From: Dehalococcoidia bacterium
Lineage (GTDB): Bacteria; Chloroflexota; Dehalococcoidia; GIF9; UBA5629
DNA length: 64,000 bases
Direction of reading: 5' to 3'
NCBI GenBank assembly: GCA_050011565.1
Contig: JBEKIW010000001.1
Location: 320,001 to 384,000, forward strand
How positions within the stretch are numbered: the first letter of the stretch is position 1; each line of letters opens with the position of its first letter. The notes below the pieces were generated by a model that had not been told where the DNA came from, searched no databases, and was given only the letters and a program-made list of their open reading frames with translations. Shown piece by piece: positions 1 through 64,000 of this stretch. Made by a program: the position numbers and the translations under genes.

Positions 1-1
1 C

Positions 2-322
2 TATGAGCAGCGCTCCCCTCATCATCTGAGCGTCGGTGAGAAAAAACGCATTGCCATTGCCACTGTTCTGTCCTTAGACCCGGAGATTCTGGTAATTGAC
101 GAACCTACCAGCAACCTTGACCCAAGAAGCAAGTGGTCTTTGGTCGAACTGCTAAATAGGCTTCCAATAACTAAAATCATTGCCACCCATGATCTGGAAT
201 TGGTTAGGGCTTTGTGCCATCGGACCATGGTCATGGATGAAGGCAAGATAGCGGCTGACGGAAAGACAGAAAGTATTCTCGATGATATTCCTCTGCTAAG
301 GGCTCATGGCCTGTCGAAATGA
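2..322 (+). CDS. cbiO: ECF/cobalt-type ABC transporter ATPase, C-terminal part (5' truncated by window)
   Basis: Frame 2 reads YEQRSPHHLSVGEKKRIAIATVL..EILVIDEPTSNLD..IATHD: ABC signature, Walker B, H-loop. Confidence 0.8.
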   Translation, partial: YEQRSPHHLSVGEKKRIAIATVLSLDPEILVIDEPTSNLDPRSKWSLVELLNRLPITKIIATHDLELVRALCHRTMVMDEGKIAADGKTESILDDIPLLRAHGLSK

Positions 323-335
323 CAGATTGAAAGTT

Positions 336-1187
336 TTAGTCAAGTTCTAAGCTAATGTCCAGAGCTTTCGGCGAGTGAGTAAGCGCTCCTATTGAGATAC
401 GGTCAACACCCGTCTCGGCAACAGCCCGGACATTTTCCAGAGTAATTCCTCCCGAAGCTTCTATTAAAGCATGGCCTTTAACTAGCCGGACAGCCTGGCG
501 CATGTCTTCGAGGTTCATATTATCGAGCATAATTATATCGGCGCCGGCTTCAGCGGTCTGGACAGCTTCCTCGGGGGTCTTGACTTCAACTTCAATTTTA
601 AGTTCGGGTGGAGCTTTTTGCCGGGCATTGGCTACAATTTCCTTTATATTCAGCCCTCGACGGCGGAGCGCTGCAATGTGGTTGTCCTTAATCAGAATAC
701 CGTCTGCCAGATGCATGCGGTGGTTCTTACCGCCTCCGACACGAACGGCGTATTTTTCCAGCGTTCTCAGTCCCGGCGTAGTTTTCCTGGTATCCGTGAT
801 GTAAACCGGTAGACCTTTGACGGCCTGGACATAGCGGGCTGTTTCCGAGGCAATGCCGCTAAGACGCTGCAAGAAGTTTAATGCCACCCGCTCGGCTTTC
901 AATATACTTGAAGTTTTACCTTCAATTCTAGTTACAATATCGCTGGGCTTAACTTCGTTGCCGTCCTCGATAAGAATATCCACCTCCAATTTAGGGTCTA
1001 TTTTGAGAAAAACCTGTTTGGCTATACCAGTTCCGGCTATGATACCTCTGCCTTTGGCCATGATTAATGCCTTGCCCATCTGGGTCTCAGGTATCAATGC
1101 CTTCGTAGTCACGTCTTGCCGGCTCCGGTCTTCAGCTATAGCCTGGCGAATAAGTTGTTTAACCTGTGGAGTGTTCGGCGATTCCAT
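336..1187 (-). CDS. nadC: Nicotinate-nucleotide diphosphorylase (carboxylating)
   Basis: ERVALNFLQRLSGIA, DTRKTTPG, ILIKDNH, IMLDN, EASGG motifs. Confidence 0.97.
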   Translation of the reverse strand: MESPNTPQVKQLIRQAIAEDRSRQDVTTKALIPETQMGKALIMAKGRGIIAGTGIAKQVFLKIDPKLEVDILIEDGNEVKPSDIVTRIEGKTSSILKAERVALNFLQRLSGIASETARYVQAVKGLPVYITDTRKTTPGLRTLEKYAVRVGGGKNHRMHLADGILIKDNHIAALRRRGLNIKEIVANARQKAPPELKIEVEVKTPEEAVQTAEAGADIIMLDNMNLEDMRQAVRLVKGHALIEASGGITLENVRAVAETGVDRISIGALTHSPKALDISLELD

Positions 1188-1246
1188 TTGCTGTTTCCGA
1201 TTTTATAGAGAAGCGCAAAATAAACTGCAGGCAAAGGTAACTTTAT

Positions 1247-2710
1247 TTAAATAAACGGGACAAGCTCTTTCTGTCGAGTCCAGATTGGTGCCCTGGCGAT
1301 CACAGTTGTACCTTTGCCGGGCTCCGATTTTATCTGTAAAGTACCTCCGATAAGACGTGCCCGTTCTTCCATACCCAGGACTCCCAGCTTTCCTTCTTTC
1401 GCCAGGTCACCGGTCAATCTGGATGTCGAGAAGCCCTTGCCGTTATCCGTGATAGACATCTTCAAATTGTTTGAAGTAAGTTGTACTGTAATATTGACCG
1501 CTGACGCCTGAGCATGTTTTCGTATATTATTCAGTGTCTCCTGAGCAATTCGGAACATGGCTAACTCCACTTCTGAGGGAAGCGGAGGTAATTTATCCGA
1601 TTTTACCGAAGTTTTAATCCTCAATTCTTTGCCCAGTTCCTCAGTCAACCAGTTTAATGCGGCGACGAGTCCCATCTGGTCTAAAATGCTCGGCCTCAGG
1701 TCACGTGCATATCGCTGCAGACTTTTATAAGCATCATTGGCTATGTTCTCGATATGCTCGAGCTCTATAATCGAAGCTTTAGGTATCTTGGAATCATTTT
1801 TGGAGATAAGGATGTCCAGTTGTCGTGACAATAAAAGTATGGACTGCGCGATATCATCGTGGAGTTCCCGGGCAATTCGTTTCCGCTCCTCCTCCTGCGC
1901 CATGAGAGTTTTATGAATTTGAAGGCGAAGATTATCTCTCAGCCTTCTTTCTACAGTAACATCGCGAGCTATATTCTGAAAGCCGATAGGCTTGCCATCA
2001 GCGCGAATAAGGCGGGTAAACAATTCTACAATGGCGTCTGTGCCGTCTTTCTTAATTAATCGCTGGTCGTAGCGTTGGTCAATAGCTTGGCCCTTCATAA
2101 GCTTGGTTCTAATTTCTCTGGCTATCACCAGTGCATCACGGGACATGAATTCAGCAACATTTTTACCTATTAACTCATCCGGCGAGTAGCCACTGACCTT
2201 CTCACAGGCTCTATTGGCTATCACTATCTTGCCGTGCATATCATGAACCCAAATCGCATCACTGGCATTTGTAAAAAGCTCTTCGTAGCTCTCTTGAGAT
2301 GTTCTCAAGGCTACTCTAATTCCACGTAGTTTTTGTCTTTGTTGATGCCATCCCCGGCGCATTTGAATTAAGGTAATGCCCAGGCCGCCAATAGTAAGCG
2401 CAGCGATGCTCTCGATAGTGGAGTCTATAGGGGTAGATGATATGAATATTGCACGTGGAAGCATAACAAGGCCGGAAGCCAACAATGTACCGATGCCGAA
2501 CCTTAGTCCCAGCGACCAGCCGGCATAAACTATGAGCAAAATATAAATAAATCGCTCAACAGCGTATCTTGATAAACCGAGAAACGAGGCAATAGACACC
2601 TGGCCTATTATCGGGATGCTAGCCAGGAGTTCGTGGTAATGGGATAGAGTAAGAAGTAAGAAGATTAGGGTTAAGAAGCAGATGTGGAAAATTCGCCATC
2701 TATTTGACAC
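1247..2710 (-). CDS. Membrane-bound PAS sensor histidine kinase (NarX/HisKA_3 type)
   Basis: Hydrophobic N-terminus, PAS domain, EERKRIARELHD H-box, DNGKGF G-box. Confidence 0.92.
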   Translation of the reverse strand: MSNRWRIFHICFLTLIFLLLTLSHYHELLASIPIIGQVSIASFLGLSRYAVERFIYILLIVYAGWSLGLRFGIGTLLASGLVMLPRAIFISSTPIDSTIESIAALTIGGLGITLIQMRRGWHQQRQKLRGIRVALRTSQESYEELFTNASDAIWVHDMHGKIVIANRACEKVSGYSPDELIGKNVAEFMSRDALVIAREIRTKLMKGQAIDQRYDQRLIKKDGTDAIVELFTRLIRADGKPIGFQNIARDVTVERRLRDNLRLQIHKTLMAQEEERKRIARELHDDIAQSILLLSRQLDILISKNDSKIPKASIIELEHIENIANDAYKSLQRYARDLRPSILDQMGLVAALNWLTEELGKELRIKTSVKSDKLPPLPSEVELAMFRIAQETLNNIRKHAQASAVNITVQLTSNNLKMSITDNGKGFSTSRLTGDLAKEGKLGVLGMEERARLIGGTLQIKSEPGKGTTVIARAPIWTRQKELVPFI

Positions 2711-2780
2711 TGCTGCTGATACATCTCCTCATCTATTTTTTATTATTTACGGATACTAGTCGAACATCAAATTTATTCTA

Positions 2781-3467
2781 TCATTCCGAAGATTCACCTT
2801 GCTTAATATCTTCTAAAGTAATTAGTCCCGTTCTGAGGCCTTCAACTAGAGCTTCACTTCGCGAAGCAACAGTCATCTTGGTGAATATGTTCGACATGTG
2901 GGCCTTGACGGTTCGTAAGCTAAGATATAGTTTATCGGCTATCTCTTTGTTGCTCATTCCGGTGGCCAGTAGTTTCAGCATTTCCATCTCGCGGTCACTT
3001 AGAATGTCTCTTATCTTTCGGTCTACGGTTCCCGCCGGTTTAATCATGGCTTGTTTTAGCAACTTTTCAATTATCTTGGGGTGAAGCACCGACTCACCGG
3101 CTCTTATAGCCCGCACAGCTTCCACTAAATCCTGTCCCCGCGCGCTTTTCATCAGGTAACCGGCTGCTCCTGCCTCCAGTAATCCAAGCACGTAGTTATC
3201 GTCATCATAGGCGGTGAGAATCAGTATGGCGGTATTGGGGGCAATTTTCTTAATTTGTCGGCTGGCTTCAAGACCGTCGAACTTAGGCATCATAATATCC
3301 ATAACCAGTATATCTGGCTTCAACTGGGAAGTCAGATTGACGGCTTCCTCGCCATTATTTGCCTGGCCAACTATCTCCATATCTTTCTCATTAGAAAATA
3401 CCTGGCTCAATGCTTCCCGCAACAATGGATGGTCATCGGCAAGCAAAATTCTTGTTTTCGCCTTCAC
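2781..3467 (-). CDS. NarL/LuxR-family response regulator
   Basis: LADDH receiver, MDIMMP phospho-Asp, LSDRE..GMSNKEIA..TVKAHMSN HTH. Confidence 0.95.
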   Translation of the reverse strand: MKAKTRILLADDHPLLREALSQVFSNEKDMEIVGQANNGEEAVNLTSQLKPDILVMDIMMPKFDGLEASRQIKKIAPNTAILILTAYDDDNYVLGLLEAGAAGYLMKSARGQDLVEAVRAIRAGESVLHPKIIEKLLKQAMIKPAGTVDRKIRDILSDREMEMLKLLATGMSNKEIADKLYLSLRTVKAHMSNIFTKMTVASRSEALVEGLRTGLITLEDIKQGESSE

Positions 3468-3566
3468 TCTATCACCCCCTTAGCAGTTCAATACTAATTA
3501 TAAGGTATATCAGCCTGAAGGCACAATAATACTATGGTCATACATGTTCGGTGGTATTACGTAACA

Positions 3567-3632
3567 TAGGCCAAAGTACCATCGAAACTAGAGCTAAAGA
3601 CCGATGAGAGCCAATCTGCTAGCTGCTACAGT
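3567..3632 (+). promoter_or_regulatory. Conserved promoter A: upstream conserved block plus extended -10 (TGcTACAGT)
   Basis: 3571-3610 matches 7859-7898 at 32/40 positions without gaps; extended -10 at the same offset in both. Confidence 0.75.
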
Positions 3633-3672
3633 ATAGTTGTCAGAAAAATCTGGTTAATAATGAGCAGCGGGA

Positions 3673-3999
3673 ATGTCAGATAAGCTTGGTGAGAAGGCCG
3701 GAGATACTAGCGAAATGCTTAATAGATTAGTCAGTGCACCGACCGTTGTTCCAAATAATGGTTTAGCTGGTAAGTGGGCAATACTAGCTGTGCTGGCTAG
3801 GGCGGCTGATGAACCTGAGTTCATGTCACGTTTAGCCGAGAACCCACACGAGGCTCTTAAAGAGTATTACACCTTAACTCAAGAGCAGAAAATGGCCCTG
3901 GCTAGCGGCGATATACAGAAGATTGAGAGTTGGTTAGGTAAGTTGGATAAGCGATTGGCTAGCTGGCTTTGGTGCCGTCTTGGTCAGGAGAAGTGGTAA
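3673..3999 (+). CDS. Small QEKW-terminal protein, copy 1 (NHLP/Os1348-like helical domain)
   Basis: LARAADEPEFMSRLAENPHEALKEY..LT..E..ALASGD..RLGQEKW; paralogue of 7959-8285 and of the FNT C-terminal domain. Confidence 0.85.
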   Translation: MSDKLGEKAGDTSEMLNRLVSAPTVVPNNGLAGKWAILAVLARAADEPEFMSRLAENPHEALKEYYTLTQEQKMALASGDIQKIESWLGKLDKRLASWLWCRLGQEKW

Positions 4000-4011
4000 A
4001 GGAGAGAAATA

Positions 4012-4161
4012 ATGCATTGGCAATTTATAGCAGTCGCAGGTTTTATAGCAGCTGTTGCCTTATTTTCGGTAGTACTTTTTCTTACACAGAAGGGGCTGAG
4101 GCTCTGGTCTGATCGCGCCAGGACCAGGTCAAATACGACTGGCTGTGGCGGCTGAGGATAA
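4012..4161 (+). CDS. Small single-pass membrane protein, candidate selenoprotein ending GCGG-U-G (47 aa if UGA at 4153 is a stop)
   Basis: AAGGAG RBS 7 nt before ATG 4012; MHWQFIAVAGFIAAVALFSVVLFLTQKGLRLWSDRARTRSNTTGCGG-TGA-GGA-TAA; hairpin 4169-4186. Confidence 0.65.
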
Positions 4162-4237
4162 TTAAAGTGGCTGCAGTTGTGTGGCCGAGGAACCGTTGAC
4201 GTACCAGGGGCACAAAGAAATTAAAGGGGGTAAAAAA

Positions 4238-4693
4238 ATGGGCAAGTTCAATGTGTTAAGGAAATGCGACATTTTTCGAGCTTTGGATGATAAGCAGCTT
4301 CGTGAAGCGGAGAAAATGTGCGACTATGAAGAATTCGAGGCCGGAACAATTATTTGCAAGCAGGGAAACAAGGAAGAGAAGTTATACATAATCGAACACG
4401 GCGCAGTGGGGATTATTTTGGAAGTCGGGCCGCTAGCTCAGCGCCAGGTTCAAGCTGTAACCGACTATGAGGTGTTCGGCTGGTCGGCCATGCTGGACCC
4501 ATACGTTTGTACGGCTACAGTGAAAGCTTTAGAGAATACAAAGGTACTGGCTTTTGATGGGCAGGAGTTGTCCGGTTTGTGCGTAACCAGACCTGAAATA
4601 GGCTGCAGAATTTCAAGAGGAATCGCGCGTGTGGTAGCTGGCAGGCTACGTCAAGCCTATGCCCAGTTATTGGGTGTTACCGCACTGGTTTAA
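4238..4693 (+). CDS. Stand-alone cyclic nucleotide-binding domain protein (no HTH)
   Basis: ICKQG..LYIIEHGAV..EVFGWSAML..TATVKA cNMP-binding pattern; ATG 4238 after AAGGGGG preferred to GTG 4181. Confidence 0.85.
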   Translation: MGKFNVLRKCDIFRALDDKQLREAEKMCDYEEFEAGTIICKQGNKEEKLYIIEHGAVGIILEVGPLAQRQVQAVTDYEVFGWSAMLDPYVCTATVKALENTKVLAFDGQELSGLCVTRPEIGCRISRGIARVVAGRLRQAYAQLLGVTALV

Positions 4694-4720
4694 TTTCTAA
4701 TTCTGGAAAGGAGTTTAATC

Positions 4721-6688
4721 ATGGCAGATGTAAAAACAATCACTTCAATGATGGGGGAAAAGAGGGTATTCAATCCTCCAAAGGAATTCAGTGAACGGGC
4801 GTACATACGGAATCTGGTCGAGTATAAAGATGTCTATCAGTGGTCTATTAATGACCCTGAGGGCTTCTGGGGCGAGATGGCAGGCCAGCTGGATTGGTAT
4901 CGGAAATGGGATAAAGTGTTTGTCGAGGATTTCAAGGAGGGCAAGCATGAATGGTTTGTGGGGGGTAAGCTCAATGTCAGTCAAAATTGCCTCGACAGGC
5001 ATGTTAAGACGTGGAGAAAGAACAAAGCGGCTTTGATCTGGGAGGGCGACATCGGTGATAGCAAGGTGCTCACCTATCAACAGCTATATCGAGAGGTCTG
5101 CAAGTTTGCCAATGTGCTTAAGAAACATGGTGTCAAAAAAGGAGATAGGGTATCTATATATTTACCCATGATTGTGGAGCTGCCGATTGCCATGCTGGCT
5201 TGTGCCAGGATTGGTGCTATTCATAGCGTTGTTTTCGGCGGTTTCAGTGCTGATGCATTGAAAGATAGGATGCTGGACTGCCGATCTTCAGTACTCATTT
5301 GTGTCGATGGCTACTACCGTGGTGGCAAGATCATACGGAGTAAGGACAATGCAGACGCAGCCCTTGCAGCCTGCCCTGACGTGAAGGACGTCATAGTGGT
5401 CAAGAGGGCTAATATTGAAGTTGCCATGGAGAAGGGGCGTGATTATTGGTGGGACGATGAAATGGCATCTGATAGCGCTAAAACAGAGTGTAAGCCTGAA
5501 GTTATGGATGCTGAAGACCCACTGTTCATTTTGTATACCAGTGGGAGCACTGGCAAACCCAAGGGGGTTCTGCACACTCAAGCAGGTTACCTTCTTTACT
5601 GCTATCAGACATTTAAGTGGATCTTTGACATGAAAGAAGAAGATACTTTCTGGTGCACAGCCGACATTGGCTGGGTGACGGGGCACTCCTATATCGTCTA
5701 TGGCCCCTTGTCTTACGGAGCGACCACACTCATGTTTGAAGGGGTGCCAAACTATCCCCATCCTGATAGGTTCTGGGATATTGTTGAAAAATATCAGGTC
5801 AGCATTTTCTACACGGCGCCTACTGCACTCCGATCCATAATGAGAGAAGGAGACGAATGGCCTAATAAGCATAATTTGAGATCCCTGCGTCTCCTGGGCA
5901 CGGTAGGTGAACCGATAAATCCTGAGGCCTGGATTTGGTACTACAACGTAATAGGTAAAAATATGTGCCCTATTGTGGATACCTGGTGGCAAACAGAGAC
6001 GGGAGGAGTATTAATCACACCTTTACCCGGTGCTACTCCACTTAAACCGGGCTCAGCGACATTGCCGTTTCCTGGAGTCGAGGCTGCGGTGCTCAGAGAG
6101 GATGGTTCCGTTGCTGATGTGAACGAAGGCGGCTACTTGGTTATCAAAAAGCCCTGGCCGGGGCTGATGCGCCGGGTCTATGGCGACCCAGAGAGATTCA
6201 AGAACACTTACTTTGTTCGATTCCCAGGCGTTTATAATACGGGAGATGGCGCCAGAGTAGACGAGGACGGATTCTTCTGGTTAATGGGTCGTATTGACGA
6301 TGTTATCAATGTGTCAGGGCACCGTATAGGTACTGCCGAGGTGGAAAGTGCTCTGGTATCTCATGATAATGTCGCGGAAGCTGCTGTTGTTGGCATGCCC
6401 CATGAGATAAAAGGGCAAGGCATATACGCCTTCGTTACGTTAAAAGCCGGCGTGGGAAAGTCTGACGAGCTCAAGAAAGCGCTGGTATCCCATGTCCGCA
6501 AGGAGATTGGTCCAATAGCCACACCGGATAAGATTCAGTTTGCTGATGGTTTGCCAAAGACGAGAAGTGGCAAGATTATGAGAAGAATATTGACCAAGAT
6601 TGCTGCCGGCGATGTGGAGCAATTGGGTGACACTACTACACTGGCTGACCCCTCTGTGGTTGAAGTGCTGGTCAAGGAGAGATGCTAA
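4721..6688 (+). CDS. acs: Acetyl-CoA synthetase (AMP-forming)
   Basis: [44 protein letters not shown]. Confidence 0.97.
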
Positions 6689-6760
6689 GTTTATTGCAGT
6701 TGTGTTAGCTTTCTCCGGCATCAACCAATGTAAGATTATGGTGACATAGGAGGAAATTTT

Positions 6761-7336
6761 ATGGCAAAGGTGATTACTCAAAACGAGGTTCAATGGGCTA
6801 ATCCGGGCGCCTTAGGCTTAGCCGGATTTGGCCTGAATACGATTCTATTGCAGATTCACAATCTGGGTTTGATCACAAGTACTTTACCACTGGTATACGG
6901 ATTTTTCTGGGGTGGTGTAGCCCAGATTATTGCCGGCATCATAGATGCTCGGCGTGGCGATACCTTTGGTCTCACCGCCTTCACTTCCTACGGCTTGTTC
7001 TGGATAGGATTGAGCTTTTACTTTCTACTGCAGTGGACAGGCGTAGTCGAAATGGAGCGCTCTGGACTGGCCTGGTTATTTGTATGCTGGGGCATATTCA
7101 CCGGCTATATGACCATAGGCACGCTGAAGATGTCGGTGATGCACATCTTTGTGTTCGCGAGCTTGACTGTACTGTTCTTCTTGCTTGCCGCCGTATTTTT
7201 TGACCTCATACCGGCAGCGGTAGCCGGAGTGGAAGGACTGTGCTGTGGCGCTGCTGCAGCCTACGGTTCGGCAGCCGTGGTGCTGAACGATAAGTTCGGC
7301 AGGTGGGTGTTCCCCATCGGCCTGATTTCAAAATAG
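6761..7336 (+). CDS. satP: Acetate uptake transporter (GPR1/FUN34/YaaH family)
   Basis: ANPGALGLAGF signature, FGLTAFTSYGLFW, hydrophobic helices, directly after acs. Confidence 0.9.
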   Translation: MAKVITQNEVQWANPGALGLAGFGLNTILLQIHNLGLITSTLPLVYGFFWGGVAQIIAGIIDARRGDTFGLTAFTSYGLFWIGLSFYFLLQWTGVVEMERSGLAWLFVCWGIFTGYMTIGTLKMSVMHIFVFASLTVLFFLLAAVFFDLIPAAVAGVEGLCCGAAAAYGSAAVVLNDKFGRWVFPIGLISK

Positions 7337-7498
7337 AATAGTTAAAAACTGATATCTGTCGTTAGAACCAGGCTTAGGTATATTGGAAATAAGGAGGTTG
7401 GTTGTTACAAAGAACATTAGTTTTGAGCTAGGTCACTAGAATTAAGTGATAAACTCGGTGGCATTAATTTACTACAACTAGAAGGTGTGATGCCTTAA

Positions 7499-7645
7499 TA
7501 GAGGAGGGTACCGAGTGGGCGGTGGCAATCACTTTTGTGGCAGGTGCCCCAAACATTGACTTTAATCTGCCCAAACTCCTAGCTTTACTGAACTGCCCCC
7601 AAAAATTTGCCCCCAAATTTTGCCACCGCCCGCCCCCTTTTTACC
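7499..7645 (-). ncRNA. Candidate structured small RNA with four UUUGGG(GG)CA repeats inside a GC-rich closing stem
   Basis: 12-bp perfect inverted repeat 7517-7528/7620-7631; TGCCC(CC)AAA at 7545, 7568, 7594, 7608; sigma70-like promoter immediately upstream. Confidence 0.5.
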
Positions 7646-7648
7646 TCT

Positions 7649-7677
7649 AGTATAGCACTAATCTTTAATTACTTAAA
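7649..7677 (-). promoter_or_regulatory. Sigma70-like promoter TTTAAG-17 nt-TATACT with TGn extension
   Basis: Minus strand: tttaag taattaaagattagtgc tatact; no sizeable ORF follows. Confidence 0.6.
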
Positions 7678-7858
7678 TGGAAATAGTCAGACAAAACGGA
7701 ATAGGAATACGGAGGTTAATCCCCCGGTTTTCTTTTTTGTATCCGCAATTTAAGGTAACCGGGATAAATGTTAATGTCTGAGGGAACTAGTACCAATGGC
7801 CAAAATGAACTTGTTTTAGGGTTTTTAAACAAGATTAACGTAATACTTTTGGACGTAC

Positions 7859-7920
7859 CCAAAGCCCCATCGAAATTAGGGCGCGAGGCCGATGAGAGTT
7901 ACGTTACCAGTTGCTAAATT
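7859..7920 (+). promoter_or_regulatory. Conserved promoter B (paralogue of 3567-3632), extended -10 TGcTAAATT
   Basis: Ungapped alignment to 3571-3632; shared ccatcgaaa.tag.gc...ag.ccgatgagag. Confidence 0.75.
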
Positions 7921-7958
7921 AAAGATAGAAGTTCAAATAAATAAGGAGGTGACTAAAA

Positions 7959-8285
7959 ATGGCTGATCACGTTCGTAAAAAGCTCGAAGAAGGCACTGAA
8001 AACCTAGACAAACTCATCAGTGCACCCACAGTTGTCCCGAAGGAGGGCTTGGCCGGAAGGTGGGCGGTCCTATCTGTCCTGGCAAGAGCGGCTGATGAGC
8101 CCGATTTCATGAACCGCCTGGCAGAGGACCCTCATGAAGCTCTCAAGGAGTATTACACACTGACGCAGGAGGAGAAAGCAGCCTTAGCCAGTGGTGATAT
8201 CCAGAAGATTGAGAGCTGGGTTGGTAAGCTGGACAAGCGCCTTTCAACCTGGCTGTGGTATCGTCTATCTCAGGAGAAATGGTAA
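7959..8285 (+). CDS. Small QEKW-terminal protein, copy 2
   Basis: Strong AAGGAGGT RBS; collinear 108-aa paralogue of 3673-3999, ends RLSQEKW. Confidence 0.88.
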   Translation: MADHVRKKLEEGTENLDKLISAPTVVPKEGLAGRWAVLSVLARAADEPDFMNRLAEDPHEALKEYYTLTQEEKAALASGDIQKIESWVGKLDKRLSTWLWYRLSQEKW

Positions 8286-8294
8286 GGAGTAACC

Positions 8295-9545
8295 ATGGCA
8301 GATTTAAAATTAGGGGGCAAAGAAATACAAAAAATGGAAACTGAAAGGCATCCATCGGTTGAGGTATCTCGCTTACAAACCGCTCTGGAGGAGCTCAAAA
8401 ACTGTGCCACCACTGATTGTAGACCGCCGGCAGAGATGGCGCTGAAAATGGAAGCAGTAGGCGTAAGCAAGGCAAATGGAAATATCTGGACTATCTCACT
8501 TTTGGGAATTCTGGCGGGTTTCTTCATTGGACTGGGGGCTATGTTTGCCACCTTAGTTACCACAGATATCCAGATAGGTTTCGGATTGACCAAACTGGTT
8601 GGGGGCATTGTATTCAGCCTAGGACTGATCCTTGTCGTGGTGGCTGGAGCTGAGCTATTCACCGGCAATGCTCTTATGGTGGGCAGCCGGGCCAGCGGTA
8701 AGATTAGGTTATCACAGTTGTTTAAGAACTGGGGTATTGTCTATTTCACCAATCTTATAGGGTCGCTGTTATTAGTACTCGTAGTTTTTTATAGCCAGTT
8801 CTGGGCGCTAGATGGCTTCAAAGTAGGCGTAAACGCATTATCAATTGCCAACGCCAAAGTAAATCTGGCTTTCTGGCCGGCTTTTGCCCGCGGAATTTTG
8901 TGCAATACACTTGTCTGTCTGGCGGTCTGGCTCTGCTTTAGCGCTCGTTCCACTGTCGATAAAATATTCGCCATCCTGTTCCCTATAACCGCGTTTGTAG
9001 CTTGTGGCTTCGAGCACAGTATAGCTAACATGTACTTCATTCCAATGGGTATAGCTATGGCAGGGCAGGCCAAAGTCCTTGAAGTAGCTGGCCTTACGGC
9101 AAGCCAGGTGACTAATCTCAGTCTTAATGGCTTCATTGGTAATCTGATTCCGGTTACGCTGGGCAACATCGTTGGCGGCACGTTTGTAGGCAGCATTTAC
9201 TGGCTTATATACCTGCGTAAGGATCGTGCTGCTGAAGCAGCGGCTGCCAGGCCCTGGTTGTCAGGCGTGTTTTCTACCTCGCGATTACAAACTGCACCGG
9301 TTGGCTATCCAGACATGGAAACCAAGACTCTTATATCGGTGTTGGCCAGGGCCAGAGATGACTCCAGGTTTATGGCTAGACTTGCTGAGAATCCGAACCG
9401 GGCTCTAAAAGCTTACAGTCTGACACCGGAAGCAAAAGCCGCCTTAGAGAGTGGAGATGTCCGCTGGCTGGAATCCAGAGTGGGTACCCTGGATGAACCG
9501 CTGCGTACCTGGCTCACTTCCAGACTATCCCAAGAAAAATGGTGA
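8295..9545 (+). CDS. Formate/nitrite transporter (FNT, FocA/FdhC-like) with fused C-terminal QEKW domain
   Basis: GAELFTGN, GILCNTLVCLAVW, GFEHSIANM, LGNIVGG; C-terminal ~70 aa LARARDDSRF..RLSQEKW. Confidence 0.92.
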   Translation: MADLKLGGKEIQKMETERHPSVEVSRLQTALEELKNCATTDCRPPAEMALKMEAVGVSKANGNIWTISLLGILAGFFIGLGAMFATLVTTDIQIGFGLTKLVGGIVFSLGLILVVVAGAELFTGNALMVGSRASGKIRLSQLFKNWGIVYFTNLIGSLLLVLVVFYSQFWALDGFKVGVNALSIANAKVNLAFWPAFARGILCNTLVCLAVWLCFSARSTVDKIFAILFPITAFVACGFEHSIANMYFIPMGIAMAGQAKVLEVAGLTASQVTNLSLNGFIGNLIPVTLGNIVGGTFVGSIYWLIYLRKDRAAEAAAARPWLSGVFSTSRLQTAPVGYPDMETKTLISVLARARDDSRFMARLAENPNRALKAYSLTPEAKAALESGDVRWLESRVGTLDEPLRTWLTSRLSQEKW

Positions 9546-9562
9546 TAATTCCCCTCTTTTAG

Positions 9563-9598
9563 AAAGGGTGGCAGCTGAAAAGCCGTCACCCTTTTTTT
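9563..9598. terminator. Probable bidirectional intrinsic terminator between convergent FNT and hydrogenase protease genes
   Basis: aaagggtggcagct-gaaa-agccgtcacccttttttt imperfect hairpin with T-tract. Confidence 0.6.
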
Positions 9599-10056
9599 AA
9601 TTCCTTGAGGACCATTTCAACGCAGGTGGGAATTGCTTTTCGAACCTCAGGCGTACATTCCTCGTTGAAGGTGTGCACGTCTGACGCTTCGATGGCGAAG
9701 ATAATAATTTGTTGGGGCAGGGAAAGGCCCAATTTTTTACCAAACTCGAGGGCGGTAGTGAAGTCAATATCGTGTGGAGAGATCGTATGTCGGGCGGCAT
9801 CAAAAGCCTGGGTGTTGAGCCGGTAAATATGGCCTGCTTTTCCACCTACGGTTTGAATGGCGTCGATGATGATGGCTCTGTCATAACCAACTAGCAGGTC
9901 CAGCAGGGCAAGACCGGCTATACCGGTCTCCATAATCGTTACTTCTGGTTGGTTGACTCTATCTTTAAGTTCGGCTGTAACCCTGAGCCCCACTCCGTCA
10001 TCGCAGAGCAGCGGGTTACCCATTCCCAGTATCAGAGTCTTCGTCTTCCCATCCAC
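9586..10056 (-). CDS. Hydrogenase maturation protease
   Basis: LGMGNPLLCDDGVG, IIIDAI, SPHD motifs; follows the NiFe large subunit. Confidence 0.93.
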   Translation of the reverse strand: MDGKTKTLILGMGNPLLCDDGVGLRVTAELKDRVNQPEVTIMETGIAGLALLDLLVGYDRAIIIDAIQTVGGKAGHIYRLNTQAFDAARHTISPHDIDFTTALEFGKKLGLSLPQQIIIFAIEASDVHTFNEECTPEVRKAIPTCVEMVLKELKKG

Positions 10057-10096
10057 TTAAATTACAAGGCCATTCAAGCCGGCCGTGTTACGGTAG

Positions 10097-11557
10097 CTAG
10101 CGGTTAAGCCTTTCTACCACTTCCCCTTGGCTATTATAGATGACTACCTCCATTGGTGCCTGACCGGGGAGGGTATGAGTAGCACAACCGAAGCACGGGT
10201 CATAAGGCCGCCAGGCCATCTCTATGCGGTTAAGCAGCCCTTCGGTTATCTTTTTGCCCGGTTTTATGAGAGCTTGAGCTGCTTTCTTAACGGACATGCT
10301 CATGGCAGCGACATTATTGACTGTAGCCACGATTAAGTTGGCTTTCTTGATAATACCATTCTCATCGGTAATGTAATGATGCGTAAGAGTGCCTCTGGGA
10401 GCCTCGACTATGCCGACACCTTCATCTGGCCTAGCTGTCGGGATAGTGCGGATATTAGGGCTGGTAATCTCGGGGTCTTTGCTGAGCTCCAGCAATCTTT
10501 CGGCAGCATAGAGTAGCTCAACGAGTCGAGCCCAATGAGTCGCCAGGGTCTGATGGACAGGCTTTCCGCCCAGTGTTGAGTAGAACCTCTCATATTCTGC
10601 CTGCGCCAGAGGAGTTGCCATGCCATCGGCAGCATTAAGCCGGGAAAGAGGAGTCGACCTGAAAACGCCACTGTCCTTGCCGTCAACAAAGCCTTTCCAG
10701 CCGACTTTCTTGAGGTAAGGCATCTTGACATAAGTCCAGGGTTCCACATGTTCGGCAACATTATCGAGATATTCTTTAGATGAATATTTAACAAATTCCT
10801 TGCCGTCGGGGTCAACCACTCTAACCTTGCCATCATAGAAATTCACTCTGTTTTTTTCGTCAACCAGTCCCATATAGTAAGTGTGGTGAGTATAGGCGTC
10901 ACTAAGGACCATATCCAGATATTCTTTGTTCTTAAGGACGATATCGTCAAAAACTTTCAGAGAAAGCTTGGCGAATTCCACTGACTCCTTGGCTATTTGC
11001 TCCACTTCTTTCCTCTCGTCTTCATTAAGACCTTTGCTGACGCCGCCGGGCAAACCGAAGACGGGATGTACCGCTCGCCCGCCAAGCATTTGGATAATGC
11101 GGTGATTTTGCATCCGGGTCTTAATTACGGCTCCGCCCAGTTCCAGTCCCACTTTGGCAATAACTCCCAGAATGTTGCGTTCGGCTACCGGGGCTTCGGG
11201 GCCCATAACAAAGTCGGGACCAGCCAGTATATAAAAATGCGTAGTATGGTCGGTGACAAAGAACGAGCTGTAAAAAAGTTCACGCAGTTTTTTAGCTGGG
11301 CTGGGTGGGTCGACATGGAACACGTCATCTAGGCATTTTGCAGCCGCCATATGGTGTGCTTCAGGACAGACGCCGCAGATTCTCTGGGTTATCTGGGGCA
11401 TGTCCTCGGCTAAACGCCCTTCAGCGAACTTCTCAAAGCCCCTTAGTTCTGGGATTTGAAAGTAGGTATTTTCCACCTCACCGGCGTCATTGAGAAATAT
11501 CTCTATCTTGCCGTGGCCTTCCAGTCTGGTAATAGGGTCTATGGTTATTTTTTTCAT
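10097..11557 (-). CDS. mvhA: [NiFe]-hydrogenase large subunit, F420-non-reducing (group 3c-like)
   Basis: TRLEGHG, RICGVCPEAH (L1), EAPRG, YDPCFGCATH (L2, Cys form), cleavable C-terminal tail. Confidence 0.93.
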   Translation of the reverse strand: MKKITIDPITRLEGHGKIEIFLNDAGEVENTYFQIPELRGFEKFAEGRLAEDMPQITQRICGVCPEAHHMAAAKCLDDVFHVDPPSPAKKLRELFYSSFFVTDHTTHFYILAGPDFVMGPEAPVAERNILGVIAKVGLELGGAVIKTRMQNHRIIQMLGGRAVHPVFGLPGGVSKGLNEDERKEVEQIAKESVEFAKLSLKVFDDIVLKNKEYLDMVLSDAYTHHTYYMGLVDEKNRVNFYDGKVRVVDPDGKEFVKYSSKEYLDNVAEHVEPWTYVKMPYLKKVGWKGFVDGKDSGVFRSTPLSRLNAADGMATPLAQAEYERFYSTLGGKPVHQTLATHWARLVELLYAAERLLELSKDPEITSPNIRTIPTARPDEGVGIVEAPRGTLTHHYITDENGIIKKANLIVATVNNVAAMSMSVKKAAQALIKPGKKITEGLLNRIEMAWRPYDPCFGCATHTLPGQAPMEVVIYNSQGEVVERLNR

Positions 11558-12513
11558 TTGATTCTTGCCCTCCTTAGTAACGAGTCAGCTAAGCTATATC
11601 GATAGAAAGTACCCACGGGGTCGCGTATGTCAGAAATGATTTTATCTATTTCAGCCGGGTCGTTGGAGTCAATCACTGAGGCTATCCCACTCAGGAAATG
11701 AGCTCCCTGGTCGATTACTCCCTCGACAGGTCCGTAGCAGCCGGTGCAAGGCATATTGGCTTGTGGACATGGTGCTTCGCAGCCACCACGGGTGGCGATG
11801 CCGGCGCACATTAAGCCTTGCTCCAGCAGGCATATTTCCGGCTCTGGAATCATCTCAAAAGTTCGGTAGAATTTCTTAACCTTTTTCACATCTCTCTTCC
11901 GAGGGCAATCATCACATACCGCTTTGGCATTGTGCGTAATCACGGTACCCTTGGGCGGCAATTTGCCTTCGATGAGAGCTTCTAAGGCCAGCCAGGTTGT
12001 CCTGGCTTCAGGGGGACAGCCCGGGATTATATAGTCTATATCTATTGTCTGGCCAAGTGTCTTGACTGTGTCATAGAACTCCGGTATGGTCAACTCACCC
12101 TCCGGAACCTTATATTTTGTCTGGGGTACTACCTTTTCCTTGTTCACTGTTGACGGTGTTTCGAAATAAACCCGGTCGAAAATCGTTTGCCGGTTAAAAA
12201 GATTAGCCAGACCCGGGATTCCACCTTCATAGGCGCAGGCTCCGTACGCTATCACCACTTTCGATTTTTCACGCAGCATCTTGGCCAGGTGTTCCTGCTC
12301 CGAGTTTCTAATTGCGCCGTTAAATAAGCAGACATCTATGCTCTTTGCCGGCATGGCTTCAACATCTTTATATTTGACATCGATAGCTACCGGCCAGAAA
12401 ACGATATCCGCCACCTCGGCTAACTTAAGGATTTTGTCGCCAATTTGGAGCTGAGCAATCTCGCAACCACCGCAGCTTGCCGCCCAGTAGAGTGCTAATT
12501 TCAGCTTAGCCAT
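11554..12513 (-). CDS. mvhG: [NiFe]-hydrogenase small subunit
   Basis: SCGGCE, GACA, PGCPP, CLLEQG..CAG..GGC..CP...PCTGCYG. Confidence 0.92.
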
Positions 12514-12934
12514 GTTTTGCCTCCTTGGAGTTCTTATTAAATGGCCCTAAGGCTCTAACCTTTGCTGTCATATCGTCAACTATTGATACGAAGCGGTCTC
12601 CTTCAGAAGCTGATACCCAATCCAGCCGTACTCGCTCTTCCTCAATACCTAGCTGCTCCAGCGTTTTCTTAATCAGGGGCATGCGCCGCATCGTCTTGTA
12701 GTTGCCCTCGACGTAGTGGCAATCACCGGGATGGCAGCCTAAAATCAAAACGCCGTCAGCGCCAAGTTCAAAGGCTTTGGCGACGAAGGTTGGTTCCACC
12801 CGGCCACTACACATGACTCTGATAATGCGAACATTGGGCGAGCATTTCATTCTGGCAGTACCGGCCAAATCAGCGCCCCGATAGGAACACCAGTTACAAC
12901 AGAAGCCGACAATCCTTGGTTCGAAGTTGTTCAT
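12506..12934 (-). CDS. mvhD: Hydrogenase/Hdr [2Fe-2S] subunit MvhD, Cys form
   Basis: [28 protein letters not shown]. Confidence 0.93.
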
Positions 12935-14892
12935 ACTAATACTCCCTCGATTTCTGCCATAATTTCTTCGGTGGTAAAGTGCTTATGTGTTATTGCTGCG
13001 CTAGGGCAAGCGGCGACACAGGTGCCGCAACCCTTACATAGAGCTTCGTTAATTCGAGATACCTCGTCTTTTTCAATAAAGTCAATAGCGTTGTATGGAC
13101 AGAGTAGATTGCAGATTCGGCAGCTGGAGCATTTCTCTTCATCGATGACTGCCACGGCTGCTTCTAGCTCAACTTTACCCTTGCTTATCAAGGCCAAGAC
13201 GCGAGTAGCCGCGGCTGAAGCCTGGGCCACGGTATCAGGTATGTCTTTAGGACTCTGACAGCAGCCAGCGATAAAGACGCCTTCGGTCATAGTTGCTACG
13301 GGGTCAAGCTTAGGATGTCTTTCTATGAAGAAACCATCGGCACCCTGGCTGATGCCGAATTTCTGAGCCACATTCTTGGCGTCAGCGCGGGCTTCCAGGG
13401 CTATACATAGAACGACCATATCAACCGGGATCCGGACAATAGTTCCGAGTAAGCTGTCCTCACCGACGACGATGAGCTTCCCTTTCTCTTCATCGTTTTG
13501 TGCCCTATCTGTGACTTCAGCCGGTTTGCCTCGTATAAAAGTAATGCCTTCTTTGGACAGTCTTTTGTAGAATTCCTCGTAGCCCTTGCCAAAGCAGCGC
13601 ATGTCTATGTACATCTGGTAGACGTCAGCCTTTGTTTTTTCCTTTATGAGATGTGAATATTTGAGAGCATACATGCAGCAGACTCGAGAGCAGTATTCAT
13701 GGTAATTTTCGTCTCGGCTGCCCACACAATGGATTATAGCTATGCTCTTCGGCTCGGAGCCATCTTTAAGGACAATTTTGCCGCCGGTTGGCCCTACGGA
13801 GTTACAGATTCTCTCAAATTCAAGGCCGGTGACAACATTGGGCAATCTGCCGTAACCGTATTTCATAATAGGTGTGGGGTCGAACGGGTCATAGCCAGTG
13901 GTCAAGATTATGTTGCCGACATCTATCTCGGCGATTTTATCTTGCTGCTCAAAATCGATGGCTTCCCTCTCGCAGTACTTTTCGCAAGCACGGCATTTTC
14001 CTTTGAGGAAATAGGCACAGCTCTCCTTGTCTATAACGGGAACATTAGGTACTGCTTGTGCGAAAGGTGTGTAAATAGCTTTTCGCTGGCTCAGGCCGAG
14101 GTCGAACTCGCTATCTGCTTTCCAGGGGCATTTTTCCTGGCAGATACCACAGCCATTGCATTTAGATTCGTCAATAAACCGGGCCTTCTTTCTAACCTTG
14201 ACTTTGAAGTTGCCGATGAAACCGGAAACCTCCTCGACTTCACTATAGGTCATTAATTCGATGTGAGGATGTGAACCTGCGGATGTCATCTTAGGTGTCA
14301 GGATGCAGGCAGAGCAGTCCAGGGTGGGGAAGGTCTTGTCGAATTGAATCATGTGTCCGCCGATGCTAGATTCTCTCTCAACGAGATAAACTTTGTGTCC
14401 GGCATCAGCGATTTCTAATGCCGCCTGGATGCCGGCGATACCGCCACCAACAACTAAGGTGCTCGGATTGACAGGAACCTCCCTTGTCTCCAAGGGTTGA
14501 TGATAATAAACACGTTTTACCGCAGCGCTTACCAGGGCTTTGGCTTTTTCTGTAGCTTCTCCGTGGTCTTCGGTGGTCCAGGAGCAGTGCTCTCTTATAT
14601 TGGCCATCTCAAAGAGGTAAGGATTCATGCCGGCTTCCAGGACAGCATGGCGGAAAGTCGGTTCATGCAGCAGCGGAGAGCAGGAAGCAACCACAACCCG
14701 GTTAAGTTTCAAATTCTTAATATCATCCTTTATCATGCTCTGTCCCGGGTCGGAGCACATGAACTTGTATTCACGGGCAACTGCTACCGCCGGAAGTCCC
14801 TTAACAAACTCAACTACTTGCTGAACATCGACAGTGCCGGCAATATTTGACCCGCAGTGACAGACATAAACACCTATCTTTGGCTTTGCCAT
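12931..14892 (-). CDS. hdrA: Heterodisulfide reductase subunit A (flavoprotein), Cys form
   Basis: [46 protein letters not shown], ferredoxin motifs. Confidence 0.96.
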
Positions 14893-14907
14893 TCTTTTCT
14901 CCTTCGT

Positions 14908-16062
14908 TTACTCCAGTGCCTCTGAGGCTAACTCTAAAATGTCCTTAATCTCGATTTCGTTACCCTTGTCCAAAACCAGTACAGTATCATCGAAATTGAG
15001 CATGCAGTAAGGACAGTAAGCGGCTAAGGTGCCGGCTCCCGTCTCGAGGGCTTGCTCGAGCCTGATGTCAGAAAATCTTTCCCCTTTTTTGGTCTCCATC
15101 CAGATTCTCCCCATGCAACCACCGCCGCAGCACAGGGAATATTCTCGGGAATCCCGCATTTCAACCAATTCCAAACCCGGGATACTATTTAGAATCAACC
15201 TGGGCTCATCATACATACCTTCACGACGTCCTACACAGCAGGTGTCGTGCAGAGTAACTCTTTTGTTTACCGGCTTCGTGAATTTTAATTTTCCTTCTTT
15301 GATGAGGCTGGCTAGTAGTTGAGAAATATGGACTACCTCGAAATTACTTCCAAGCTCGGGGTAATCGTTCTTGAAGGCAAGATAGCAGTGTGGGGAGGTG
15401 ACCACGATCTTCTTAACACCAAGTTCGTTAAAAGCTCTAATGTTAGTCTCCGCCAGGTTGTGCCACAGACTTTCGGCGCCCCCATTTCTGGCGCTCTCAC
15501 CGCAGCAGACTACATTGTTACCCGGGATACCGAAATCTACGTTGGCCTTGTTCATGATATAAACTGCTGCCCGGAGCACCCGCTGGATGCCCAGGTCATA
15601 GGCCTGGTAGCAGCAGGGGAAGTACAAGTATTCGGTCCCTTTGGTATATGTTTTAACCCCAGTGAATTTTGCCCAGTCCATTCGCTTCTCGGGCGGTTCT
15701 CCCAAAGGATTACCCACACTGGCGATGTTTTTAACCGTGATTCGGAATGACTCCGGAGCCTTGCCGGCGCCTACCTCCATGATGACTCTGCGCATTGCCC
15801 TCATAATGTGTGGTACTTCCACTCCACGGGGACACCGCTTAACGCAAGCGTAGCAGTTTGTGCATCTCCACAGGTCTTCATCTTCGAAATCAATTTGGCC
15901 CATCTGCGTTTTGTGGATTAATTTGCGCAGCGAGAAGTCCCTTACCATGTTCCAGGGGCAGACACCGGTGCACAGACCACACTGATAACACAATTCAAGG
16001 GGGTTTCCCCCCTCCTGTAAAATGATATCAGTCGTTTCTTTTGTAGGTACTACTGCTTCCAT
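14908..16062 (-). CDS. HdrD/GlpC-like Fe-S oxidoreductase (two 4Fe-4S motifs plus two CCG domains)
   Basis: CYQCGLCTGVCP, CTNCYACVKRCP, VCCG, LCCGGG, CPYC; ATG 16062 after GAAAGGA preferred. Confidence 0.88.
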   Translation of the reverse strand: MEAVVPTKETTDIILQEGGNPLELCYQCGLCTGVCPWNMVRDFSLRKLIHKTQMGQIDFEDEDLWRCTNCYACVKRCPRGVEVPHIMRAMRRVIMEVGAGKAPESFRITVKNIASVGNPLGEPPEKRMDWAKFTGVKTYTKGTEYLYFPCCYQAYDLGIQRVLRAAVYIMNKANVDFGIPGNNVVCCGESARNGGAESLWHNLAETNIRAFNELGVKKIVVTSPHCYLAFKNDYPELGSNFEVVHISQLLASLIKEGKLKFTKPVNKRVTLHDTCCVGRREGMYDEPRLILNSIPGLELVEMRDSREYSLCCGGGCMGRIWMETKKGERFSDIRLEQALETGAGTLAAYCPYCMLNFDDTVLVLDKGNEIEIKDILELASEALE

Positions 16063-16109
16063 AAATGAATCATTCCTTTCTTCTCTTCTGGCGTTTGGCA
16101 AACCGTAAT

Positions 16110-16145
16110 ATGATACATCATAGAGGCAATTCTTGCAAGAATTGC
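16110..16145 (-). promoter_or_regulatory. Promoter TTGCAA-17 nt-TATCAT overlapped by a perfect 20-bp palindromic operator candidate
   Basis: GCAATTCTTG|CAAGAATTGC at 16126-16145, centred on the -35 hexamer (16133-16138). Confidence 0.65.
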
Positions 16146-16321
16146 GCAAGCATTTTGTCTGGCCCGGGTAAATTTTTTTAGGTAATTTTGCGCTGTCCAC
16201 TTAGGATATACGACAACCTTCGTCATTTTGCCAGTATTAGTGAAGCAATAACAGGTGAGTAAGTACAAGCCTCAGGCAAATAGACGAGATGACTGGATTC
16301 AAAGTACGCAGGCAAAATATA

Positions 16322-16729
16322 TCAGCTATGCTGGTTAAAGGGTCCGAGCTTTCTTACTTGCTCGGTCATCTCATTGACGATGGAAGCAAAGCGGTCACCT
16401 TCCGAGGCTGAGACCCAATCCAGTCTGAGCCTACCATCTTCTATGCCGAATTGCCCCAGCATTTTCTTTAGCAATGGTATCCGGCGAGCTTCTTTTACAT
16501 TACCTTCCAGGTAATGACATTCACCGGGATGTCAGCCGCAGACTAGCACTCCGTCTGCCCCCAGCTCGAAGGCCTTAAGGATAAAGGTGGGCTCTACCCG
16601 GCCACTGCACATAACACGGATGACGCGCACGTTAGGTGCGTATTTTTTTCTAGAAGTGCCTGCCAGGTCAGCCGCGGCGTAGGAACACCAGTTGCATAAG
16701 AATCCGACTATTTTGGGCTCGTAGCTCAT
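16322..16729 (-). CDS. mvhD: MvhD, selenocysteine form (UGA at 16534-16532)
   Basis: [54 protein letters not shown]; UGA aligns with the Cys of GCHPGDCH in the paralogue; ATGA overlap with hdrA. Confidence 0.9.
16498..16516 (-). promoter_or_regulatory. SECIS-like hairpin of Sec-mvhD
   Basis: CAUUACCU-GGA-AGGUAAUG, perfect 8-bp stem, loop at +24..+26 from UGA; absent in the Cys paralogue. Confidence 0.8.
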
Positions 16730-18687
16730 ACCATTACTCCTTCTAGCTGTGCCATAATCTGCTTGGCGGTGAAATGCCGACTGGTAATAGCGCCACTGGG
16801 ACAGGTAGCGGCACAGGTGCCGCAACCTTTGCACAGGGCTTCATTGATAATCGATACCTTCTTCTCATCATTAAACGATATTGCAGTATAGGGACAGAGC
16901 GAAATGCAGGTCTTGCATCCGGAACAGAATTCCTCTTCAATGACTGCCGTCGCTGCCTCAATCTCGACTTTGCCTTTACATATCATTGCCATGACTCTGG
17001 CAGCGGCTGCCGATGCTTGGGCTACCGTATCGGGGATATCCTTGGGCCCCTGGCTGCAACCGGCAACGAAAACACCATCTGTGGTGGTGGCTACCGGGTC
17101 AAGCTTGGGGTGCTTCTCCATGAAGAAGCCGTCTCGGCTCCGGCTGATAGAAAATAGCTTGGCTGTTTCGCCGGCATCGGCTCGCGGCTCTAAGGCGGTA
17201 CTCAGAACCACCATGTCTACGGGAAGGCGCCGTTGCCGGCCTATTAATGTATCCTCGCAGGTAACTACAAGCCTGCCCCGTTCTTCAGGGATCTCGGCGA
17301 CATTAGTGACTTCCCCGGCGCGGCCTCGGATGAAGTTTACCCCTTCTTCCTGAAGTCGGTTGTAGAATTCTTCGTAGCCTTTACCAAAACAGCGAAGGTC
17401 AATATAGAGCTGATAGATTTCTGCATCCGGAATCTTTTCCCTTAACAGATGAGAGAACTTAAGCGAATACATACAGCAAACACGAGAACAGTATTCGTGG
17501 TAGTTTAAGTCTCGGCTGCCGATGCAGTGCAGTATGGCTATACTTCGCGGCTGCGAGCCGTCTTTTAAAACTATTTTGCCGCCCGTTGGCCCCGCAGCAC
17601 TGCTCATTCTCTCGAACTGAAATGCAGTGATGACATTATCATATCTCCCATAGCCGAATTGTGACATGGGAGACGGGTCAAAGGAATCAAAGCCAGTGGC
17701 AACAATTATGGAGCCTACATCCAAGTCAACTATTTTCTCTGTTTGCTCGAAGTCGATTGCCTTAGCCTCGCAGAACTTTTCGCAGGCACGGCATTTGCCT
17801 TTGAGGAAATAGGTGCATCGCTCTTTGTCTATGACAGGCACATTCGGCACTGCCTGAGGGAATGGTGTATATATCACCTTTCTTGTACCGACCCCAAAAT
17901 CGAATTCGCTATCCGCTTTCATGGGGCACTTATCCTGGCAGGTGCCACAGCCGGTACATTTAGTTTCGTCTACAAAGCGTGGTTTTTTCCTAATCTTGAC
18001 TTTGAAGTTGCCCACATACCCCGAGACATCGATGACTTCACTATAAGTCATCATCTCTACGTTTTCGTGTGACCTCACCGAGGTCATCTTCGGTGTGAGT
18101 ATTCAGGCGGAACAGTCTAAGGTGGGAAAGGTCTTATCCAGTTGAGCCATGTGCCCGCCGATTGAGGGCTCCCTTTCTACCAGATAAACCTTGTGGCCTG
18201 AGTCGGCGATTTCCAGCGCTGCCTGTATACCGGCAATGCCACCACCGACTACGAGCGTATTAGGATTAAACGGAACCTCTCTGGTTTCCAACGGGATGTG
18301 GTAGAAAACGCGTCTTACCGCGGCGCTGACCAGCGCCTTGGCTTTATCAGTTGCCTTCCCGCCGTCCTCGTGTACCCAGGAGCAGTGTTCACGTATGTTT
18401 GCCATCTCGAAAAGGTATGGATTTAAGCCGGCACTGACTAAAGTCCGCCTGAAGGTTTGTTCATGTAATCTGGGTGAGCATGAGGCTACCACGACGCGGT
18501 TGATGCCCAGTTCCTTTATATCATTCTTTATCAACTCCTGACCGGGGTCTGAGCACATAAATTTGTAATCCCGAGCTATGGCCACTGAAGGCAGGCCTTT
18601 GGCAAACTCGGTTACTTGCTCGACGTTAACCGTGGCAGCGATATTGGCTCCGCAGTGGCAGATATAAACACCTATTTTGGGCTCCAT
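16726..18687 (-). CDS. hdrA: Heterodisulfide reductase subunit A, selenocysteine form (UGA at 18105-18103)
   Basis: Track ORFs 18103-18687 and 16726-18087 are one frame: [20 protein letters not shown] versus [12 protein letters not shown] in the paralogue; joined CDS is 1962 nt, the same as the Cys copy. Confidence 0.93.
18070..18086 (-). promoter_or_regulatory. SECIS-like hairpin of Sec-hdrA
   Basis: UGACCUC-GGU-GAGGUCA, perfect 7-bp stem, loop at +24..+26 from UGA; absent in the Cys paralogue. Confidence 0.8.
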
Positions 18688-18697
18688 TCGCTCCTCC

Positions 18698-19576
18698 TTA
18701 TCTTTTCGTAATATGTCCGGCTATTACTTTATCGGCCGAGACTATGTTCATTTTCAGCCCCACAGCTTTGCTATCGATACCGAAGGCTACAGCCATAAGC
18801 TGAGTGAAGAACAAAACAGGGAGATGGAAATTCGTTTTAAATTTCCTGTTGAGCAGGCCTTGGTAAGCATCCAGGTTCAGTTGGCAGAACGGGCACACGG
18901 TAGCAATACATTCGGCGCCGTTAGCTACAGCGTTATCGAGAAGTTTGTACATTAATCCCAGTGCAATTTCCTCTTCGGACAGAATAAGGGAACCGCCGCA
19001 GCAGCGAGTTTTCATCGGATAGTTTATGGATTGGGCTCCTAGGCTATCGATAACTCGTTCCAAAGATTGAGGATATTCCGGGTCATCGAAGTTTGGTGTC
19101 GGCCGTACGACCTGGCAGCCATAGTAAGGAGCTACTTTAAGCCCGCCAAGGTCTACCTTTACCTTAGCTTTGACGTCCTCCATGCTGACATCATTGGCAA
19201 AGACATCGAGTATATGTCGCACTTTGACCGTCCCGTGATATTCCAGCCCGCCGGCGGCCAGGGCTTCATTTATTTTCATTTTTATGTCAGGGTATTCCTT
19301 GAAGTGCTGGTCTGTTCTGTTAAGTATGAGGTAGCAATCGCTACAGGCTGCTACCAGGTCAAACCCTCTTTTTTCGGCTAACGCCAAATTGCGGGCGCAG
19401 CAGCAGAAAGCAGATAATTCATCAACCACGGTGTAAGGCGTAGAGCCGCAGCAGTTCCAATCATCTAGCTCGATGAGCTCCATATCTAAAACTTTGGCGA
19501 CAGCTCGGGCCGATGTATCGTACATCGGGCTGTCATCGTGCATGCAGCATCCGGGAAAGTAGCTATAATATTTCAT
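18698..19576 (-). CDS. hdrB: Heterodisulfide reductase subunit B
   Basis: [30 protein letters not shown]. Confidence 0.93.
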
Positions 19577-20145
19577 GATGCGCCTCCAAATGCCCTTGCC
19601 TTGTCTAGAATCGTTTGGAGCTGACGTTTTGCCTGGGGCTTCAGCGTTTTGGTTTTGAACTGTAGTCGTCCATGCCGGAGCAGGCCAAGCGCCACAGGGA
19701 TTGCCTTTAGGGCACCAAATGGATTCACATGGAGATAAAACCGGCTCATACAGCCAAAGCGAGGAATCATGCCGACATTATAGACAGTATCGCTGAAGAC
19801 TCTGTACAGGATCGGCGTGCGCGTTCGTTTTGTGCTTAGATGATGACGCATGGCCAGCGACTCCAGGGCGTGCATGATGTACGTAGGTACGATGCCCCTG
19901 GGGCAGCGCACTGTACACATGTAGCAAGATAAACATAGCCACATAGAGTTGCTGGATAGGACCTCCTCTCTCATGCCGGCTCGTGCCATGGCGATTATCT
20001 CGCGGGGCGTATAGTCCATTTTGTTGGCATTAGGACAGGAGGCCGAACAAGTGCCGCATTGGATGCAAAGGTTGATTTTTTCGCCGCCGGGCATGGATGA
20101 GATTTCTTGAATGAAGTCGTTGCTGCCATGTATCTTGATATCCAT
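19573..20145 (-). CDS. hdrC: Heterodisulfide reductase subunit C
   Basis: CIQCGTCSASCP and WLCLSCYMCTVRCP; precedes hdrB. Confidence 0.9.
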   Translation of the reverse strand: MDIKIHGSNDFIQEISSMPGGEKINLCIQCGTCSASCPNANKMDYTPREIIAMARAGMREEVLSSNSMWLCLSCYMCTVRCPRGIVPTYIMHALESLAMRHHLSTKRTRTPILYRVFSDTVYNVGMIPRFGCMSRFYLHVNPFGALKAIPVALGLLRHGRLQFKTKTLKPQAKRQLQTILDKARAFGGAS

Positions 20146-20481
20146 CGCGCACCTACCTTCGGCTAATTATACTTCTTTTGTAATTTTATACAAAATGAGC
20201 AAAGGGTCTATTTTTACTTACTTTCTCTACTTAGAATACCCCATTATCTATAATAGGGGGCACAGACCAGGAAATAGGGAACCGAAGCTGAAGCTGGTCT
20301 ATTTAATAATGCAGAATACTGCCTTACTTACCCCCAAAGTAAGTTTAGCAGACGAACAAGTCTATTTACTTCCGTTATAATGCTTGTTTTTATTCGTGCG
20401 GAAGACTTGTAAAATGAATCTGTAATGGGCAATTATGCCTATGCTGAATAGAACGTCCTCTACTGGTTTTGAGCGCGGGTC

Positions 20482-20490
20482 TGTTATAAT
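20482..20490 (+). promoter_or_regulatory. Extended -10 (TGtTATAAT) for the response regulator/kinase pair
   Basis: Consensus TGnTATAAT 24 nt upstream of the TTG start; AGGAG RBS in between. Confidence 0.55.
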
Positions 20491-20514
20491 AAGCCCGGAC
20501 ATAGGAGACATTAT

Positions 20515-21180
20515 TTGGAAACCATAAGGATTTTAATTGCCGACGACCACGCATTTGTGCGTGAGGGAACACGTCGAATTCTGGAACAGGAGCCCGATCT
20601 GGAAGTTGTGGCGGAGGCCGGCGATGGTGAGGAAACGGTGAAGCTAGCCTGTGCCTTAAAGCCAGATGTGGCGCTTGTTGACGTTGCCATGCCCAAATTA
20701 GACGGTATTGAAGCCACCAGGCGCATAAAAGCTCAGTGTCCTGCTGTAGCGGTACTGGTTTTAAGTGCTTATGACGACGACCAATTTATCTTCGGCTTGC
20801 TGGAGGCAGGTGCTGCTGGCTACCTGTTAAAGAGTGTCCGCGGTCAAGAAATAGTTGATGCTATTCGAGCAGTGCATGCCGGAGAATCTGTGCTTCATCC
20901 TTCGGTTGCCCGCAAGGTTTTAAATCGGTTCGCCGGCGTTTCCGGTAAGCCGCGCGAAAGAAAGTCCGTGGACCTGCTCACCGAGCGGGAGATGGAAGTA
21001 TTGAAGATGGTAACTAAGGGTTTAAGTAATAAAGATATTGCTGAGGGACTTTGTTTGAGTGTGCGCACTGTCCAGGGACACCTGGCAAATATCTTTAATA
21101 AACTCAGGGTTAGTTCACGGACCGAGGCTGTAGTACATGCCTTGAAAGAGGGTTGGGTCACTCTCGACGATGTGTCCTGA
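20515..21180 (+). CDS. NarL/LuxR-family response regulator (paralogue of 2781-3467)
   Basis: IADDH, VDVAMP, LTERE..GLSNKDIA..TVQGHLAN. Confidence 0.95.
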   Translation: METIRILIADDHAFVREGTRRILEQEPDLEVVAEAGDGEETVKLACALKPDVALVDVAMPKLDGIEATRRIKAQCPAVAVLVLSAYDDDQFIFGLLEAGAAGYLLKSVRGQEIVDAIRAVHAGESVLHPSVARKVLNRFAGVSGKPRERKSVDLLTEREMEVLKMVTKGLSNKDIAEGLCLSVRTVQGHLANIFNKLRVSSRTEAVVHALKEGWVTLDDVS

Positions 21181-22844
21181 GAGTTTTGCCCTGTAGAGAG
21201 CCTGGATATAGCGTCGTGCAGCGATTCACATTTGACTGGCTGAATAGGATTATACTCAGGCCCGGTTTGGGGTCATTGAGACGAGAGCATGAACATCGTA
21301 TCCGGCTAGCAAGCCTAAACTACATCTCAAACATTGTCTCGCAGTCCCTCGAGCTAAGACAAATTCTCAATAGCAGTATTGATAGCATTATTGAAATAAT
21401 GAATGCCGATGCTGTTCTTATTTTCCTCCTGAATAAAGAAGTTGGCGAACTTGTTCTTCATGCCCACAGAGGAGTTTCAGACTCGTTCGTCAGTAGCGTT
21501 GACGGACTCAAATTGGGGGAAGGTTTAAACGGCATTGTTGCCGCGACCGGTGAACCGGCGATTATAAAGGATGCTTCAACAGACGATAGATTGACCAAAA
21601 TGGCTGTGAAAGAGGAAGGCATACGGTCACAGATTATCGTACCGTTGAAGTCTAAGGGCAAGGTCATGGGTACTATTTGTGTGGCCATGCATAAGCGCCG
21701 CCAATTTAGTCAGGATGAAGTTGAATTGCTGGCTGCCTTGGGAAACCAGATTGGCGTTGCCGTAGAGAATGCACGTCTTTATGAGGAGGAGCGAAAAGTC
21801 GTAGAGCAACTGCGGGTATCTGAAGAAAGATATCGAACGTTATTCCAGAATGCCCATGACGCCATATGGGTTCATGATATGGATGGAAATATTATATCCG
21901 CCAATGTTGCTGCTGCCAGACTTACAGGATATTCAGTTGAAGAGTTGTGCCAAATGAATGTTAAAACTTTCCTATCTGAGGGCAGCTTGCATCTGGCAAA
22001 AGTAATCCGGAACCGGCTTCTAAATAAAAGAGCCGCATCTCAACCCTATGAGCAAAAGTTAATTACCAAAGAAGGAGTTGAGGCGATTTTGAAACTGACC
22101 ACAGATGTGGTCGAGGTTAATGGTGAAGCTGTTGGCTTTCAACATATTGCTAGAGATGTTACCGAAGAGAAGCGGATGCAGGAAAGCTTACGTTTTTATC
22201 TGGGTCAAATTACCATGGCCCAGGAGGATGAAAGGAAACGCATTGCCCGAGAGCTCCACGATGAGACCATTCAGTCTTTAGTTGTCCTGACCCGTCAACT
22301 GGATGATATTGCTTCCGGCGGAAAGGGATTGTCTGAATACAAGAAAATCCAGTTAGATATCTTGAGGGAGCGAATTAATAACGTAATGGCGGATGTGAGG
22401 CGGTTAAGCCAGGACCTGCGGCCTCCGGCGTTAGACCGCCTGGGCTTGTTGCCGGCACTGGAATGGCTAGGCTCCGATATAGGCAAACGCTCAGGAATGA
22501 ATATCGAGGTTGCAATGCGTGGTGTCAGCCGGCGGCTCTCCCCTGAGGTAGAGCTCGTTCTTTTTCGTGTCGCTCAGGAAGCTTTGAGGAATACTTTAAG
22601 GCATTCCCAGGCAACGAGTGCTGAGGTTGCCGTCGAATTCGGTGAAAAGTTAATTAGAATAACTGTTAAGGACAATGGTAAAGGATTTTACCTTCCGGAG
22701 ACAACCGGTGATTTGGTAAAGCGAGGCAGGCTAGGCCTGACGGGAATGCGGGAGCGCATTCAGCTGGTGGGCGGTCACCTGAAAATAAGCTCCAGGCCCG
22801 GCAAGGGCACGATTGTAACCATTGAGGCACCGGCGGCGAAATGA
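21153..22844 (+). CDS. Soluble GAF-PAS sensor histidine kinase (HisKA_3); true start uncertain, probably slightly downstream
   Basis: GAF (LGEGLNG..VPLKSKG..AVENARLY), PAS, DERKRIARELHD, DNGKGF. Confidence 0.9.
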   Translation: MGHSRRCVLRVLPCREPGYSVVQRFTFDWLNRIILRPGLGSLRREHEHRIRLASLNYISNIVSQSLELRQILNSSIDSIIEIMNADAVLIFLLNKEVGELVLHAHRGVSDSFVSSVDGLKLGEGLNGIVAATGEPAIIKDASTDDRLTKMAVKEEGIRSQIIVPLKSKGKVMGTICVAMHKRRQFSQDEVELLAALGNQIGVAVENARLYEEERKVVEQLRVSEERYRTLFQNAHDAIWVHDMDGNIISANVAAARLTGYSVEELCQMNVKTFLSEGSLHLAKVIRNRLLNKRAASQPYEQKLITKEGVEAILKLTTDVVEVNGEAVGFQHIARDVTEEKRMQESLRFYLGQITMAQEDERKRIARELHDETIQSLVVLTRQLDDIASGGKGLSEYKKIQLDILRERINNVMADVRRLSQDLRPPALDRLGLLPALEWLGSDIGKRSGMNIEVAMRGVSRRLSPEVELVLFRVAQEALRNTLRHSQATSAEVAVEFGEKLIRITVKDNGKGFYLPETTGDLVKRGRLGLTGMRERIQLVGGHLKISSRPGKGTIVTIEAPAAK

Positions 22845-22883
22845 ACTCAAGGATGGTTGTCGTGGCGCATAAGACTTCTATAG

Positions 22884-23765
22884 CTATTTAGGCACAGCTG
22901 GGCGGATAAGAAGGACCGGTTGAAGGGATTGTTCAACAATTCTATTGGCAACGCCGCCGTAGACCCAGCGGCTGACCGCAGAGCGCCCGTGGGTAGCCAT
23001 AGTTATCAAATCGATTTTTTCCTTTTGGGCCGCTTGCAAGATAGTATCGGCTACTCTCCCAAGTTCGCAAGGTATAACTTGTACCTTCACCTTCATATCC
23101 TTTTTTTCAAGCCTGGTTTTCATCTTTTCCAGGTATTCTGAAGCCTGCAGTTTTGCTTCCGTCCACAGTGTATCCCGGTGTTTTTCCCACGTTGGGTTGA
23201 TGGGATGGTCTCCATAGGATGGCACTACGGGAGGCTCACATACCAAAGTAAGAACAATCTCCACCCCGGTTCCTTTTATCAGTTGTTCAATAGAGGGGAT
23301 GGGGCTCTCGGAGAAAGGTGAGCCATCAAGGGGGAGTAAAAGTTTTTTCAATTCTACTTGGGAGACCTTCGGCGCCTTCGATTTTACCAACAACACCTGG
23401 ACGCTCGTGCCGTAGAGCACCTTTCGAGCCACACTTCCCAGCACCCAGCGCTTGATTCCGGAGTATCCGTGAGTGGAGATGATTATAAGGTCAATATTGT
23501 CCTTATCGGCAAAGTCAACAATTTCATCTGGAACGTTACCATAGGCGATTGCTGAGGATGCTTCGATGCCCTGTGATTGCAGTTCCTTCGCCTTTAGCTC
23601 CAGGTAAGCTTTCATAGGGCGGTCAAACTGGTCAACGGAAGCGATGCTGACGGTGAAGAGTATTAACTCACTGCCCCTGGTTTTGGCAATCGCCTGAGCA
23701 TAGGGGATAGCTCTTTCCGAAAGTTCTGAGCCATCCAGTGCAACGAGCAGCCTTTTATATGCCAT
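22884..23765 (-). CDS. Tandem-domain universal stress protein
   Basis: Two USP repeats: LVALDGS..THGYSG..LGSVA and LPLDGS..THGRS..YGGVA. Confidence 0.92.
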   Translation of the reverse strand: MAYKRLLVALDGSELSERAIPYAQAIAKTRGSELILFTVSIASVDQFDRPMKAYLELKAKELQSQGIEASSAIAYGNVPDEIVDFADKDNIDLIIISTHGYSGIKRWVLGSVARKVLYGTSVQVLLVKSKAPKVSQVELKKLLLPLDGSPFSESPIPSIEQLIKGTGVEIVLTLVCEPPVVPSYGDHPINPTWEKHRDTLWTEAKLQASEYLEKMKTRLEKKDMKVKVQVIPCELGRVADTILQAAQKEKIDLITMATHGRSAVSRWVYGGVANRIVEQSLQPVLLIRPAVPK

Positions 23766-23863
23766 GGTTTCCTCCTTAGTCCAGATATGTGTCTGAAATT
23801 ATAGCCTGAAGGAGGTTTCCATGACAACAGCTTGCAGGCGTTTTGTTTGACTAAATGAACGTG

Positions 23864-23920
23864 TGCTAAAATTCACTTAGGGCTAGCCCGGACTACCCAT
23901 GTGGTGGTCACTAGCCCTAA
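23864..23920 (+). promoter_or_regulatory. mfd extended -10 followed by a 5'-UTR stem-loop
   Basis: TGcTAAAAT 23864-23872; TTAGGGCTAG/CTAGCCCTAA 10-bp inverted repeat 23877-23920. Confidence 0.5.
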
Positions 23921-23926
23921 AGGTGT

Positions 23927-26900
23927 TTGGAAATGGACTTATCCCGTCTTCTTTCTTTAATCGAAAAAGTCCCGGCGTATCAACGGCTTAAAGGCGAGCT
24001 ATCGGGGTCTCCGGAGAAAGCGATTAAGCTGGTAGCGGCTGATGCGGTGAGGCCATTCCTTATAGCTGCCCTCCACCGGGAATTAAACTTACCCATTTTG
24101 GTGGTAGCCGCTCAACCGGAGAATGCGAAGCGGCTCTATGACGAGCTTCAGGCCTGGTGTCCCGATTTAAAATTTCTACACTTTTTCCAAGAAACTGACT
24201 TTTTGTTGGATAAATACTCCTCGACTGATGTCACCACCACTGCTGAACGACTGAAGACTCTCTCGGCCTTAACTTTTTGCCGTGACATGTCGGCAGACGA
24301 ACGCCGTCCATTAATTATTAGTTCCGCTTTAGCTGCTGTAGGTAGAACTGTGCCTCGGGATAAATTCCAGGCGTCCTGTCATTCATTGAAGGTTGGAATG
24401 AATATAGAGCTGTTACAGCTAGCGGCAAAATGGCAGGATATAGGGTACGAATTTAATAATATTGTTGAGATGCCGGGAACAGTAAGCCGACGGGGAGGTA
24501 TACTTGATATTTTTTCTCCAAATAATGAGTTGCCCGCCAGAATAGAGTTCGTGGGTAACCGGATAGAGAGCATCAGGTTTTTTAATCCGAAGACACAGCG
24601 GTCATTGGAGCTAGCAAACTCAGTGAACATAGTTCCGGCTCGGGAAAGCCAGCAATATATTACCGGAGACACTATTGTCGATTACCTGACCGAAAAGGCG
24701 CTTCTAATTACAGACGACCTCGACGAGCTCAAAACTGTGGTGAACAAGCTGCACAGCGAGGCTGAAGAGATTGAAATGAATTCGGAGCCAGCGGAACCAG
24801 CGGGTTTGCCTATTCTGTCCTGGCCGGAATTTGAAATAAAAACAAACATAGTCAAGAAACGCCTGATGCTTTTTTCCTGGAATACCGATTACCCGGACAA
24901 AGTCGGTCTTCAGTCTTTGCCTCTGGCGCCGGTGCCGAGCTATGGAGGCAGACTTGAAGCCTTCTCCGAAGGGCTTAAAGAGATGCTGCAGGAAAACCGG
25001 CGCATCGTCGTAGTCAGCCAGCAAACGAATCGTCTGGCCGAACTGCTGCAGGAATGGGATATCATAGCCGGTTCAGTTTCACAGATAGAGCAGTTGCCTC
25101 CGTTGAAATCGATTACTCTGGTCCACGGCTCGCTGGCTGAAGGCTGGGTAATGAAAGATGTCCTGACAATGTTCACTGATAATGAGATTTTTGGGTTCGT
25201 AAAGAAACGACGCTTATCCGGCAAAAGATCGGTGCGCTACCACCTGTTTGTTCCGGAACTGACACCCGGTGACTTCGTAGTCCACATCGAGCACGGTATT
25301 GCCAGGTTCGCCGGTTTGACGAAGATGGTTACCGAGGGCGTTGAGCGGGAGTATCTTGTCCTGGAATATGCTGCCGGTGACAGATTGTATGTACCTACCG
25401 ACCAGGTTGACTGTGTCAGCCGCTATGTTGGCGCGAGTGACCAAACACCGACCTTAAGCCGATTGGGAACCCAGGAATGGGCACGCACCAAACAGAGAAT
25501 TAAAGAGTCCGTGGCTAACATAGCCCGTGAGCTTTTAGGTTTGTATGCTGCGAGAGAGGTAATTCCGGGCTTTGCTTTCTCCTCTGATACTCTGTGGCAG
25601 CAGGAACTGGAGTCATCTTTCCCTTATATGGAAACCTCTGACCAGTTGGAGGCGGTTTTGGCCGTGAAGGATGATATGGAGAAGCCAAAGCCAATGGACC
25701 GCCTCGTCTGCGGAGATGTGGGTTATGGAAAGACCGAGGTGGCTCTCCGGGCTGCCTTTAAAGCGGTGATGGACGGCAAGCAGGTGGCCTTCCTCGTGCC
25801 AACGACGGTGTTGGCACAACAACACTTTGCTACCTTCCGAGAAAGGCTCCAAGCTTTTCCTGTCAGAGTCGAAATGTTGAGCCGATTCCGCACCGAGAAA
25901 GAACAGGCCGACATAGTAAAGGGCATGGAAGCCGGCATTGTGGATATCTGCATCGGTACCCACCGTTTGCTGCAAAAAGACATAGTGTTTAAAGACCTGG
26001 GGCTCGTAATCATAGATGAAGAGCAACGTTTTGGAGTGGCACACAAGGAGCACTTTAAGAAGCTGAGAAGGGAGATAGACGTCCTCACCCTTAGCGCCAC
26101 GCCCATTCCTCGCACACTGCACATGTCACTGGCTGGAATAAAGGACATGAGCACAATTGAAACCCCTCCGGAAGAGCGTTTGCCAATTAAGACCTTCGTC
26201 GGCGCTTATGATGACAGGCTGGTGCGTGAAGCGGTACTGCGTGAGATTGAACGGAACGGTCAGGTGTTTTTCGTTCATAACCGTGTTTATAGTATTGCCA
26301 TGGTTGCCGGCAGGCTAAGTAGTTTGGTCCCGGAAGGCAGAATATCGGTAGCTCACGGTCGAATGCCTGAAGAGGAACTAGAGAAGGTGATGGTGGACTT
26401 TATCGACCACAAAACCGATATTCTGGTTACTACCACCATTATTGAATCCGGCCTCGATATACCGAATGTCAATACACTTATTGTTGACCATGCAGACAGG
26501 TTAGGTTTGACGCAGCTTTATCAGTTGCGAGGCCGTGTCGGGCGCGGCAGCAGCAACGCCTGCGCTTATTTCTTTTACGACAGAGGCAAGCAATTGACAC
26601 CTGAGGCTCGGAAGCGTCTAAAGACTATCTCCGAGGCGACCGAGCTCGGCGCCGGATTTGCTGTGGCGATGAAGGACCTGGAGATTCGAGGAGCCGGCAA
26701 TCTGCTGGGTGTGGAACAGAGCGGCTATATAGCTGCGGTAGGCTTTGACCTGTACAGCCGGCTGTTGAATGAGGCGGTCGAAGAGCTAAAACAAGGGAGA
26801 GCTTTAGAGGAGGAGAAGAAGATTCTACATCCTTCAGTTACAGCCGTGGGTCTGCCTTTGGCTGCTTTTATTCCAGAAGAATATATACCTGACCTGAGCA

Positions 26901-27271
26901 CAAGACTAAATTCCTATCAGCGCTTGGCAGTGGTCAAACGGGCAGAGGACATAGAAGTTATAGCTAGGGAACTGAGTGATAGATTTGGGCCAGCGCCGGA
27001 AGAGGTCGAAAATCTTCTCTATATAGTAGAAATCAAGCAACTGGCAACTGAGGCGATGCTGGAATCTATCTCAACAGAAAACAAGCAGGTCGTTCTGCAT
27101 TTCAACAGCGGCAGAGATTTAAACAAATTGTCTTTAGCACAGGATGTTCAATCCGGTATAAAGATAGGCAGTGACCGGATTAAACTTGACATAAAGATAC
27201 TGGGCAACAGCTGGCAGGAAGTGCTCAGGGAAGTGCTTCAACATCTGTTATCAGTGTCCACCGGGGGATGA
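23927..27271 (+). CDS. mfd: Transcription-repair coupling factor
   Basis: RRGGILDIF, VVHIEHGIARF, GDVGYGKTEVA, DEEQRFG, SATPIPR, QLRGRVGR, TRCF C-terminus. Confidence 0.98.
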   Translation: MEMDLSRLLSLIEKVPAYQRLKGELSGSPEKAIKLVAADAVRPFLIAALHRELNLPILVVAAQPENAKRLYDELQAWCPDLKFLHFFQETDFLLDKYSSTDVTTTAERLKTLSALTFCRDMSADERRPLIISSALAAVGRTVPRDKFQASCHSLKVGMNIELLQLAAKWQDIGYEFNNIVEMPGTVSRRGGILDIFSPNNELPARIEFVGNRIESIRFFNPKTQRSLELANSVNIVPARESQQYITGDTIVDYLTEKALLITDDLDELKTVVNKLHSEAEEIEMNSEPAEPAGLPILSWPEFEIKTNIVKKRLMLFSWNTDYPDKVGLQSLPLAPVPSYGGRLEAFSEGLKEMLQENRRIVVVSQQTNRLAELLQEWDIIAGSVSQIEQLPPLKSITLVHGSLAEGWVMKDVLTMFTDNEIFGFVKKRRLSGKRSVRYHLFVPELTPGDFVVHIEHGIARFAGLTKMVTEGVEREYLVLEYAAGDRLYVPTDQVDCVSRYVGASDQTPTLSRLGTQEWARTKQRIKESVANIARELLGLYAAREVIPGFAFSSDTLWQQELESSFPYMETSDQLEAVLAVKDDMEKPKPMDRLVCGDVGYGKTEVALRAAFKAVMDGKQVAFLVPTTVLAQQHFATFRERLQAFPVRVEMLSRFRTEKEQADIVKGMEAGIVDICIGTHRLLQKDIVFKDLGLVIIDEEQRFGVAHKEHFKKLRREIDVLTLSATPIPRTLHMSLAGIKDMSTIETPPEERLPIKTFVGAYDDRLVREAVLREIERNGQVFFVHNRVYSIAMVAGRLSSLVPEGRISVAHGRMPEEELEKVMVDFIDHKTDILVTTTIIESGLDIPNVNTLIVDHADRLGLTQLYQLRGRVGRGSSNACAYFFYDRGKQLTPEARKRLKTISEATELGAGFAVAMKDLEIRGAGNLLGVEQSGYIAAVGFDLYSRLLNEAVEELKQGRALEEEKKILHPSVTAVGLPLAAFIPEEYIPDLSTRLNSYQRLAVVKRAEDIEVIARELSDRFGPAPEEVENLLYIVEIKQLATEAMLESISTENKQVVLHFNSGRDLNKLSLAQDVQSGIKIGSDRIKLDIKILGNSWQEVLREVLQHLLSVSTGG

Positions 27272-27283
27272 GTAGGTCAAGAA

Positions 27284-27541
27284 TTAACCTTCTATGCCGT
27301 AGTCGTGCAGGCAGTCAATGAGGTCTTGAACGGTAACGATTTTCTCGATATCTTCGTCTGATATTTCCAGCTTGCGTTTCGGTGTGCTGAATTCCTGTTC
27401 TAATGCGGTGATGAACTCTGCCAGGTCGGAGGCGTCGATATTCAAGTCGTCGACAAAAGATGCCGAGGGCACTATTAATTCCTCATCAACGCCGAGTTGG
27501 TCGGCGATCATTTTCTTGAGCTTTTCCGAAATGTCTGTCAT
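27284..27541 (-). CDS. acpP: Acyl carrier protein-like, lacking the canonical DSL serine
   Basis: ACP pattern (QLGVDE..ASFVDDL..EISDED.EKI.TV) but DAS instead of DSL. Confidence 0.8.
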   Translation of the reverse strand: MTDISEKLKKMIADQLGVDEELIVPSASFVDDLNIDASDLAEFITALEQEFSTPKRKLEISDEDIEKIVTVQDLIDCLHDYGIEG

Positions 27542-27558
27542 CCGTTTCCTCTAAGCAT

Positions 27559-28011
27559 CTAGGCCGGCTCAGCGTTTTCAGTCCCTTCTCGTTGTTTCCC
27601 TTGCTGTATATAAGCGGTGACTACCGAGCCCAAAACCCCATTGACAAACTTTTGAGAGGTATCGCTACCAAAACTTTTTGCCAGTTCAACGGCTTCATTA
27701 ATAGCTGCTTTTACTGGGACTCTATTATCGAATAAAACCTCAAAAATGGCAAGGCGGAGAATATTCCTATCTATAGGCGCTATCTGGTTGACGGGAAAAG
27801 CCGGGGCGAACCTCCGGATAACATCATCGATATTTTTTTTATTTTGCTGGACTCCGTTGACGAGGCTTCTGGCGAAATCGGCCGCTTCATCGGGCAGGGC
27901 TTTTTCGTGTAGCAAACGGGCCAGGGCCGCATTCGGTTGATGAGCCGAACAGTCCAGCTCGTAAAGCGTCTGTAGAGCAACGGTTCTAGCTTTCCTTCTA
28001 ACTCCAACCAT
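27559..28011 (-). CDS. nusB: Transcription antitermination factor NusB
   Basis: RRKAR..ALQ.LY, DRNILRLA, INEAVELAK.FG, FVNGVL. Confidence 0.96.
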   Translation of the reverse strand: MVGVRRKARTVALQTLYELDCSAHQPNAALARLLHEKALPDEAADFARSLVNGVQQNKKNIDDVIRRFAPAFPVNQIAPIDRNILRLAIFEVLFDNRVPVKAAINEAVELAKSFGSDTSQKFVNGVLGSVVTAYIQQGKQREGTENAEPA

Positions 28012-28039
28012 TTTGACAACCATTTTTAAGCAAACCAAT

Positions 28040-28206
28040 ATTTCCTAACTATGCACGGTGCCATCCGGCTCCTTTTTGCTACTCCTACACACACCCTCCG
28101 CGTGCTTGAGTGAAGTTGCTGGCAAGTCAGCCATGAGGAACTCGTGGTGGAAGGCAAAAAGAGCGCGAGATATGTTCGTGTCTAAAGAGGCAATAAATTA
28201 GGAGAT
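28040..28206 (-). ncRNA. Candidate long-hairpin RNA (6S-like) between fabD and nusB
   Basis: Complementary ends (CUCCUAA/UUAGGAA), inner stem GCUCUUUUUGC/GCAAAAAGGAGC, unpaired GACACGAACAU segment. Confidence 0.3.
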
Positions 28207-28242
28207 GCCGGAGGCCTCTGCCTTCGAGCAGGTGCGCGGCGA

Positions 28243-29187
28243 TTATCCTCTGCGCCATTTTGTTATTTCGCTGACGGTTTGAGCACTGCTGATATTAAAG
28301 GATTGTGCTCCGGGGCTAATGCGTTTGATTAACTTGGTCAGCATCTCGCCAGGTCCCATCTCGAAGAAGGTGGTTACGCCTCGAGCGATCATATTTTCGA
28401 CAGATTGCTGCCATTGGACAGGGCGTACAATCTGGCTAACCAGCTCCTCCTTTATCGCTTCCAAGTCAGTAAGGGGCTGGGCAGTAACATTAGCCACAAC
28501 CGGCACAGTTGGCTTATTAAAAGTAAACTCCGAGATGGCATTTCTCAGCCTTTCTATGGCCGGCTCCATCAATATGGAATTGAAAGGCCCGTTTACCCTA
28601 AGCGGGATAATGCGGCGAGCGCCCTTTATTTGGGCTAATCTCCGGGCTTTAGTCAGGCTTTCCTGTGTACCGCTGACAGTGACCTGGTCTGGAGCGTCGA
28701 TATAGGCAATCTCGACACCGGTGGAAAAGCAGATGTTCTTGAAGACCTCTATATCCAAGCCGGTCATAGATACCATGCCGCCACCCGTTCTTTGCCCGGC
28801 TTCGTTCATTAATCTACCTCTTTCACGAATCAATCGTGCGGCATCAGATAAGCTAAGGACGCCAGCAGCTACCAGAGCTGCATAAGTACCTACGTCATGG
28901 CCGGCAACAAAGGTGGGCTCCGGTATACCGTTGTTACTGACCTCCTGAGCTGCTCTCAGGCAGGCGACACTGGTAGCCAGAAGTGCCGGCTGGACATTGC
29001 CGGTCTGCTTGAGGTCGTCTTGAGGTCCTTCAAAGCATAAGCGAGATAACGAGAAGCCCAGATTTTTGTCAACTTCATCAAAAACTTCACGGGCCGAAGT
29101 GTAGTGGACGTAAAGGTCCAACCCCATGCCTACAGAGTGGGATTCCTGTCCTGGAAAAATGTAAGCTACTTTTATTGCTTCTACCAT
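28243..29187 (-). CDS. fabD: Malonyl-CoA:ACP transacylase homologue with substituted catalytic residues
   Basis: FPGQ, QPALL, PVQW..SV, EMGPG retained; GHDVG replaces GHSxG and PFNS replaces AFHS. Confidence 0.85.
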   Translation of the reverse strand: MVEAIKVAYIFPGQESHSVGMGLDLYVHYTSAREVFDEVDKNLGFSLSRLCFEGPQDDLKQTGNVQPALLATSVACLRAAQEVSNNGIPEPTFVAGHDVGTYAALVAAGVLSLSDAARLIRERGRLMNEAGQRTGGGMVSMTGLDIEVFKNICFSTGVEIAYIDAPDQVTVSGTQESLTKARRLAQIKGARRIIPLRVNGPFNSILMEPAIERLRNAISEFTFNKPTVPVVANVTAQPLTDLEAIKEELVSQIVRPVQWQQSVENMIARGVTTFFEMGPGEMLTKLIKRISPGAQSFNISSAQTVSEITKWRRG

Positions 29188-29285
29188 GAATCCTCCTTCT
29201 CATTCAAGCTCGCCGAGAGGTCGACTTTTTCCCTGAGTTTCACTGTTCCAGCGGCTTTCCAACATGGTTATGTCTTTCAAGCTAA

Positions 29286-29489
29286 TTATGGCTTGCCGGG
29301 TGTTTTCTTCGCGGTCTTAATCTCAACTACTTCCCTGCCTGCATAGGTACCGCAGGTTGGACAGGCATGATGAGGTAACTTGGGAGTGTGACACTGGGGG
29401 CAATCCACCAATATAGGCACGCTCAAAGCCAGGTGACTCCGTCTTTTACCTTGCCTTGCCTTGGCATATTTTCTTTTTGGTAAAGCCAT
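29286..29489 (-). CDS. rpmF: 50S ribosomal protein L32 (zinc-ribbon form)
   Basis: MALPKRK..RRSH..CPQC..PHHACPTCG. Confidence 0.96.
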   Translation of the reverse strand: MALPKRKYAKARQGKRRSHLALSVPILVDCPQCHTPKLPHHACPTCGTYAGREVVEIKTAKKTPGKP

Positions 29490-29999
29490 TTAGTTTTTAT
29501 TCTCCTTCCCCAGACCGATTAGTTTCGACCAGCGTTGGTCTTTGACACTTGAGGGGCACTGACAGGGCTCACGGTTAAGGTCATGCCCACACGTTGGGCA
29601 AATGCCAGCGCAATCTAAACGACAAAGTGGCTTGGCAGGCACAGCAAGCAATGCATATTGGCGTATTGCTTCGCTTAGATCCAGCGTATGGTCCTCATCA
29701 ATATTAAGGTTATCATATTGACCCGCTGAAGATAAACCCTCTGGTGCGGGTACATCAGGAAGAGCTTCCTCTTCAAAGTCATATTGTACGTCACAATCAA
29801 TCGTTTTCAGGCACCGACTGCAAATTCCCTTTACTGAGGCTGTGATTTTGCCTCTGACTATGATGCCGCGATTGGTGCGAATTAATATGACATCCCCATT
29901 GACGAAATTTATGTCGTCCGTATCCACAGGCTCGTCAATATGGTAACTACGGCTTGAGCCAATCGGTTCTTTCAGTAATTGGGCAACGTTGATGCTCAT
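29490..29999 (-). CDS. yceD: DUF177/YceD family protein
   Basis: CSRCL, PLC..DCAGICP.CG..LN, DQRW; upstream of rpmF. Confidence 0.92.
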   Translation of the reverse strand: MSINVAQLLKEPIGSSRSYHIDEPVDTDDINFVNGDVILIRTNRGIIVRGKITASVKGICSRCLKTIDCDVQYDFEEEALPDVPAPEGLSSAGQYDNLNIDEDHTLDLSEAIRQYALLAVPAKPLCRLDCAGICPTCGHDLNREPCQCPSSVKDQRWSKLIGLGKENKN

Positions 30000-30128
30000 T
30001 TTTTCTACAGACATTGTGAGGTTAATTATAAGTTGAGATATATTTGAAGTCAAGCTAATGCATTGTCGGCAGATATTCCCTTTTGGACGATTGAATGACG
30101 GTGAAATATATCTTGTTATTGGAGTATA

Positions 30129-31346
30129 ATGGCTAATCGTGGGGTAGATTCAACAGTGGCAAATAAAGCTTTGACAAAGGCGGAACTTAAAGCTGAGATA
30201 TGCCGGCGAGTAGAGGAGCAGCGCCAGGCGCTTATTGAGTTAAGTCTCAATATCCATGATAACCCGGAACTGGGTTTCACAGAGGAAAAGGCGTCAGGCT
30301 GGCTGACCGGCTATCTGGCTAAAAATAATTTTCAGATAGAAAAAGGGATTGGGGGTTTGCCTACGGCTTTCAAAGCAGCCTATGGTAACAGCAAACCTGC
30401 CATTGCCTTGCTCGCCGAATATGATGCTCTACCTGAAATCGGACACGCCTGCGGTCACAATATAATCGCTGCTTCCGCGGCAGGAGCTGCTGTAGCCAGC
30501 AAATTAATCGTGGACAATTTCGGTGGGACAGTTTTTGTTTTTGGAACACCGGCGGAGGAGCTTTTTGGTGGTAAGGTGCCAATGTTGCAGGCTGGAGTTT
30601 TTAATGGGGTGGATGTAGCTATGATAGTACACCCGGGGGTGCTGGACACCGCGATGAGCGAAGGCTTGGCGTGCATTGGCTTAGATGTTCAATTTTTTGG
30701 CAAGGCAGCCCATGCTGCCGCCTATCCCGAGCGGGGAATAAACGCGCTCGAGGCTATGATTTTGGCATTTAACGCTGTAAATTCACTACGCCAGCATATT
30801 AAAGATAGGGCCCGGATTCACGGTATAATAACTCACGGTGGCGAGGCGGCTAATGTGGTGCCCGCGCACTCAGCGGCTACATTTTTTGTTCGCGCTCAGG
30901 ATAATATCTATCTTGATGAGTTAAAACAAAAGGTACTAAAATGCTTCGAAGGGGCAGCGCTGGCTACGGGGGCACGATTGGACTATAAATGGGCCGACAT
31001 AGTCTACGCCCCTATGAAGAACAACTTAGTCTTAGCGCAGCTATTTGCCCAGAATCTGGAATCTCTAGGCCGCAAGGTAGCATCATTAGAACCCTATTTC
31101 GGTTTCGGCAGCACAGATATGGGTAATATCAGCCAGGTCATACCTGCTATTCATCCTTCCGTTGCCATTGTTTCTCCGAATGTGCAGTTACATTCTGAAG
31201 ACTTTGTCCTAGCTGCTGCCTCGGAGCCAGGACATAAAGGGCTTTTAGATTCGGCTAAAGCTCTGGCGATGACGGTTGCTGACCTGCTCGGTGAACCTGA
31301 AAATCTGGTCAGAGTAAAGGATGAATTCTCCAGGCGACCGCATTAG
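30129..31346 (+). CDS. M20-family amidohydrolase (ACY1L2/AbgB-like)
   Basis: HDNPELGFTE, AEYDAL, GHACGHN, GTPAEE, GSTDMGN. Confidence 0.92.
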   Translation: MANRGVDSTVANKALTKAELKAEICRRVEEQRQALIELSLNIHDNPELGFTEEKASGWLTGYLAKNNFQIEKGIGGLPTAFKAAYGNSKPAIALLAEYDALPEIGHACGHNIIAASAAGAAVASKLIVDNFGGTVFVFGTPAEELFGGKVPMLQAGVFNGVDVAMIVHPGVLDTAMSEGLACIGLDVQFFGKAAHAAAYPERGINALEAMILAFNAVNSLRQHIKDRARIHGIITHGGEAANVVPAHSAATFFVRAQDNIYLDELKQKVLKCFEGAALATGARLDYKWADIVYAPMKNNLVLAQLFAQNLESLGRKVASLEPYFGFGSTDMGNISQVIPAIHPSVAIVSPNVQLHSEDFVLAAASEPGHKGLLDSAKALAMTVADLLGEPENLVRVKDEFSRRPH

Positions 31347-31541
31347 AAAATATGTTTTAAGCCTTGGCCTGCAAGTGATTATTTAATAACGCTTGGCAAA
31401 ATTTTTTAGAGTTGGAGCTTGTGGCACCTTTGTTGTATCGGGCAAAAATTCTGGAAAAATTATAAAATAAGGGCCACAGTTTGTATTTTGTGCCATAGGT
31501 AAATTATTGAACAAAACCTGGCTATAGACGGAGGATAGAGA

Positions 31542-32000
31542 ATGAAGGTTATTTTTCTGAAAGATGTACCCAAGGGCAAGAGGGGGGAGATAAAAGAGGT
31601 AGCTGACGGTTATGCCAGAAACTTTCTTTTTCCAAAAGGCATGGCTTTGCCAGCCACGCCATCGGCTACAAAAGAAGCTAAACTGCTATTAGATAAGAAG
31701 GTAGAGCATCAGACGCGGCAGCAAGAGGAGCAAAGTAAAGTAGCTCAGGAACTTGAGGGCAAAGAGCTGCAGTTCAAGGCTAAAGCAGGCGCTAAAGGTC
31801 GCCTTCACGGTGCTATTACCAGCGCTAATATAGCTGAAGAACTTTCTCGAGTTACCGGCTTGGAGATTGATAAGAAAAGAGTCGAGATGGACGAGCCATT
31901 GCATCAACTTGGGGACTATGAGATAGTAATTAACCTGGGCACGGGGTCCGTAGCGAAAATAAAGGTAATCATCGAGGAAGAAACCGCTCCAAATGATTAG
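31542..32000 (+). CDS. rplI: 50S ribosomal protein L9
   Basis: [29 protein letters not shown]. Confidence 0.97.
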
Positions 32001-33363
32001 CGATAATTTGCCCCCGCATGATATTGAAGCTGAAAAAGCAGTGCTTGGCTCTATGCTTATTGACAGCGAGGGCATATTCAAAATTGCTACTTTCCTGGCG
32101 CCGGAGGACTTCTTCAATCTGGAAAATCAGTTGGTTTACGAGGCCTGTTTCAACCTGTATCAGCGTAATGAGGGCATAAATCAAATAACCGTAGCCCGTG
32201 AATTAATTCAGAAGGAAAGGTTGGAAGAGGTTGGAGGAGCTGCTTATCTGAGCCACCTGGTTTCTACGGTACCCACCTCTCTCCATATCGAGTATTATGC
32301 ACAGATAGTATCCAGACTGGCTATAATGAGGCGGCTTATAAGCGCCGGCAGTCAAATTACTGCTCTTGGCTATGAAGCTGATGCCGAGGTTGATGTTGCG
32401 CTCAGCAGGGCAGAGGACGTCCTGTTTAAGGTAAGGCAGAGACGGAGTCGCCAGGATTTTGTACTTATTCGTCAGGTTCTGGGCCAGTATTTTGAAGAAG
32501 CCGGACCGACCCAGACCAGAGAAGAAGCTATTCCGCATGTGCTTACCTACTTCACGGCTGTAGACGATATATTAGGTGGCTTGCAGCGTTCCGACCTGAT
32601 TGTTCTGGGCGCCAGACCAAGTGCCGGCAAGACCAGCCTGGCTCTGAATATCGCCCGAAATACGGCCATTAACCAGAAAGCCTGTGTTGCCCTATTTAGC
32701 CTGGAAATGTCCCGGCAGGCGGTCGTCCAACGTCTTCTGTCAAATGAGGCCAATGTAGATTCCAAGAGCGTACGCTTGGGGCTTTATACGGAGAAGGAAG
32801 AGAGAAGGATTATGGAAGCCAGCGGCATCCTTTCTGAAGTGCCCATCTACATTGACGATTCGCCCCAGATGAGAGTAGTGGAGATGCGGAGCAAGGCGAA
32901 GCGACTTAATTTTGAGCGCACAGTCGACCTGGTTATCGTTGACTATCTACAGCTGATACAGGGAGCAGCTAGAAGCGAGAGTAGGGTACAGGAATTGAGC
33001 GAGATAACGCGCTCGCTGAAGGCGCTGGCTCGTGAGATAGAGGCACCGGTACTGGCTATTTCGCAGCTTAGCCGTGCCGTCGAATGGCGAGCATCTCACA
33101 AACCACAGCTGTCAGACCTGAGAGACAGCGGCAGCATCGAACAAGATGCCGATGTGGTTATGTTCATCTCGCGTGATGAAATGTATTTCACCGAAGACGA
33201 ATGGAAGAAAGCTCATGATATTGAAGTTGAACCTTATCCCAGGGGTATTGCCGACGTAATCATCGCCAAGCATCGTAATGGCCCGACCGGTGAGGTTAAA
33301 CTGCATTTTATTACCAAAACGGCCAAATTCGAAGACCTGGAGACTGAGTTGAGTGCGACCTAA
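31993..33363 (+). CDS. dnaB: Replicative DNA helicase
   Basis: [49 protein letters not shown]. Confidence 0.98.
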
Positions 33364-33383
33364 TATCATTTGGGCGACGAAAT

Positions 33384-34106
33384 ATGAGTGAGACAGTGTT
33401 TTCCGGCTTCCCCTCCAGAGCTGAGGTTACTCCCATACCTAATCTGTTCTTCACTGCAGTTATGCCGCGGATTAGTGGCGTGGCCGAGCTTAAGACAGTA
33501 TTGCATATTTTCTGGCTACTCAGCCGCCGCCGCGGCTACCCGCAGTTTGTAACCTGTGCTGAACTATTAGCTGACCCTATACTTATGGGTGGCATAGAGG
33601 CGGTAGGCGAGCCAAAAGAGGAAGTGCTTCGTGAAGCGCTTCGACAAACTGTGCAGCATGGCATAATGATGCATGTCAGAATTGATAGGGAAGGGCAGCC
33701 TGAAGACGCCTATTTTGTTAATAACGATGCTGGGAGAGACGCGGTCAGTAAAATTGAGCAAGGCGAGCTTCCGTCTCTGGTTTTAGCACCCCGGAAAGGT
33801 GAGGAAGCGGAAATTAAGCCGCTACCAAACATTTTCAGCCTTTATGAACAAAACATTGGAATGCTTAGGCCATTGATTGCCGAACAACTTCAGGAGGCGG
33901 AGAGACTTTATCCGGCAGATTGGATCGAGAGCGCTTTTAAGGAGGCTGCGGCTTTAAATAAGCGTAGCTGGAAGTACGTTCTTCGTATTTTAGAACGGTG
34001 GTCTATCGAAGGTAAAGATGATGGAAAGTTTAGGAGAGATACTGAAAAAGAGAGCGACCGGGAAAAGTACATCAGGGGCAAGTACGGACACATGGTTAAA
34101 GGGTGA
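33384..34106 (+). CDS. DnaD-domain replication protein
   Basis: IFSLYEQNIG..W..AF.EA...N.RSWKYV.RILERW; between dnaB and the loader ATPase. Confidence 0.85.
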   Translation: MSETVFSGFPSRAEVTPIPNLFFTAVMPRISGVAELKTVLHIFWLLSRRRGYPQFVTCAELLADPILMGGIEAVGEPKEEVLREALRQTVQHGIMMHVRIDREGQPEDAYFVNNDAGRDAVSKIEQGELPSLVLAPRKGEEAEIKPLPNIFSLYEQNIGMLRPLIAEQLQEAERLYPADWIESAFKEAAALNKRSWKYVLRILERWSIEGKDDGKFRRDTEKESDREKYIRGKYGHMVKG

Positions 34107-35442
34107 ATCAGGAGCTAACAGCTCACCTGATTCGACTTGCCCGATATGTAAAGGAGCTGGCTTCATACATCCTTTATCGGCTTCGGGGCAGCCTGATTTC
34201 AGTCGAGTTGTTCCGTGCCAGTGCAGCCGGCAGGGATTGAAAAAGGAGAAACTGAGTCAGCTTCAACAATTCAGTAACCTTGGCGCTCTATCCCGGCTAA
34301 GTTTTGACAACCTCATACCGACCGGCAGATACGAAGATGCCGCGTTACAGCAGAATTTCACGAAAGCCTACGAAGCTGCCAAGGCTTTTGCCAATGAGCC
34401 GAAGGGGTGGTTGATTTTAGTTGGCCCGAACGGTTGTGGAAAAACGCATCTAGCCTGTGCCATCGCCAATTACCGGCTAAGTCTGGGTCAGCCCGCTTTT
34501 TATATAGGTGCCGCTGACCTGCTGGACCATCTCCGGAGCGCTTTCAGCCCCAGCAGTGAAATTGCTTATGACGAACTGTTCGAGCGGGTTAGAAATGCGC
34601 CGCTTTTAATCCTGGATGATTTGACCATGACGGCTACCACTGCCTGGGCTAAAGGAAAATTGGAACAGTTGCTGGATTATCGTTTCAATATGCGCTTACC
34701 TGCAGTTATCACCACCGATACGCCGATTGAAGAGTTTGACGAGAGTTTGCGAGGTCATCTGGCAGATTCTGAAATATGCAGTATATATGTAATCCGTGGA
34801 AAATCGACGTTGATTCTGGAGCATCTGGGCAGTATAGAGTTGGAGGCGTTACGCCAAAAAGCCTTCAATAATTTTGACTATAAGCTCTCGAATCTGTCAC
34901 CTGAGGAGCGCCAGAGCCTGGAGCAGGCCTACCGGAATGCCGTCAATTTTGCTAAATCCCCGGAAGGCTGGTTAGTTTTTATGGGTGTCAACGGTTGCGG
35001 CAAAACACATCTGGCGGCCGCCGTTGCTAACTATCTGCGCCGGGAGAGTAAATCAGTACTGTTCATCGTGGTTACCGACCTCCTCGATTATTTGCGTTCC
35101 ACTTTTAACCCGGAGAGCAGAGTTACCTACGACGAGCTCTTCGAGAAAATTAAGAAGGCCCCGGTGCTTATTCTGGATGATTTTGGTGAGCAGTCAGCGA
35201 CGCCGTGGGCTCAGGAAAAGCTCTATCAGCTAATAAACTATCGTTATAATGCCAGATTAGCCACTGTAATTACTACCTGCCTGTCACTGGATGAGATTGA
35301 AAGCCGCATAAGCTCCCGTATGGTTGACCCCAGCCTCAGCCTGGTCTTGAGAATCAATGCCCCCGATTATCGGGGTGATATAAAAGCCCCACGAGCTCGT
35401 GAAACCAAGTCCCAGCAACGATACCCGCGGCGAAATCGCTAG
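34018..35442 (+). CDS. DnaC/IstB-like helicase-loader ATPase with two tandem AAA domains
   Basis: CPICKG..PCQC Zn motif; two Walker A (GPNGCGKT, GVNGCGKT) and two Walker B (LILDD). Confidence 0.88.
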   Translation: MMESLGEILKKRATGKSTSGASTDTWLKGESGANSSPDSTCPICKGAGFIHPLSASGQPDFSRVVPCQCSRQGLKKEKLSQLQQFSNLGALSRLSFDNLIPTGRYEDAALQQNFTKAYEAAKAFANEPKGWLILVGPNGCGKTHLACAIANYRLSLGQPAFYIGAADLLDHLRSAFSPSSEIAYDELFERVRNAPLLILDDLTMTATTAWAKGKLEQLLDYRFNMRLPAVITTDTPIEEFDESLRGHLADSEICSIYVIRGKSTLILEHLGSIELEALRQKAFNNFDYKLSNLSPEERQSLEQAYRNAVNFAKSPEGWLVFMGVNGCGKTHLAAAVANYLRRESKSVLFIVVTDLLDYLRSTFNPESRVTYDELFEKIKKAPVLILDDFGEQSATPWAQEKLYQLINYRYNARLATVITTCLSLDEIESRISSRMVDPSLSLVLRINAPDYRGDIKAPRARETKSQQRYPRRNR

Positions 35443-35507
35443 CTTCCAGGTATTTGTAGGCCAGGGATTTTCTTGCTAAAATAACCAAAATTGTTCAGGG
35501 TAGCATC

Positions 35508-36011
35508 GTGGTAAATTCACCGGTCTTAGTACTTAATCAAAATTATGAGCCACTTAACATATGCAGAGTGCGCCGGGCTATAATCTTGCTGTTCCGCGGC
35601 AAGGCTGAGGTTTTGGAGAATGGGCGGGGAAATCTCCATTCTAGCGATGGCGTTTTCGATATCCCTTCTGTGATTAGACTCGGTTATTTTATCAAGCGCC
35701 CGCGGCAGCAGCGGAAATTGACCAAGCTTGAGGTTTTCAATCGTGACCTGTATGTTTGTCAGTACTGTGGCCGGGAAGGCAAGGAACTAACCTTGGACCA
35801 TGTTACACCGCGGCGGCGCGGTGGCCAACATAGCTGGGAAAATGTGGTAAGCGCCTGCATACCTTGTAACCGACGCAAGGCCGGGCGAACACCGGTCGAG
35901 GCCGGGATGCCGCTCCTTCGCCAACCGAGACAACCACGCAGTGATGGCTTCTACGTGCCCTTCCAGTACCTCCGTGTTCATACCGAGTGGCAGAAGTACG
36001 TACCTCAGTGA
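35508..36011 (+). CDS. HNH endonuclease family protein
   Basis: VLVLN.NYEPL, RD.Y.CQYCG, TLDHV.P..RGG..WEN.V.AC..CN..K. Confidence 0.92.
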   Translation: MVNSPVLVLNQNYEPLNICRVRRAIILLFRGKAEVLENGRGNLHSSDGVFDIPSVIRLGYFIKRPRQQRKLTKLEVFNRDLYVCQYCGREGKELTLDHVTPRRRGGQHSWENVVSACIPCNRRKAGRTPVEAGMPLLRQPRQPRSDGFYVPFQYLRVHTEWQKYVPQ

Positions 36012-36847
36012 ACCTGGGTCTTTGTCTGCTGGCTGCCACCTTCCGGTTTTGCTTGCCAGTGTACCTGGCTAAGCGGTAATTCTACGGTAACCCCTGTTTC
36101 TAATTCTACGGTTACTGTCTCTTTAATCGAATTACAGCTAACGACTTTAGCATTGCCCAAGGCTGTAGATACTTCTTGTCGCAATGCCGGCATTTTTTCT
36201 TTCGTTGCCCGGTATTGCTCGTATTCATAGCCCAAACAGCAGAGGAGTCGACCGCAGATGCCGGACGTTTTCATCGGGTTGAGTGTAATATCTTGCTCTT
36301 TTGCCATCTTGATGGAAACTGGCGCAAACTCACTGAGGAAAGTGGTACAGCATAGCGGGCAGCCACATTTACCCAAGCCGCCGACTAACTTTGCCTCGTC
36401 CCTGGCTCCCACCTGCCTTAGTTCGACGCGTGCCTTGAGACTGCGGCTCAACTCCCGAACAAGCTCGCGGAAATCGACTCTTTTTTCAGCACTGAAAAAG
36501 ACGGTAAGATGGCTTCCATCCAGATTGTACTGAGCCCATATCGGTTTCATTGGCAGGTTGAGTTTTTCTATTAGCTCTCTACATTTGGCTACGGCGTTCT
36601 TTGCCCGTTCTTGTTGCCGGTTAGCTCTTTCTATGTCTTCGGCCAGCGCTTTGCGGATAACCGGTTTTAACGGCTCGGTTATTTCACTGTGAATGACTTG
36701 TTTTGGGGAGATGACCACTTTACCGAGTTCATGGCCGTGGCTGGTCTCAACCACCACGTCATCATTTGTTTCCAACGGGATATCCGCAGCGTCAAAGTAG
36801 TAAACTTTGCCAGCCGACTGTAAACGAACTCCAACTGTTTCTGACAT
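36005..36847 (-). CDS. ricT: PSP1/YaaT (RicT) family protein
   Basis: RVDFRELV, RQVGARDEAK, GKCG..LCC, SIKMAK.Q, SGICGRLLCCL.YE. Confidence 0.92.
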   Translation of the reverse strand: MSETVGVRLQSAGKVYYFDAADIPLETNDDVVVETSHGHELGKVVISPKQVIHSEITEPLKPVIRKALAEDIERANRQQERAKNAVAKCRELIEKLNLPMKPIWAQYNLDGSHLTVFFSAEKRVDFRELVRELSRSLKARVELRQVGARDEAKLVGGLGKCGCPLCCTTFLSEFAPVSIKMAKEQDITLNPMKTSGICGRLLCCLGYEYEQYRATKEKMPALRQEVSTALGNAKVVSCNSIKETVTVELETGVTVELPLSQVHWQAKPEGGSQQTKTQVH

Positions 36848-36849
36848 TA

Positions 36850-37890
36850 TTATTTTACGGGTCCGGGTAACGTTGCCTGGCCCGGTGCCCTCTCCTTTCC
36901 AGGTATATTAAGCATAAGTATTTCAAACACCAAGCGTAAGTTAGCATTTATGGCGATTTGATTTAGCGATTTTTGCAGGCTATCGATGAAATCCCTGACA
37001 TCCGACAAACTTAGTACCTCATCCCATTGCTCAAGTACAGGCATATAATCGATATTGGTGACAGCTTGTTTGCATCCGCATTTGGTCAACATCACATCAC
37101 GCCACCAGGCTAGCCAGAGTTTTATTATCTCTTCGGCGGATTTACGTTCATTGGCAAGTCTAGCCGCGTAATTGAAGCGCTCTTCCCAGCCGGTGGTTAG
37201 CAGGGAAAACATCTCGGCTAGTCTTTGGTTCCGCTGCGCCAGATAACTGTCGTCAATTGAAACGCTTAATGCCCAGCCAAAGCAGCCGTGAGACAATCGG
37301 GCTAGGAGTCCGGCCTTATCACGCTCAATTCCGTATGATTCCATGAGCATCTTCTCGACTTCATCACTTGACAGCGGCTTTAGCTCGAGGCGCTGGCAAC
37401 GCGATACAACCGTTGGCAGTAGCCGCTGCTCTTCCGCGGTCAGGAGAAGTATGATTACCTGAGGCGGCGGTTCCTCTATTGTCTTAAGCAAGCAATTTGC
37501 CGCCTCGGTGGACAAATATTCAGCGCCATCAATAATGAATACTTTACATTTACCCTCGAACGGCGGCAAGCTAGCATTGTGTTGCAGTTCCCTAATGTCA
37601 TCGATACTGATCTCCACTCGTGCTTTCGTGTCACCAGAGTCTTTGGCCGAGTTCAAGGATATGATTCGAATATCAGCATGCTTGCCGTCACTGATTCTCT
37701 TGCAGGATTGACATTGACCGCATGGCGGCTCGCTTCCCTGACAGTTCAAAGCTCGGGCTAAGTCGAGAGACAACGTCATCTTACCTATGTGAGGCGCCCC
37801 TACAAAAAGATAAGCATGAGCCAGACTGCCGGTTTGAAGGCCATGTTTAAGTAAAGCTAAAGCTTCGGGTTGCCCGATAGTTTGCCACAT
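36850..37890 (-). CDS. holB: DNA polymerase III delta' subunit
   Basis: HAYLF.G...IGK, PCGQCQSC, AANCLLK.IEEP, TVVSRC. Confidence 0.94.
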   Translation of the reverse strand: MWQTIGQPEALALLKHGLQTGSLAHAYLFVGAPHIGKMTLSLDLARALNCQGSEPPCGQCQSCKRISDGKHADIRIISLNSAKDSGDTKARVEISIDDIRELQHNASLPPFEGKCKVFIIDGAEYLSTEAANCLLKTIEEPPPQVIILLLTAEEQRLLPTVVSRCQRLELKPLSSDEVEKMLMESYGIERDKAGLLARLSHGCFGWALSVSIDDSYLAQRNQRLAEMFSLLTTGWEERFNYAARLANERKSAEEIIKLWLAWWRDVMLTKCGCKQAVTNIDYMPVLEQWDEVLSLSDVRDFIDSLQKSLNQIAINANLRLVFEILMLNIPGKERAPGQATLPGPVK

Positions 37891-37895
37891 ATTTT

Positions 37896-39236
37896 CTAAA
37901 TTACATCCAATCTCATTAGGTCCTTATAGGTTTCGCGCTTACGAATGAGACGAGCCTTGCCGTCCTTGACCATAGCAATAGCCGGCCTGGGGACCATATT
38001 ATAGTTGCTCGACATGGGTATTGAATAAGCGCCGCTGACCGGTATAGCGATGATATCTCCTGCCGATACAGAGGCCAGGCTCACGTCTCTGGCTAAAATA
38101 TCACCCGACTCACAATATTTGCCGGCGATAGTAACCTTTGTCGACTCATCTTGGTCAACTTTGTTTGCCGCCAGAACTTCATATCTTGCTTCGTAAAGTG
38201 CCGGGCGAATGTTATCTCCCATACCGCCGTCCACGCAGACGTATTTCCGCACGCCGGGTATCTCTTTTATGGAACCAACGGTATACAATGCCACGCCAGC
38301 CTGTGCCACAACGGCTCTCCCCGGTTCGATAATTAGCTTCGGGCGTGTTAGTCCGAGTTCTTTAGCAAGACCTGTAACCTTGGCAGTTATAGCTTCGGCG
38401 TAATCAGCTATGCTTGGTGTTTGTTCGTCTAGGGCATATCTGACAGCGAATCCGCCGCCGGAGCTGAACTCATCCAGAGAAAAACCATGCTTGTCTTTCA
38501 TCTCCCTGGCAAAATTAAGGGCCAGGCTTATAGCTGCCTGATAGGGTGCGGTGTCCGGTATCGGTGAACCCAGGTGAAAATGGAGGCCAACGAGATTTAG
38601 GTTAGAGGCCGATATTGCTTTGGCCACGGCTGTTTCTGCCTGTCCGGTGGTAAGCGGAAAACCGAATTTGCTGTCCAGCATGCCGGTGGTAGTATGGCGA
38701 TGGGTGTGTGGGTCGACACCCGGCGTGAGGCGGAGCAAAATATTCTGTCTAACTCCCGTCTCACGAGCCAATGTATTGAGTAGCTCCAGTTCATAGAAGT
38801 TATCGACCACAATCCGCCCGATTCCCCAATCCAGAGCTAGCTTTAGCTCATTCGAGGTCTTATTATTGCCATGGAAGTATACGTTTTCCCTGGGGAAATC
38901 CACTGATTGAGCCACGCTCAGCTCTCCACCGGAAACGACATCGAGTCCCAGACCTTCCTCTTTGAGGATTGTAGCTAAAGCCCGGTTCAGGAAAGCCTTT
39001 GAAGCGTATAGAATCATTGTGTCTGAATAACGCCTGGTGAACTCCGCCTTGAACTCCCGGCACCTGGAGCGGAGAGTGTCCTCGTCGAAAACATAGAGTG
39101 GAGTGCCGAATTTCTTCGATAGCTCTACACAGTCGCAGCCACCAATTTGAAGGTGACCGTGGCTGTCAACCTTAGCTGTCAATGGAAACAATGAAAGCTT
39201 ATGTGAATCGCTTTGGCGCATATAATCAACATCCAA
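37896..39236 (-). CDS. lysA: Diaminopimelate decarboxylase
   Basis: YASKA, DVVSGGEL, HGNNK, SKFG, EPGR, VDGGM..NIRPALY, GKYCESGD. Confidence 0.96.
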   Translation of the reverse strand: MDVDYMRQSDSHKLSLFPLTAKVDSHGHLQIGGCDCVELSKKFGTPLYVFDEDTLRSRCREFKAEFTRRYSDTMILYASKAFLNRALATILKEEGLGLDVVSGGELSVAQSVDFPRENVYFHGNNKTSNELKLALDWGIGRIVVDNFYELELLNTLARETGVRQNILLRLTPGVDPHTHRHTTTGMLDSKFGFPLTTGQAETAVAKAISASNLNLVGLHFHLGSPIPDTAPYQAAISLALNFAREMKDKHGFSLDEFSSGGGFAVRYALDEQTPSIADYAEAITAKVTGLAKELGLTRPKLIIEPGRAVVAQAGVALYTVGSIKEIPGVRKYVCVDGGMGDNIRPALYEARYEVLAANKVDQDESTKVTIAGKYCESGDILARDVSLASVSAGDIIAIPVSGAYSIPMSSNYNMVPRPAIAMVKDGKARLIRKRETYKDLMRLDVI

Positions 39237-39335
39237 TTATCTTTAGACATAATACATGATAATTATACTATTCTCATAGCTAATCTGCCATCCTGGCATA
39301 AAGGCCAATGAATTGAGTTCACATTCAAAGATGTC

Positions 39336-40271
39336 TTAAGCAGTTGACTCTGTGGTATCGGTAAAAGACTGATAATTGCTCGCCCGCTCAAGGTAGCATT
39401 GCCATCGGGCGTTTACCCAGTCCTGCAATTGAGCTAGCTTCCCTTCGGAAATGTCTTTGAACCTACCTTGAAGGGCCAGGTATTCCCTTACCGGCTTTAG
39501 CTTGCCTTTACGGGCGAGAGATGCACTGGCTGAGGTGAGATGAAAGACGCTATCCTGAATCTCATAAAGCACGACCATGCCCGTTTCCACCGCCAGTTGG
39601 CCGATTTTGACGGTATCGCTGTAGGGGAATTGCCATCCGGGAGCGCAGGGCGTAAACACATGTATGAACCTGGTACCTTTTATTGCCTTGGCTTTTCTGA
39701 CTTTTTCGTAAAGGTCCAGCGGGTAAGAGGCATTGGAAGTGGCAATATATGGAAGGCAGTGCGCTTCCATTATGGCAGCTATGTCCTTAGGGTTCTGTTG
39801 CTTGCCCAGTATAGGTGTAGTGCCTGTGATAGCGCCCAGGGGCGTGGAGCCTGAGCGTTGATTGCCGGTATTCATATAACCTTCGTTGTCATAGCAGATA
39901 TAGATGAAATCCTCCTGTCTCTCTGCAGCTCCGCTTAGCGACTGAATGCCAATATCATGTGTACCGCCATCGCCGGCCATGGCCAGAACAGTCAATCCTT
40001 TTCTGCCGGTAGCCCTGAGTCCGGCAACCAGTCCGGTTGCTGAGGCGCCGGTGGAGGCGAACGGTGTATTCACGCAGGGCACAGTAACCGATGTTATGGG
40101 ATACATGCCGTGCAGCACGGTGAGACAGCTGGCCGGCACCGTGACAATGACCTGTCCATCTAACGCCTTCAAAATGTGGCGATAGGCTAGAGCTAAGGCA
40201 CAGCCCGGGCAGGTCCTATTGCCCGGCAGCGCGTATTCTGTTTCAGTCAGGTTGACCGCATTTACTTTCAC
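39336..40271 (-). CDS. porB: Pyruvate/2-oxoacid:ferredoxin oxidoreductase beta subunit (TPP-binding)
   Basis: CPGC, GDGGTHDIG, YDNEGYMNTG.QRS. Confidence 0.9.
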   Translation of the reverse strand: MKVNAVNLTETEYALPGNRTCPGCALALAYRHILKALDGQVIVTVPASCLTVLHGMYPITSVTVPCVNTPFASTGASATGLVAGLRATGRKGLTVLAMAGDGGTHDIGIQSLSGAAERQEDFIYICYDNEGYMNTGNQRSGSTPLGAITGTTPILGKQQNPKDIAAIMEAHCLPYIATSNASYPLDLYEKVRKAKAIKGTRFIHVFTPCAPGWQFPYSDTVKIGQLAVETGMVVLYEIQDSVFHLTSASASLARKGKLKPVREYLALQGRFKDISEGKLAQLQDWVNARWQCYLERASNYQSFTDTTESTA

Positions 40272-40284
40272 AATATGACCTTTT

Positions 40285-41508
40285 TCAGATATAACATACC
40301 CATTCCGGATACTCGATGTTTAAAGCGCCTGATTTCATTGCGGGTAGCGCGCTTCTTACGGCATCCGCCAGTTCTCTGGCTTTAACATCTCGTCCGCCCA
40401 GTCCGACGATAAAGTTTCGGATGGCTGCCTTTGTCTGGCTCCCGTACAAAGCCGACTTGATTTCCGAGCAGGTAGCTCCCTCGGAGCCGTAGCTGATATT
40501 CTTGTCGAAGACCGCAACCAGACGAGCCTTTTCGAGTGCCTTTACCAAAGCAGCTTTAGGAAACGGTCTGAACACTCTCAAACCCAGCACACTGACTTTG
40601 TGCTCCTCTTCCCGTAGCATTTCTGCCGCCACCGTGGCTTCCATTGCCAGGCTGCCCATGGCAACGATTACTATGTCGGCATCGTCGATGTCATCTTCCC
40701 AGAACATGCCGGCATAATCCCGGCCAAACAATTTGCCGAATTCCTTACCTACTTTCGTTATTGTTTTGGCCGAGTTTTGCAGCGCCTCCTGGAGCAGGTA
40801 TCTCAGCTCCATATACCCGTGGCAGAGAATGCCTTCAGCATTAACTCTGGGGTCGGCGAGGGTTACCAGGTTGTAATTCTTGGGATTGGCCGGGTCCAAT
40901 GTAGTATGAGGTTTATACGGGGGCAGGAATTTATCCACCTCCTCTTGTGATGGTACTTGAACAGGCATCTCAGTATGAGATAGGACATAGCCGTCGTAAC
41001 AGACCATAACGGGTACGAACACTGTTTCGGCAATCTTATACGCCTGGATAATAGTATCCAGAATTTCTTGGTTGTTTCGAGCATATAGTTGTATCCAGCC
41101 GGTATCACGCTGGGATATGGAGTCCTGCTGGTCGTTGAGTATGTTCCAGGGTGCGCCGATGGCGCGGTTAACGCAGGTGAGCACCACTGGCAGGCGTGCT
41201 CCAGCCGCCCAATGCAGCATTTCGTGCATATAAGCTAAGCCATGGGCACTTGTAGCAGTAAAGGTTCTGGCTCCTACCAGAGATGCCGAGGTACAGACCG
41301 CCATGGCGCTGTGTTCGCTCTCGACGGCAACATATTCAGCCTTTAGGTCGCCTCTTTCCACAAATTCGGAAAGTGTTTCGGTAACCGGCGTCTGTGGTGT
41401 AATGGGGTAGGCAGCTATAACCTGCACGCGGCTTAGTTTGGCTCCTTCAGCAGCCGCCTGATTACCGTCCAGCAATCGAAAATTGGCTTTGTTGGTTCTC
41501 TTTGCCAA
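40285..41508 (-). CDS. porA: Pyruvate/2-oxoacid:ferredoxin oxidoreductase alpha subunit
   Basis: GN.AAA, YPITPQT, ESEHSAM, NRA, GLGGRD. Confidence 0.9.
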   Translation of the reverse strand: MAKRTNKANFRLLDGNQAAAEGAKLSRVQVIAAYPITPQTPVTETLSEFVERGDLKAEYVAVESEHSAMAVCTSASLVGARTFTATSAHGLAYMHEMLHWAAGARLPVVLTCVNRAIGAPWNILNDQQDSISQRDTGWIQLYARNNQEILDTIIQAYKIAETVFVPVMVCYDGYVLSHTEMPVQVPSQEEVDKFLPPYKPHTTLDPANPKNYNLVTLADPRVNAEGILCHGYMELRYLLQEALQNSAKTITKVGKEFGKLFGRDYAGMFWEDDIDDADIVIVAMGSLAMEATVAAEMLREEEHKVSVLGLRVFRPFPKAALVKALEKARLVAVFDKNISYGSEGATCSEIKSALYGSQTKAAIRNFIVGLGGRDVKARELADAVRSALPAMKSGALNIEYPEWVCYI

Positions 41509-41526
41509 AGACAGACCCTTTCTACA

Positions 41527-41802
41527 TTACACCATGGTGATAGCCTGAACCGGGCACACCCGACTGCATATTCCGCAGCCCTTGCAGTAATCCATGTTTA
41601 TCTTGATAGGTATGGTCTTTTGGATGACGGCATCCGGGCAGTACATCCAGCACAGAAAGCAGGATGGTTTCTTCTGCCTGGCTGGAGTGCACTTGCTATG
41701 ATTTACGACCGGCATCAGGCTGCGCCATTCACCTGTCTTGCCAGCTTCGCCGACGGCTGGAGAAGACTCATCGCAAATATGTTTGCAATCTCTGGTTCCC
41801 AT
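41527..41802 (-). CDS. porD: 2-oxoacid:ferredoxin oxidoreductase delta subunit
   Basis: TGEWR..P, CFLCWMYCP, YCKGCGIC..VCP. Confidence 0.88.
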   Translation of the reverse strand: MGTRDCKHICDESSPAVGEAGKTGEWRSLMPVVNHSKCTPARQKKPSCFLCWMYCPDAVIQKTIPIKINMDYCKGCGICSRVCPVQAITMV

Positions 41803-41806
41803 AGTC

Positions 41807-42385
41807 TTATCTTTTCCTGTCCAGCTTAGTTATCTCATAGGTCTTTTCAATGGCGGCGAGGTTAATGTCTATGGCGCTATTAGAAAATCTTTCCCTTATT
41901 ACCTTTTCAATGCTAGGCATGTCCACTATTTGGGTAGCATAGGCAAAAGCGCCTAACATAGCCGTATTCACCATCGGCAGCCCGCCGACCATAAGCCCAA
42001 GTTCCCGGCATACCTTGGTGGCGTCGGCAGCAGCGATGTTAAAGTCGCCTTTGATTTTCAGCTCCTTGGGATGCAGCCAGGAATTGACTATCAGCCATCC
42101 ATCGCTGCTCAGTCCGCTTATTACCTCTTCGTATTTAAGCAGAGACTGGTCTAGAACCACAACAGCACTTGGATTTTCTACTTGCGAGACTACCGCAATG
42201 GATTCTGTGGAAATCCGGGTCAGGGCGCTTACCGGTACGCCTCTTCTTTCAGCGCCAAAAGATGGCGCTGCGGTTACACCTTGGTATCCTTTAAAGTATG
42301 CCGCCTGAGCAATTATCTTGGCGGCTGTTACAGCTCCCTGTCCACCCCGGCCATGCCATCTAATCTCATATAGCTTTACGGTCAC
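41807..42385 (-). CDS. porC: 2-oxoacid:ferredoxin oxidoreductase gamma subunit
   Basis: EIRWHGRGGQG, FGAERRG.PV, NTAMLGA. Confidence 0.9.
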   Translation of the reverse strand: MTVKLYEIRWHGRGGQGAVTAAKIIAQAAYFKGYQGVTAAPSFGAERRGVPVSALTRISTESIAVVSQVENPSAVVVLDQSLLKYEEVISGLSSDGWLIVNSWLHPKELKIKGDFNIAAADATKVCRELGLMVGGLPMVNTAMLGAFAYATQIVDMPSIEKVIRERFSNSAIDINLAAIEKTYEITKLDRKR

Positions 42386-42502
42386 AGGGATTTCTTCGGC
42401 CTTTCCAGTCCATTTATATATTTTGAGGCGAACAAGGATATATGTTAGCTCTCGGCACTTGCGTGTGTCAAACAGATATAAATAGATATTCGTTACGCCA
42501 GA

Positions 42503-43282
42503 CTACTTTCCTAAAACTATGCCTGCAGGGTCTATTTCCTGGCGCAATATTCTCAAGTCCTTATCAGGCGGTTCGGGGCTGGTTTTAATCCCGGCTGGCA
42601 AAATAATTTCGAATTGACTGTTCTCCCTTACTTCATCAACGCTGACTCCGGGATGCAACGAGATTAGCTTGAGCCTTTTCGTTTTTTCGTCAAAGCCATA
42701 CAAGCCTAACTGCGTGATGACTCTGTACGGGCCGGTGCCCTCAGGCAATCCTGCTTTCTCTCTGGCATTCGGGCCGTCAAGAAATCCGGGTGTCGTCAGG
42801 AAATCGAGCTTGTCCACGAATGTTCTCTTTGATTGTTTGGCAATAATAATAATGAGCCTGTGGGCAAAAGACGCTACATCATTGGCGCCGCCGCTGCCGG
42901 GCAGGCGGCTTTTGGGCAGGTCATGGTCGCCTATAACCGTAGTGTTGATGTTTCCGTACATATCCATCTGGGCCGCGCCGAGGAATCCAAAATCAATATA
43001 TCCTGCTTGTGAGAGAGACATGGTATCGTGCATGCTGGAAGCAGCTACAGCTTTATAGAAGGTTCTAGATTCACCCACTGAAACAGGCAGTTCAGGCAGC
43101 AAAGGTCCTAATCCGCCGGCTTCAAATACGATAACCAGTTTGGGAGCATGAGTTTTTTGGGCTAACATGGCAGCTATTATGGGGAATCCGGTGCCCACGA
43201 AGACAGTTTTCTTGTCTTCCAGTAAGCTGGCGCCGGTAAAAGCTAAGAACTCTCTGGTGTTATATCTATCTTCTGTAAGCAT
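42503..43282 (-). CDS. Family I CoA-transferase beta subunit (glutaconate/3-oxoadipate type)
   Basis: FVGTG.P, VFEAG (catalytic Glu position), GAAQ.D.YGNIN, PGSGGAND. Confidence 0.88.
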   Translation of the reverse strand: MLTEDRYNTREFLAFTGASLLEDKKTVFVGTGFPIIAAMLAQKTHAPKLVIVFEAGGLGPLLPELPVSVGESRTFYKAVAASSMHDTMSLSQAGYIDFGFLGAAQMDMYGNINTTVIGDHDLPKSRLPGSGGANDVASFAHRLIIIIAKQSKRTFVDKLDFLTTPGFLDGPNAREKAGLPEGTGPYRVITQLGLYGFDEKTKRLKLISLHPGVSVDEVRENSQFEIILPAGIKTSPEPPDKDLRILRQEIDPAGIVLGK

Positions 43283-43322
43283 ATTGGGTGTAAATCCCCC
43301 TTTATTTATGAGAATTCCATAT

Positions 43323-44354
43323 CTATTTCCGCCACGGAGCCACCATCGGCTCCTTGAGAAATTCTCTCCTTTTCAGGTAGGTTAACTTTTTTGTGCCGCC
43401 GCAAAGTTTCAGATAATCATCGAAAGATTCGACACCGAACACGAATTTGTTCAAATATTCATCGACACCTTCCTGAGTTTTGGATAGATTCAGCCACTCA
43501 GCTATATGCTCCTCATCGTAATAGTACATACCGGGCATTTCACAGGGATGTGAGCCGTAAGGGACTTTAACAACAGCATCTACTACCAGAAAAGGTATGA
43601 CTGTCTTCCAGGGTTCTTTTCTGATGATTTCATTGTCGATGATTTCTTCGGTGGTTATTATTAACCTTCGTGCACATCTGGAAAGTTCGAAGTCCTCAAC
43701 GAGGATAGCATCTATTTGGGCGTTGCCATAGATGTCGCAACGGTGGACATGAATAAAAGCTACATCCGGGTAAACCGCCGGAATTAAATTTATCGGTTTG
43801 CCACTGAACGGGTCTTTGACCACTTTGCAGGAGCTGTAATCACCGGTGTCGGTACCCAGTAAGTTGCGACTTGGGATAAACGGTATACCCATCATACCGG
43901 CCAGGAATCGCCATTGATATCCGGCATTTCTGGTTTCGGCAACCACTTTACATTGCCCATTTTCTACCATTCTCTTGGAGGCAGGGGATAGCCCTCTGAG
44001 TTCATGGCCAAAGCAATAGGCTACCTCCGCTCTATTTACACAACCCGAACCTACCAGAATATCGATATCGTGAACAGCCGTTTTACCGGCCATAGCCAAA
44101 TTGCGTTTCTTTTGCCTGATAATTTCATAGACAATGGCCATGGATACCCTTACGTGGCCAAAACCGCCGCTGGCGATGAAATCTCCGTCATGGACAAATC
44201 TTGATACCGCTTCCTTGACTGACATTGCTTTATCCTTCAGTTCGCGTGACTTGTTTTGGAGCACCCAGTCCCTTGCCTCGTCGGGGTCGTGCCAGCCCAG
44301 TAGCTCCCCTCTGCCTTCCTTTAAGACTTCCATACCGAGAACCTCCTTTGACAC
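43323..44354 (-). CDS. Family I CoA-transferase alpha subunit (glutaconate type)
   Basis: EAVSRFVHDGD, LLGTD, PDVA.IH...CD.YGN, PYGSHP. Confidence 0.88.
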   Translation of the reverse strand: MSKEVLGMEVLKEGRGELLGWHDPDEARDWVLQNKSRELKDKAMSVKEAVSRFVHDGDFIASGGFGHVRVSMAIVYEIIRQKKRNLAMAGKTAVHDIDILVGSGCVNRAEVAYCFGHELRGLSPASKRMVENGQCKVVAETRNAGYQWRFLAGMMGIPFIPSRNLLGTDTGDYSSCKVVKDPFSGKPINLIPAVYPDVAFIHVHRCDIYGNAQIDAILVEDFELSRCARRLIITTEEIIDNEIIRKEPWKTVIPFLVVDAVVKVPYGSHPCEMPGMYYYDEEHIAEWLNLSKTQEGVDEYLNKFVFGVESFDDYLKLCGGTKKLTYLKRREFLKEPMVAPWRK

Positions 44355-44413
44355 AAACTAGCAACCTAACTGTAAGTGTCTAGTTTGAGTGGTTTACGTG
44401 AAAAATTCCTGTT

Positions 44414-46981
44414 TCAGCTTATTGAAATCATTGAGCCGTTGGCTGTCTTGGTCACATTTATGAGCGTATCGAACTTGTCCTTCATTTCTTCAAGGTGTGT
44501 AATAACGATTATCTTCTCGAAGTCATCCTGGATGGAGTTTATGGCTTCGATGAGTTTTTCCCTGGCTGAACTATCCTGAGTGCCGAAGCCTTCATCGATA
44601 ATCAGTATGGGAAGGGAGGCACCGGCTCTCCTGACCAGCAACATGGAAAGAGCGATACGGAGGGCAAGGTCTATACGAAAGGCCTCTCCGCCGCTATACA
44701 TTTCGTAGTTGCGAGTGCCCAGTTCATCGGCGATCTTGATATCTAGAGTCTCAATGGTATCACCCTTTCTTGTTTCCCGCTGGCTTTCCAGTCTTAGTGA
44801 CATCCTGTTGTCGGTCATCTTGGCCAACAGGCGATTGGCCTCTATCTCAATTTCGGGAAGCGCTTGCTCGATAAGCAGTGCCTGAATACCCTTTTTACTG
44901 AAAGCCTCAGCTAATTCTTTATAAATGCTTTCCTCGTTTAAAGCTTCTTGCAAGAGCTTTGCTTTTTCTTGCTTGTTTACTTCCAGTTCAGCCAGCTGCC
45001 GCAATCTTTCTTGCAAAGCAACTAAGCTATCGCGTACCTGTCGCTCTTTTTGAAGCGAAGCCTGGCGAGCCTCTTCTTCTTTAGTCAACTTATCAATTAT
45101 ACCGGGGAGGGAAAGAAGCTCAGCACTCAAATTTTCTCGCTTCTTCAAATCTGCCGTTATTGTTTTCTGTAGACTGGAAATAGTCTCCTCAGCCTCGGCC
45201 AAGGCAGACTTTTCCTTATCAATATTTTTAATGGCTTCATCTAGCTCCCGCTGCAGGCTTTCATATCTTTGTAGTTCTGCTAGTTGCTGCTGTATCTTCT
45301 CATGCTTTTCTTTACTGTATCCGAGCTTTCGCTCTTCATTTTCTAACTGGGCTAGTGTCTGCTGCTCATAAACAGCATAATCTTTTTTGGCCATGAGCTG
45401 CTCAAGTTCCTCCAGTCTGGCTCGTTCTTGAGACAGTTCATTACCGACTTTTCTGGCTTCAGCAAGCTCTTTTTCAATGATACTCAGCTGGCTGTGCCGG
45501 TCAGCTCTCTCTTTGTTCAGTTCTGATTCTAGTTCAATCAATTCGTTTTCGAGCGCCTCGAGTTTTGTCTGTTTTTTACTTAGCTCCTCGTCGTTCTTTT
45601 GCCGAGTCTTGATTTTATATTGGACTTCAGCGGTGAGTTTGGCTTGTATTTGCCGTCGCCCATCTATTCCAAGCTCGGTCTCACACAAAGGACAACGGAC
45701 ATCAGTTCCCGTCAGCAACTTGAGTTTCTCATTCAAACCTGCAATTTCCTGGGCTAATTGCATATTGGTAGACTCCAGGTAACTGATTCGGGAAGCAGTC
45801 TGCTGCATTTGTTTTCGCTTTTTGGCGACTATTTCCTGTTGCTTTGACAGTTCAAGCATATGCTTGCGCGCTTGCGTTAGCGATTCTTCCAGCTGGGTCG
45901 TTTTGGCGAATTTAGCTTCATTCTCTGCGTACTTGGCTTGAATTACTTTGTGCTCGATAGTGAGTGCCTGAGCAGCCTTTTTTATAGCCTGGTCTAAATC
46001 CCTTATGCGCTCTCTCAATGCGAATAACTGACTTAGTTTCTGGTTGAATTCGTCATTAAATGTTTTGACTTCCTTAAATTCAGAGTAGCCCTTTTCTATA
46101 GCTGCTTTTTCTGCCAACACCAGTTCATATTCCGTTATTCTGGCTTTATATTCCTTAGTTTTCGCCTCCCGGCGTTCCAGTTCCTTTTTAGTTTCGTTCA
46201 GGCGAATCTCAGTATTTGATAACTGCTCCTTTTTAATCTCTAAAGCCGCTTTTTGGCTGCGCAGGCTGGAAATATCCGCCTCTTCGGACGTTCTTCTATC
46301 TTCCAGCTGGCTAATTTCGTTCTGGATTTTACTAATTTCATCTTCGTACTTAGCCCGGTTGACCAGCTGGAGTTCGATATCGGAGATAGCAACCTCGAGT
46401 CTTTCGGCTTCTGTCCTTCTTTTGCCGGACTGCTCCTTGGCTCTACTCTCCAGTTCATCATAGTGAGACAAACCCAGAATATTGGCCAGTATCTCTTTAC
46501 GTTCTCCGGGACGCTTTATACTGAATTCGTCAGCGTGTCCCTGCCGGAGGAAGGCGCTATTCTTGAATGTCTCGTAGTCCAGATTTAGAACGTCAATAAT
46601 CTTCTGCTGGGTTTCCAGTAGCGAATTACCGGAAATAGGTCTAAAAGCCCCATTGCCAGCTATTTGAAGTTCTAGGACAGTCTGTCCGGCACGTGCTTTG
46701 CTGGGTTTCATAGCGTGTTTGCGAAGAACTCGATATCTCTGCTCACCGGAGATGAACTCCAGCTCAATCTCCATCTCGGATTGCCCTGAGTGAATCAGGT
46801 CATCATCGTTCCTGGCACGGGATTTGCCCCACAGTGCCCAGGTTATGGCGTCGAAAATTGCCGATTTGCCATTGCCGTTATCGCCGCAAAGGCAGGCTAT
46901 GCGTATGCCTTCGAAAGACAACGGTGGTACATTGTCTCGGTAGCACATGAAGTTTTTGAGCGCCAGTCTGACAGGAATCAT
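44414..46981 (-). CDS. sbcC: SbcC/Rad50-like SMC ATPase
   Basis: MIPVRL..KNF.CY, GDNGNGKS, long coiled coil with CPLC hook, YSGGE, IIDEGFG, ITH; start at ATG 46981. Confidence 0.92.
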   Translation of the reverse strand: MIPVRLALKNFMCYRDNVPPLSFEGIRIACLCGDNGNGKSAIFDAITWALWGKSRARNDDDLIHSGQSEMEIELEFISGEQRYRVLRKHAMKPSKARAGQTVLELQIAGNGAFRPISGNSLLETQQKIIDVLNLDYETFKNSAFLRQGHADEFSIKRPGERKEILANILGLSHYDELESRAKEQSGKRRTEAERLEVAISDIELQLVNRAKYEDEISKIQNEISQLEDRRTSEEADISSLRSQKAALEIKKEQLSNTEIRLNETKKELERREAKTKEYKARITEYELVLAEKAAIEKGYSEFKEVKTFNDEFNQKLSQLFALRERIRDLDQAIKKAAQALTIEHKVIQAKYAENEAKFAKTTQLEESLTQARKHMLELSKQQEIVAKKRKQMQQTASRISYLESTNMQLAQEIAGLNEKLKLLTGTDVRCPLCETELGIDGRRQIQAKLTAEVQYKIKTRQKNDEELSKKQTKLEALENELIELESELNKERADRHSQLSIIEKELAEARKVGNELSQERARLEELEQLMAKKDYAVYEQQTLAQLENEERKLGYSKEKHEKIQQQLAELQRYESLQRELDEAIKNIDKEKSALAEAEETISSLQKTITADLKKRENLSAELLSLPGIIDKLTKEEEARQASLQKERQVRDSLVALQERLRQLAELEVNKQEKAKLLQEALNEESIYKELAEAFSKKGIQALLIEQALPEIEIEANRLLAKMTDNRMSLRLESQRETRKGDTIETLDIKIADELGTRNYEMYSGGEAFRIDLALRIALSMLLVRRAGASLPILIIDEGFGTQDSSAREKLIEAINSIQDDFEKIIVITHLEEMKDKFDTLINVTKTANGSMISIS

Positions 46982-46997
46982 GTTGCTGTATGAGTAG

Positions 46998-47762
46998 TTA
47001 GAAATCCAAGTCATCTTCTCTGGGGGCGAATTTGGCTGCCTCTTCTTTACTGGGACAAATTTCAAGAAAATCGCAGTTCCAGCAGTAGACGTTTGGTGTA
47101 GCTGAGTATTCTTTCTCCTGGCGTATCCTATCAACCATGTCGATTACATAGGAAGTAGCTTGTGCCAAATCTTCAGCGGTCAGCTCAATGGTCTGGAATT
47201 TGCCGACCTCCAGATAAAGATAGGAGGCCTTATTGACCGGCAAGTCCTGTTTCCGGGAGAGAATAAGGGCATAAATATGGAGTTGAAGCTGATTTATTTC
47301 AGCGGGCATCTTGCCGGTCTTATAGTCGACGATGTGTAGACTGTCATCGGATTCTTTGTCAACCCGGTCTATTCTGCCTTTTAAGAGTATGTTGGCTGTA
47401 AGTTCAGCACGGTGATTATTTTCTATCATAAATGGCGTAACAGATATATCTACATTCTTAGCAAACCAACGCAGTTGATTGAGAGCTTTTTCACCCCATC
47501 TTTTCTCATCCTCTTTGTTATTGAACCCTTTTCGGTTGCGTCGCCATTTCTCTCGCAGCAAATCCTCGACTTTGAGTAGATTTCGTTCGCTAACCGGGAC
47601 TATGGATAGGAAATCTTTGAGCGTAGCGTGGACATGGTCGCCCATGGTGAAATATGGCCGGGCTTTTCTGTAAATGTCACCTAGATGGTCGATGTACTGA
47701 AACTTATACTGCATCGGGCACTGCTGAAACATATTCAGGCTAAAAGGTGAAGCTTCAAACAT
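46998..47762 (-). CDS. PD-(D/E)XK RecB/AddB-like nuclease with probable Fe-S cysteines
   Basis: SPFSL..FQQCP, G..VH, GRIDRVD, IVDYKTG, QL..YA, CWNC...EIC. Confidence 0.88.
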   Translation of the reverse strand: MFEASPFSLNMFQQCPMQYKFQYIDHLGDIYRKARPYFTMGDHVHATLKDFLSIVPVSERNLLKVEDLLREKWRRNRKGFNNKEDEKRWGEKALNQLRWFAKNVDISVTPFMIENNHRAELTANILLKGRIDRVDKESDDSLHIVDYKTGKMPAEINQLQLHIYALILSRKQDLPVNKASYLYLEVGKFQTIELTAEDLAQATSYVIDMVDRIRQEKEYSATPNVYCWNCDFLEICPSKEEAAKFAPREDDLDF

Positions 47763-47817
47763 TTTTATATCTGCTGACGTAGATTTTGCGTTTCAGGCTG
47801 ACTCTATTTTATCATAA

Positions 47818-47846
47818 TTGACTGCACGGACTGCCATGGGTAGAAT
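47818..47846 (+). promoter_or_regulatory. Sigma70 promoter of ffh
   Basis: TTGACT-17 nt-TAGAAT. Confidence 0.65.
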
Positions 47847-47860
47847 GCTATAGGTGGCTT

Positions 47861-49192
47861 ATGTTTGAAGTTCTGACACAAAAGCTGAGCAAGGTATTCA
47901 GTAGCCTTGGCAGTAAGGGGAGGCTTAGCGAGAAAGATATTGACGAAGCTTTGCGGCAGATTCGCCTGGCTCTCCTGGAAGCAGACGTTAACTTCAAGGT
48001 GGTAAAGAGTTTTTTAGTTAATTTGAAAGAGCAGGCTCTAACCGCCAAAGTATTGGAAAGCCTTACCCCCGCTCAGCAAATCGTTAAAATTGTCAATGAA
48101 GAACTCGTAAATATCTTAGGCAAAGAACGCAATTCACTTATTGTCGCTGGTCACCCGCCCTCAATCGCTATGCTTGTTGGTTTACAGGGTTCGGGAAAGA
48201 CGACTACGGCAGCCAAGCTAGCCCAGCTTCTTAAAAGCTCCGGACAACGTCCTTTACTGGTAGCTGCTGATACTAGACGCCCGGCTGCCATCGACCAGTT
48301 GATAACGCTAGGCAAGCAGCTTGACATACCGGTTTCAAGCGATGATGCGAAGGTGGGACCGCTGGCTATTTGTCGCCAGTCTCTGAAACAGGCTCGCGAA
48401 ATGGGGGCTACCTGGGTAATTATTGATACTCAGGGGCGTTTACATGTCGACGAAGCAATGATGAAGGAACTGGTGAAGTTGAAAGCTGAATTTCACCCTT
48501 CGGAGGTGCTGTTGGTAGTTGATGCAATGACCGGTCAGGACGCGGTAAACACCGCTGAAGAGTTCAACAGGAATGTTGGTTTGACCGGGCTTATTTTAAC
48601 CAAGATGGATGGTGATGCTCGCGGCGGTGCAGCTCTTTCTATCAAGTTTGTCACTGGTGTGCCGGTGAAATTCATTGGCACCGGGGAAAAAGCAAATGCT
48701 ATTGAGCCTTTTTATCCGGAACGCTTAGCTTCTCGCATTTTAGGTATGGGAGATATGCTTACTCTCATCGAGAAGGCAGAAGAGGCTTTTGATGAGCAGC
48801 GCGCTAAGCAACTCGAGAAAAAGATGCGCACTGCAGAACTCAATCTTGAGGACTTTCTGCTTCAGTTGCGTCAGATTAAGAAGATGGGGTCATTAAGCCA
48901 ATTGGTTGAATTGCTGCCTGGTTTTTCGAAGCTGGCCTCCAGCATTCCCCAAAGCGGCGGTGAAGAGCAGTTGCGAAAAATTGAGTCTATTATCCTGTCC
49001 ATGACCGCAGACGAACGCCGTAACCCGGCTATTATTGGTGGCAGCCGGCGGCGGCGCATCGCAAAGGGCAGCGGAACCATGCCCGGCGATGTAAATCAAT
49101 TGCTCAATCAGTTTTATCAGATGCGAAAGCTGGCTAAGATGGCAGCCACAGGGAAGTTGCCGAAAAATTTGATGGATACATTGAGGCGATAA
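47861..49192 (+). CDS. ffh: Signal recognition particle protein
   Basis: ALLEADV, GLQGSGKTT, DTQGR, DAMTGQDA, TKMDGDARGG, M domain SRRRRIAKGSG. Confidence 0.98.
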   Translation: MFEVLTQKLSKVFSSLGSKGRLSEKDIDEALRQIRLALLEADVNFKVVKSFLVNLKEQALTAKVLESLTPAQQIVKIVNEELVNILGKERNSLIVAGHPPSIAMLVGLQGSGKTTTAAKLAQLLKSSGQRPLLVAADTRRPAAIDQLITLGKQLDIPVSSDDAKVGPLAICRQSLKQAREMGATWVIIDTQGRLHVDEAMMKELVKLKAEFHPSEVLLVVDAMTGQDAVNTAEEFNRNVGLTGLILTKMDGDARGGAALSIKFVTGVPVKFIGTGEKANAIEPFYPERLASRILGMGDMLTLIEKAEEAFDEQRAKQLEKKMRTAELNLEDFLLQLRQIKKMGSLSQLVELLPGFSKLASSIPQSGGEEQLRKIESIILSMTADERRNPAIIGGSRRRRIAKGSGTMPGDVNQLLNQFYQMRKLAKMAATGKLPKNLMDTLRR

Positions 49193-49200
49193 GCAGCTTG

Positions 49201-49803
49201 TTACTCGCCGGTTTTTGTGGTCCCGGTAATTGTAAGTTGACGGTCTTTGATTTGAACGCTGGTTATATCTAGAGGTACATCGGCTAGCTGTAAGCTCACC
49301 ATAATGTTTGCTAATTGCTCTACTCTTGCTTTGGCTGATTCAGGCAAGGGCAATTTACCCAGATTGAACTCGTCTACTGCTATTTTTGGCTTGCCGTCCA
49401 CAATCTCTATTCGTCCGATTGTCCCAGTCTTAGCATCGATTACGGGTGCGTCCAGCACAGCGTAGGTCAGAAAATAGCCATCGCCGAAGTTAATAAGTAT
49501 CCGTTTCAAAGGCAATTGGCCCTCGGCCAGCATTTGTACCAGCTTAGAATTGGCTTCGTTCTCAGTTATTACTAGGCTCACTTCTCTTTTTTCTCTGGCC
49601 TCAACGGCGGCCTTTATTTGGGTATCAGCAGACTTGAGTTTATCGTCGAAACTTTGAGCTGCATCGGCGGTTACCGCAACCGGTACGGCCCTTCCCAAAA
49701 TTGAAGGAGAAAGTGAATAAAGATAAAAGCCGGTGATGAGGGCAAGAATGACCAGAATTCCGATCACACCGATGGCCATAATTAATCCTTTAATTAATCT
49801 CAT
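49201..49803 (-). CDS. Hypothetical membrane-anchored protein
   Basis: GGAGG RBS, N-terminal hydrophobic anchor, 200-aa ORF. Confidence 0.7.
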   Translation of the reverse strand: MRLIKGLIMAIGVIGILVILALITGFYLYSLSPSILGRAVPVAVTADAAQSFDDKLKSADTQIKAAVEAREKREVSLVITENEANSKLVQMLAEGQLPLKRILINFGDGYFLTYAVLDAPVIDAKTGTIGRIEIVDGKPKIAVDEFNLGKLPLPESAKARVEQLANIMVSLQLADVPLDITSVQIKDRQLTITGTTKTGE

Positions 49804-49838
49804 CTAATTCCTCCTGGCAATTCTGATATTGCTTCAAG

Positions 49839-51407
49839 CTATTCCAGATAATCTTTAAGCTTTCGGCTTCGGCTTGGATGACGCAATTTTCGGAGCGCTT
49901 TAGCTTCGATTTGACGGATTCGCTCTCGCGTCACATTGAACTCTTTGCCTACTTCTTCTAAAGTTCGGGCTCGCCCATCTTCTAAACCGAATCTGAGCAA
50001 TATGACTCTTCTTTCTCTGTCAGTGAGTTCAGAGAGTATCTTGTTTAGTTGTGCCTTGAGCAATTCTTGGGAGGCGGCGTCGGCTGGCGGCGGAGTAGCT
50101 CGGTCCTCGATGAAGTCGCCCAGGTGACTATCTTCTTCTTCACCTATAGGCATCTCTAATGATATGGGCATTTGAGACAGTTTCAGTATTTCTCTTACTC
50201 TATCTGAAGATATTTCCATGCCCTTACCTATTTCCTCATAGCTGGGTTCACGACCGTATTCCTGAGCCAGCCGGCGGTTGACTTTCAACAATCGATTGAT
50301 AGTCTCTACCATGTGCACCGGGATACGGATGGTACGAGCCTGGTCGGCTATAGCTCGTGTAATCGCCTGCCTAATCCACCAGGTGGCATAGGTGCTGAAT
50401 TTATAGCCTTTTCTGTATTCGAATTTCTCTACTGCGCGAACTAAACCGATGTTCCCTTCCTGTATAAGGTCAAGCAGCGGCATACCGTGGCCTACATATT
50501 TCTTGGCGACGCTGACCACCAGGCGTAGATTTGCTTCGGTCAGGTGTCTCTCTGATTTTCTGGCTGTTCTCTTTACCCTAGTGAAATGGGCTTTAAATTG
50601 CTGAGCATGCGCGTTAAGCTGGGAGAGAAATTTGCGATTACCACGCCGACTAACCATGGCTTCTAATTGTTTCCACGTAGTTTTTTCTCCTATTACTTTG
50701 CGCAATTCTACCGGCAGTAGTCGGCTTACCGTGGAAAGGTCTGTCAGTCCCTGTTCAACCTCAGGGGCACTTTTACCTCTGGTCTTAGCTATGGTTTCCA
50801 CCAGTTCCGGGCTTACGTTGCCGTCAATAGCTTCACGCAGCGTTGGGTCACGAAGGCTCTTAAGGAAACTATCTGAAGCCGTCAGTTTATGTAATTTGAC
50901 GAGGCTGGTTATCAATGGCCGTGATGCGAGTAAATGGCGGATTAAATATATTATTGTGTCAACTACGGACGGATATTCGCCACGGCGTTGACGGTAGAGC
51001 TCTTCAATTTTCTGCAGGTATTTCGCTTCCTCTATTTTGCTGGCTAATGCCTTCTCATCATCCGCGGTGAGAAGTGAGACTTTGCCTATTTCATGAAGAT
51101 ACATGCGAACCGGGTCATCGATTGTTTCGTGCTCAACCGGCTCTATCTCGAGGTCCGGTTGGGCTTTATCCTCTTTCCTCTCTTTGCCCGACAATTCGTA
51201 TTCAAGTTCGGGAGCCCCTTCGTTCTCCCAGGGAAAGGTGATACCGGCACTATCTTTTTCTGATCCGTATTTGCTCAGGGTATCCCAGGTACTGTCGCGC
51301 TGAACAAGTCGTTGGCCGTCAACATCACGAATATCCTCGACGTTCAAATTCCTTTTTCCCTTCTTGGGAAAGTAGGACAGCAACTCATCATCTCTATTTG
51401 GAGTCAT
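49839..51407 (-). CDS. rpoD: Primary RNA polymerase sigma factor
   Basis: [47 protein letters not shown]. Confidence 0.98.
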
Positions 51408-53281
51408 TGTCCCTCGCTCTTTGACTGCCGTCGGCGATGGTCGAACCTACTAAATATATCGTAAAGCTGTTTGTTAATCTCCATTCCTTGCTCATTAAGT
51501 TTATCTGATTGTGCAACTGTTTCGCCAATTTCGGCATCACTGGCCAAAAGCTCTTGCGTCTGGGATGCTAGCATCTTTAATCTTCTTTCTTTTAGACGAA
51601 TGGTATATTCACTAATGTTTTCGCGTCGAGCCGATTCATTTTCGGTAATAATTGAGCGAAAAGGCCGAGTTATAAGGTTATCAAGATACTCCTGAAGAGT
51701 AACATCGAGACTATTCCGAAGCGAGTCAATGTTGTCGCTATGTTGCCATTTTTCATACAGTTCCCGGTTTTCAGTGTTTTCAAAATAGTCCGGCGATAGT
51801 TCCGCGATTTCAGACTTAAGGTCCGGATATTGAAGCAACAGAGCTAAGGTATATTGCTCCAACGGGCTGGATGAAATGATTGCGGGGGCTGTAGGCGTGA
51901 GAGCTTTCACGCCTCGGGGTCCTCTTCGTTTCCGTTCGTCGGCTCTAAACTTATTCCATGCGTCGCGCAGGTCGTGCTCATCAATCTTCAATAACCGGGC
52001 AAGCCTTTCTAGGTAGTGAGCCTGCCGCAACGGATCTTTCATCTCTAAAAGTAGTGGCAGCAGCTTCTCCACCGTTGTAGACTTATCCCTGGCACTTGCC
52101 AGGTTCACTTTAGCCACCTGACTTTCGAAAATAAAGTCAACAATCGGTTTGGCATCTGCTATCAACTTTTGCCACTTTGAAACGTCTCCCTTGATTACGT
52201 CTTTAATTATATCGTCCAGATCTTTGCCTTTGGGGTATATAAGAATCTTCACTTCAGCCTTTTGAGCATCTTCATATTTAACAGAGCCGTATAAAGATAG
52301 TGGTACCGGCAGCATCTTATCAACCATTTCACCACTTCGCGAGACAGCTTCTTTTCCCGCAGCGTCGGCATCAAGGGCCAGTATTAAATTCTTGGTCAAG
52401 TTTTTGGTAATAGCTAGCTGTTTGTCAACTATAGATGTACCTGAGAAGGCAACTACGTTCTCATACCCGTACTGGTGAGCCGTCAAAACATCCATGTAGC
52501 CTTCCGTGATTATAGCTAAATCTTTTTGACGAATGGCTGTCTTGGCACGGTCAATCCCATATAGGCTGCTGCTCTTATCGAAAACCGGTGTTTGCGGAGA
52601 GTTGAGATACTTGGGTAAAGAATCGTCTAAAGCTCTAGCACCAAAGCCTATAACTTTACCCTGGATGTCCCGAATAGGGAACATTAAACGATTGCGAAAT
52701 CGGTCGTAGTTGTTCTTATCATCTCGCTCCACGAGCAAGCCGGCAGCCAGAAGTTCCGCATCACCATATCCCTTACCCTTCAGGTATTGCTTCAGAGTGT
52801 CCCATTTCTCCGGCGCGAAACCCAGCTGGAAGTTTTTTATGGTTTCCAGCGACAGCCCACGTCGAGCTACATAATTCCTCGCCGTCTCTGCCACGGAAGT
52901 ATTCAGCAATACGTGATGGTAATATTCGGCAGCGGCTTCGTTGATTTCAAATAATCTTTCCCTCTCTTTATTCTGAGCCTGCCTCTGTGGGGTTGACTGG
53001 GCAACCAGGGTAACGCCCGCTTTGTTGGCTAAAAGGCGAAGAGCTTGCGCAAAATCGACCCCTTCTTTTTTCATGATAAAGGAAAAAATATCGCCGCCGG
53101 TACCGCAGGCGCCGAAGCAGTGCCAGCTCTGCCGCTCGGGAAAAACAAAAAATGAAGGGTTCTTTTCAGAATGGAATGGGCATGCGGACTTATAATTTCG
53201 CCCCGATTTCTGTAATTTCACATACTCGGAGACAATTTGCACTATGTCCAGTCTCTGTTTTACGTCGTCAATAACACTCAT
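51404..53281 (-). CDS. dnaG: DNA primase
   Basis: CPFH.E..PSF..HCFG.C Zn finger, KYLNSP, EGYMD, LDAD.AG. Confidence 0.98.
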
Positions 53282-53282
53282 T

Positions 53283-54368
53283 TTAGTGGCCCAACGGCAT
53301 GTTTCTAAGTTCGGATGGCCTGTGATATATCTTCACGCGTCTGATTTCCGTGGCCATTTTTAATGCGTACTGGTCGGTCATCCCTGCAATGTAATCAGTA
53401 ACCTTACGCTCCACGCTGTCATCACGGTATGCATATTCTTGCGGCAATTTCTCTTCGTGTTTCAGGAAATATGAATATAGAAGGCGCATTATCCTTCTTG
53501 CTTTTGAAGTGTCTTTACCAGCCAGGCTTGGATTATACACTCTGTCAAACAGAAACTCACGCAGGCCGTTGGTCACCTCTAGAATATCTGCGCTCATCCC
53601 AATAGTTGGCATTTTTAAATTCGCATCACCTGTTGAGGCCAAAGAATAACTGACTATATCACATACGAGCGTGTTGATTCGCCGGCCGGTGGTATTGCCG
53701 AGCAGGTTTACTGCAGAAGTCGGCAGCTCGTTTTCAGCTATAACGCCGGCTCTTATTGCATCGGCAATATCGTGGTTGACATAAGCAACGATATCAGCCA
53801 TCTTGACGACCTGTCCTTCGATAGTACTAACTTCTGTCCATCCCTCCCCGAGTATCTCAATTCCGCTCTTGGAATGATTCAAGATGCCGTCTCTTACTTC
53901 CCATGTCAGGTTTAGCCCTTGTCCGTCTTTTTCCAGTAAGTCGACTACTCTCAGGCTTTGCTCGTTATGCTTAAATCCGCCGGGAAAGAGCTCGTTCAGA
54001 ACTTGCTCACCAACATGACCGAATGGCGTATGACCTAAATCATGTCCCAAAGCTATTGCTTCGGTTAAATCCTCATTAAGATTAAGTGCTCTGGATATAG
54101 TGCGCGCAATCTGCGAGACTTCTAAAGTATGTGTTAGCCTGGTTACATAATGGTCGCCCAAGGGGGCGATAAAGACCTGAGTCTTGTGTTTGAGACGACG
54201 GAAGGCATTGGAGTAGATTATGCGGTCGCGGTCCCGCTGGAAATCTGTTCGTAATGAGCTAGGTTCCTCCCATTTGAGTCTGCCCCGACTAAGCCTGCTT
54301 TTGGATGCATAAGGAGAGAACCTATTTTCAGATTCTTCTATACGCTGCCGAATGTTTAGACTGACCAT
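53283..54368 (-). CDS. dgt: Deoxyguanosinetriphosphate triphosphohydrolase-like protein
   Basis: FQRDRDRI, FRRLKHKTQVF, RLTHTLEV, HDLGHTPFGH, YIAGMTD. Confidence 0.95.
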   Translation of the reverse strand: MVSLNIRQRIEESENRFSPYASKSRLSRGRLKWEEPSSLRTDFQRDRDRIIYSNAFRRLKHKTQVFIAPLGDHYVTRLTHTLEVSQIARTISRALNLNEDLTEAIALGHDLGHTPFGHVGEQVLNELFPGGFKHNEQSLRVVDLLEKDGQGLNLTWEVRDGILNHSKSGIEILGEGWTEVSTIEGQVVKMADIVAYVNHDIADAIRAGVIAENELPTSAVNLLGNTTGRRINTLVCDIVSYSLASTGDANLKMPTIGMSADILEVTNGLREFLFDRVYNPSLAGKDTSKARRIMRLLYSYFLKHEEKLPQEYAYRDDSVERKVTDYIAGMTDQYALKMATEIRRVKIYHRPSELRNMPLGH

Positions 54369-54406
54369 TAAAAGTTAAGTTTTTGCTCTCCTGCTCTGCT
54401 ACAACG

Positions 54407-56674
54407 CTATGATTGGCCAAGTTTAGCTTCAACAGCAGCAATTATACGTCTTGTTTCATCTATCATGTCAGGGCTTACCGAGACTGAGGTGATGCCCCAT
54501 TTTACCAGTTTTTCAGTAAGTTCCGGGTAGACTGAAGGTGCCTGACCGCAAATTGAAGCGGTGACGCCTTTGCTAACTGAAACTCTGATAAGTTTTTCTA
54601 AAGCTATGATTACGGCATCGTTTCTCTCATCAAACTCCGGTGCAAGCTTGGGGTTGTCTCGGTCTATGCCTAAAATCAGCTGTGTCAGGTCGTTAGAGCC
54701 AATAGAGATGCCGTCGATACCAACGTCTAAGAACTTGTCTATAAGGAAGACATTTGATGGCACTTCAGCCATCATCCACAATTTGAAATTGGGAAACTGG
54801 TATAATCCCTCGGCAACAAAGAATCTTTTTATCCTGGCTAACTCGTCGACGAAACGGACAAAGGGAATCATGACGTATAAATTATCGTAGGACTGACATA
54901 CTTTTTTAATTGTCTCCACTTCCATCCTGAAAACCTCGGGTTCCCTGGTGTATCGCGAACAGCCACGATACCCAATCATGGGATTTTCCTCGAATTCTTC
55001 ATATCTGTCGCCGCCGCGCAAGTTTCTATACTCGTTAGTTTTGAAATCAGTAGTTCGGTAAACCACAGGCCTGGGGTGGAAAGCTTTGGTAAAGGTGGTA
55101 ATGCCTCGAGCCAGCATTTCCATGAACTGCTCACCTTTTCCCTCATGTAACATATACCGGGGATGTCCACCAATCTGAGCTATCATAAACTCGGCTCTCA
55201 GCAAGCCAACGCCGTCTACATGCCGTGAAGCTATCGTCTCAGCCAGGTCCGGCTCAGCTAGATTTACGTAGACTCTGGTCTTGGTTTTTATACGCTCTTG
55301 AGAGATAACTGCCGGGGCGGATTTTGTCGGCTCAGCTACTCTTCCGGCATATACTTCTCCTCTAGCGCCGTCTACGGTGATTTCCTGACCGTCTTTCAGA
55401 GTTTTTGTTGCTACCTCTGTGCCGACCACGCATGGGATACCCAGTTCGCGGCTAACAATAGCTGCATGGGCCGTTCTGCCGCCGCGGTCGGTGACTATAG
55501 CTGATGCTCGCTTCATTGCCGGCACGAAGTCCGGGGTCGTCATTTCGGCGACCAGAACATCACCGTTTTTGACTTTATCTACTTGCGAAGCCACGGGCAC
55601 AATTCTTACCGGGCCAACAGCTATTCCCGGGCTGGCGGCAACGCCGATTAAAATTGCTTGAGCCTCTATTTTATGAAAAATCTTGCCGGTATCTTTGGGT
55701 TTCAAAGTAGTTACCGGCCGCGTTTGAAGAATAAAGAACTGCGTTCCTTCCTTTGCCCACTCGATGTCCTGGGGGAACTGGTACAGGTCTTCAATCGTTT
55801 TTCCTAGTTCAGCCAGGACGACAATATCTTTATCGGCCAGCTTCTGCCTGCTCTGTTTTGATGCTGGAACGGGAATCTTGACGTTTGATTCAAGTTCACC
55901 TGACGGCGCATTGGTGTTTTTAGCCAGTTGCCATTCTTGCTTGTGTACTTGCTTATCGATAATTCTCATCTCGTTTTTATCCAGGAGATATTGGTCGGGT
56001 GTTACGTCACCGGATACGATAGCTTCACCCAGTCCGAAAATTGCTTCAATAAGTATCTTAGTCGTATCGCTACTTAAAGGCTCTACGGTGAACAAAACTC
56101 CCGATGTCTCTGATTGAATCATCTTTTGCACCGGAACGGCGATACCGACCTTAAAATGGTCGAAACCGTGCTCTTCTCGATAGAATATTGCTCTAGCCTC
56201 AAACAGGGAACTCCAGCAACCTTGTATTGCTGCCACTACCTCATCTGCGCCTTGAATATTTAGAAAGGTGCGCTGTTGCCCGGCGAAAGAAGCCTCCGGT
56301 AAATCCTCAGCTGTAGCCGAAGAGCGGACTGCTACTAACCCTTGACCTAGTTTACGATAAGCCTCTTTCATTTCCTTTGCCATATCAGGCGGCATAGGCG
56401 CGCGCGAAATTTTATCCTTGATAACGTCGGATACCTCTTGGAGCCGTTTGCTATCATTAACGTTCAAGCCTTCGAGGTAGCGGCGGATTTCGTCCGTAAG
56501 GCCGGCGTCATTAAGAAATTTAAAATAGGCGCCCGCGGTGACAATGAACCCTGGTGGAACCGGTATTTTAGCGTGAACCATCTCACCCAGGTTAGCGCCT
56601 TTACCACCTACCAGGGGAATGTCAACTTTGGTTACTTCGTTAAACCAAACAATAGTCTTTGTCCCTTGCAGCAT
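54407..56674 (-). CDS. ppsA: Phosphoenolpyruvate synthase
   Basis: GGKGANLGEM, VRSSATAED..ASFAGQ, GGRTAHAAI, SIGSNDLTQ. Confidence 0.96.
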   Translation of the reverse strand: MLQGTKTIVWFNEVTKVDIPLVGGKGANLGEMVHAKIPVPPGFIVTAGAYFKFLNDAGLTDEIRRYLEGLNVNDSKRLQEVSDVIKDKISRAPMPPDMAKEMKEAYRKLGQGLVAVRSSATAEDLPEASFAGQQRTFLNIQGADEVVAAIQGCWSSLFEARAIFYREEHGFDHFKVGIAVPVQKMIQSETSGVLFTVEPLSSDTTKILIEAIFGLGEAIVSGDVTPDQYLLDKNEMRIIDKQVHKQEWQLAKNTNAPSGELESNVKIPVPASKQSRQKLADKDIVVLAELGKTIEDLYQFPQDIEWAKEGTQFFILQTRPVTTLKPKDTGKIFHKIEAQAILIGVAASPGIAVGPVRIVPVASQVDKVKNGDVLVAEMTTPDFVPAMKRASAIVTDRGGRTAHAAIVSRELGIPCVVGTEVATKTLKDGQEITVDGARGEVYAGRVAEPTKSAPAVISQERIKTKTRVYVNLAEPDLAETIASRHVDGVGLLRAEFMIAQIGGHPRYMLHEGKGEQFMEMLARGITTFTKAFHPRPVVYRTTDFKTNEYRNLRGGDRYEEFEENPMIGYRGCSRYTREPEVFRMEVETIKKVCQSYDNLYVMIPFVRFVDELARIKRFFVAEGLYQFPNFKLWMMAEVPSNVFLIDKFLDVGIDGISIGSNDLTQLILGIDRDNPKLAPEFDERNDAVIIALEKLIRVSVSKGVTASICGQAPSVYPELTEKLVKWGITSVSVSPDMIDETRRIIAAVEAKLGQS

Positions 56675-56797
56675 ACCCCTCCTTGTTGTTCAGATTGTCT
56701 TGGCGGCCGTATTATACCAGAAAATATGGACTTTGAAGATAGGAGAACACTAATTTTAGCTTTCCTGCCAAACGACTTTAGGTTAGAGTTGCCTTAC

Positions 56798-57898
56798 CTA
56801 AATATTGAAAAGAAAGGTTATGATGTCTCCATCTTGTACTATGTAATTCTTCCCTTCGAGTCTCAGGAGGCCGTGTTTTTTTGCTTCGGCCAGGCTGCCG
56901 CATCTATCTAAATCATTAAAATTGACCACTTCAGCCCGGATAAATCCCTTTTCGATATCAGAATGTATTTTTCCGGCAGCCTTTACGGCGGACGTTCCTT
57001 TGGTAATTGTCCACGCTTTAAGTTCATCGGAGACGGTGGTAAAGAAGGAGATTAATCCCAGGAGTTGATATGAAAGTCTGATGACGCGGTCAACTGCAGG
57101 CTCGGCCAGGCCAAGATCCTTTCTAAATTCTGCACTATCAGAGTCGTCTAACTGACTCAACTCCATTTCCAACTTACCACACAAGGCAGCCACTTCAAAT
57201 TGGGCGTGAGAGTAGGTTGAGCGTATTTCAGCTTCAAAAGAGGATTCCTGTGTTAACTGGTTCTCCCCGATATTGATAACCAACAGTATGGGTTTGGCAG
57301 TAAGAAACTGATAATTAGCCAGGCTTTTGACTTCCTCACCGGTTAAACTTTGCTGCCAGATTGGTATATCTTTTTCTAATTCTGACTTGATCCTTTCAAG
57401 CAAAGCTTGTTCTTTCAATAACGGATCTCGTTCTGATTGCTTAGCGCCCTTCAAAGAATCTTCCAGCCGCTTTAATCTTCTTTCAATTATTGCCAGATCG
57501 GAGAACACAAGCTCAAGATTCATGGTAGCTATGTCCCGTTTCGGGTTGATAGTGCCATCTATATGCGGCACCTTTTCGTCTTCAAAGACTCGGACAACAT
57601 GTATCAGCGCATCGGCGTTGCTTAAATAGTTCAGGAATTGACCACTTATTCCCTCTCCCTTACCGAAATCTTTAGCTATACCTACAATATCGACATATTT
57701 GACTTCAGCGGGCATCACCTTCTTGGGATGGAATATCTTATCCAGAACCTGCAATCTAGGTTCCGGCACTTTTGACACTCCGATGTTTGGGGCCAGGGCG
57801 GTTGTGGCATAAGTTGTAGTGTCAGCTTTTCCCCTGGTCAAGACGTTGAAAATAGTTGTCTTACCGCTTTTGGGTAGACCGATGACGCAGACTTCCAA
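56798..57898 (-). CDS. ychF: Redox-regulated ATPase YchF
   Basis: GLPKSGKTT, GEG...FL, AAGKIHSD..KGFIRAEV, RLEGK.Y.VQDGD; TTG start 57898 preferred. Confidence 0.95.
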   Translation of the reverse strand: MEVCVIGLPKSGKTTIFNVLTRGKADTTTYATTALAPNIGVSKVPEPRLQVLDKIFHPKKVMPAEVKYVDIVGIAKDFGKGEGISGQFLNYLSNADALIHVVRVFEDEKVPHIDGTINPKRDIATMNLELVFSDLAIIERRLKRLEDSLKGAKQSERDPLLKEQALLERIKSELEKDIPIWQQSLTGEEVKSLANYQFLTAKPILLVINIGENQLTQESSFEAEIRSTYSHAQFEVAALCGKLEMELSQLDDSDSAEFRKDLGLAEPAVDRVIRLSYQLLGLISFFTTVSDELKAWTITKGTSAVKAAGKIHSDIEKGFIRAEVVNFNDLDRCGSLAEAKKHGLLRLEGKNYIVQDGDIITFLFNI

Positions 57899-57972
57899 AA
57901 TACTTCCCCGTACCGCAAAATATAAGCTAGACGAGACCAAATTGCAAGAGACAAGCAGCTTTGTTCACGAAC

Positions 57973-58002
57973 TTGTCGCTATTTTGCCTGATGTGTTATA
58001 AT
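57973..58002 (+). promoter_or_regulatory. Promoter of the rpsF operon
   Basis: TTGTCG-18 nt-TATAAT with TGn extension. Confidence 0.6.
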
Positions 58003-58036
58003 GTCCACACTTTTGAGCTTTGAAGGAAAAATACAA

Positions 58037-58324
58037 GTGTCTAACTACGAACTAGTGCTCATAATTAGTCCTGATATGACTGATGAAGAAATGCCTGACT
58101 TCATCGCTAAGCTGAGCGAGCTCATCAACAAGGTCGGTGGAACGGTAGGTGAGGTAAGTCAGTGGGGCAGGAGACAGCTGGCTTATCCTATTAAAAGGTC
58201 TGCAGAAGGCAATTATGTGCTGACTAAGCTCAATTTGAAGCCGACTGTAACCAAAGAACTTGAAGCTAGCTTTCGGCTTTCCGGGAAGATTCTACGTCAT
58301 CTCCTGATAAGATTGGCGGATTAA
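58037..58324 (+). CDS. rpsF: 30S ribosomal protein S6
   Basis: YELVLII, WGRRQLAYPI, EG.Y, ILRHL; GTG start after AAGGA. Confidence 0.95.
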   Translation: MSNYELVLIISPDMTDEEMPDFIAKLSELINKVGGTVGEVSQWGRRQLAYPIKRSAEGNYVLTKLNLKPTVTKELEASFRLSGKILRHLLIRLAD

Positions 58325-58341
58325 GGTGTAAGGAGCAGGCT

Positions 58342-58776
58342 ATGGTGAGTTTGAACAAAATAATGCTTATTGGGAATGTCGGTACTGACCCGGAAATGCG
58401 TTTTACGGCAAATGGTAATCCGGTGACCTCGTTCCGTGTTGCCACTAGCCGGTCGTACACAACTTCTGAAGGGGAGCGGAGACAGGAAACAGAGTGGTTT
58501 ACGATAGTCGCCTGGAAGAAACAGGCGGAAAGCTGCAATCAGTTTTTGACAAAAGGTCAGAGAGTTTATATTGAAGGCAGCTTGCGGACACGCTCCTGGG
58601 AAGGGCGGGATGGCCAGAAACGAGTTACCGCTGAGGTGATAGCGAATAGAGTATTGTTCCTTGACAGGCAAGCCGTAGCTCCGCTGCCGGGTGAAGAAAT
58701 TCCTGTGGAAGCTCCTGTAGAAGCTCCTGTAGAAGCTGCGGAGGAAGAGGTTGAGCCTGAAGATTTACCTTTTTAA
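58342..58776 (+). CDS. ssb: Single-stranded DNA-binding protein
   Basis: NK..LIGN...DPE.R, TEWF, EG.L.TR.W, C-terminal EDLPF. Confidence 0.97.
   Translation: MVSLNKIMLIGNVGTDPEMRFTANGNPVTSFRVATSRSYTTSEGERRQETEWFTIVAWKKQAESCNQFLTKGQRVYIEGSLRTRSWEGRDGQKRVTAEVIANRVLFLDRQAVAPLPGEEIPVEAPVEAPVEAAEEEVEPEDLPF
58702..58737 (+). repeat. 12-bp in-frame tandem repeat x3 (PVEA) in the SSB linker
   Basis: cctgtggaagct cctgtagaagct cctgtagaagct. Confidence 0.85.
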
Positions 58777-58812
58777 GCATTTAAAATTGGAAAAGGAGGC
58801 ATAGATTAGAGC

Positions 58813-59106
58813 ATGGAGGAAGGTGAGGGGACTAAGGAAGTAAGAGAGAAGGGGCGTCGTTTCGTATTCAAGCCCAAAGTTTGTCCCTTTTGCGCTGATA
58901 AAAGCGAGATAGACTATAAAGACACCTTCAAGTTGCGCCGCTATGTTTCTGACCGGGCTAGAATCGAGCCACGTCGCAGGACTGGCGTTTGCGCCAAGCA
59001 TCAGCGACGGTTGGCATTAGCGATAAAGAGAGCTCGCTATCTGGCTCTGTTGCCTTATACTCCAGAGCACGTCAGTCCCAAACGGGTAGCTGAAACTAAA
59101 GCTTAG
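58813..59106 (+). CDS. rpsR: 30S ribosomal protein S18
   Basis: CPFC..IDYKD, RRRTG.CAKHQR..AIKRAR..ALLPY. Confidence 0.96.
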
Positions 59107-59123
59107 ATTTAGGGAAGAGTAAA

Positions 59124-59264
59124 GTGCCTAAAAGAACATACCAGCCTAAAAAAAAGGCAAGAAAACGTAAGCATGGCTTCCGAGCCAGGACGGCAACTCG
59201 AGGTGGACGGGAGGTATTAAAATCACGGCGGCTCAAGGGGCGGTGGAAATTGACGCCAGTATAG
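59124..59264 (+). CDS. rpmH: 50S ribosomal protein L34 (not in ORF track)
   Basis: GTG start: [46 protein letters not shown]. Confidence 0.96.
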
Positions 59265-59268
59265 AAGC

Positions 59269-59628
59269 ATGACAAAGAAGTGGGCTTTAACTAAAAGAGC
59301 CCAGTATTTGACTGTTTACAAATCAGGTAAAGCTTGGGTAAATAATCTTATAGTTATGAAAGCGTTGCCTAACGAGTGCGAGTTTAGCCGTTATGGGTTT
59401 TCGGTAACCAAGAATATTGGTAAGGCGGTGGTGCGCAATCGGATTCGGCGCTTGCTGAGAGAGATTTCTCGCATGACGTCTGTAAAACCAGGCTGGGATA
59501 TTGTGTTCATTGCTCGGCCAGAAGCAGTTGCTGCCGACTATCACGAACTCAGTAAGTCAGTGGAAATGCTTCTGCGACGAGCTCATTTAATAAATAAAGA
59601 TGAAGCGGTTCGTGCTGGAGTTAATTAA
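59269..59628 (+). CDS. rnpA: Ribonuclease P protein component
   Basis: GFSV.K.IGKAVVRNRIRRLLRE. Confidence 0.96.
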   Translation: MTKKWALTKRAQYLTVYKSGKAWVNNLIVMKALPNECEFSRYGFSVTKNIGKAVVRNRIRRLLREISRMTSVKPGWDIVFIARPEAVAADYHELSKSVEMLLRRAHLINKDEAVRAGVN

Positions 59629-59809
59629 GCTGTATCAGTCTACGGTATCACGAGTTGTCCCGCCTGCTTGTCGATTTGAACCTACTTGTTCTCACTATAC
59701 CTACGAGGCAATCCAGAGATACGGACTGGTCAAAGGAAGCTGGCTTGGAGCCAAACGTATAGCGCGTTGCCATCCCTGGTCCGAGGGTGGTTATGACCCG
59801 GTGCCTTAA
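59600..59809 (+). CDS. yidD: Membrane protein insertion efficiency factor
   Basis: CRFEPTCS.Y..EAI..YG, RCHP...GGYDPVP. Confidence 0.95.
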   Translation: MKRFVLELIKLYQSTVSRVVPPACRFEPTCSHYTYEAIQRYGLVKGSWLGAKRIARCHPWSEGGYDPVP

Positions 59810-59841
59810 TTTCTCAGCTTTTTACATTGATGGTGAATTAG

Positions 59842-61041
59842 ATGACCAGTTTCTTCAAAACAAAAACGAACATCTTAGGTCTGATAGTCTGTCTTGTCAT
59901 TCTTTGCCCGCTTGTTGTTGGTTGTTCCGGGCCAACATTTCAGGGCTGGTCGGGTTTTGCTGCATCTGACAACGTTGTTTATTTCGGAGGTATAGATGGC
60001 AAGGTGTATGCCATCAGCCCGACAGCTCGGAGTCAAAATCTAACTTTTCCTGGCCAGGATGAATGGGTTTTTAGCGTCCCCAGCCTCGGTGCTCCAGGTG
60101 CAATTTGCGGTCCGGCTTGTGCCCCGTCATCGCCACGGGCGAGCATCTATGCAACACCCATGGTGGTTGGAGACCTCCTCTGTGTCAGTATTTATGCCGG
60201 CGAAAACGGCAAACTGTTAGCCATAAATAGGCTCGCTCCCGGCTATACCGAAGGCGTTCCGCAACGGTCAAAAGGTGAATGGACATATCCAAGTGGAGTC
60301 AAATCCGTGGGTGCTATTGTCGGCAGTCCGGTAGTGGTTGATGGGACTCTGTATGTAGGTAGTTCTGACGGTAAGCTCTATGCCATAGATGACGTTTACG
60401 GTGAGAAGAAATGGGAATTTAACACCGGCGGCAAAATATGGACGTCTCCTGTAGTTGAAGGCGGCGTTGTTTACGTTAGCAACTATAACCGGAAGCTTTT
60501 TGCGGTATCGAGCGCTGACGGCACTCTGATTTGGCAAACGGAGTTACCATCATCTATTGCTTCATCGCCGGCGGTTTCGGGAGACAATGTCTTTCTAGGA
60601 ACTTTCGACAACCATTTGTATGCTATTGATAAAACAAACGGTAAGGAGAGATGGAATTTTGAGGGTGGTAACTGGTTCTGGTCAACTCCGGTAGTTAAGG
60701 ATGGCACGGTTTATGCGGGATGTCTTGACAATAAAATTTACGCCATCGAAGCCGGCACCGGCAAAGAGTTATGGCAATTTGTTGCCAACGGACCTATTGT
60801 TTCAAAACCGGTACTGGCAGATAATCTTATAGTAGTGGCTTCGAAAGCAGGTGATATATATGTCCTTGACGCCGACAAAGGGAATTTGGTGCAGTCTGTT
60901 CATATTGGCTCTCCGATAATGGCCCCTCTCCTTGTTGAAGAGAGCATGCTTTATGTACACGCTGGAAATCTCTGTGTCTACAGTATAGATATGCAAAGCG
61001 GAGCGAAAGTCTGGGAATTTTGTTATTCCAGCACTAAGTAG
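59842..61041 (+). CDS. PQQ-like beta-propeller protein, probable lipoprotein
   Basis: Signal peptide with LVVGC lipobox; repeated SPVV..G.VY.G..D..LYA.D...G...W.F units. Confidence 0.85.
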   Translation: MTSFFKTKTNILGLIVCLVILCPLVVGCSGPTFQGWSGFAASDNVVYFGGIDGKVYAISPTARSQNLTFPGQDEWVFSVPSLGAPGAICGPACAPSSPRASIYATPMVVGDLLCVSIYAGENGKLLAINRLAPGYTEGVPQRSKGEWTYPSGVKSVGAIVGSPVVVDGTLYVGSSDGKLYAIDDVYGEKKWEFNTGGKIWTSPVVEGGVVYVSNYNRKLFAVSSADGTLIWQTELPSSIASSPAVSGDNVFLGTFDNHLYAIDKTNGKERWNFEGGNWFWSTPVVKDGTVYAGCLDNKIYAIEAGTGKELWQFVANGPIVSKPVLADNLIVVASKAGDIYVLDADKGNLVQSVHIGSPIMAPLLVEESMLYVHAGNLCVYSIDMQSGAKVWEFCYSSTK

Positions 61042-61049
61042 AGTTAGTT

Positions 61050-61928
61050 ATGGCTGATATATGGAATATTGTAATCTTGCAGCCTGTGCTCAACAGTCTG
61101 ATTGCTCTGACTAATGTTTTGGGTGGCAGCTTTGGATTAGCGATTATTGTTCTTACAGTTGTTGTCCGCTTGATACTATTCCCGCTCACTGTGCGTCAGA
61201 CTCAATCTACCAAGGCCATGCAAACACTGCAGCCAAAAATTCAGGAGCTTCAGAAGAGATATGCCAAGAACCAACAGAAATTACAGCAGGAGATGATGAA
61301 GCTGTATAAAGAGGCTGGAATTAATCCTCTTGGCTGTCTCTGGCCTATGCTCATCCAGTTGCCTATCTGGATAGCTCTGTACCAGTCCATTATGCAGGCT
61401 TTAGCAGCTACGCCCGAGAGCTTATTGAGTTTATCACAGCATCTTTATTCCTGGTCTGCAATCGGCCATGTTATACCGTTGGGTGATCAGTTTCTCTGGC
61501 TCCATTTGTCACGACCAGACCCTAATCTCATCCTGGCCATACTGGTCGGCGGCTCAATGTGGGTACAGCAAAAGATGGTGACGCCGCCAGCGACGGACCC
61601 AAGACAGCGGTCAATGACCAACATGACGACAACGATGATGCCATTAATGTTTGGCTTGTTTACTTTGTCCTTCCCCAGTGGCCTGGCCTTGTACTGGGTA
61701 GTTTCGAATGTGATTGGTATTGTGATCCAGTATTTCGTTAGTGGCGGCTGGGGCTACCTGAGAACTCCTTCGGCTCCAAAGCCGGCAGCGGCACCCGCTC
61801 AAAAAGTAATACCCGCTCCAAAAGCACCTGTGGTGCAGCCGTCCAAGACATTGCAGCAAGCTACTGAAGAATCAAAGACAATAAAGAAGGCATCTGAAGA
61901 GAAGAAGCGAGGTCTTTTTGGAAGATGA
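61050..61928 (+). CDS. yidC: Membrane protein insertase (short, monoderm type)
   Basis: GLAII.LT..VR, LQPKI, GINPLGCLWP.LIQ.PI, PSGLALYW. Confidence 0.95.
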   Translation: MADIWNIVILQPVLNSLIALTNVLGGSFGLAIIVLTVVVRLILFPLTVRQTQSTKAMQTLQPKIQELQKRYAKNQQKLQQEMMKLYKEAGINPLGCLWPMLIQLPIWIALYQSIMQALAATPESLLSLSQHLYSWSAIGHVIPLGDQFLWLHLSRPDPNLILAILVGGSMWVQQKMVTPPATDPRQRSMTNMTTTMMPLMFGLFTLSFPSGLALYWVVSNVIGIVIQYFVSGGWGYLRTPSAPKPAAAPAQKVIPAPKAPVVQPSKTLQQATEESKTIKKASEEKKRGLFGR

Positions 61929-62572
61929 AAGAGTTAGAAGTAAGCGGAAAATCGGTTGACGAGGCTATTCAGACAGCGCTGGAGCAATTGGGCGTCAGTG
62001 AGGACAAGGTAGAAGTGACGGTGTTGAAAAAGGGTAGGTCGGGAGTTTTGGGGATGGGAGTTGAGGAAGCCAAGATTAAGGTTAGACTAAAACTGGAGCC
62101 TGGTGAAAAGGCTGATGCAGTCGAGGTGGCTAAAGAGGTCTTAGAGACGCTAATTAAATTGATGAAGATAACGGCAGAAGTTTCTGTGCTTCAGGCAAGT
62201 ACAGGTGAATTGCCGGTGACTCTTAATATTGAGGGCGAGGACCTCGGGGTCTTGATTGGCCGTCGTGGTCAGGCTCTGGCTTCTCTGCAGTACGTTGTCA
62301 GACTAATAGTTGCTGAGAAGTTGAAGGTGTGGATACCGATAAATGTTGATATTGCTGGCTATAAAAAACGCCGGTACGAGTCGTTGCAGAACCTGGCTTT
62401 GCGGTTGGCAGAACAGGTGAAAAGGAGCCGACGTCTAATAATGCTTGAACCTATGCCGGCAGATGAACGGCGGATTATTCATTTAGCTTTGGCTGACCAT
62501 CCGGATGTCACCACCCAGAGCATGGGTGAAGGTGATATGCGGAAAGTAGCTATTCTATTGAAGAAGCATTAG
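61925..62572 (+). CDS. jag: Jag/EloR (KhpB) RNA-binding protein
   Basis: Jag_N (GKSVDEAI), KH (LIGRRG), R3H (ERRIIH..L). Confidence 0.95.
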   Translation: MKELEVSGKSVDEAIQTALEQLGVSEDKVEVTVLKKGRSGVLGMGVEEAKIKVRLKLEPGEKADAVEVAKEVLETLIKLMKITAEVSVLQASTGELPVTLNIEGEDLGVLIGRRGQALASLQYVVRLIVAEKLKVWIPINVDIAGYKKRRYESLQNLALRLAEQVKRSRRLIMLEPMPADERRIIHLALADHPDVTTQSMGEGDMRKVAILLKKH

Positions 62573-62574
62573 GC

Positions 62575-64000
62575 ATGTTCCGACCGGTAAACAGCAAAAT
62601 TAACTTCCCTCAGCTAGAAAAAACCATCCTCTATTTCTGGAAAACACATAAAATCTTCGAAAAAAGCCTCGAGAGCCGAGTTGGCGCCCCTCAGTTCGCC
62701 TTCTACGAGGGACCACCAACAGCTAATGGCAGCCCGGGAATTCATCATGTGCTGTCACGTGTGTTTAAAGATGTTATCCCCAGATATAAGACGATGAAAG
62801 GCTACTACGCCCCGCGTAAAGCAGGCTGGGACACTCACGGTCTGCCGGTTGAGTTGGAAATAGAGAAGATGCTGGGCTTTACCAGCAAGGCACAAATAGA
62901 GCAGTATGGGGTAGCTAAATTCAACGCCCATTGCCGTGAAAGCGTTTTCGGCTATCTCAAGGAATGGGAATCGATGACCGAGCGTATAGGCTTCTGGCTG
63001 GACCTGGAACACGCCTACAAAACCCTGGAAAATACCTACATCGAGTCTTGCTGGTGGGCGCTGAAACAGTTATGGGATAAGGGCTTGATTTACCAGGGCT
63101 ATAGAGTTACGCCACATTGCCCACGATGCGGCACATCTCTCAGTTCGCACGAGGTGGCTCTGGGCTATAGAGATGATGCCGAAGACCCCTCGATTTACAT
63201 AAAGTTCAAACTTTTTCCTAATTCACTGCGTAAAAGTACAGAATTGCATTCTCTTCTGGCGTCGGCTACTTTAGCCAAGCCCGTTTTTTTCTTGGCCTGG
63301 ACAACGACCCCCTGGACGCTGCCGGGTAATACCGCTCTGGCAGTAGCCGCTGAGGCACAATATAGTATCATGGAAGGCGCTGACGACTATTTGATTTTAG
63401 CCACGGCGCTTGTAGAGAAAGTCCAGCTTGAGGGCTACAAATCAATTAAAGTCGTTTCCGGTAGGAACCTCGTTGGGTCCAAGTACCAGCCGTTATTTAG
63501 TCCCCACGACTTCGGTGTTGAAAGAAGGCGTTTCGGCGCCCGTAATGATGACGAGAGCCTGTCTTATGAGATGTTAACCTTACAGCCAGAGGACAAGAAT
63601 TTAGCATACCCGGTGATTTCAGGTGACTTTGTCTCAATGGAAGAGGGCACCGGCATCGTTCATATTGCTCCCGCCTTCGGTGAAGTTGATTTTGACGTCG
63701 GTAAGAGGGAAGGGCTGGATTTTGTGCAACCCGTAGAACTGGATGGGAAGGTAACCGGCACTTTTTCTTTTGCGGGTAAATTTGTCAAGGATGCCGACCC
63801 CCTCGTTCTCGAAAACCTCAAATCAAGGGGGTTGCTTTATCGCAGCGGGCGTATAGTTCATACTTATCCATTTTGCTGGCGTTGTGAGTCACCGCTCCTC
63901 TACTTTGCCAAGAGGAGCTGGTATATCAGGACATCGCTTAAAAAAGAAGCACTTATTTCCGGAAATGATGCAATCAACTGGTATCCGGAACATATAAAGT
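62575..64000 (+). CDS. ileS: Isoleucyl-tRNA synthetase, type 2 (3' truncated by window; not in ORF track)
   Basis: MFRPV..FYEGPPTANGSPGIHH, GWDTHGLPVE, WTTTPWTLP, GTGIVHIAP, YPFCWRC. Confidence 0.96.
   Translation, partial: MFRPVNSKINFPQLEKTILYFWKTHKIFEKSLESRVGAPQFAFYEGPPTANGSPGIHHVLSRVFKDVIPRYKTMKGYYAPRKAGWDTHGLPVELEIEKMLGFTSKAQIEQYGVAKFNAHCRESVFGYLKEWESMTERIGFWLDLEHAYKTLENTYIESCWWALKQLWDKGLIYQGYRVTPHCPRCGTSLSSHEVALGYRDDAEDPSIYIKFKLFPNSLRKSTELHSLLASATLAKPVFFLAWTTTPWTLPGNTALAVAAEAQYSIMEGADDYLILATALVEKVQLEGYKSIKVVSGRNLVGSKYQPLFSPHDFGVERRRFGARNDDESLSYEMLTLQPEDKNLAYPVISGDFVSMEEGTGIVHIAPAFGEVDFDVGKREGLDFVQPVELDGKVTGTFSFAGKFVKDADPLVLENLKSRGLLYRSGRIVHTYPFCWRCESPLLYFAKRSWYIRTSLKKEALISGNDAINWYPEHIK

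Follow-up and report, generated by a model that had tools for sequence, protein, structure and literature searches.

A LigA-like helical domain ending in Q-E-x-W occurs as a free protein and as a protein tail in formate- and acetate-linked operons of Chloroflexota

We analysed a window of 64,000 nucleotides from a Dehalococcoidia bacterium (GCA_050011565.1, JBEKIW010000001.1:320001-384000) that contains two units for small-carboxylate channels, together with a histidine kinase gene and a response regulator gene (Table 1). An earlier sequence-only reading of the same DNA described two free proteins of 108 residues and a third copy of the same domain at the C-terminus of the FNT-family channel, each free copy leading a channel unit. 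The open reading frames and the alignment agree with this description, and each free copy is indeed the first gene of its unit, the cNMP-acs-satP unit and the FNT unit, respectively. We refer to the free form as A and to the tethered form as B.

Table 1 Features of the locus, with positions counted from the first letter of the window.
Feature	Position	Strand	Description	Basis
Sensor histidine kinase	1247..2710	-	hydrophobic N-terminal region, PAS, HisKA_3, HATPase_c	Pfam
Response regulator	2781..3467	-	NarL/LuxR type, REC + GerE, divergent from free copy 1	Pfam
Conserved upstream element 1	3571..3632	+	CCAAAG..CCATCGAAA..CCGATGAGAG, then extended -10-like TGCTACAGT; ends 41 nt before ATG
Free copy 1	3673..3999	+	A type, 108 aa; heads cNMP-acs-satP unit	ORF, alignment, NF038399
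Small hydrophobic ORF	4012..4155	+	47 aa, between free copy 1 and cNMP gene	read from sequence
Cyclic-nucleotide-binding-domain (cNMP) protein	4181..4693	+	stand-alone	PF00027, 51.7 bits
Acetyl-CoA synthetase, acs	4721..6688	+		PF16177, PF00501, PF13193
SatP/AceTr acetate channel	6761..7336	+	tail-less	PF01184; NF038013, 165.9 bits
Conserved upstream element 2	7859..7920	+	sub-motifs and spacing of element 1; TGCTAAATT; ends 39 nt before ATG
Free copy 2	7959..8285	+	A type, 108 aa; stop 9 nt before FNT start	ORF, alignment, NF038399
FNT-family channel	8295..9545	+	416 aa, with ~40-residue linker and C-terminal tail	PF01226
Tethered copy	9330..9545 (including stop codon)	+	B type, FNT residues ~346-416	alignment, NF038399

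The gene for the cNMP-binding protein is kept before acs in 15 loci, and the SatP assignment lies well above the NF038013 cut-off of 50 bits. The small hydrophobic ORF gave no match in a Pfam search and resembles ORFs in two related loci (L006 and L011); whether it is part of the system is uncertain. A hairpin followed by a T-run after satP (~7711-7740, -16.7 kcal/mol, z -1.9) is a weak candidate for a terminator. PF01226 matches residues 47-304 of the FNT protein with 248.2 bits against a gathering cut-off of 34.6. Since an E. coli-type FocA model of 285 positions aligns only to residues 40-311, the protein carries ~105-110 extra residues, which comprise the linker and the domain that begins near nucleotide 9330. 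The protein misses the FocA equivalog cut-offs (TIGR04060/NF008069, 254.2 bits against 290.1 and 240.6 against 440), and it is the formate dehydrogenase (FDH) context, not the FocA model, that points to formate as its probable substrate.

The domain comprises ~72 residues, and the QEKW end that the sequence-only reading called invariant closes all three copies in the alignment. Identity to free copy 1 is 73% for free copy 2 and 51% for the FNT tail, with 45 invariant columns in the three-copy alignment. The conserved polar residues are many (R, D, E, an S-G-D motif, E, D, R and the Q-E-x-W end). The NCBIfam model NF038399 (‘Os1348 family NHLP clan’, curated cut-off 40 bits) matches free copy 2 with 45.8 bits (E 4.8e-12), free copy 1 with 39.7 bits (E 3.8e-10) and the FNT tail with 31.2 bits (E 1.7e-07). 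In a six-frame search of the whole 2.0-Mb genome the corresponding scores are 46, 40.2 and 35.2 bits, which brings free copy 1 over the cut-off; free copy 2 lies above it and the FNT tail alone below. This search finds exactly three domain sites in the genome, the three copies in the window.

An AF2 core model built from 71 sequences (pLDDT 89.1), which replaced a model from 18 sequences (pLDDT 67.6), consists of six helices and is all-alpha. A VIA search with this model returns the C-terminal domain of DesB (3wku_A residues 314-386; Z 8.2, 73 residues, rmsd 2.9) and LigA (1b4u_A; Z 8.1, 73 of 79 residues, rmsd 3.2), followed at lower scores by SonA (Z 6.1), the borosin clasp domain (Z 5.2) and Os1348 (6lk7; Z 4.6, 55 residues, rmsd 3.0), with the best unrelated row at 4.3. 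Foldseek gives nothing at E <= 1e-3 with either the 18-sequence or the 71-sequence model; the top rows with the latter are DesB, LigA, SonA and Os1348, and the match to 6lk7 has a TM score of 0.46-0.56 with E above 1. By sequence, Os1348 (6lk7_A) is the solved structure that a deeper profile of the family matches best (E 1.9e-4). The nearest clusters in the ESM Atlas are Chloroflexota proteins, one of them automatically named as a LigA subunit domain. The predicted structure thus superposes on LigA and places the domain in the ECOD X-group ‘LigA-like domain’ superfamily, whose members are described as having a three-helix core with a tight turn and C-terminal helices and as serving as regulatory or recognition modules (PMC12353581). 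The earlier proposal that the first half of the domain resembles NHLP, Os1348 and LigA-like domains is right about the resemblance but too narrow, as it extends over the whole ~72-residue domain. The three copies probably belong to a separate, Q-E-x-W-ending subfamily of the LigA-like/Os1348 helical domain. By a hand count from the sequence the domain core is net acidic, which makes a role in DNA binding unlikely.

Searches for homologues find them beside FNT, FDH and acs genes, and show that the domain is fused to several unrelated proteins. The FNT tail is matched in 273 proteins of 228-728 residues, and the best 120 of these 273 are all FNT channels. The longer domain matches (n = 85) comprise 82 FdhA, 2 NuoE and 1 REC protein. 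Further fusion partners are REC (five proteins) and NuoE (two, with the domain N-terminal), and two-copy fusions occur in one HTH protein and one Fer4_22 (Fe-S) protein. QEKW stands at the extreme C-terminus in all seven fusion proteins whose sequence was read, and at least 83 of the 150 best representatives end in [QR][ED]xW. The free and tethered forms differ at defined positions: free copies have Lys at residue -16 (117 of 118), where tails mostly have Glu (67 of 82 for FdhA, 111 of 115 for FNT), and positions -9/-8 hold W or L followed by Y, H, C or F in free copies and I-A or T-S in tails. When the three-copy alignment is set against this pattern, free copy 1 has Lys at -16 and W-C at -9/-8, and the FNT tail has Glu at -16 and T-S at -9/-8, with Trp at -26 and Arg at -22. 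In a quick tree the FNT tails (support 91-95) and the FdhA tails (94) form separate clades, but the deep forks that join them are weak (75), so that the tree favours neither a single origin of the tails nor convergence. The A/B residue classes may be partly a trace of ancestry. Of the Chloroflexota genomes sampled (n = 301), 12 match at E <= 1e-6, about four of them strongly, too few for a meaningful phylum-wide test of co-occurrence; one weak match lies in an unpublished genome (G203) that enters this tally and no other result.

The arrangement seen in the window recurs in related loci, although the loci were fetched with query-derived patterns from related MAGs, so that the counts are not independent, and ORFs were called crudely as the longest ORF in a greedy manner. 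In all 17 Dehalococcoidia loci that have an FNT gene, a free copy immediately precedes it, with a gap of 9-18 nt in 13 of the 15 related loci tabulated. In FDH operons a free copy immediately precedes NuoE in 7 of 7 loci, with a gap of 3-16 nt in all seven. All five further genomes have exactly two copies, one free and one as a tail, in one locus. FDH-type operons (L019-L024, L028) contain a free copy and a tail with no FNT gene nearby. In four genomes that encode both an FdhA tail and a free copy there is no FNT with a tail, and two of these genomes, of unknown completeness, gave no FNT match of any kind. Across related loci 12 satP genes were seen, and none encodes a tail. In Anaerolineae the free protein is found beside tail-less FNT channels in eight loci of the QEIW type (L116, L118, L122, L124-L128), and its gene is co-oriented with HK-RR-(Usp) genes. 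In other phyla there are REC-fused copies with no tail-bearing neighbour; REC::Os1348 genes lie beside REC::FNT fusions in three loci from Spirochaetota, Planctomycetota and Desulfobacterota (L037, L040, L043), and four REC-fusion loci show no FNT or FDH gene within ~4.5 kb, by Pfam for L057 and L058 and by gene order only for L059 and L061. In five loci the first position is taken by a short paralogue that lacks the entire second half of the domain, QEKW included. W/Mo-type ABC transporters and MoaA are also among the neighbours.

Both free-copy genes follow a conserved upstream element. The two exact sub-motifs occur in the window only upstream of these two genes, and the element is kept in related loci before orthologues of the free-copy genes. 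Its left half-site varies between loci and the right side shows no compensating changes, and an Rfam search over 3300-9700 gave nothing at E <= 1; we therefore read it as DNA rather than as a structured RNA. A scan for consensus sigma-70 sites found 6 against 7.6 expected, with none at the conserved elements, an uninformative outcome. The element is probably a promoter or activator site. In 16 of 26 loci the immediate neighbour of the free copy is a regulator gene. The module is flanked by kinase/regulator pairs in both Dehalococcoidia and Anaerolineae, and by homologous kinases in related loci.

Given the family, fold, fusions, gene order, copy numbers and A/B residue differences observed, the explanation that we tentatively favour, at somewhat under even odds, is that the free A form and the tethered B form form pairs that serve formate and acetate operons under two-component control in an accessory or regulatory role. 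The presence of the tail on formate dehydrogenase and signalling proteins as well as on a channel makes a protein-pairing module the most likely function. A, whose gene opens a regulated unit and stands close to the gene that follows, would pair with B, the C-terminal tail of the protein encoded last in the unit, which is the FNT channel here and FdhA in sister lineages. Precedents by analogy are the Os1348 homodimer and the way in which LigA and the C-terminal domain of DesB clamp a partner. Through such a pair the channel or the dehydrogenase would gain a small subunit, accessory or regulatory, with a presumed effect on transport or catalysis, and the level of this subunit would be set by the adjacent PAS kinase and NarL-type regulator through the common promoter element. 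As the folds of FdhA and FNT are unrelated, a small partner common to both would be simpler than a common docking surface. A prediction of the complex between FNT tail residues 335-416 and free copy 2 residues 20-108 scored 0.00, run without controls, and weighs neither way on binding. The cNMP-acs-satP unit headed by free copy 1 encodes no tailed protein, which leaves two A forms per B form in this genome. Moreover, the free copies beside tail-less FNTs and the REC fusions with no tailed neighbours imply that A:B pairing is not the only mode of action in the family. A wider version of the pairing idea, which we regard as unlikely, is that A units, free or fused to REC or NuoE, dock like plugs on the B tails of formate channel and dehydrogenase, so that two-component signalling would control formate flux at the protein level as well as at transcription; receiver-fused FNTs would then be a second solution, a formate channel gated by phosphorylation.

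The sequence-only reading proposed that the domain is an oligomerising cytoplasmic gating or partner module for SatP and FNT channels, by analogy to GlnK-AmtB. The genomic association holds, as FNT, FDH and acs genes, and not RiPP-modifying enzymes, adjoin the homologues. A module specific to gating these channels is not supported, since the domain is also present on soluble FdhA (82 of 85 of the longer matches) and on NuoE, REC, HTH and Fe-S proteins, is absent from the 12 satP products seen, and occurs on FdhA in genomes with no tailed FNT. The all-helical model does not match the ferredoxin-like beta-alpha-beta fold of PII proteins, which lowers the chance that the domain is a PII protein but not that it could regulate a channel. 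A broader form of this idea is that the domain binds the cytoplasmic face of FNT, that free and REC-fused copies gate the channel, that the FNT tail is a tethered ligand and that the FdhA and NuoE tails dock the dehydrogenase to the channel as a formate metabolon. FNT is the commonest neighbour and directly follows the free copy in every Dehalococcoidia locus that has it, the tail-less FNTs of the eight QEIW-type loci stand beside free copies, and the three loci with REC::Os1348 and REC::FNT suggest signalling control over FNT activity. Against it, the FDH-type operons pair a free copy and a tail with no FNT nearby, the four FdhA-tail genomes have no tailed FNT, the acs-satP unit has a free copy although satP never carries a tail, and four REC-fusion loci have neither FNT nor FDH in the vicinity. 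We consider a ligand directed at the channel improbable.

Another doubtful alternative, at a similar level, is a connector of the two-component system, in which the free protein modulates the adjacent kinase or regulator and the FNT or FdhA tails titrate it, a partner switch by which the regulon would sense the amount of channel or enzyme produced. The frequent adjacency of free copy and regulator gene fits this, as do the co-orientation with HK-RR-(Usp) genes in Anaerolineae, the position of a free copy after each regulated promoter element, the repeated receiver fusions (five representative proteins, with loci in at least three phyla) and the HTH fusion. However, the adjacency is also expected if the free-copy gene is the first target of the regulator, free copy 2 lies ~4.5 kb from the regulator gene, fusions between neighbouring genes can be neutral, and contact with the kinase or regulator is hypothetical. 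We give distinctly less weight to a small-molecule sensor that binds formate, acetate/acetyl-CoA or an intermediate of the Mo/W cofactor and signals to its fusion partner. It would account for the numerous conserved polar residues, for fusion partners of the output type (REC) as well as the input type (HTH) and for the W/Mo-type transporters and MoaA nearby, but the domain has only 72 residues in six helices, its structural relatives all work through protein contacts and no known ligand-binding motif was recognised in it.

NHLP/Nif11 precursors, as reportedly laid out by Haft et al. in 2010, consist of a leader, a Gly-Gly-type cleavage site and a modifiable core. That the domain is such a precursor or scaffold, an NHLP-type leader whose invariant C-terminal residues are a short modified or released core, is very improbable: the membership in the NHLP clan, the striking invariance of the extreme C-terminus and the proposal of Os1348 as a bacteriocin precursor (PMC7726476) speak for it, but the sequences stop at ...RLSQEKW directly after the last helix with no Gly-Gly site and no Cys/Ser/Thr-rich core, the domain is C-terminal on enzymes of ~987 residues and on a membrane channel, conservation spans the whole domain and not a leader alone, and the annotated neighbours include no maturase, leader peptidase or exporter. 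In Pfam searches of 74 + 44 + 37 neighbour proteins there were no YcaO, LanM-type, peptidase-exporter or peptide-modifying radical-SAM proteins; the radical-SAM neighbours are MoaA (L122, L126) and one B12-binding radical-SAM protein ~4 kb away in L040.

In the anaerobic turnover of carbon and hydrogen, FNT channels and NAD-linked formate dehydrogenases have a central place, and to our knowledge little has been learnt about the control of formate flux outside enterobacteria. A small and extremely conserved module on channel, dehydrogenase, NuoE and receivers, with a free partner in the operon, may provide a handle on how formate metabolism is assembled, or controlled after translation, in the abundant uncultured Chloroflexota. 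A family named as a RiPP precursor clan also appears to have members that do something else, a point of relevance to genome-mining pipelines. The sequence-only reading did not recognise a described system; the family is in part described, with an NCBIfam name and a crystal structure of its founding member (PMC7726476), but we found nothing in print on a link between the family and formate or acetate genes.

Several known systems resemble parts of this arrangement. In GlnK-AmtB and FocA-PflB, small or soluble partners regulate a channel, and the likeness lies in a cytoplasmic partner encoded beside the channel gene. GlnK is a beta-alpha-beta PII trimer, whereas the QEKW domain is all-alpha and is also found on soluble FdhA and NuoE and on receivers, and its contact with a channel is hypothetical. 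FdsD is a small helical accessory protein of the FdsABG-type NAD-dependent formate dehydrogenase and is a possible functional analogue of the copies in FDH operons; a Pfam search of the copies gave no FdsD match, and we know of no FdsD on channels or receivers. The C-terminal domain of DesB caps the neighbouring protomer. LigA, described as the regulatory subunit of LigB (PMC12353581), and DesB present the same fold as a small subunit of its own and fused at the C-terminus, respectively, just as here, although their identity to the domain is 15-25%, their partners are catalytic domains of extradiol dioxygenases and there is no LigB-like gene at this locus. The LigA-like domains of RiPP systems (SonA with SonM, the borosin OphMA clasp, NHLP/Nif11 leaders and PF14407 Frankia_peptide), which the ECOD reclassification places in one superfamily (PMC12353581), share the fold superfamily and bind a partner enzyme, but they precede a modified core, whereas the window domain has neither core nor modifying enzyme and is C-terminal on large proteins. 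Os1348 of Pseudomonas sp. Os17 is the founding member of the family (crystal structure 6lk7), described as a six-helix protein of 85 residues that forms a stable homodimer, is encoded in a cluster with GNAT acetyltransferase, peptidase-MA-like and efflux genes and affects antibiotic activity (PMC7726476). It belongs like the window copies to the NF038399 family, has as many helices as the domain model predicts, is their top solved structure by profile and offers in its homodimer a precedent for pairing; with a moderate structural match, the window copies differ from it in their formate/acetate operons, their Q-E-x-W end and their occurrence as tails on enzymes and a channel.

The window contains three copies of the QEKW-ending domain, as the sequence-only reading had claimed and as open reading frames (ORFs), alignment and matches to the NCBIfam model NF038399 ("Os1348 family NHLP clan protein") confirm. 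Two are free 108-residue proteins and the third is the tail of an FNT channel. Their NF038399 scores are 45.8 (free copy 2), 39.7 (free copy 1) and 31.2 bits (FNT tail) against a cut-off of 40 bits, and Pfam returns PF14407 only, below threshold. When both small proteins are aligned with the last 95 residues of the 416-residue protein, 45 columns are invariant and each of the three finishes with QEKW; free copy 2 and the FNT tail are 73% and 51% identical to free copy 1, respectively. Searched in all six frames, the complete 2.0-Mb assembly (99.2% completeness) yields these three sites and no others. The 416-residue protein belongs to the FNT family (PF01226, 248 bits, residues 47–304) and scores below the FocA equivalog cut-offs. 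Past the channel core, ~110 residues comprise a linker and then the domain, from near nucleotide 9330. Residues 1–58 (window 8295–8470), an N-terminal cytoplasmic region conserved among tailed channels, carry a two-cysteine C-A-T-T-D-C-R-P-P motif.

Pfam and NCBIfam matches also bear out the order cNMP-binding-domain protein, acs and satP (SatP/AceTr acetate channel) proposed for the genes between the free copies. Upstream lie divergent genes for a NarL-type regulator and a PAS/HisKA_3 kinase, and downstream the FNT gene faces a convergent HycI and Mvh-type [NiFe] hydrogenase/HdrA cluster. ORFs of ~486 and ~319 residues from the hydrogenase region, Pfam-annotated in the window only, also follow the FNT gene in three related loci (L006, L013 and L015).

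Each free-copy gene is preceded by an element made up of CCAAAG, CCATCGAAA, a fixed spacing, CCGATGAGAG and an extended –10-like TGCTAnAnT, the end of which lies 39–41 nt from the start codon in both cases. The two exact sub-motifs occur nowhere else in the window. Orthologous genes in related loci have versions of the element ahead of them, which are degenerate where the locus is of the formate dehydrogenase (FDH) type. Because the left half varies among loci without compensating change and an Rfam search for structured RNA at the elements gives no match, we infer a promoter with an activator site, plausibly one for the adjacent NarL-type regulator. The spacer between satP and free copy 2 (window 7337–7958) is unusually long (~620 nt), with C-rich near-repeats (..tgcccccaaaaatttgcccccaaattttgccaccgcccgccccc..) and a weak hairpin followed by a T-run at ~7711–7740.

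Coordinates of the domain copies and associated features, in the window or in related loci from other genomes (L-numbers)
Feature	Position	Strand	Basis
Upstream element 1, before free copy 1	3571-3632	+	Read from sequence
Free copy 1	3673-3999	+	ORF, 108 aa
Upstream element 2, before free copy 2	7859-7920	+	Read from sequence
Free copy 2	7959-8285	+	ORF, 108 aa
FNT channel with tail	8295-9545	+	ORF, 416 aa
HycI protease, [NiFe] hydrogenase large and small subunit, MvhD-like (FlpD) and HdrA-like genes	9586-14892	-	Pfam
Short paralogue, ~60-75 aa	L007:1104-1331; L009:2385-2612; RR-cNMP spacers of L010, L012, L017		
REC::FNT single ORFs, 428-454 aa	L037:6651-7934; L040:4668-5960; L043:8297-9658 (minus strand)		REC + PF01226

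We compared the window with 25 related loci, with genes called by a simple longest-ORF method and labelled by phmmer and Pfam. Three arrangements recur, each divergent from a histidine kinase–response regulator (HK-RR) pair: free copy, cNMP, acs, (satP), free copy and tailed FNT; free copy, NuoE, NuoF and tailed FdhA; or free copy and tailed FNT. The free copy lies directly upstream of the FNT gene in all 17 FNT loci (window included), with gaps of 9 nt in the window and 9–18 nt in 13 of 15 related loci, and directly upstream of NuoE in all seven FDH-type loci, with gaps of 3–16 nt. The FNT tail is visible in 16 of the 17 FNT loci, the remaining gene running off the locus end. Two observations speak against uniformity, however. 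In five loci the first position is held by a short paralogue reduced to the first, LigA-like half (..NPxFLAYLTNRPYE..), without the S-G-D...QEKW half, and free copy 1 of the window leads a unit without any tail-bearing protein. Directly 3' of free copy 1 is a 47-residue ORF (window 4012–4155, + strand) with one hydrophobic stretch, a good ribosome-binding site and no Pfam match; similar ORFs in L006 and L011 share its C-terminal end ...GC(R/G)G.

A database search finds 1103 relatives of similar length at E ≤ 1e-3 among 1115 candidates; the best 120 are 71–95% identical and mostly 107–109 residues long, and the named entries among these 120 are Chloroflexota/Dehalococcoidia MAGs. The 85 longer matching proteins comprise 82 with formate dehydrogenase alpha domains, two NuoE-like proteins and one receiver-domain protein. 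Searching with the FNT tail yields 273 proteins of 228–728 residues, the best 120 of which are all FNT channels, mostly of 415–416 residues. The seven fusion proteins read in sequence all have the domain as their very last segment, with QEKW as the final residues. When 1.84 billion representative proteins were searched exhaustively with a profile, 356 matched at E ≤ 1e-3, 172 of them at E ≤ 1e-10; at least 83 of the best 150 end in [QR][ED]xW (QEKW 37, QEIW 20, QERW 12, REAW 5, QESW 4, QEAW 3, QDKW 2). Many "FdhA" entries of 594–607 residues appear to be C-terminal pieces, produced when gene callers take a selenocysteine TGA for a stop codon. In L027 an in-frame TGA (HCARL-TGA-HSPTV) splits pieces of 376 and 607 residues. 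The window genome's own FdhA (G000:C1:400416–403076, minus strand, ~16 kb past the window end) is 55% identical to the tailed FdhA P0126 over residues 10–914; it has no tail and a single in-frame TGA, probably encoding selenocysteine.

Free and tethered forms differ at defined positions counted from the C-terminus. The comparison covers motif-ending sequences: 118 of 120 listed free proteins, all 82 FdhA tails, 115 of 120 listed FNT tails and all three NuoE/REC (receiver) fusions, the other seven sequences being left out. Position –16 is Lys in 117 of 118 free copies but Glu in 67 of 82 FdhA and 111 of 115 FNT tails. Position –9 is W or L in free copies, Ile in 76/82 FdhA tails and Thr in 106/115 FNT tails, and position –8 is Y/H/C/F, Ala (64/82) and Ser (115/115), respectively. 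Free copies and FdhA tails share Lys at –26 and Trp at –22, where FNT tails have Trp (115/115) and Arg (114/115). The NuoE/REC fusions look like the free type. The window's own copies follow these classes, with ...LDKRL...WLW[CY]RL in both free copies and ...LDEPL...WLTSRL in the FNT tail. In a quick tree the FNT tails form one clade (support 91–95), the FdhA tails form a separate clade (94) that groups with Dehalococcoidia free proteins, and the two free copies of the window fall in separate sub-clades. Since the deep forks are weak (support 75), the class residues could be inherited, convergent or both.

A first domain model from 18 sequences was mediocre (pLDDT 67.6); a core model (window 8046–8282) built with 71 diverse family members reaches pLDDT 89.1 and pTM 0.77, with six predicted helices. 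In a structural search against representatives, this 79-residue model matches the DesB C-terminal domain best (3wku_A, residues 314–386; Z 8.2, 73 of 79 residues, rmsd 2.9), followed by LigA (1b4u_A; Z 8.1, 73 residues), SonA (Z 6.1, 52 residues), a borosin methyltransferase clasp domain (Z 5.2, 61 residues) and Os1348 (6lk7_A; Z 4.6, 55 residues); the best unrelated structure has Z 4.3 over 62 residues. These proteins also head the Foldseek ranking, though at E > 0.1. A sequence profile against solved structures favors Os1348 (E 1.9e-4), then SonA, borosin domains and nitrile hydratase alpha. From these structural and profile matches the predicted domain is a member of the LigA-like superfamily, which is unified in ECOD (PMC12353581).

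Our preferred reading, to which we give somewhat less than an even chance, is a non-RiPP protein-pairing module. The free form would pair with the tethered form, and the pair would serve formate/acetate operons under two-component control as an accessory or regulatory subunit. Pairing is suggested by the strict gene order and close spacing, by class residues that complement each other, by precedents for dimers and clamps among proteins of this fold, and by one-plus-one copy numbers: the genomes behind five related loci hold exactly two copies each, one free and one tail, at the same locus. The tail carrier is FdhA in four of these genomes and FNT in one, with both tailed in none; such unrelated carriers would be more likely to have a small partner in common than a docking surface. 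The domain might instead be a ligand directed at the channel, an unlikely reading, for which the free copy directly upstream of every FNT gene in these loci has to be set beside the absence of a tail from all 12 satP genes in the 25 related loci and the window. Of the genomes with an FdhA tail, two encode an FNT without a tail at another site and the other two yielded no FNT, genome completeness being uncertain; this pattern argues against tails that serve only to dock FDH to the channel.

Fusions to receivers bear on a second alternative, that the domain connects to a kinase or regulator, which is likewise doubtful. Pfam identifies five receiver fusions among long representatives (one with two receivers), along with two NuoE fusions in which the domain is N-terminal, an HTH_17/MerR protein with two tandem copies and a Fer4_22 iron–sulfur protein with two copies; four others show no recognizable Pfam partner. 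Copies fused to a receiver are found in Spirochaetota, Planctomycetota and Desulfobacterota. Among eight Pfam-annotated receiver-fusion loci, three (L037, L040 and L043, from MAGs labelled Spirochaetaceae, Planctomycetota and Desulfatiglandales) have FNT channels with an N-terminal receiver, each gene adjoining a REC::Os1348 gene and Cache or GAF kinases. FdhA is present in two loci (L037, L050) and acs in two (L048, L050). L057 and L058 are limited to kinases, receivers, one sigma-54 regulator and a large flavin/Fe-S oxidoreductase; judged by ORF size, L059 and L061 share this layout.

Distant "QEIW" members (33 loci, mainly Anaerolineae) adjoin HK-RR pairs, Usp and tail-less FNT channels, the last in eight loci; other neighbors include W/Mo-type ABC transporters, MoaA, GTPases of the CobW type and CCG/Fer4_22 proteins. 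At least one FNT, FdhA, NuoE/F, kinase or regulator neighbor is found in 30 of the 33. That the domain senses a metabolite is quite improbable. The family is patchy: 12 of 301 sampled Chloroflexota genomes (G203 included) match at E ≤ 1e-6, ~4 of them strongly, and none of the three sampled from the window's own family does. A stand-alone cNMP-binding-domain gene (window 4181–4693) precedes acs in 15 loci. Its product has weak NCBIfam matches, one of them (E 5.7e-05) to the cNMP domain of Pat, a mycobacterial acetyltransferase, and in L048 REC::Os1348 and acs are separated by a GNAT gene; together these hint at post-translational control of Acs.

A RiPP scaffold is highly improbable: the 155 neighbor proteins scanned with Pfam include no maturase for RiPPs, no leader peptidase and no dedicated exporter. 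The family's namesake, Os1348, is described as a putative precursor of a bacteriocin, and its gene cluster includes GNAT, peptidase-like and efflux genes (PMC7726476). We found no published link of the Os1348 family to FNT channels, formate dehydrogenase, acs or receiver domains, a negative judged by titles alone for the literature on FocA C-terminal extensions, formate dehydrogenase and Dehalococcoidia; a full-text search for receiver-fused formate/nitrite transporters returned nothing relevant. What is already known is the family name, the fold superfamily and one crystal structure, and Os1348 itself is reported to have six helices and to form a stable homodimer (PMC7726476).

Follow-up and report, generated by a model that had tools for sequence, protein, structure and literature searches.

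A FabD homologue without its catalytic residues and a serine-less acyl carrier protein, both apparently under purifying selection in a Dehalococcoidia bacterium

The stretch of DNA considered here (the window, 64,000 nucleotides in all) comes from a Dehalococcoidia bacterium, whose assembly is 2.0 Mb in size and 99.2% complete. On the minus strand are found yceD, rpmF, fabD, nusB and an acyl carrier protein (ACP) gene, in that order (Table 1); the fab genes share a cluster with yceD, rpmF and nusB. The ACP gene ends 12 bases from a convergent long open reading frame, 23927-27271, which we take to be mfd. An Rfam scan of positions 26000-32000 gave 0 matches at E values up to 1. The fabD and ACP reading frames are full length and each has a purine-rich ribosome-binding site, as expected from a first-pass annotation that described both as intact. 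The same annotation placed the ACP gene next to fabD, but nusB and a radical-SAM remnant separate the two. In many relatives an intact copy of the radical-SAM gene lies between fabD and nusB; its reduction to a remnant in this genome rules it out as an obligate partner. The operon position is inherited and says little by itself, because intact FabD orthologues adjoin nusB as well.

Table 1. Genes and features of the fabD-nusB-ACP region (positions are those of the window).
Feature	Position	Strand	Evidence
yceD (DUF177), first gene of likely operon	29490..30053	-	PF02620 E 9e-26
rpmF, ribosomal protein bL32	29286..29489	-	PF01783 E 2e-22
pseudo-FabD gene, 314 aa, nucleophile Ser replaced by D98, catalytic His by N203	28243..29187	-	PF00698 E 6e-35
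pseudo-FabD residues 178-193: basic helix and loop (ferredoxin-like subdomain), candidate binding surface	28609..28656	-	net charge, model
radical-SAM gene, decayed 3' remnant	28072..28239	-	tblastn 48% over 56 codons, in-frame stop, E 1.6e-10
nusB, between fabD and ACP gene	27559..28020	-	PF01029 E 4e-35
serine-less ACP (ACP1), 85 aa, Ala at phosphopantetheine site, helix II still acidic	27284..27541	-	PF00550 E 5e-10

The FabD sequence, here termed pseudo-FabD, was aligned to E. coli FabD, with E. coli numbering after the Misson preprint (10.1101/2020.05.15.098798). The nucleophile S92 is replaced by D98 (codon 28894-28896) and the catalytic H201 by N203 (codon 28579-28581), and thus both the serine of GHSxG and the histidine that mark an active FabD are missing. 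Further changes are G12 to E15, L93 to V, N160 to Y162 and N162 to D164. All four altered motifs listed in the first-pass annotation (GHDVGTY, NGPFNS, PGQESH and AYID) are present. Residues Q11, H91, R117, Q166 and Q250 are retained, and these include the Arg117 carboxylate clamp and Gln11, present as R123 and Q14. The pantetheine groove is not conserved, as positions N160, N162, Q166 and V280 read Y, D, Q and M. Each active-site change corresponds to one or two nucleotide substitutions, and relatives carry the same changes, which rules out a sequencing error or a private change.

The overall fold is that of bacterial FabD (PF00698, TIGR00128; E. coli structures 1MLA, 2G2Z and 6U0J), with 37% identity. 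An AlphaFold2 model (pLDDT 82.6, pTM 0.75) has the two-subdomain FabD architecture, its best structural match is 6U0J (TM 0.81), and matches in the ESM Atlas are to FabD clusters only. The TIGR00128 score is 287.5 bits against a cut-off of 260.9, and public sources label homologues ACP S-malonyltransferase. The charge of the whole protein is near neutral (K+R 31, D+E 33). Judged by its sequence, pseudo-FabD is without the defining catalytic features and should not be filed as an active type II fatty acid synthesis (FAS II) enzyme.

ACP1 aligns to E. coli AcpP with no gaps across the phosphopantetheine motif. S36 is replaced by A37 (codon 27431-27433) and L37 by S38, so the Ser to Ala change with a serine one residue later (DAS), read earlier from this gene, is indeed there. 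In relatives, Pro or Gly takes the place of Ser36. ACP1 belongs to the carrier protein family (PF00550, 40 bits vs a cut-off of 20.8; E 3e-15 to AcpP), and is under the TIGR00517 cut-off (61.2 vs 70.45). Without the Ser36 of the DSL motif it lacks the feature that defines holo-competence. AcpS recognition is described as relying on D35, E41 and E47/48 (10.1101/2025.01.28.635281). These residues are largely retained in ACP1, and hence the block lies in the absent serine and the absent enzyme. D35, D38 and E41 are unchanged here, and the serine-less ACPs of two clades retain D38 in 26/27 and E41 in 27/27 copies. The shifted serine is ruled out as a cofactor site common to the clade, as it is found in only 11/20 of its ACPs, with P, E or A in the other 9/20; in the second clade of inactive copies the position is D or N in 7/7. 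Its sequence predicts that ACP1 cannot be acylated at the canonical site.

A single FabD-family gene and a single ACP gene are present in the genome, and both lie within the window. No FabF or FabB was found in the genome: family matches are weak and all lie in thiolases, and when four FabF proteins from related genomes served as queries, the only match was 33 residues long (E 0.007). Phosphopantetheinyl transferase (PPTase; PF01648) gives 0 hits in the genome (controls 10/14), and AcpS of two relatives used as tblastn queries gave 0 hits as well. A search for FabZ/FabA found a match in 0/5 genomes, three of which carry FabF. The earlier suggestion that FAS II has been dropped is thus borne out for this genome, where FabF and AcpS are not found. 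Both plsX and fabH had been noted as absent from the cluster; plsX is missing there but present elsewhere in the genome. A search for canonical FabH was negative, with both PF08541 matches being DUF35-fused proteins of 475-480 aa that lie beside thiolases. The suggestion of archaeal-type lipids gains no support, since PF01884 (PcrB/GGGP synthase) has no hit over the cut-off and the CarS match is CdsA.

The genome does have FakA, four DegV, five PlsY hits, PlsX, one PlsC, GpsA and CdsA. Because FakAB, PlsY, PlsX, PlsC, GpsA and CdsA are kept, the membrane lipids are probably bacterial ester lipids, assembled by way of acyl-phosphate from fatty acids that the cell scavenges. All genes of the FakAB-PlsY-PlsX-PlsC scavenging route of Firmicutes are found. 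In Firmicutes the acyl groups travel on holo-ACP along this route (PMC11586512), whereas gene content here predicts that no holo-ACP can form. Thiolase, DUF35, SDR, MaoC and hydratase genes are also present, and this set would fit beta-oxidation and CoA-based synthesis equally well; CoA-based fatty-acid synthesis is described for archaea (10.1101/2024.07.05.601840).

The substitutions are widespread among relatives. The best 120 protein homologues span 68-99% identity and 114/120 are without the nucleophile serine; the position is Asp in 87, Gly in 27 and Ser in 6. At the catalytic histidine, 78 have Asn, 31 Tyr and 11 His, and R117 is retained in 120/120. The substitutions are thus not private to this genome, whereas private changes were what the first-pass annotation had named as a sign of decay. 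At the level of the order, a FabD hit is found in 60/61 genomes, and 58 were scored, with omission of G015 (no hit, 67% complete) and of G028 and G044 (partial genes). The nusB-linked FabD is serine-less (here, a dead copy) in 28 of these and has the serine in 30. All 30 genomes with an intact copy have FabF, the FabF status having been entered by hand from the family search. Eleven of the 28 dead-copy genomes have FabF together with another FabD whose motifs are intact, for example in a cluster acp-fabF-acpS-fabK-fabD-plsX-fabF; the other 17/28 have neither FabF nor an intact FabD. Loss of fatty acid synthesis therefore fits the genome described here but does not explain the pair, because 11/28 dead-copy genomes pair FabF with an intact second FabD. 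Outside the order, the best 11 loci in a search of 301 genomes of the class are all intact.

No PPTase was found in 15/17 of the FabF-less genomes. The remaining two (G002 and G005) have AcpS, and this, with their extra ACP, is ruled out as a fatty acid synthesis system as it belongs to an unrelated acyl-CoA-ligase cluster. PlsX is present in 12/13 genomes of the genus, many of them without holo-ACP. In the second dead clade PlsX is found in 0/6 genomes and PlsC in 1/6, and neither can therefore be an obligate partner of the pair.

Selection was estimated by Nei-Gojobori dN/dS between this genome and 14 relatives, which are kin and not independent. Values for FabD are 0.022-0.072 (13 computable) and for ACP 0.013-0.188 (14), compared with 0.069-0.199 for NusB, 0.040-0.095 for bL32 (13) and 0.133-0.316 for YceD (12). 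FabD dN is lower than that of NusB in 14/14 comparisons and lower than or equal to that of bL32 in 9/13. Where a genome has two copies, the dead ones are more alike than the active second copies in 45/45 same-genome pairs from 10 genomes (mean 82% vs 67%), pairs that are not independent, with many dS values saturated and second copies that may have other histories. For the closest two-copy pair, dN/dS is 0.032 for the dead and 0.147 for the active copy. These values indicate that FabD and ACP are under strong purifying selection, and the dN/dS far below 1 upholds the earlier view that this is not simple decay. The adjoining radical-SAM gene, reduced to 56 codons with a stop, serves as an internal decay control, and simple decay is ruled out by low dN/dS beside it.

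It might still be supposed that the pair is a relic in slow decay, or that FabD remains active and the cofactor sits on the shifted ACP serine. The TIGR00128 score and the public enzyme names would suit this, as would the serine one residue later in the ACP of this genome. Either form is nevertheless highly improbable: FabD dN/dS is 0.02-0.07 next to a truly decayed gene, the shifted serine is replaced in 9/20 ACPs of the clade and 7/7 of the second clade, and PPTase is not found here or in most FabF-less genomes.

Certain residues distinguish the nusB-linked FabDs from other copies. A signature was defined as positions whose conservation reaches 90% or more among 38 nusB-linked FabDs (28 dead and 10 intact, from three families) and stays below 50% in 32 others. 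Nineteen positions were obtained, the sharpest being V27, H28, R133, K180, R183, Q186, S251, F275, S291, G293, W311 and R312. V27, H28, R133, R183, G293 and W311 are present in 38/38 nusB-linked copies vs 0-19% of the 32 others. Signature residues may partly reflect clade ancestry, and the C-termini of the comparison set align poorly.

Part of the signature lies in a helix at residues 175-187 of the pseudo-FabD model. Residues 178-193 have a net charge of +6 or +7 in 28/28 dead copies; the mean charge is +5.2 in intact signature copies, +2.8 in the 12 second copies and +3.2 in a set of 20 orthologues drawn from two further families. By its charge, model and fold match, pseudo-FabD has the exposed basic surface looked for in an MCAT-like assembly factor. 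Since the basic helix is present in intact signature copies, the candidate surface, as read from these alignments, is older than the catalytic loss. ACP1 is found in 34/36 genomes of the family (E below 1e-20), and in 8/18 genomes of a family whose FabD is without the signature, most of the ten misses being from one genus.

The number of losses was assessed with a tree of 70 FabD proteins in which four motif blocks were masked. Three changes to the serine-less state are found, and a single change is allowed in 0/200 bootstrap trees. An AU test rejects a single serine-less clade only narrowly (p 0.04), and the safe reading is therefore that the catalytic serine was lost two or three times. The changes G12 to E, S92 to G, H201 to Y and G283 to K turn up in both of the larger dead lineages. 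Ser36 is absent from 27/27 nusB-linked ACPs of these two lineages, from 1/10 beside an intact signature FabD and from 0/10 of other families; L37 is already lost in 8 of those 10. FabD and ACP losses are correlated but separable and not simultaneous, since G016 has an intact FabD with a serine-less ACP1 and extra canonical ACPs, and G040 has a dead FabD with the ACP serine retained. The first-pass annotation had called the pair co-degenerate; correlation of the two losses is confirmed, but they are not locked together.

The substitutions raise the question of whether the dead pocket has acquired a new chemistry. GHDxG is the motif of epoxide hydrolases and dehalogenases. Asp98 could act as the nucleophile, as in Asp-nucleophile hydrolases, or an acidic pocket could bind a metal; Asp is found in 87/114 serine-less homologues, and E15, D98 and D164 cluster near H97 and R123. 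This is improbable. The invariant Asp and catalytic His of Asp-nucleophile hydrolases are not found together, as Gly stands at the position in 27/114 and in the other two lineages, and the His position may be N, Y, S or H. The codons also fit drift by single steps, AGY to GGY to GAY at the nucleophile, and CAY to TAY to AAY at the histidine.

ACP-contact and pantetheine positions were taken from the E. coli complex, as described in the Misson preprint (10.1101/2020.05.15.098798). The pantetheine groove is lost in this clade (N160 to Y/H/F in 21/21, N162 to D/G in 21/21, V280 in 1/21), but ACP-contact residues are still basic (K189 to R, and R190, K286 and R287, in 21/21). Across all dead copies the K279 contact is acidic in 28/28 (K279 to E here), and R287 is lost in 4/7 copies of the other two dead lineages. 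A canonical FabD-ACP interface would be weakened by these two changes and by the missing ACP L37. G283 is K or R in 27/28 dead copies and might compensate for the interface changes.

Q11, H91, R117 and Q250 are present in all dead copies and R190 in 28/28, a retention that would also fit a ligand pocket. Perhaps the pair is a non-catalytic adaptor or sensor in lipid handling, with malonyl-CoA, acyl-CoA or acyl-phosphate as ligand of the dead pocket, or with the Fak/PlsY/PlsX/PlsC route as something that the pair docks on and tunes. The R117 clamp in 120/120 homologues, the scavenging genes of this genome and the presence of PlsX in nearly all members of the genus would accord with such a role. 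It is nonetheless doubtful, given that each lineage has its own replacements in the pantetheine groove, that G12 to E/D in 26/28 dead copies puts an extra negative charge at the pocket entrance, and that the second clade has the pair without PlsX and mostly without PlsC.

A pattern in which catalysis is lost only where it is dispensable and the gene stays is that of a moonlighting protein with a redundant enzyme role. The nusB-linked FabD of three related families has a conserved extra surface, strongly basic helix included, even where it is still catalytically intact. A second ACP and fatty acid synthesis cluster comes next, with drift of the nusB-linked ACP from the DSL motif. FabD catalysis was then lost two or three times, only with a second FabD or without FabF, and the gene was kept. 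Very probably, then, the pair is maintained for a non-catalytic binding role that has outlived catalysis, and these three steps are part of that reading. The earlier proposal of a repurposed pseudoenzyme and apo-carrier gains support from the 114/120 serine-less homologues, from the low dN/dS and from the shifted serine in only 11/20.

The basic helix may bind a polyanion, which could be rRNA, the acidic ACP in its apo-like state, or first one and then the other. If human MCAT and mitochondrial ACP are a guide, this module would act on an immature ribosomal subunit. Human mitochondrial MCAT (PDB 8CSP) is a FabD homologue with a non-enzymatic job, and is reported to bind 12S rRNA h31/h42 in mtSSU intermediates (PMC9892005). 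It matches pseudo-FabD with a phmmer E of 3e-36 and TM 0.77, and is no closer to it than other FabDs. MCAT keeps its enzyme role, unlike pseudo-FabD, and rRNA binding is demonstrated for MCAT and only presumed here. Ribosome assembly is favoured because of the basic helix, the ribosomal-protein-like conservation, the independence from the lipid genes tested and the MCAT precedent. It ranks as the most likely single job, and a binding module that would chaperone rRNA or ribosome assembly is put forward tentatively, as less likely than not. We know of no bacterial FabD that acts on ribosomes.

The selection and retention data would equally fit a non-catalytic module for some other housekeeping partner (SMC, Rel, NusB/RNA polymerase or Fe-S machinery), or a self-associating scaffold, with the apo-like ACP as an acidic adaptor. 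The almost invariant D38 and E41 of serine-less ACPs agree with this, and AcpP has such partners in E. coli: apo-AcpP is reported to activate MukB as well as the holo form does, so that no cofactor is needed (PMC8602292). No partner gene co-occurs at the locus, however, and the radical-SAM gene is lost here. IscS is disfavoured, as its binding in E. coli requires Ser36 (PMC13343975). Such a partner is about as doubtful as the lipid adaptor.

Going further, ribosome assembly may be the task of a dedicated, cofactor-free FabD-ACP factor, built from core parts of fatty acid synthesis, from which catalysis was shed repeatedly; ordinary bacterial FabD would have a hidden second job, and ester phospholipids would be made without holo-ACP. 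This fuller proposal is unlikely as a whole, if less so than the lipid or housekeeping alternatives.

The relationship to known systems can be summarized from sequence comparison: the pair descends from FabD and AcpP, yet fails their defining catalytic features. Pseudo-FabD resembles bacterial FabD in R117/Q11/H91/Q250, in basic ACP-contact positions 189/190/286/287 and in its place after yceD-rpmF. It differs in the absence of Ser92 and His201, in changed N160/N162/V280 and K279 to E, in an extra basic helix and YVHY/WRRG signature, and in residing in a genome where FabF and AcpS are not found. ACP1 is orthologous to the canonical nusB-linked ACP found in sister families and shares with AcpP (PF00550, TIGR00517) its length, acidic helix II and D35/D38/E41; it departs from AcpP in S36 to A (P or G in relatives), in the lost L37 and in scoring below TIGR00517. 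Moonlighting ACPs (AcpP on MukB, PMC8602292; mitochondrial ACP, named mt-SAF32 in the PDB) likewise serve as acidic binding subunits, but they keep Ser36 and the fatty acid synthesis role, whereas here a dedicated serine-less copy is retained. A description of a dead FabD/serine-less ACP pair was not found in the literature searched, a coverage outside which most subscription journals lie.

FabD and ACP usually pass for essential FAS II components with a single purpose, and databases list these copies as active enzymes; metabolic models that count them as FAS II are wrong. If catalysis and a second function parted on two or three occasions, the dead copies are natural separation-of-function alleles. 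Together with a small set of surface residues open to mutagenesis, they make FabD/ACP moonlighting directly testable, and likewise the old genomic link of fab genes with yceD-rpmF-nusB. If the ribosomal role is true, the pair would be a bacterial counterpart of MCAT and mt-ACP on mitoribosomes, and the ordinary bacterial enzyme would share in that second role. At the level of lipids, there are near-complete genomes whose cells apparently produce ester lipids of glycerol-3-phosphate with no holo-ACP, and some of them without PlsX and PlsC.

The relatives with intact FAS II clusters (loci L058, L056 and L166) have an atypical FAS II. They have two FabF genes, FabK or FabL and up to four ACPs. 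In place of FabZ, which gave no match in any of the five genomes tested, there are MaoC pairs of the HadAB type or else an enoyl-CoA hydratase. In two FabF-less genomes, the AcpS-ACP genes adjoin genes resembling acyl-CoA ligase and kinase/phosphotransacylase.

The source genome of the window, G000, has several sets of CoA-linked genes (see table). These could represent either beta-oxidation or a CoA-based route of chain elongation. Further NMO/FabK-like flavoprotein genes are present at other places in G000, and the best FabK-like match tested did not reach the TIGR03151 cut-off.

G000 retains PlsX and PlsC, though it cannot form holo-ACP; either acyl-CoA or acyl-phosphate may supply the acyl groups for these enzymes. 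PlsX gave no match in six FabF-less genomes (G014, G020, G025, G026, G027 and G035), three of which are 97-98% complete, and PlsC gave none in five of the six. PlsY matches number 5-10 per genome in this set, and these paralogues may perform both acylations from acyl-phosphate.

The G034 FabD is sister to the second clade of FabDs that lack the nucleophile Ser, and is a possible intermediate of inactivation; G034 also has a second FabD copy. The homologue P0077, 80% identical, carries the label Bathyarchaeia in its source, probably through an error in binning.

Features of the window and compared genomes
Feature	Location	Strand	Genome
HMG-CoA-synthase-like DUF35 fusions (two), with thiolases	L277:7753-10427, L278:7653-10295		G000
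Thiolase-DUF35-hydratase-SDR-acyl-CoA dehydrogenase run	L281:5105-9531		G000
MaoC pair and SDR	L280:5747-7943		G000
Three adjacent NMO/FabK-like flavoprotein genes	L279:3926-7227		G000 C3
PlsX	L105:9912-10907 (C2:215911-216909)		G000
PlsC	L107:7970-8746		G000
AcpS and divergent ACP	L220:5673-8633, L221		G002, G005 (FabF-less)
FabD, G12>E, Ser and His intact	L064:4851-5798		G034
Decayed AmmeMemoRadiSam-like radical-SAM remnant	window 28072-28239	-	G000
DnaD-like gene, then 474 aa protein	window 33384-35442	+	G000

Within the window, the DnaD-like gene and the 474 aa protein, which has two DnaC/IstB-like ATPase stretches, follow the replicative helicase gene (31993-33363). The radical-SAM gene, between fabD and nusB, is whole in many relatives and gone from others. 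Only 12 bases separate the ends of the convergent mfd-like and ACP genes (27271-27284), and thus there is no space for a terminator. Many of the family's genomes show this convergent layout with close ends.
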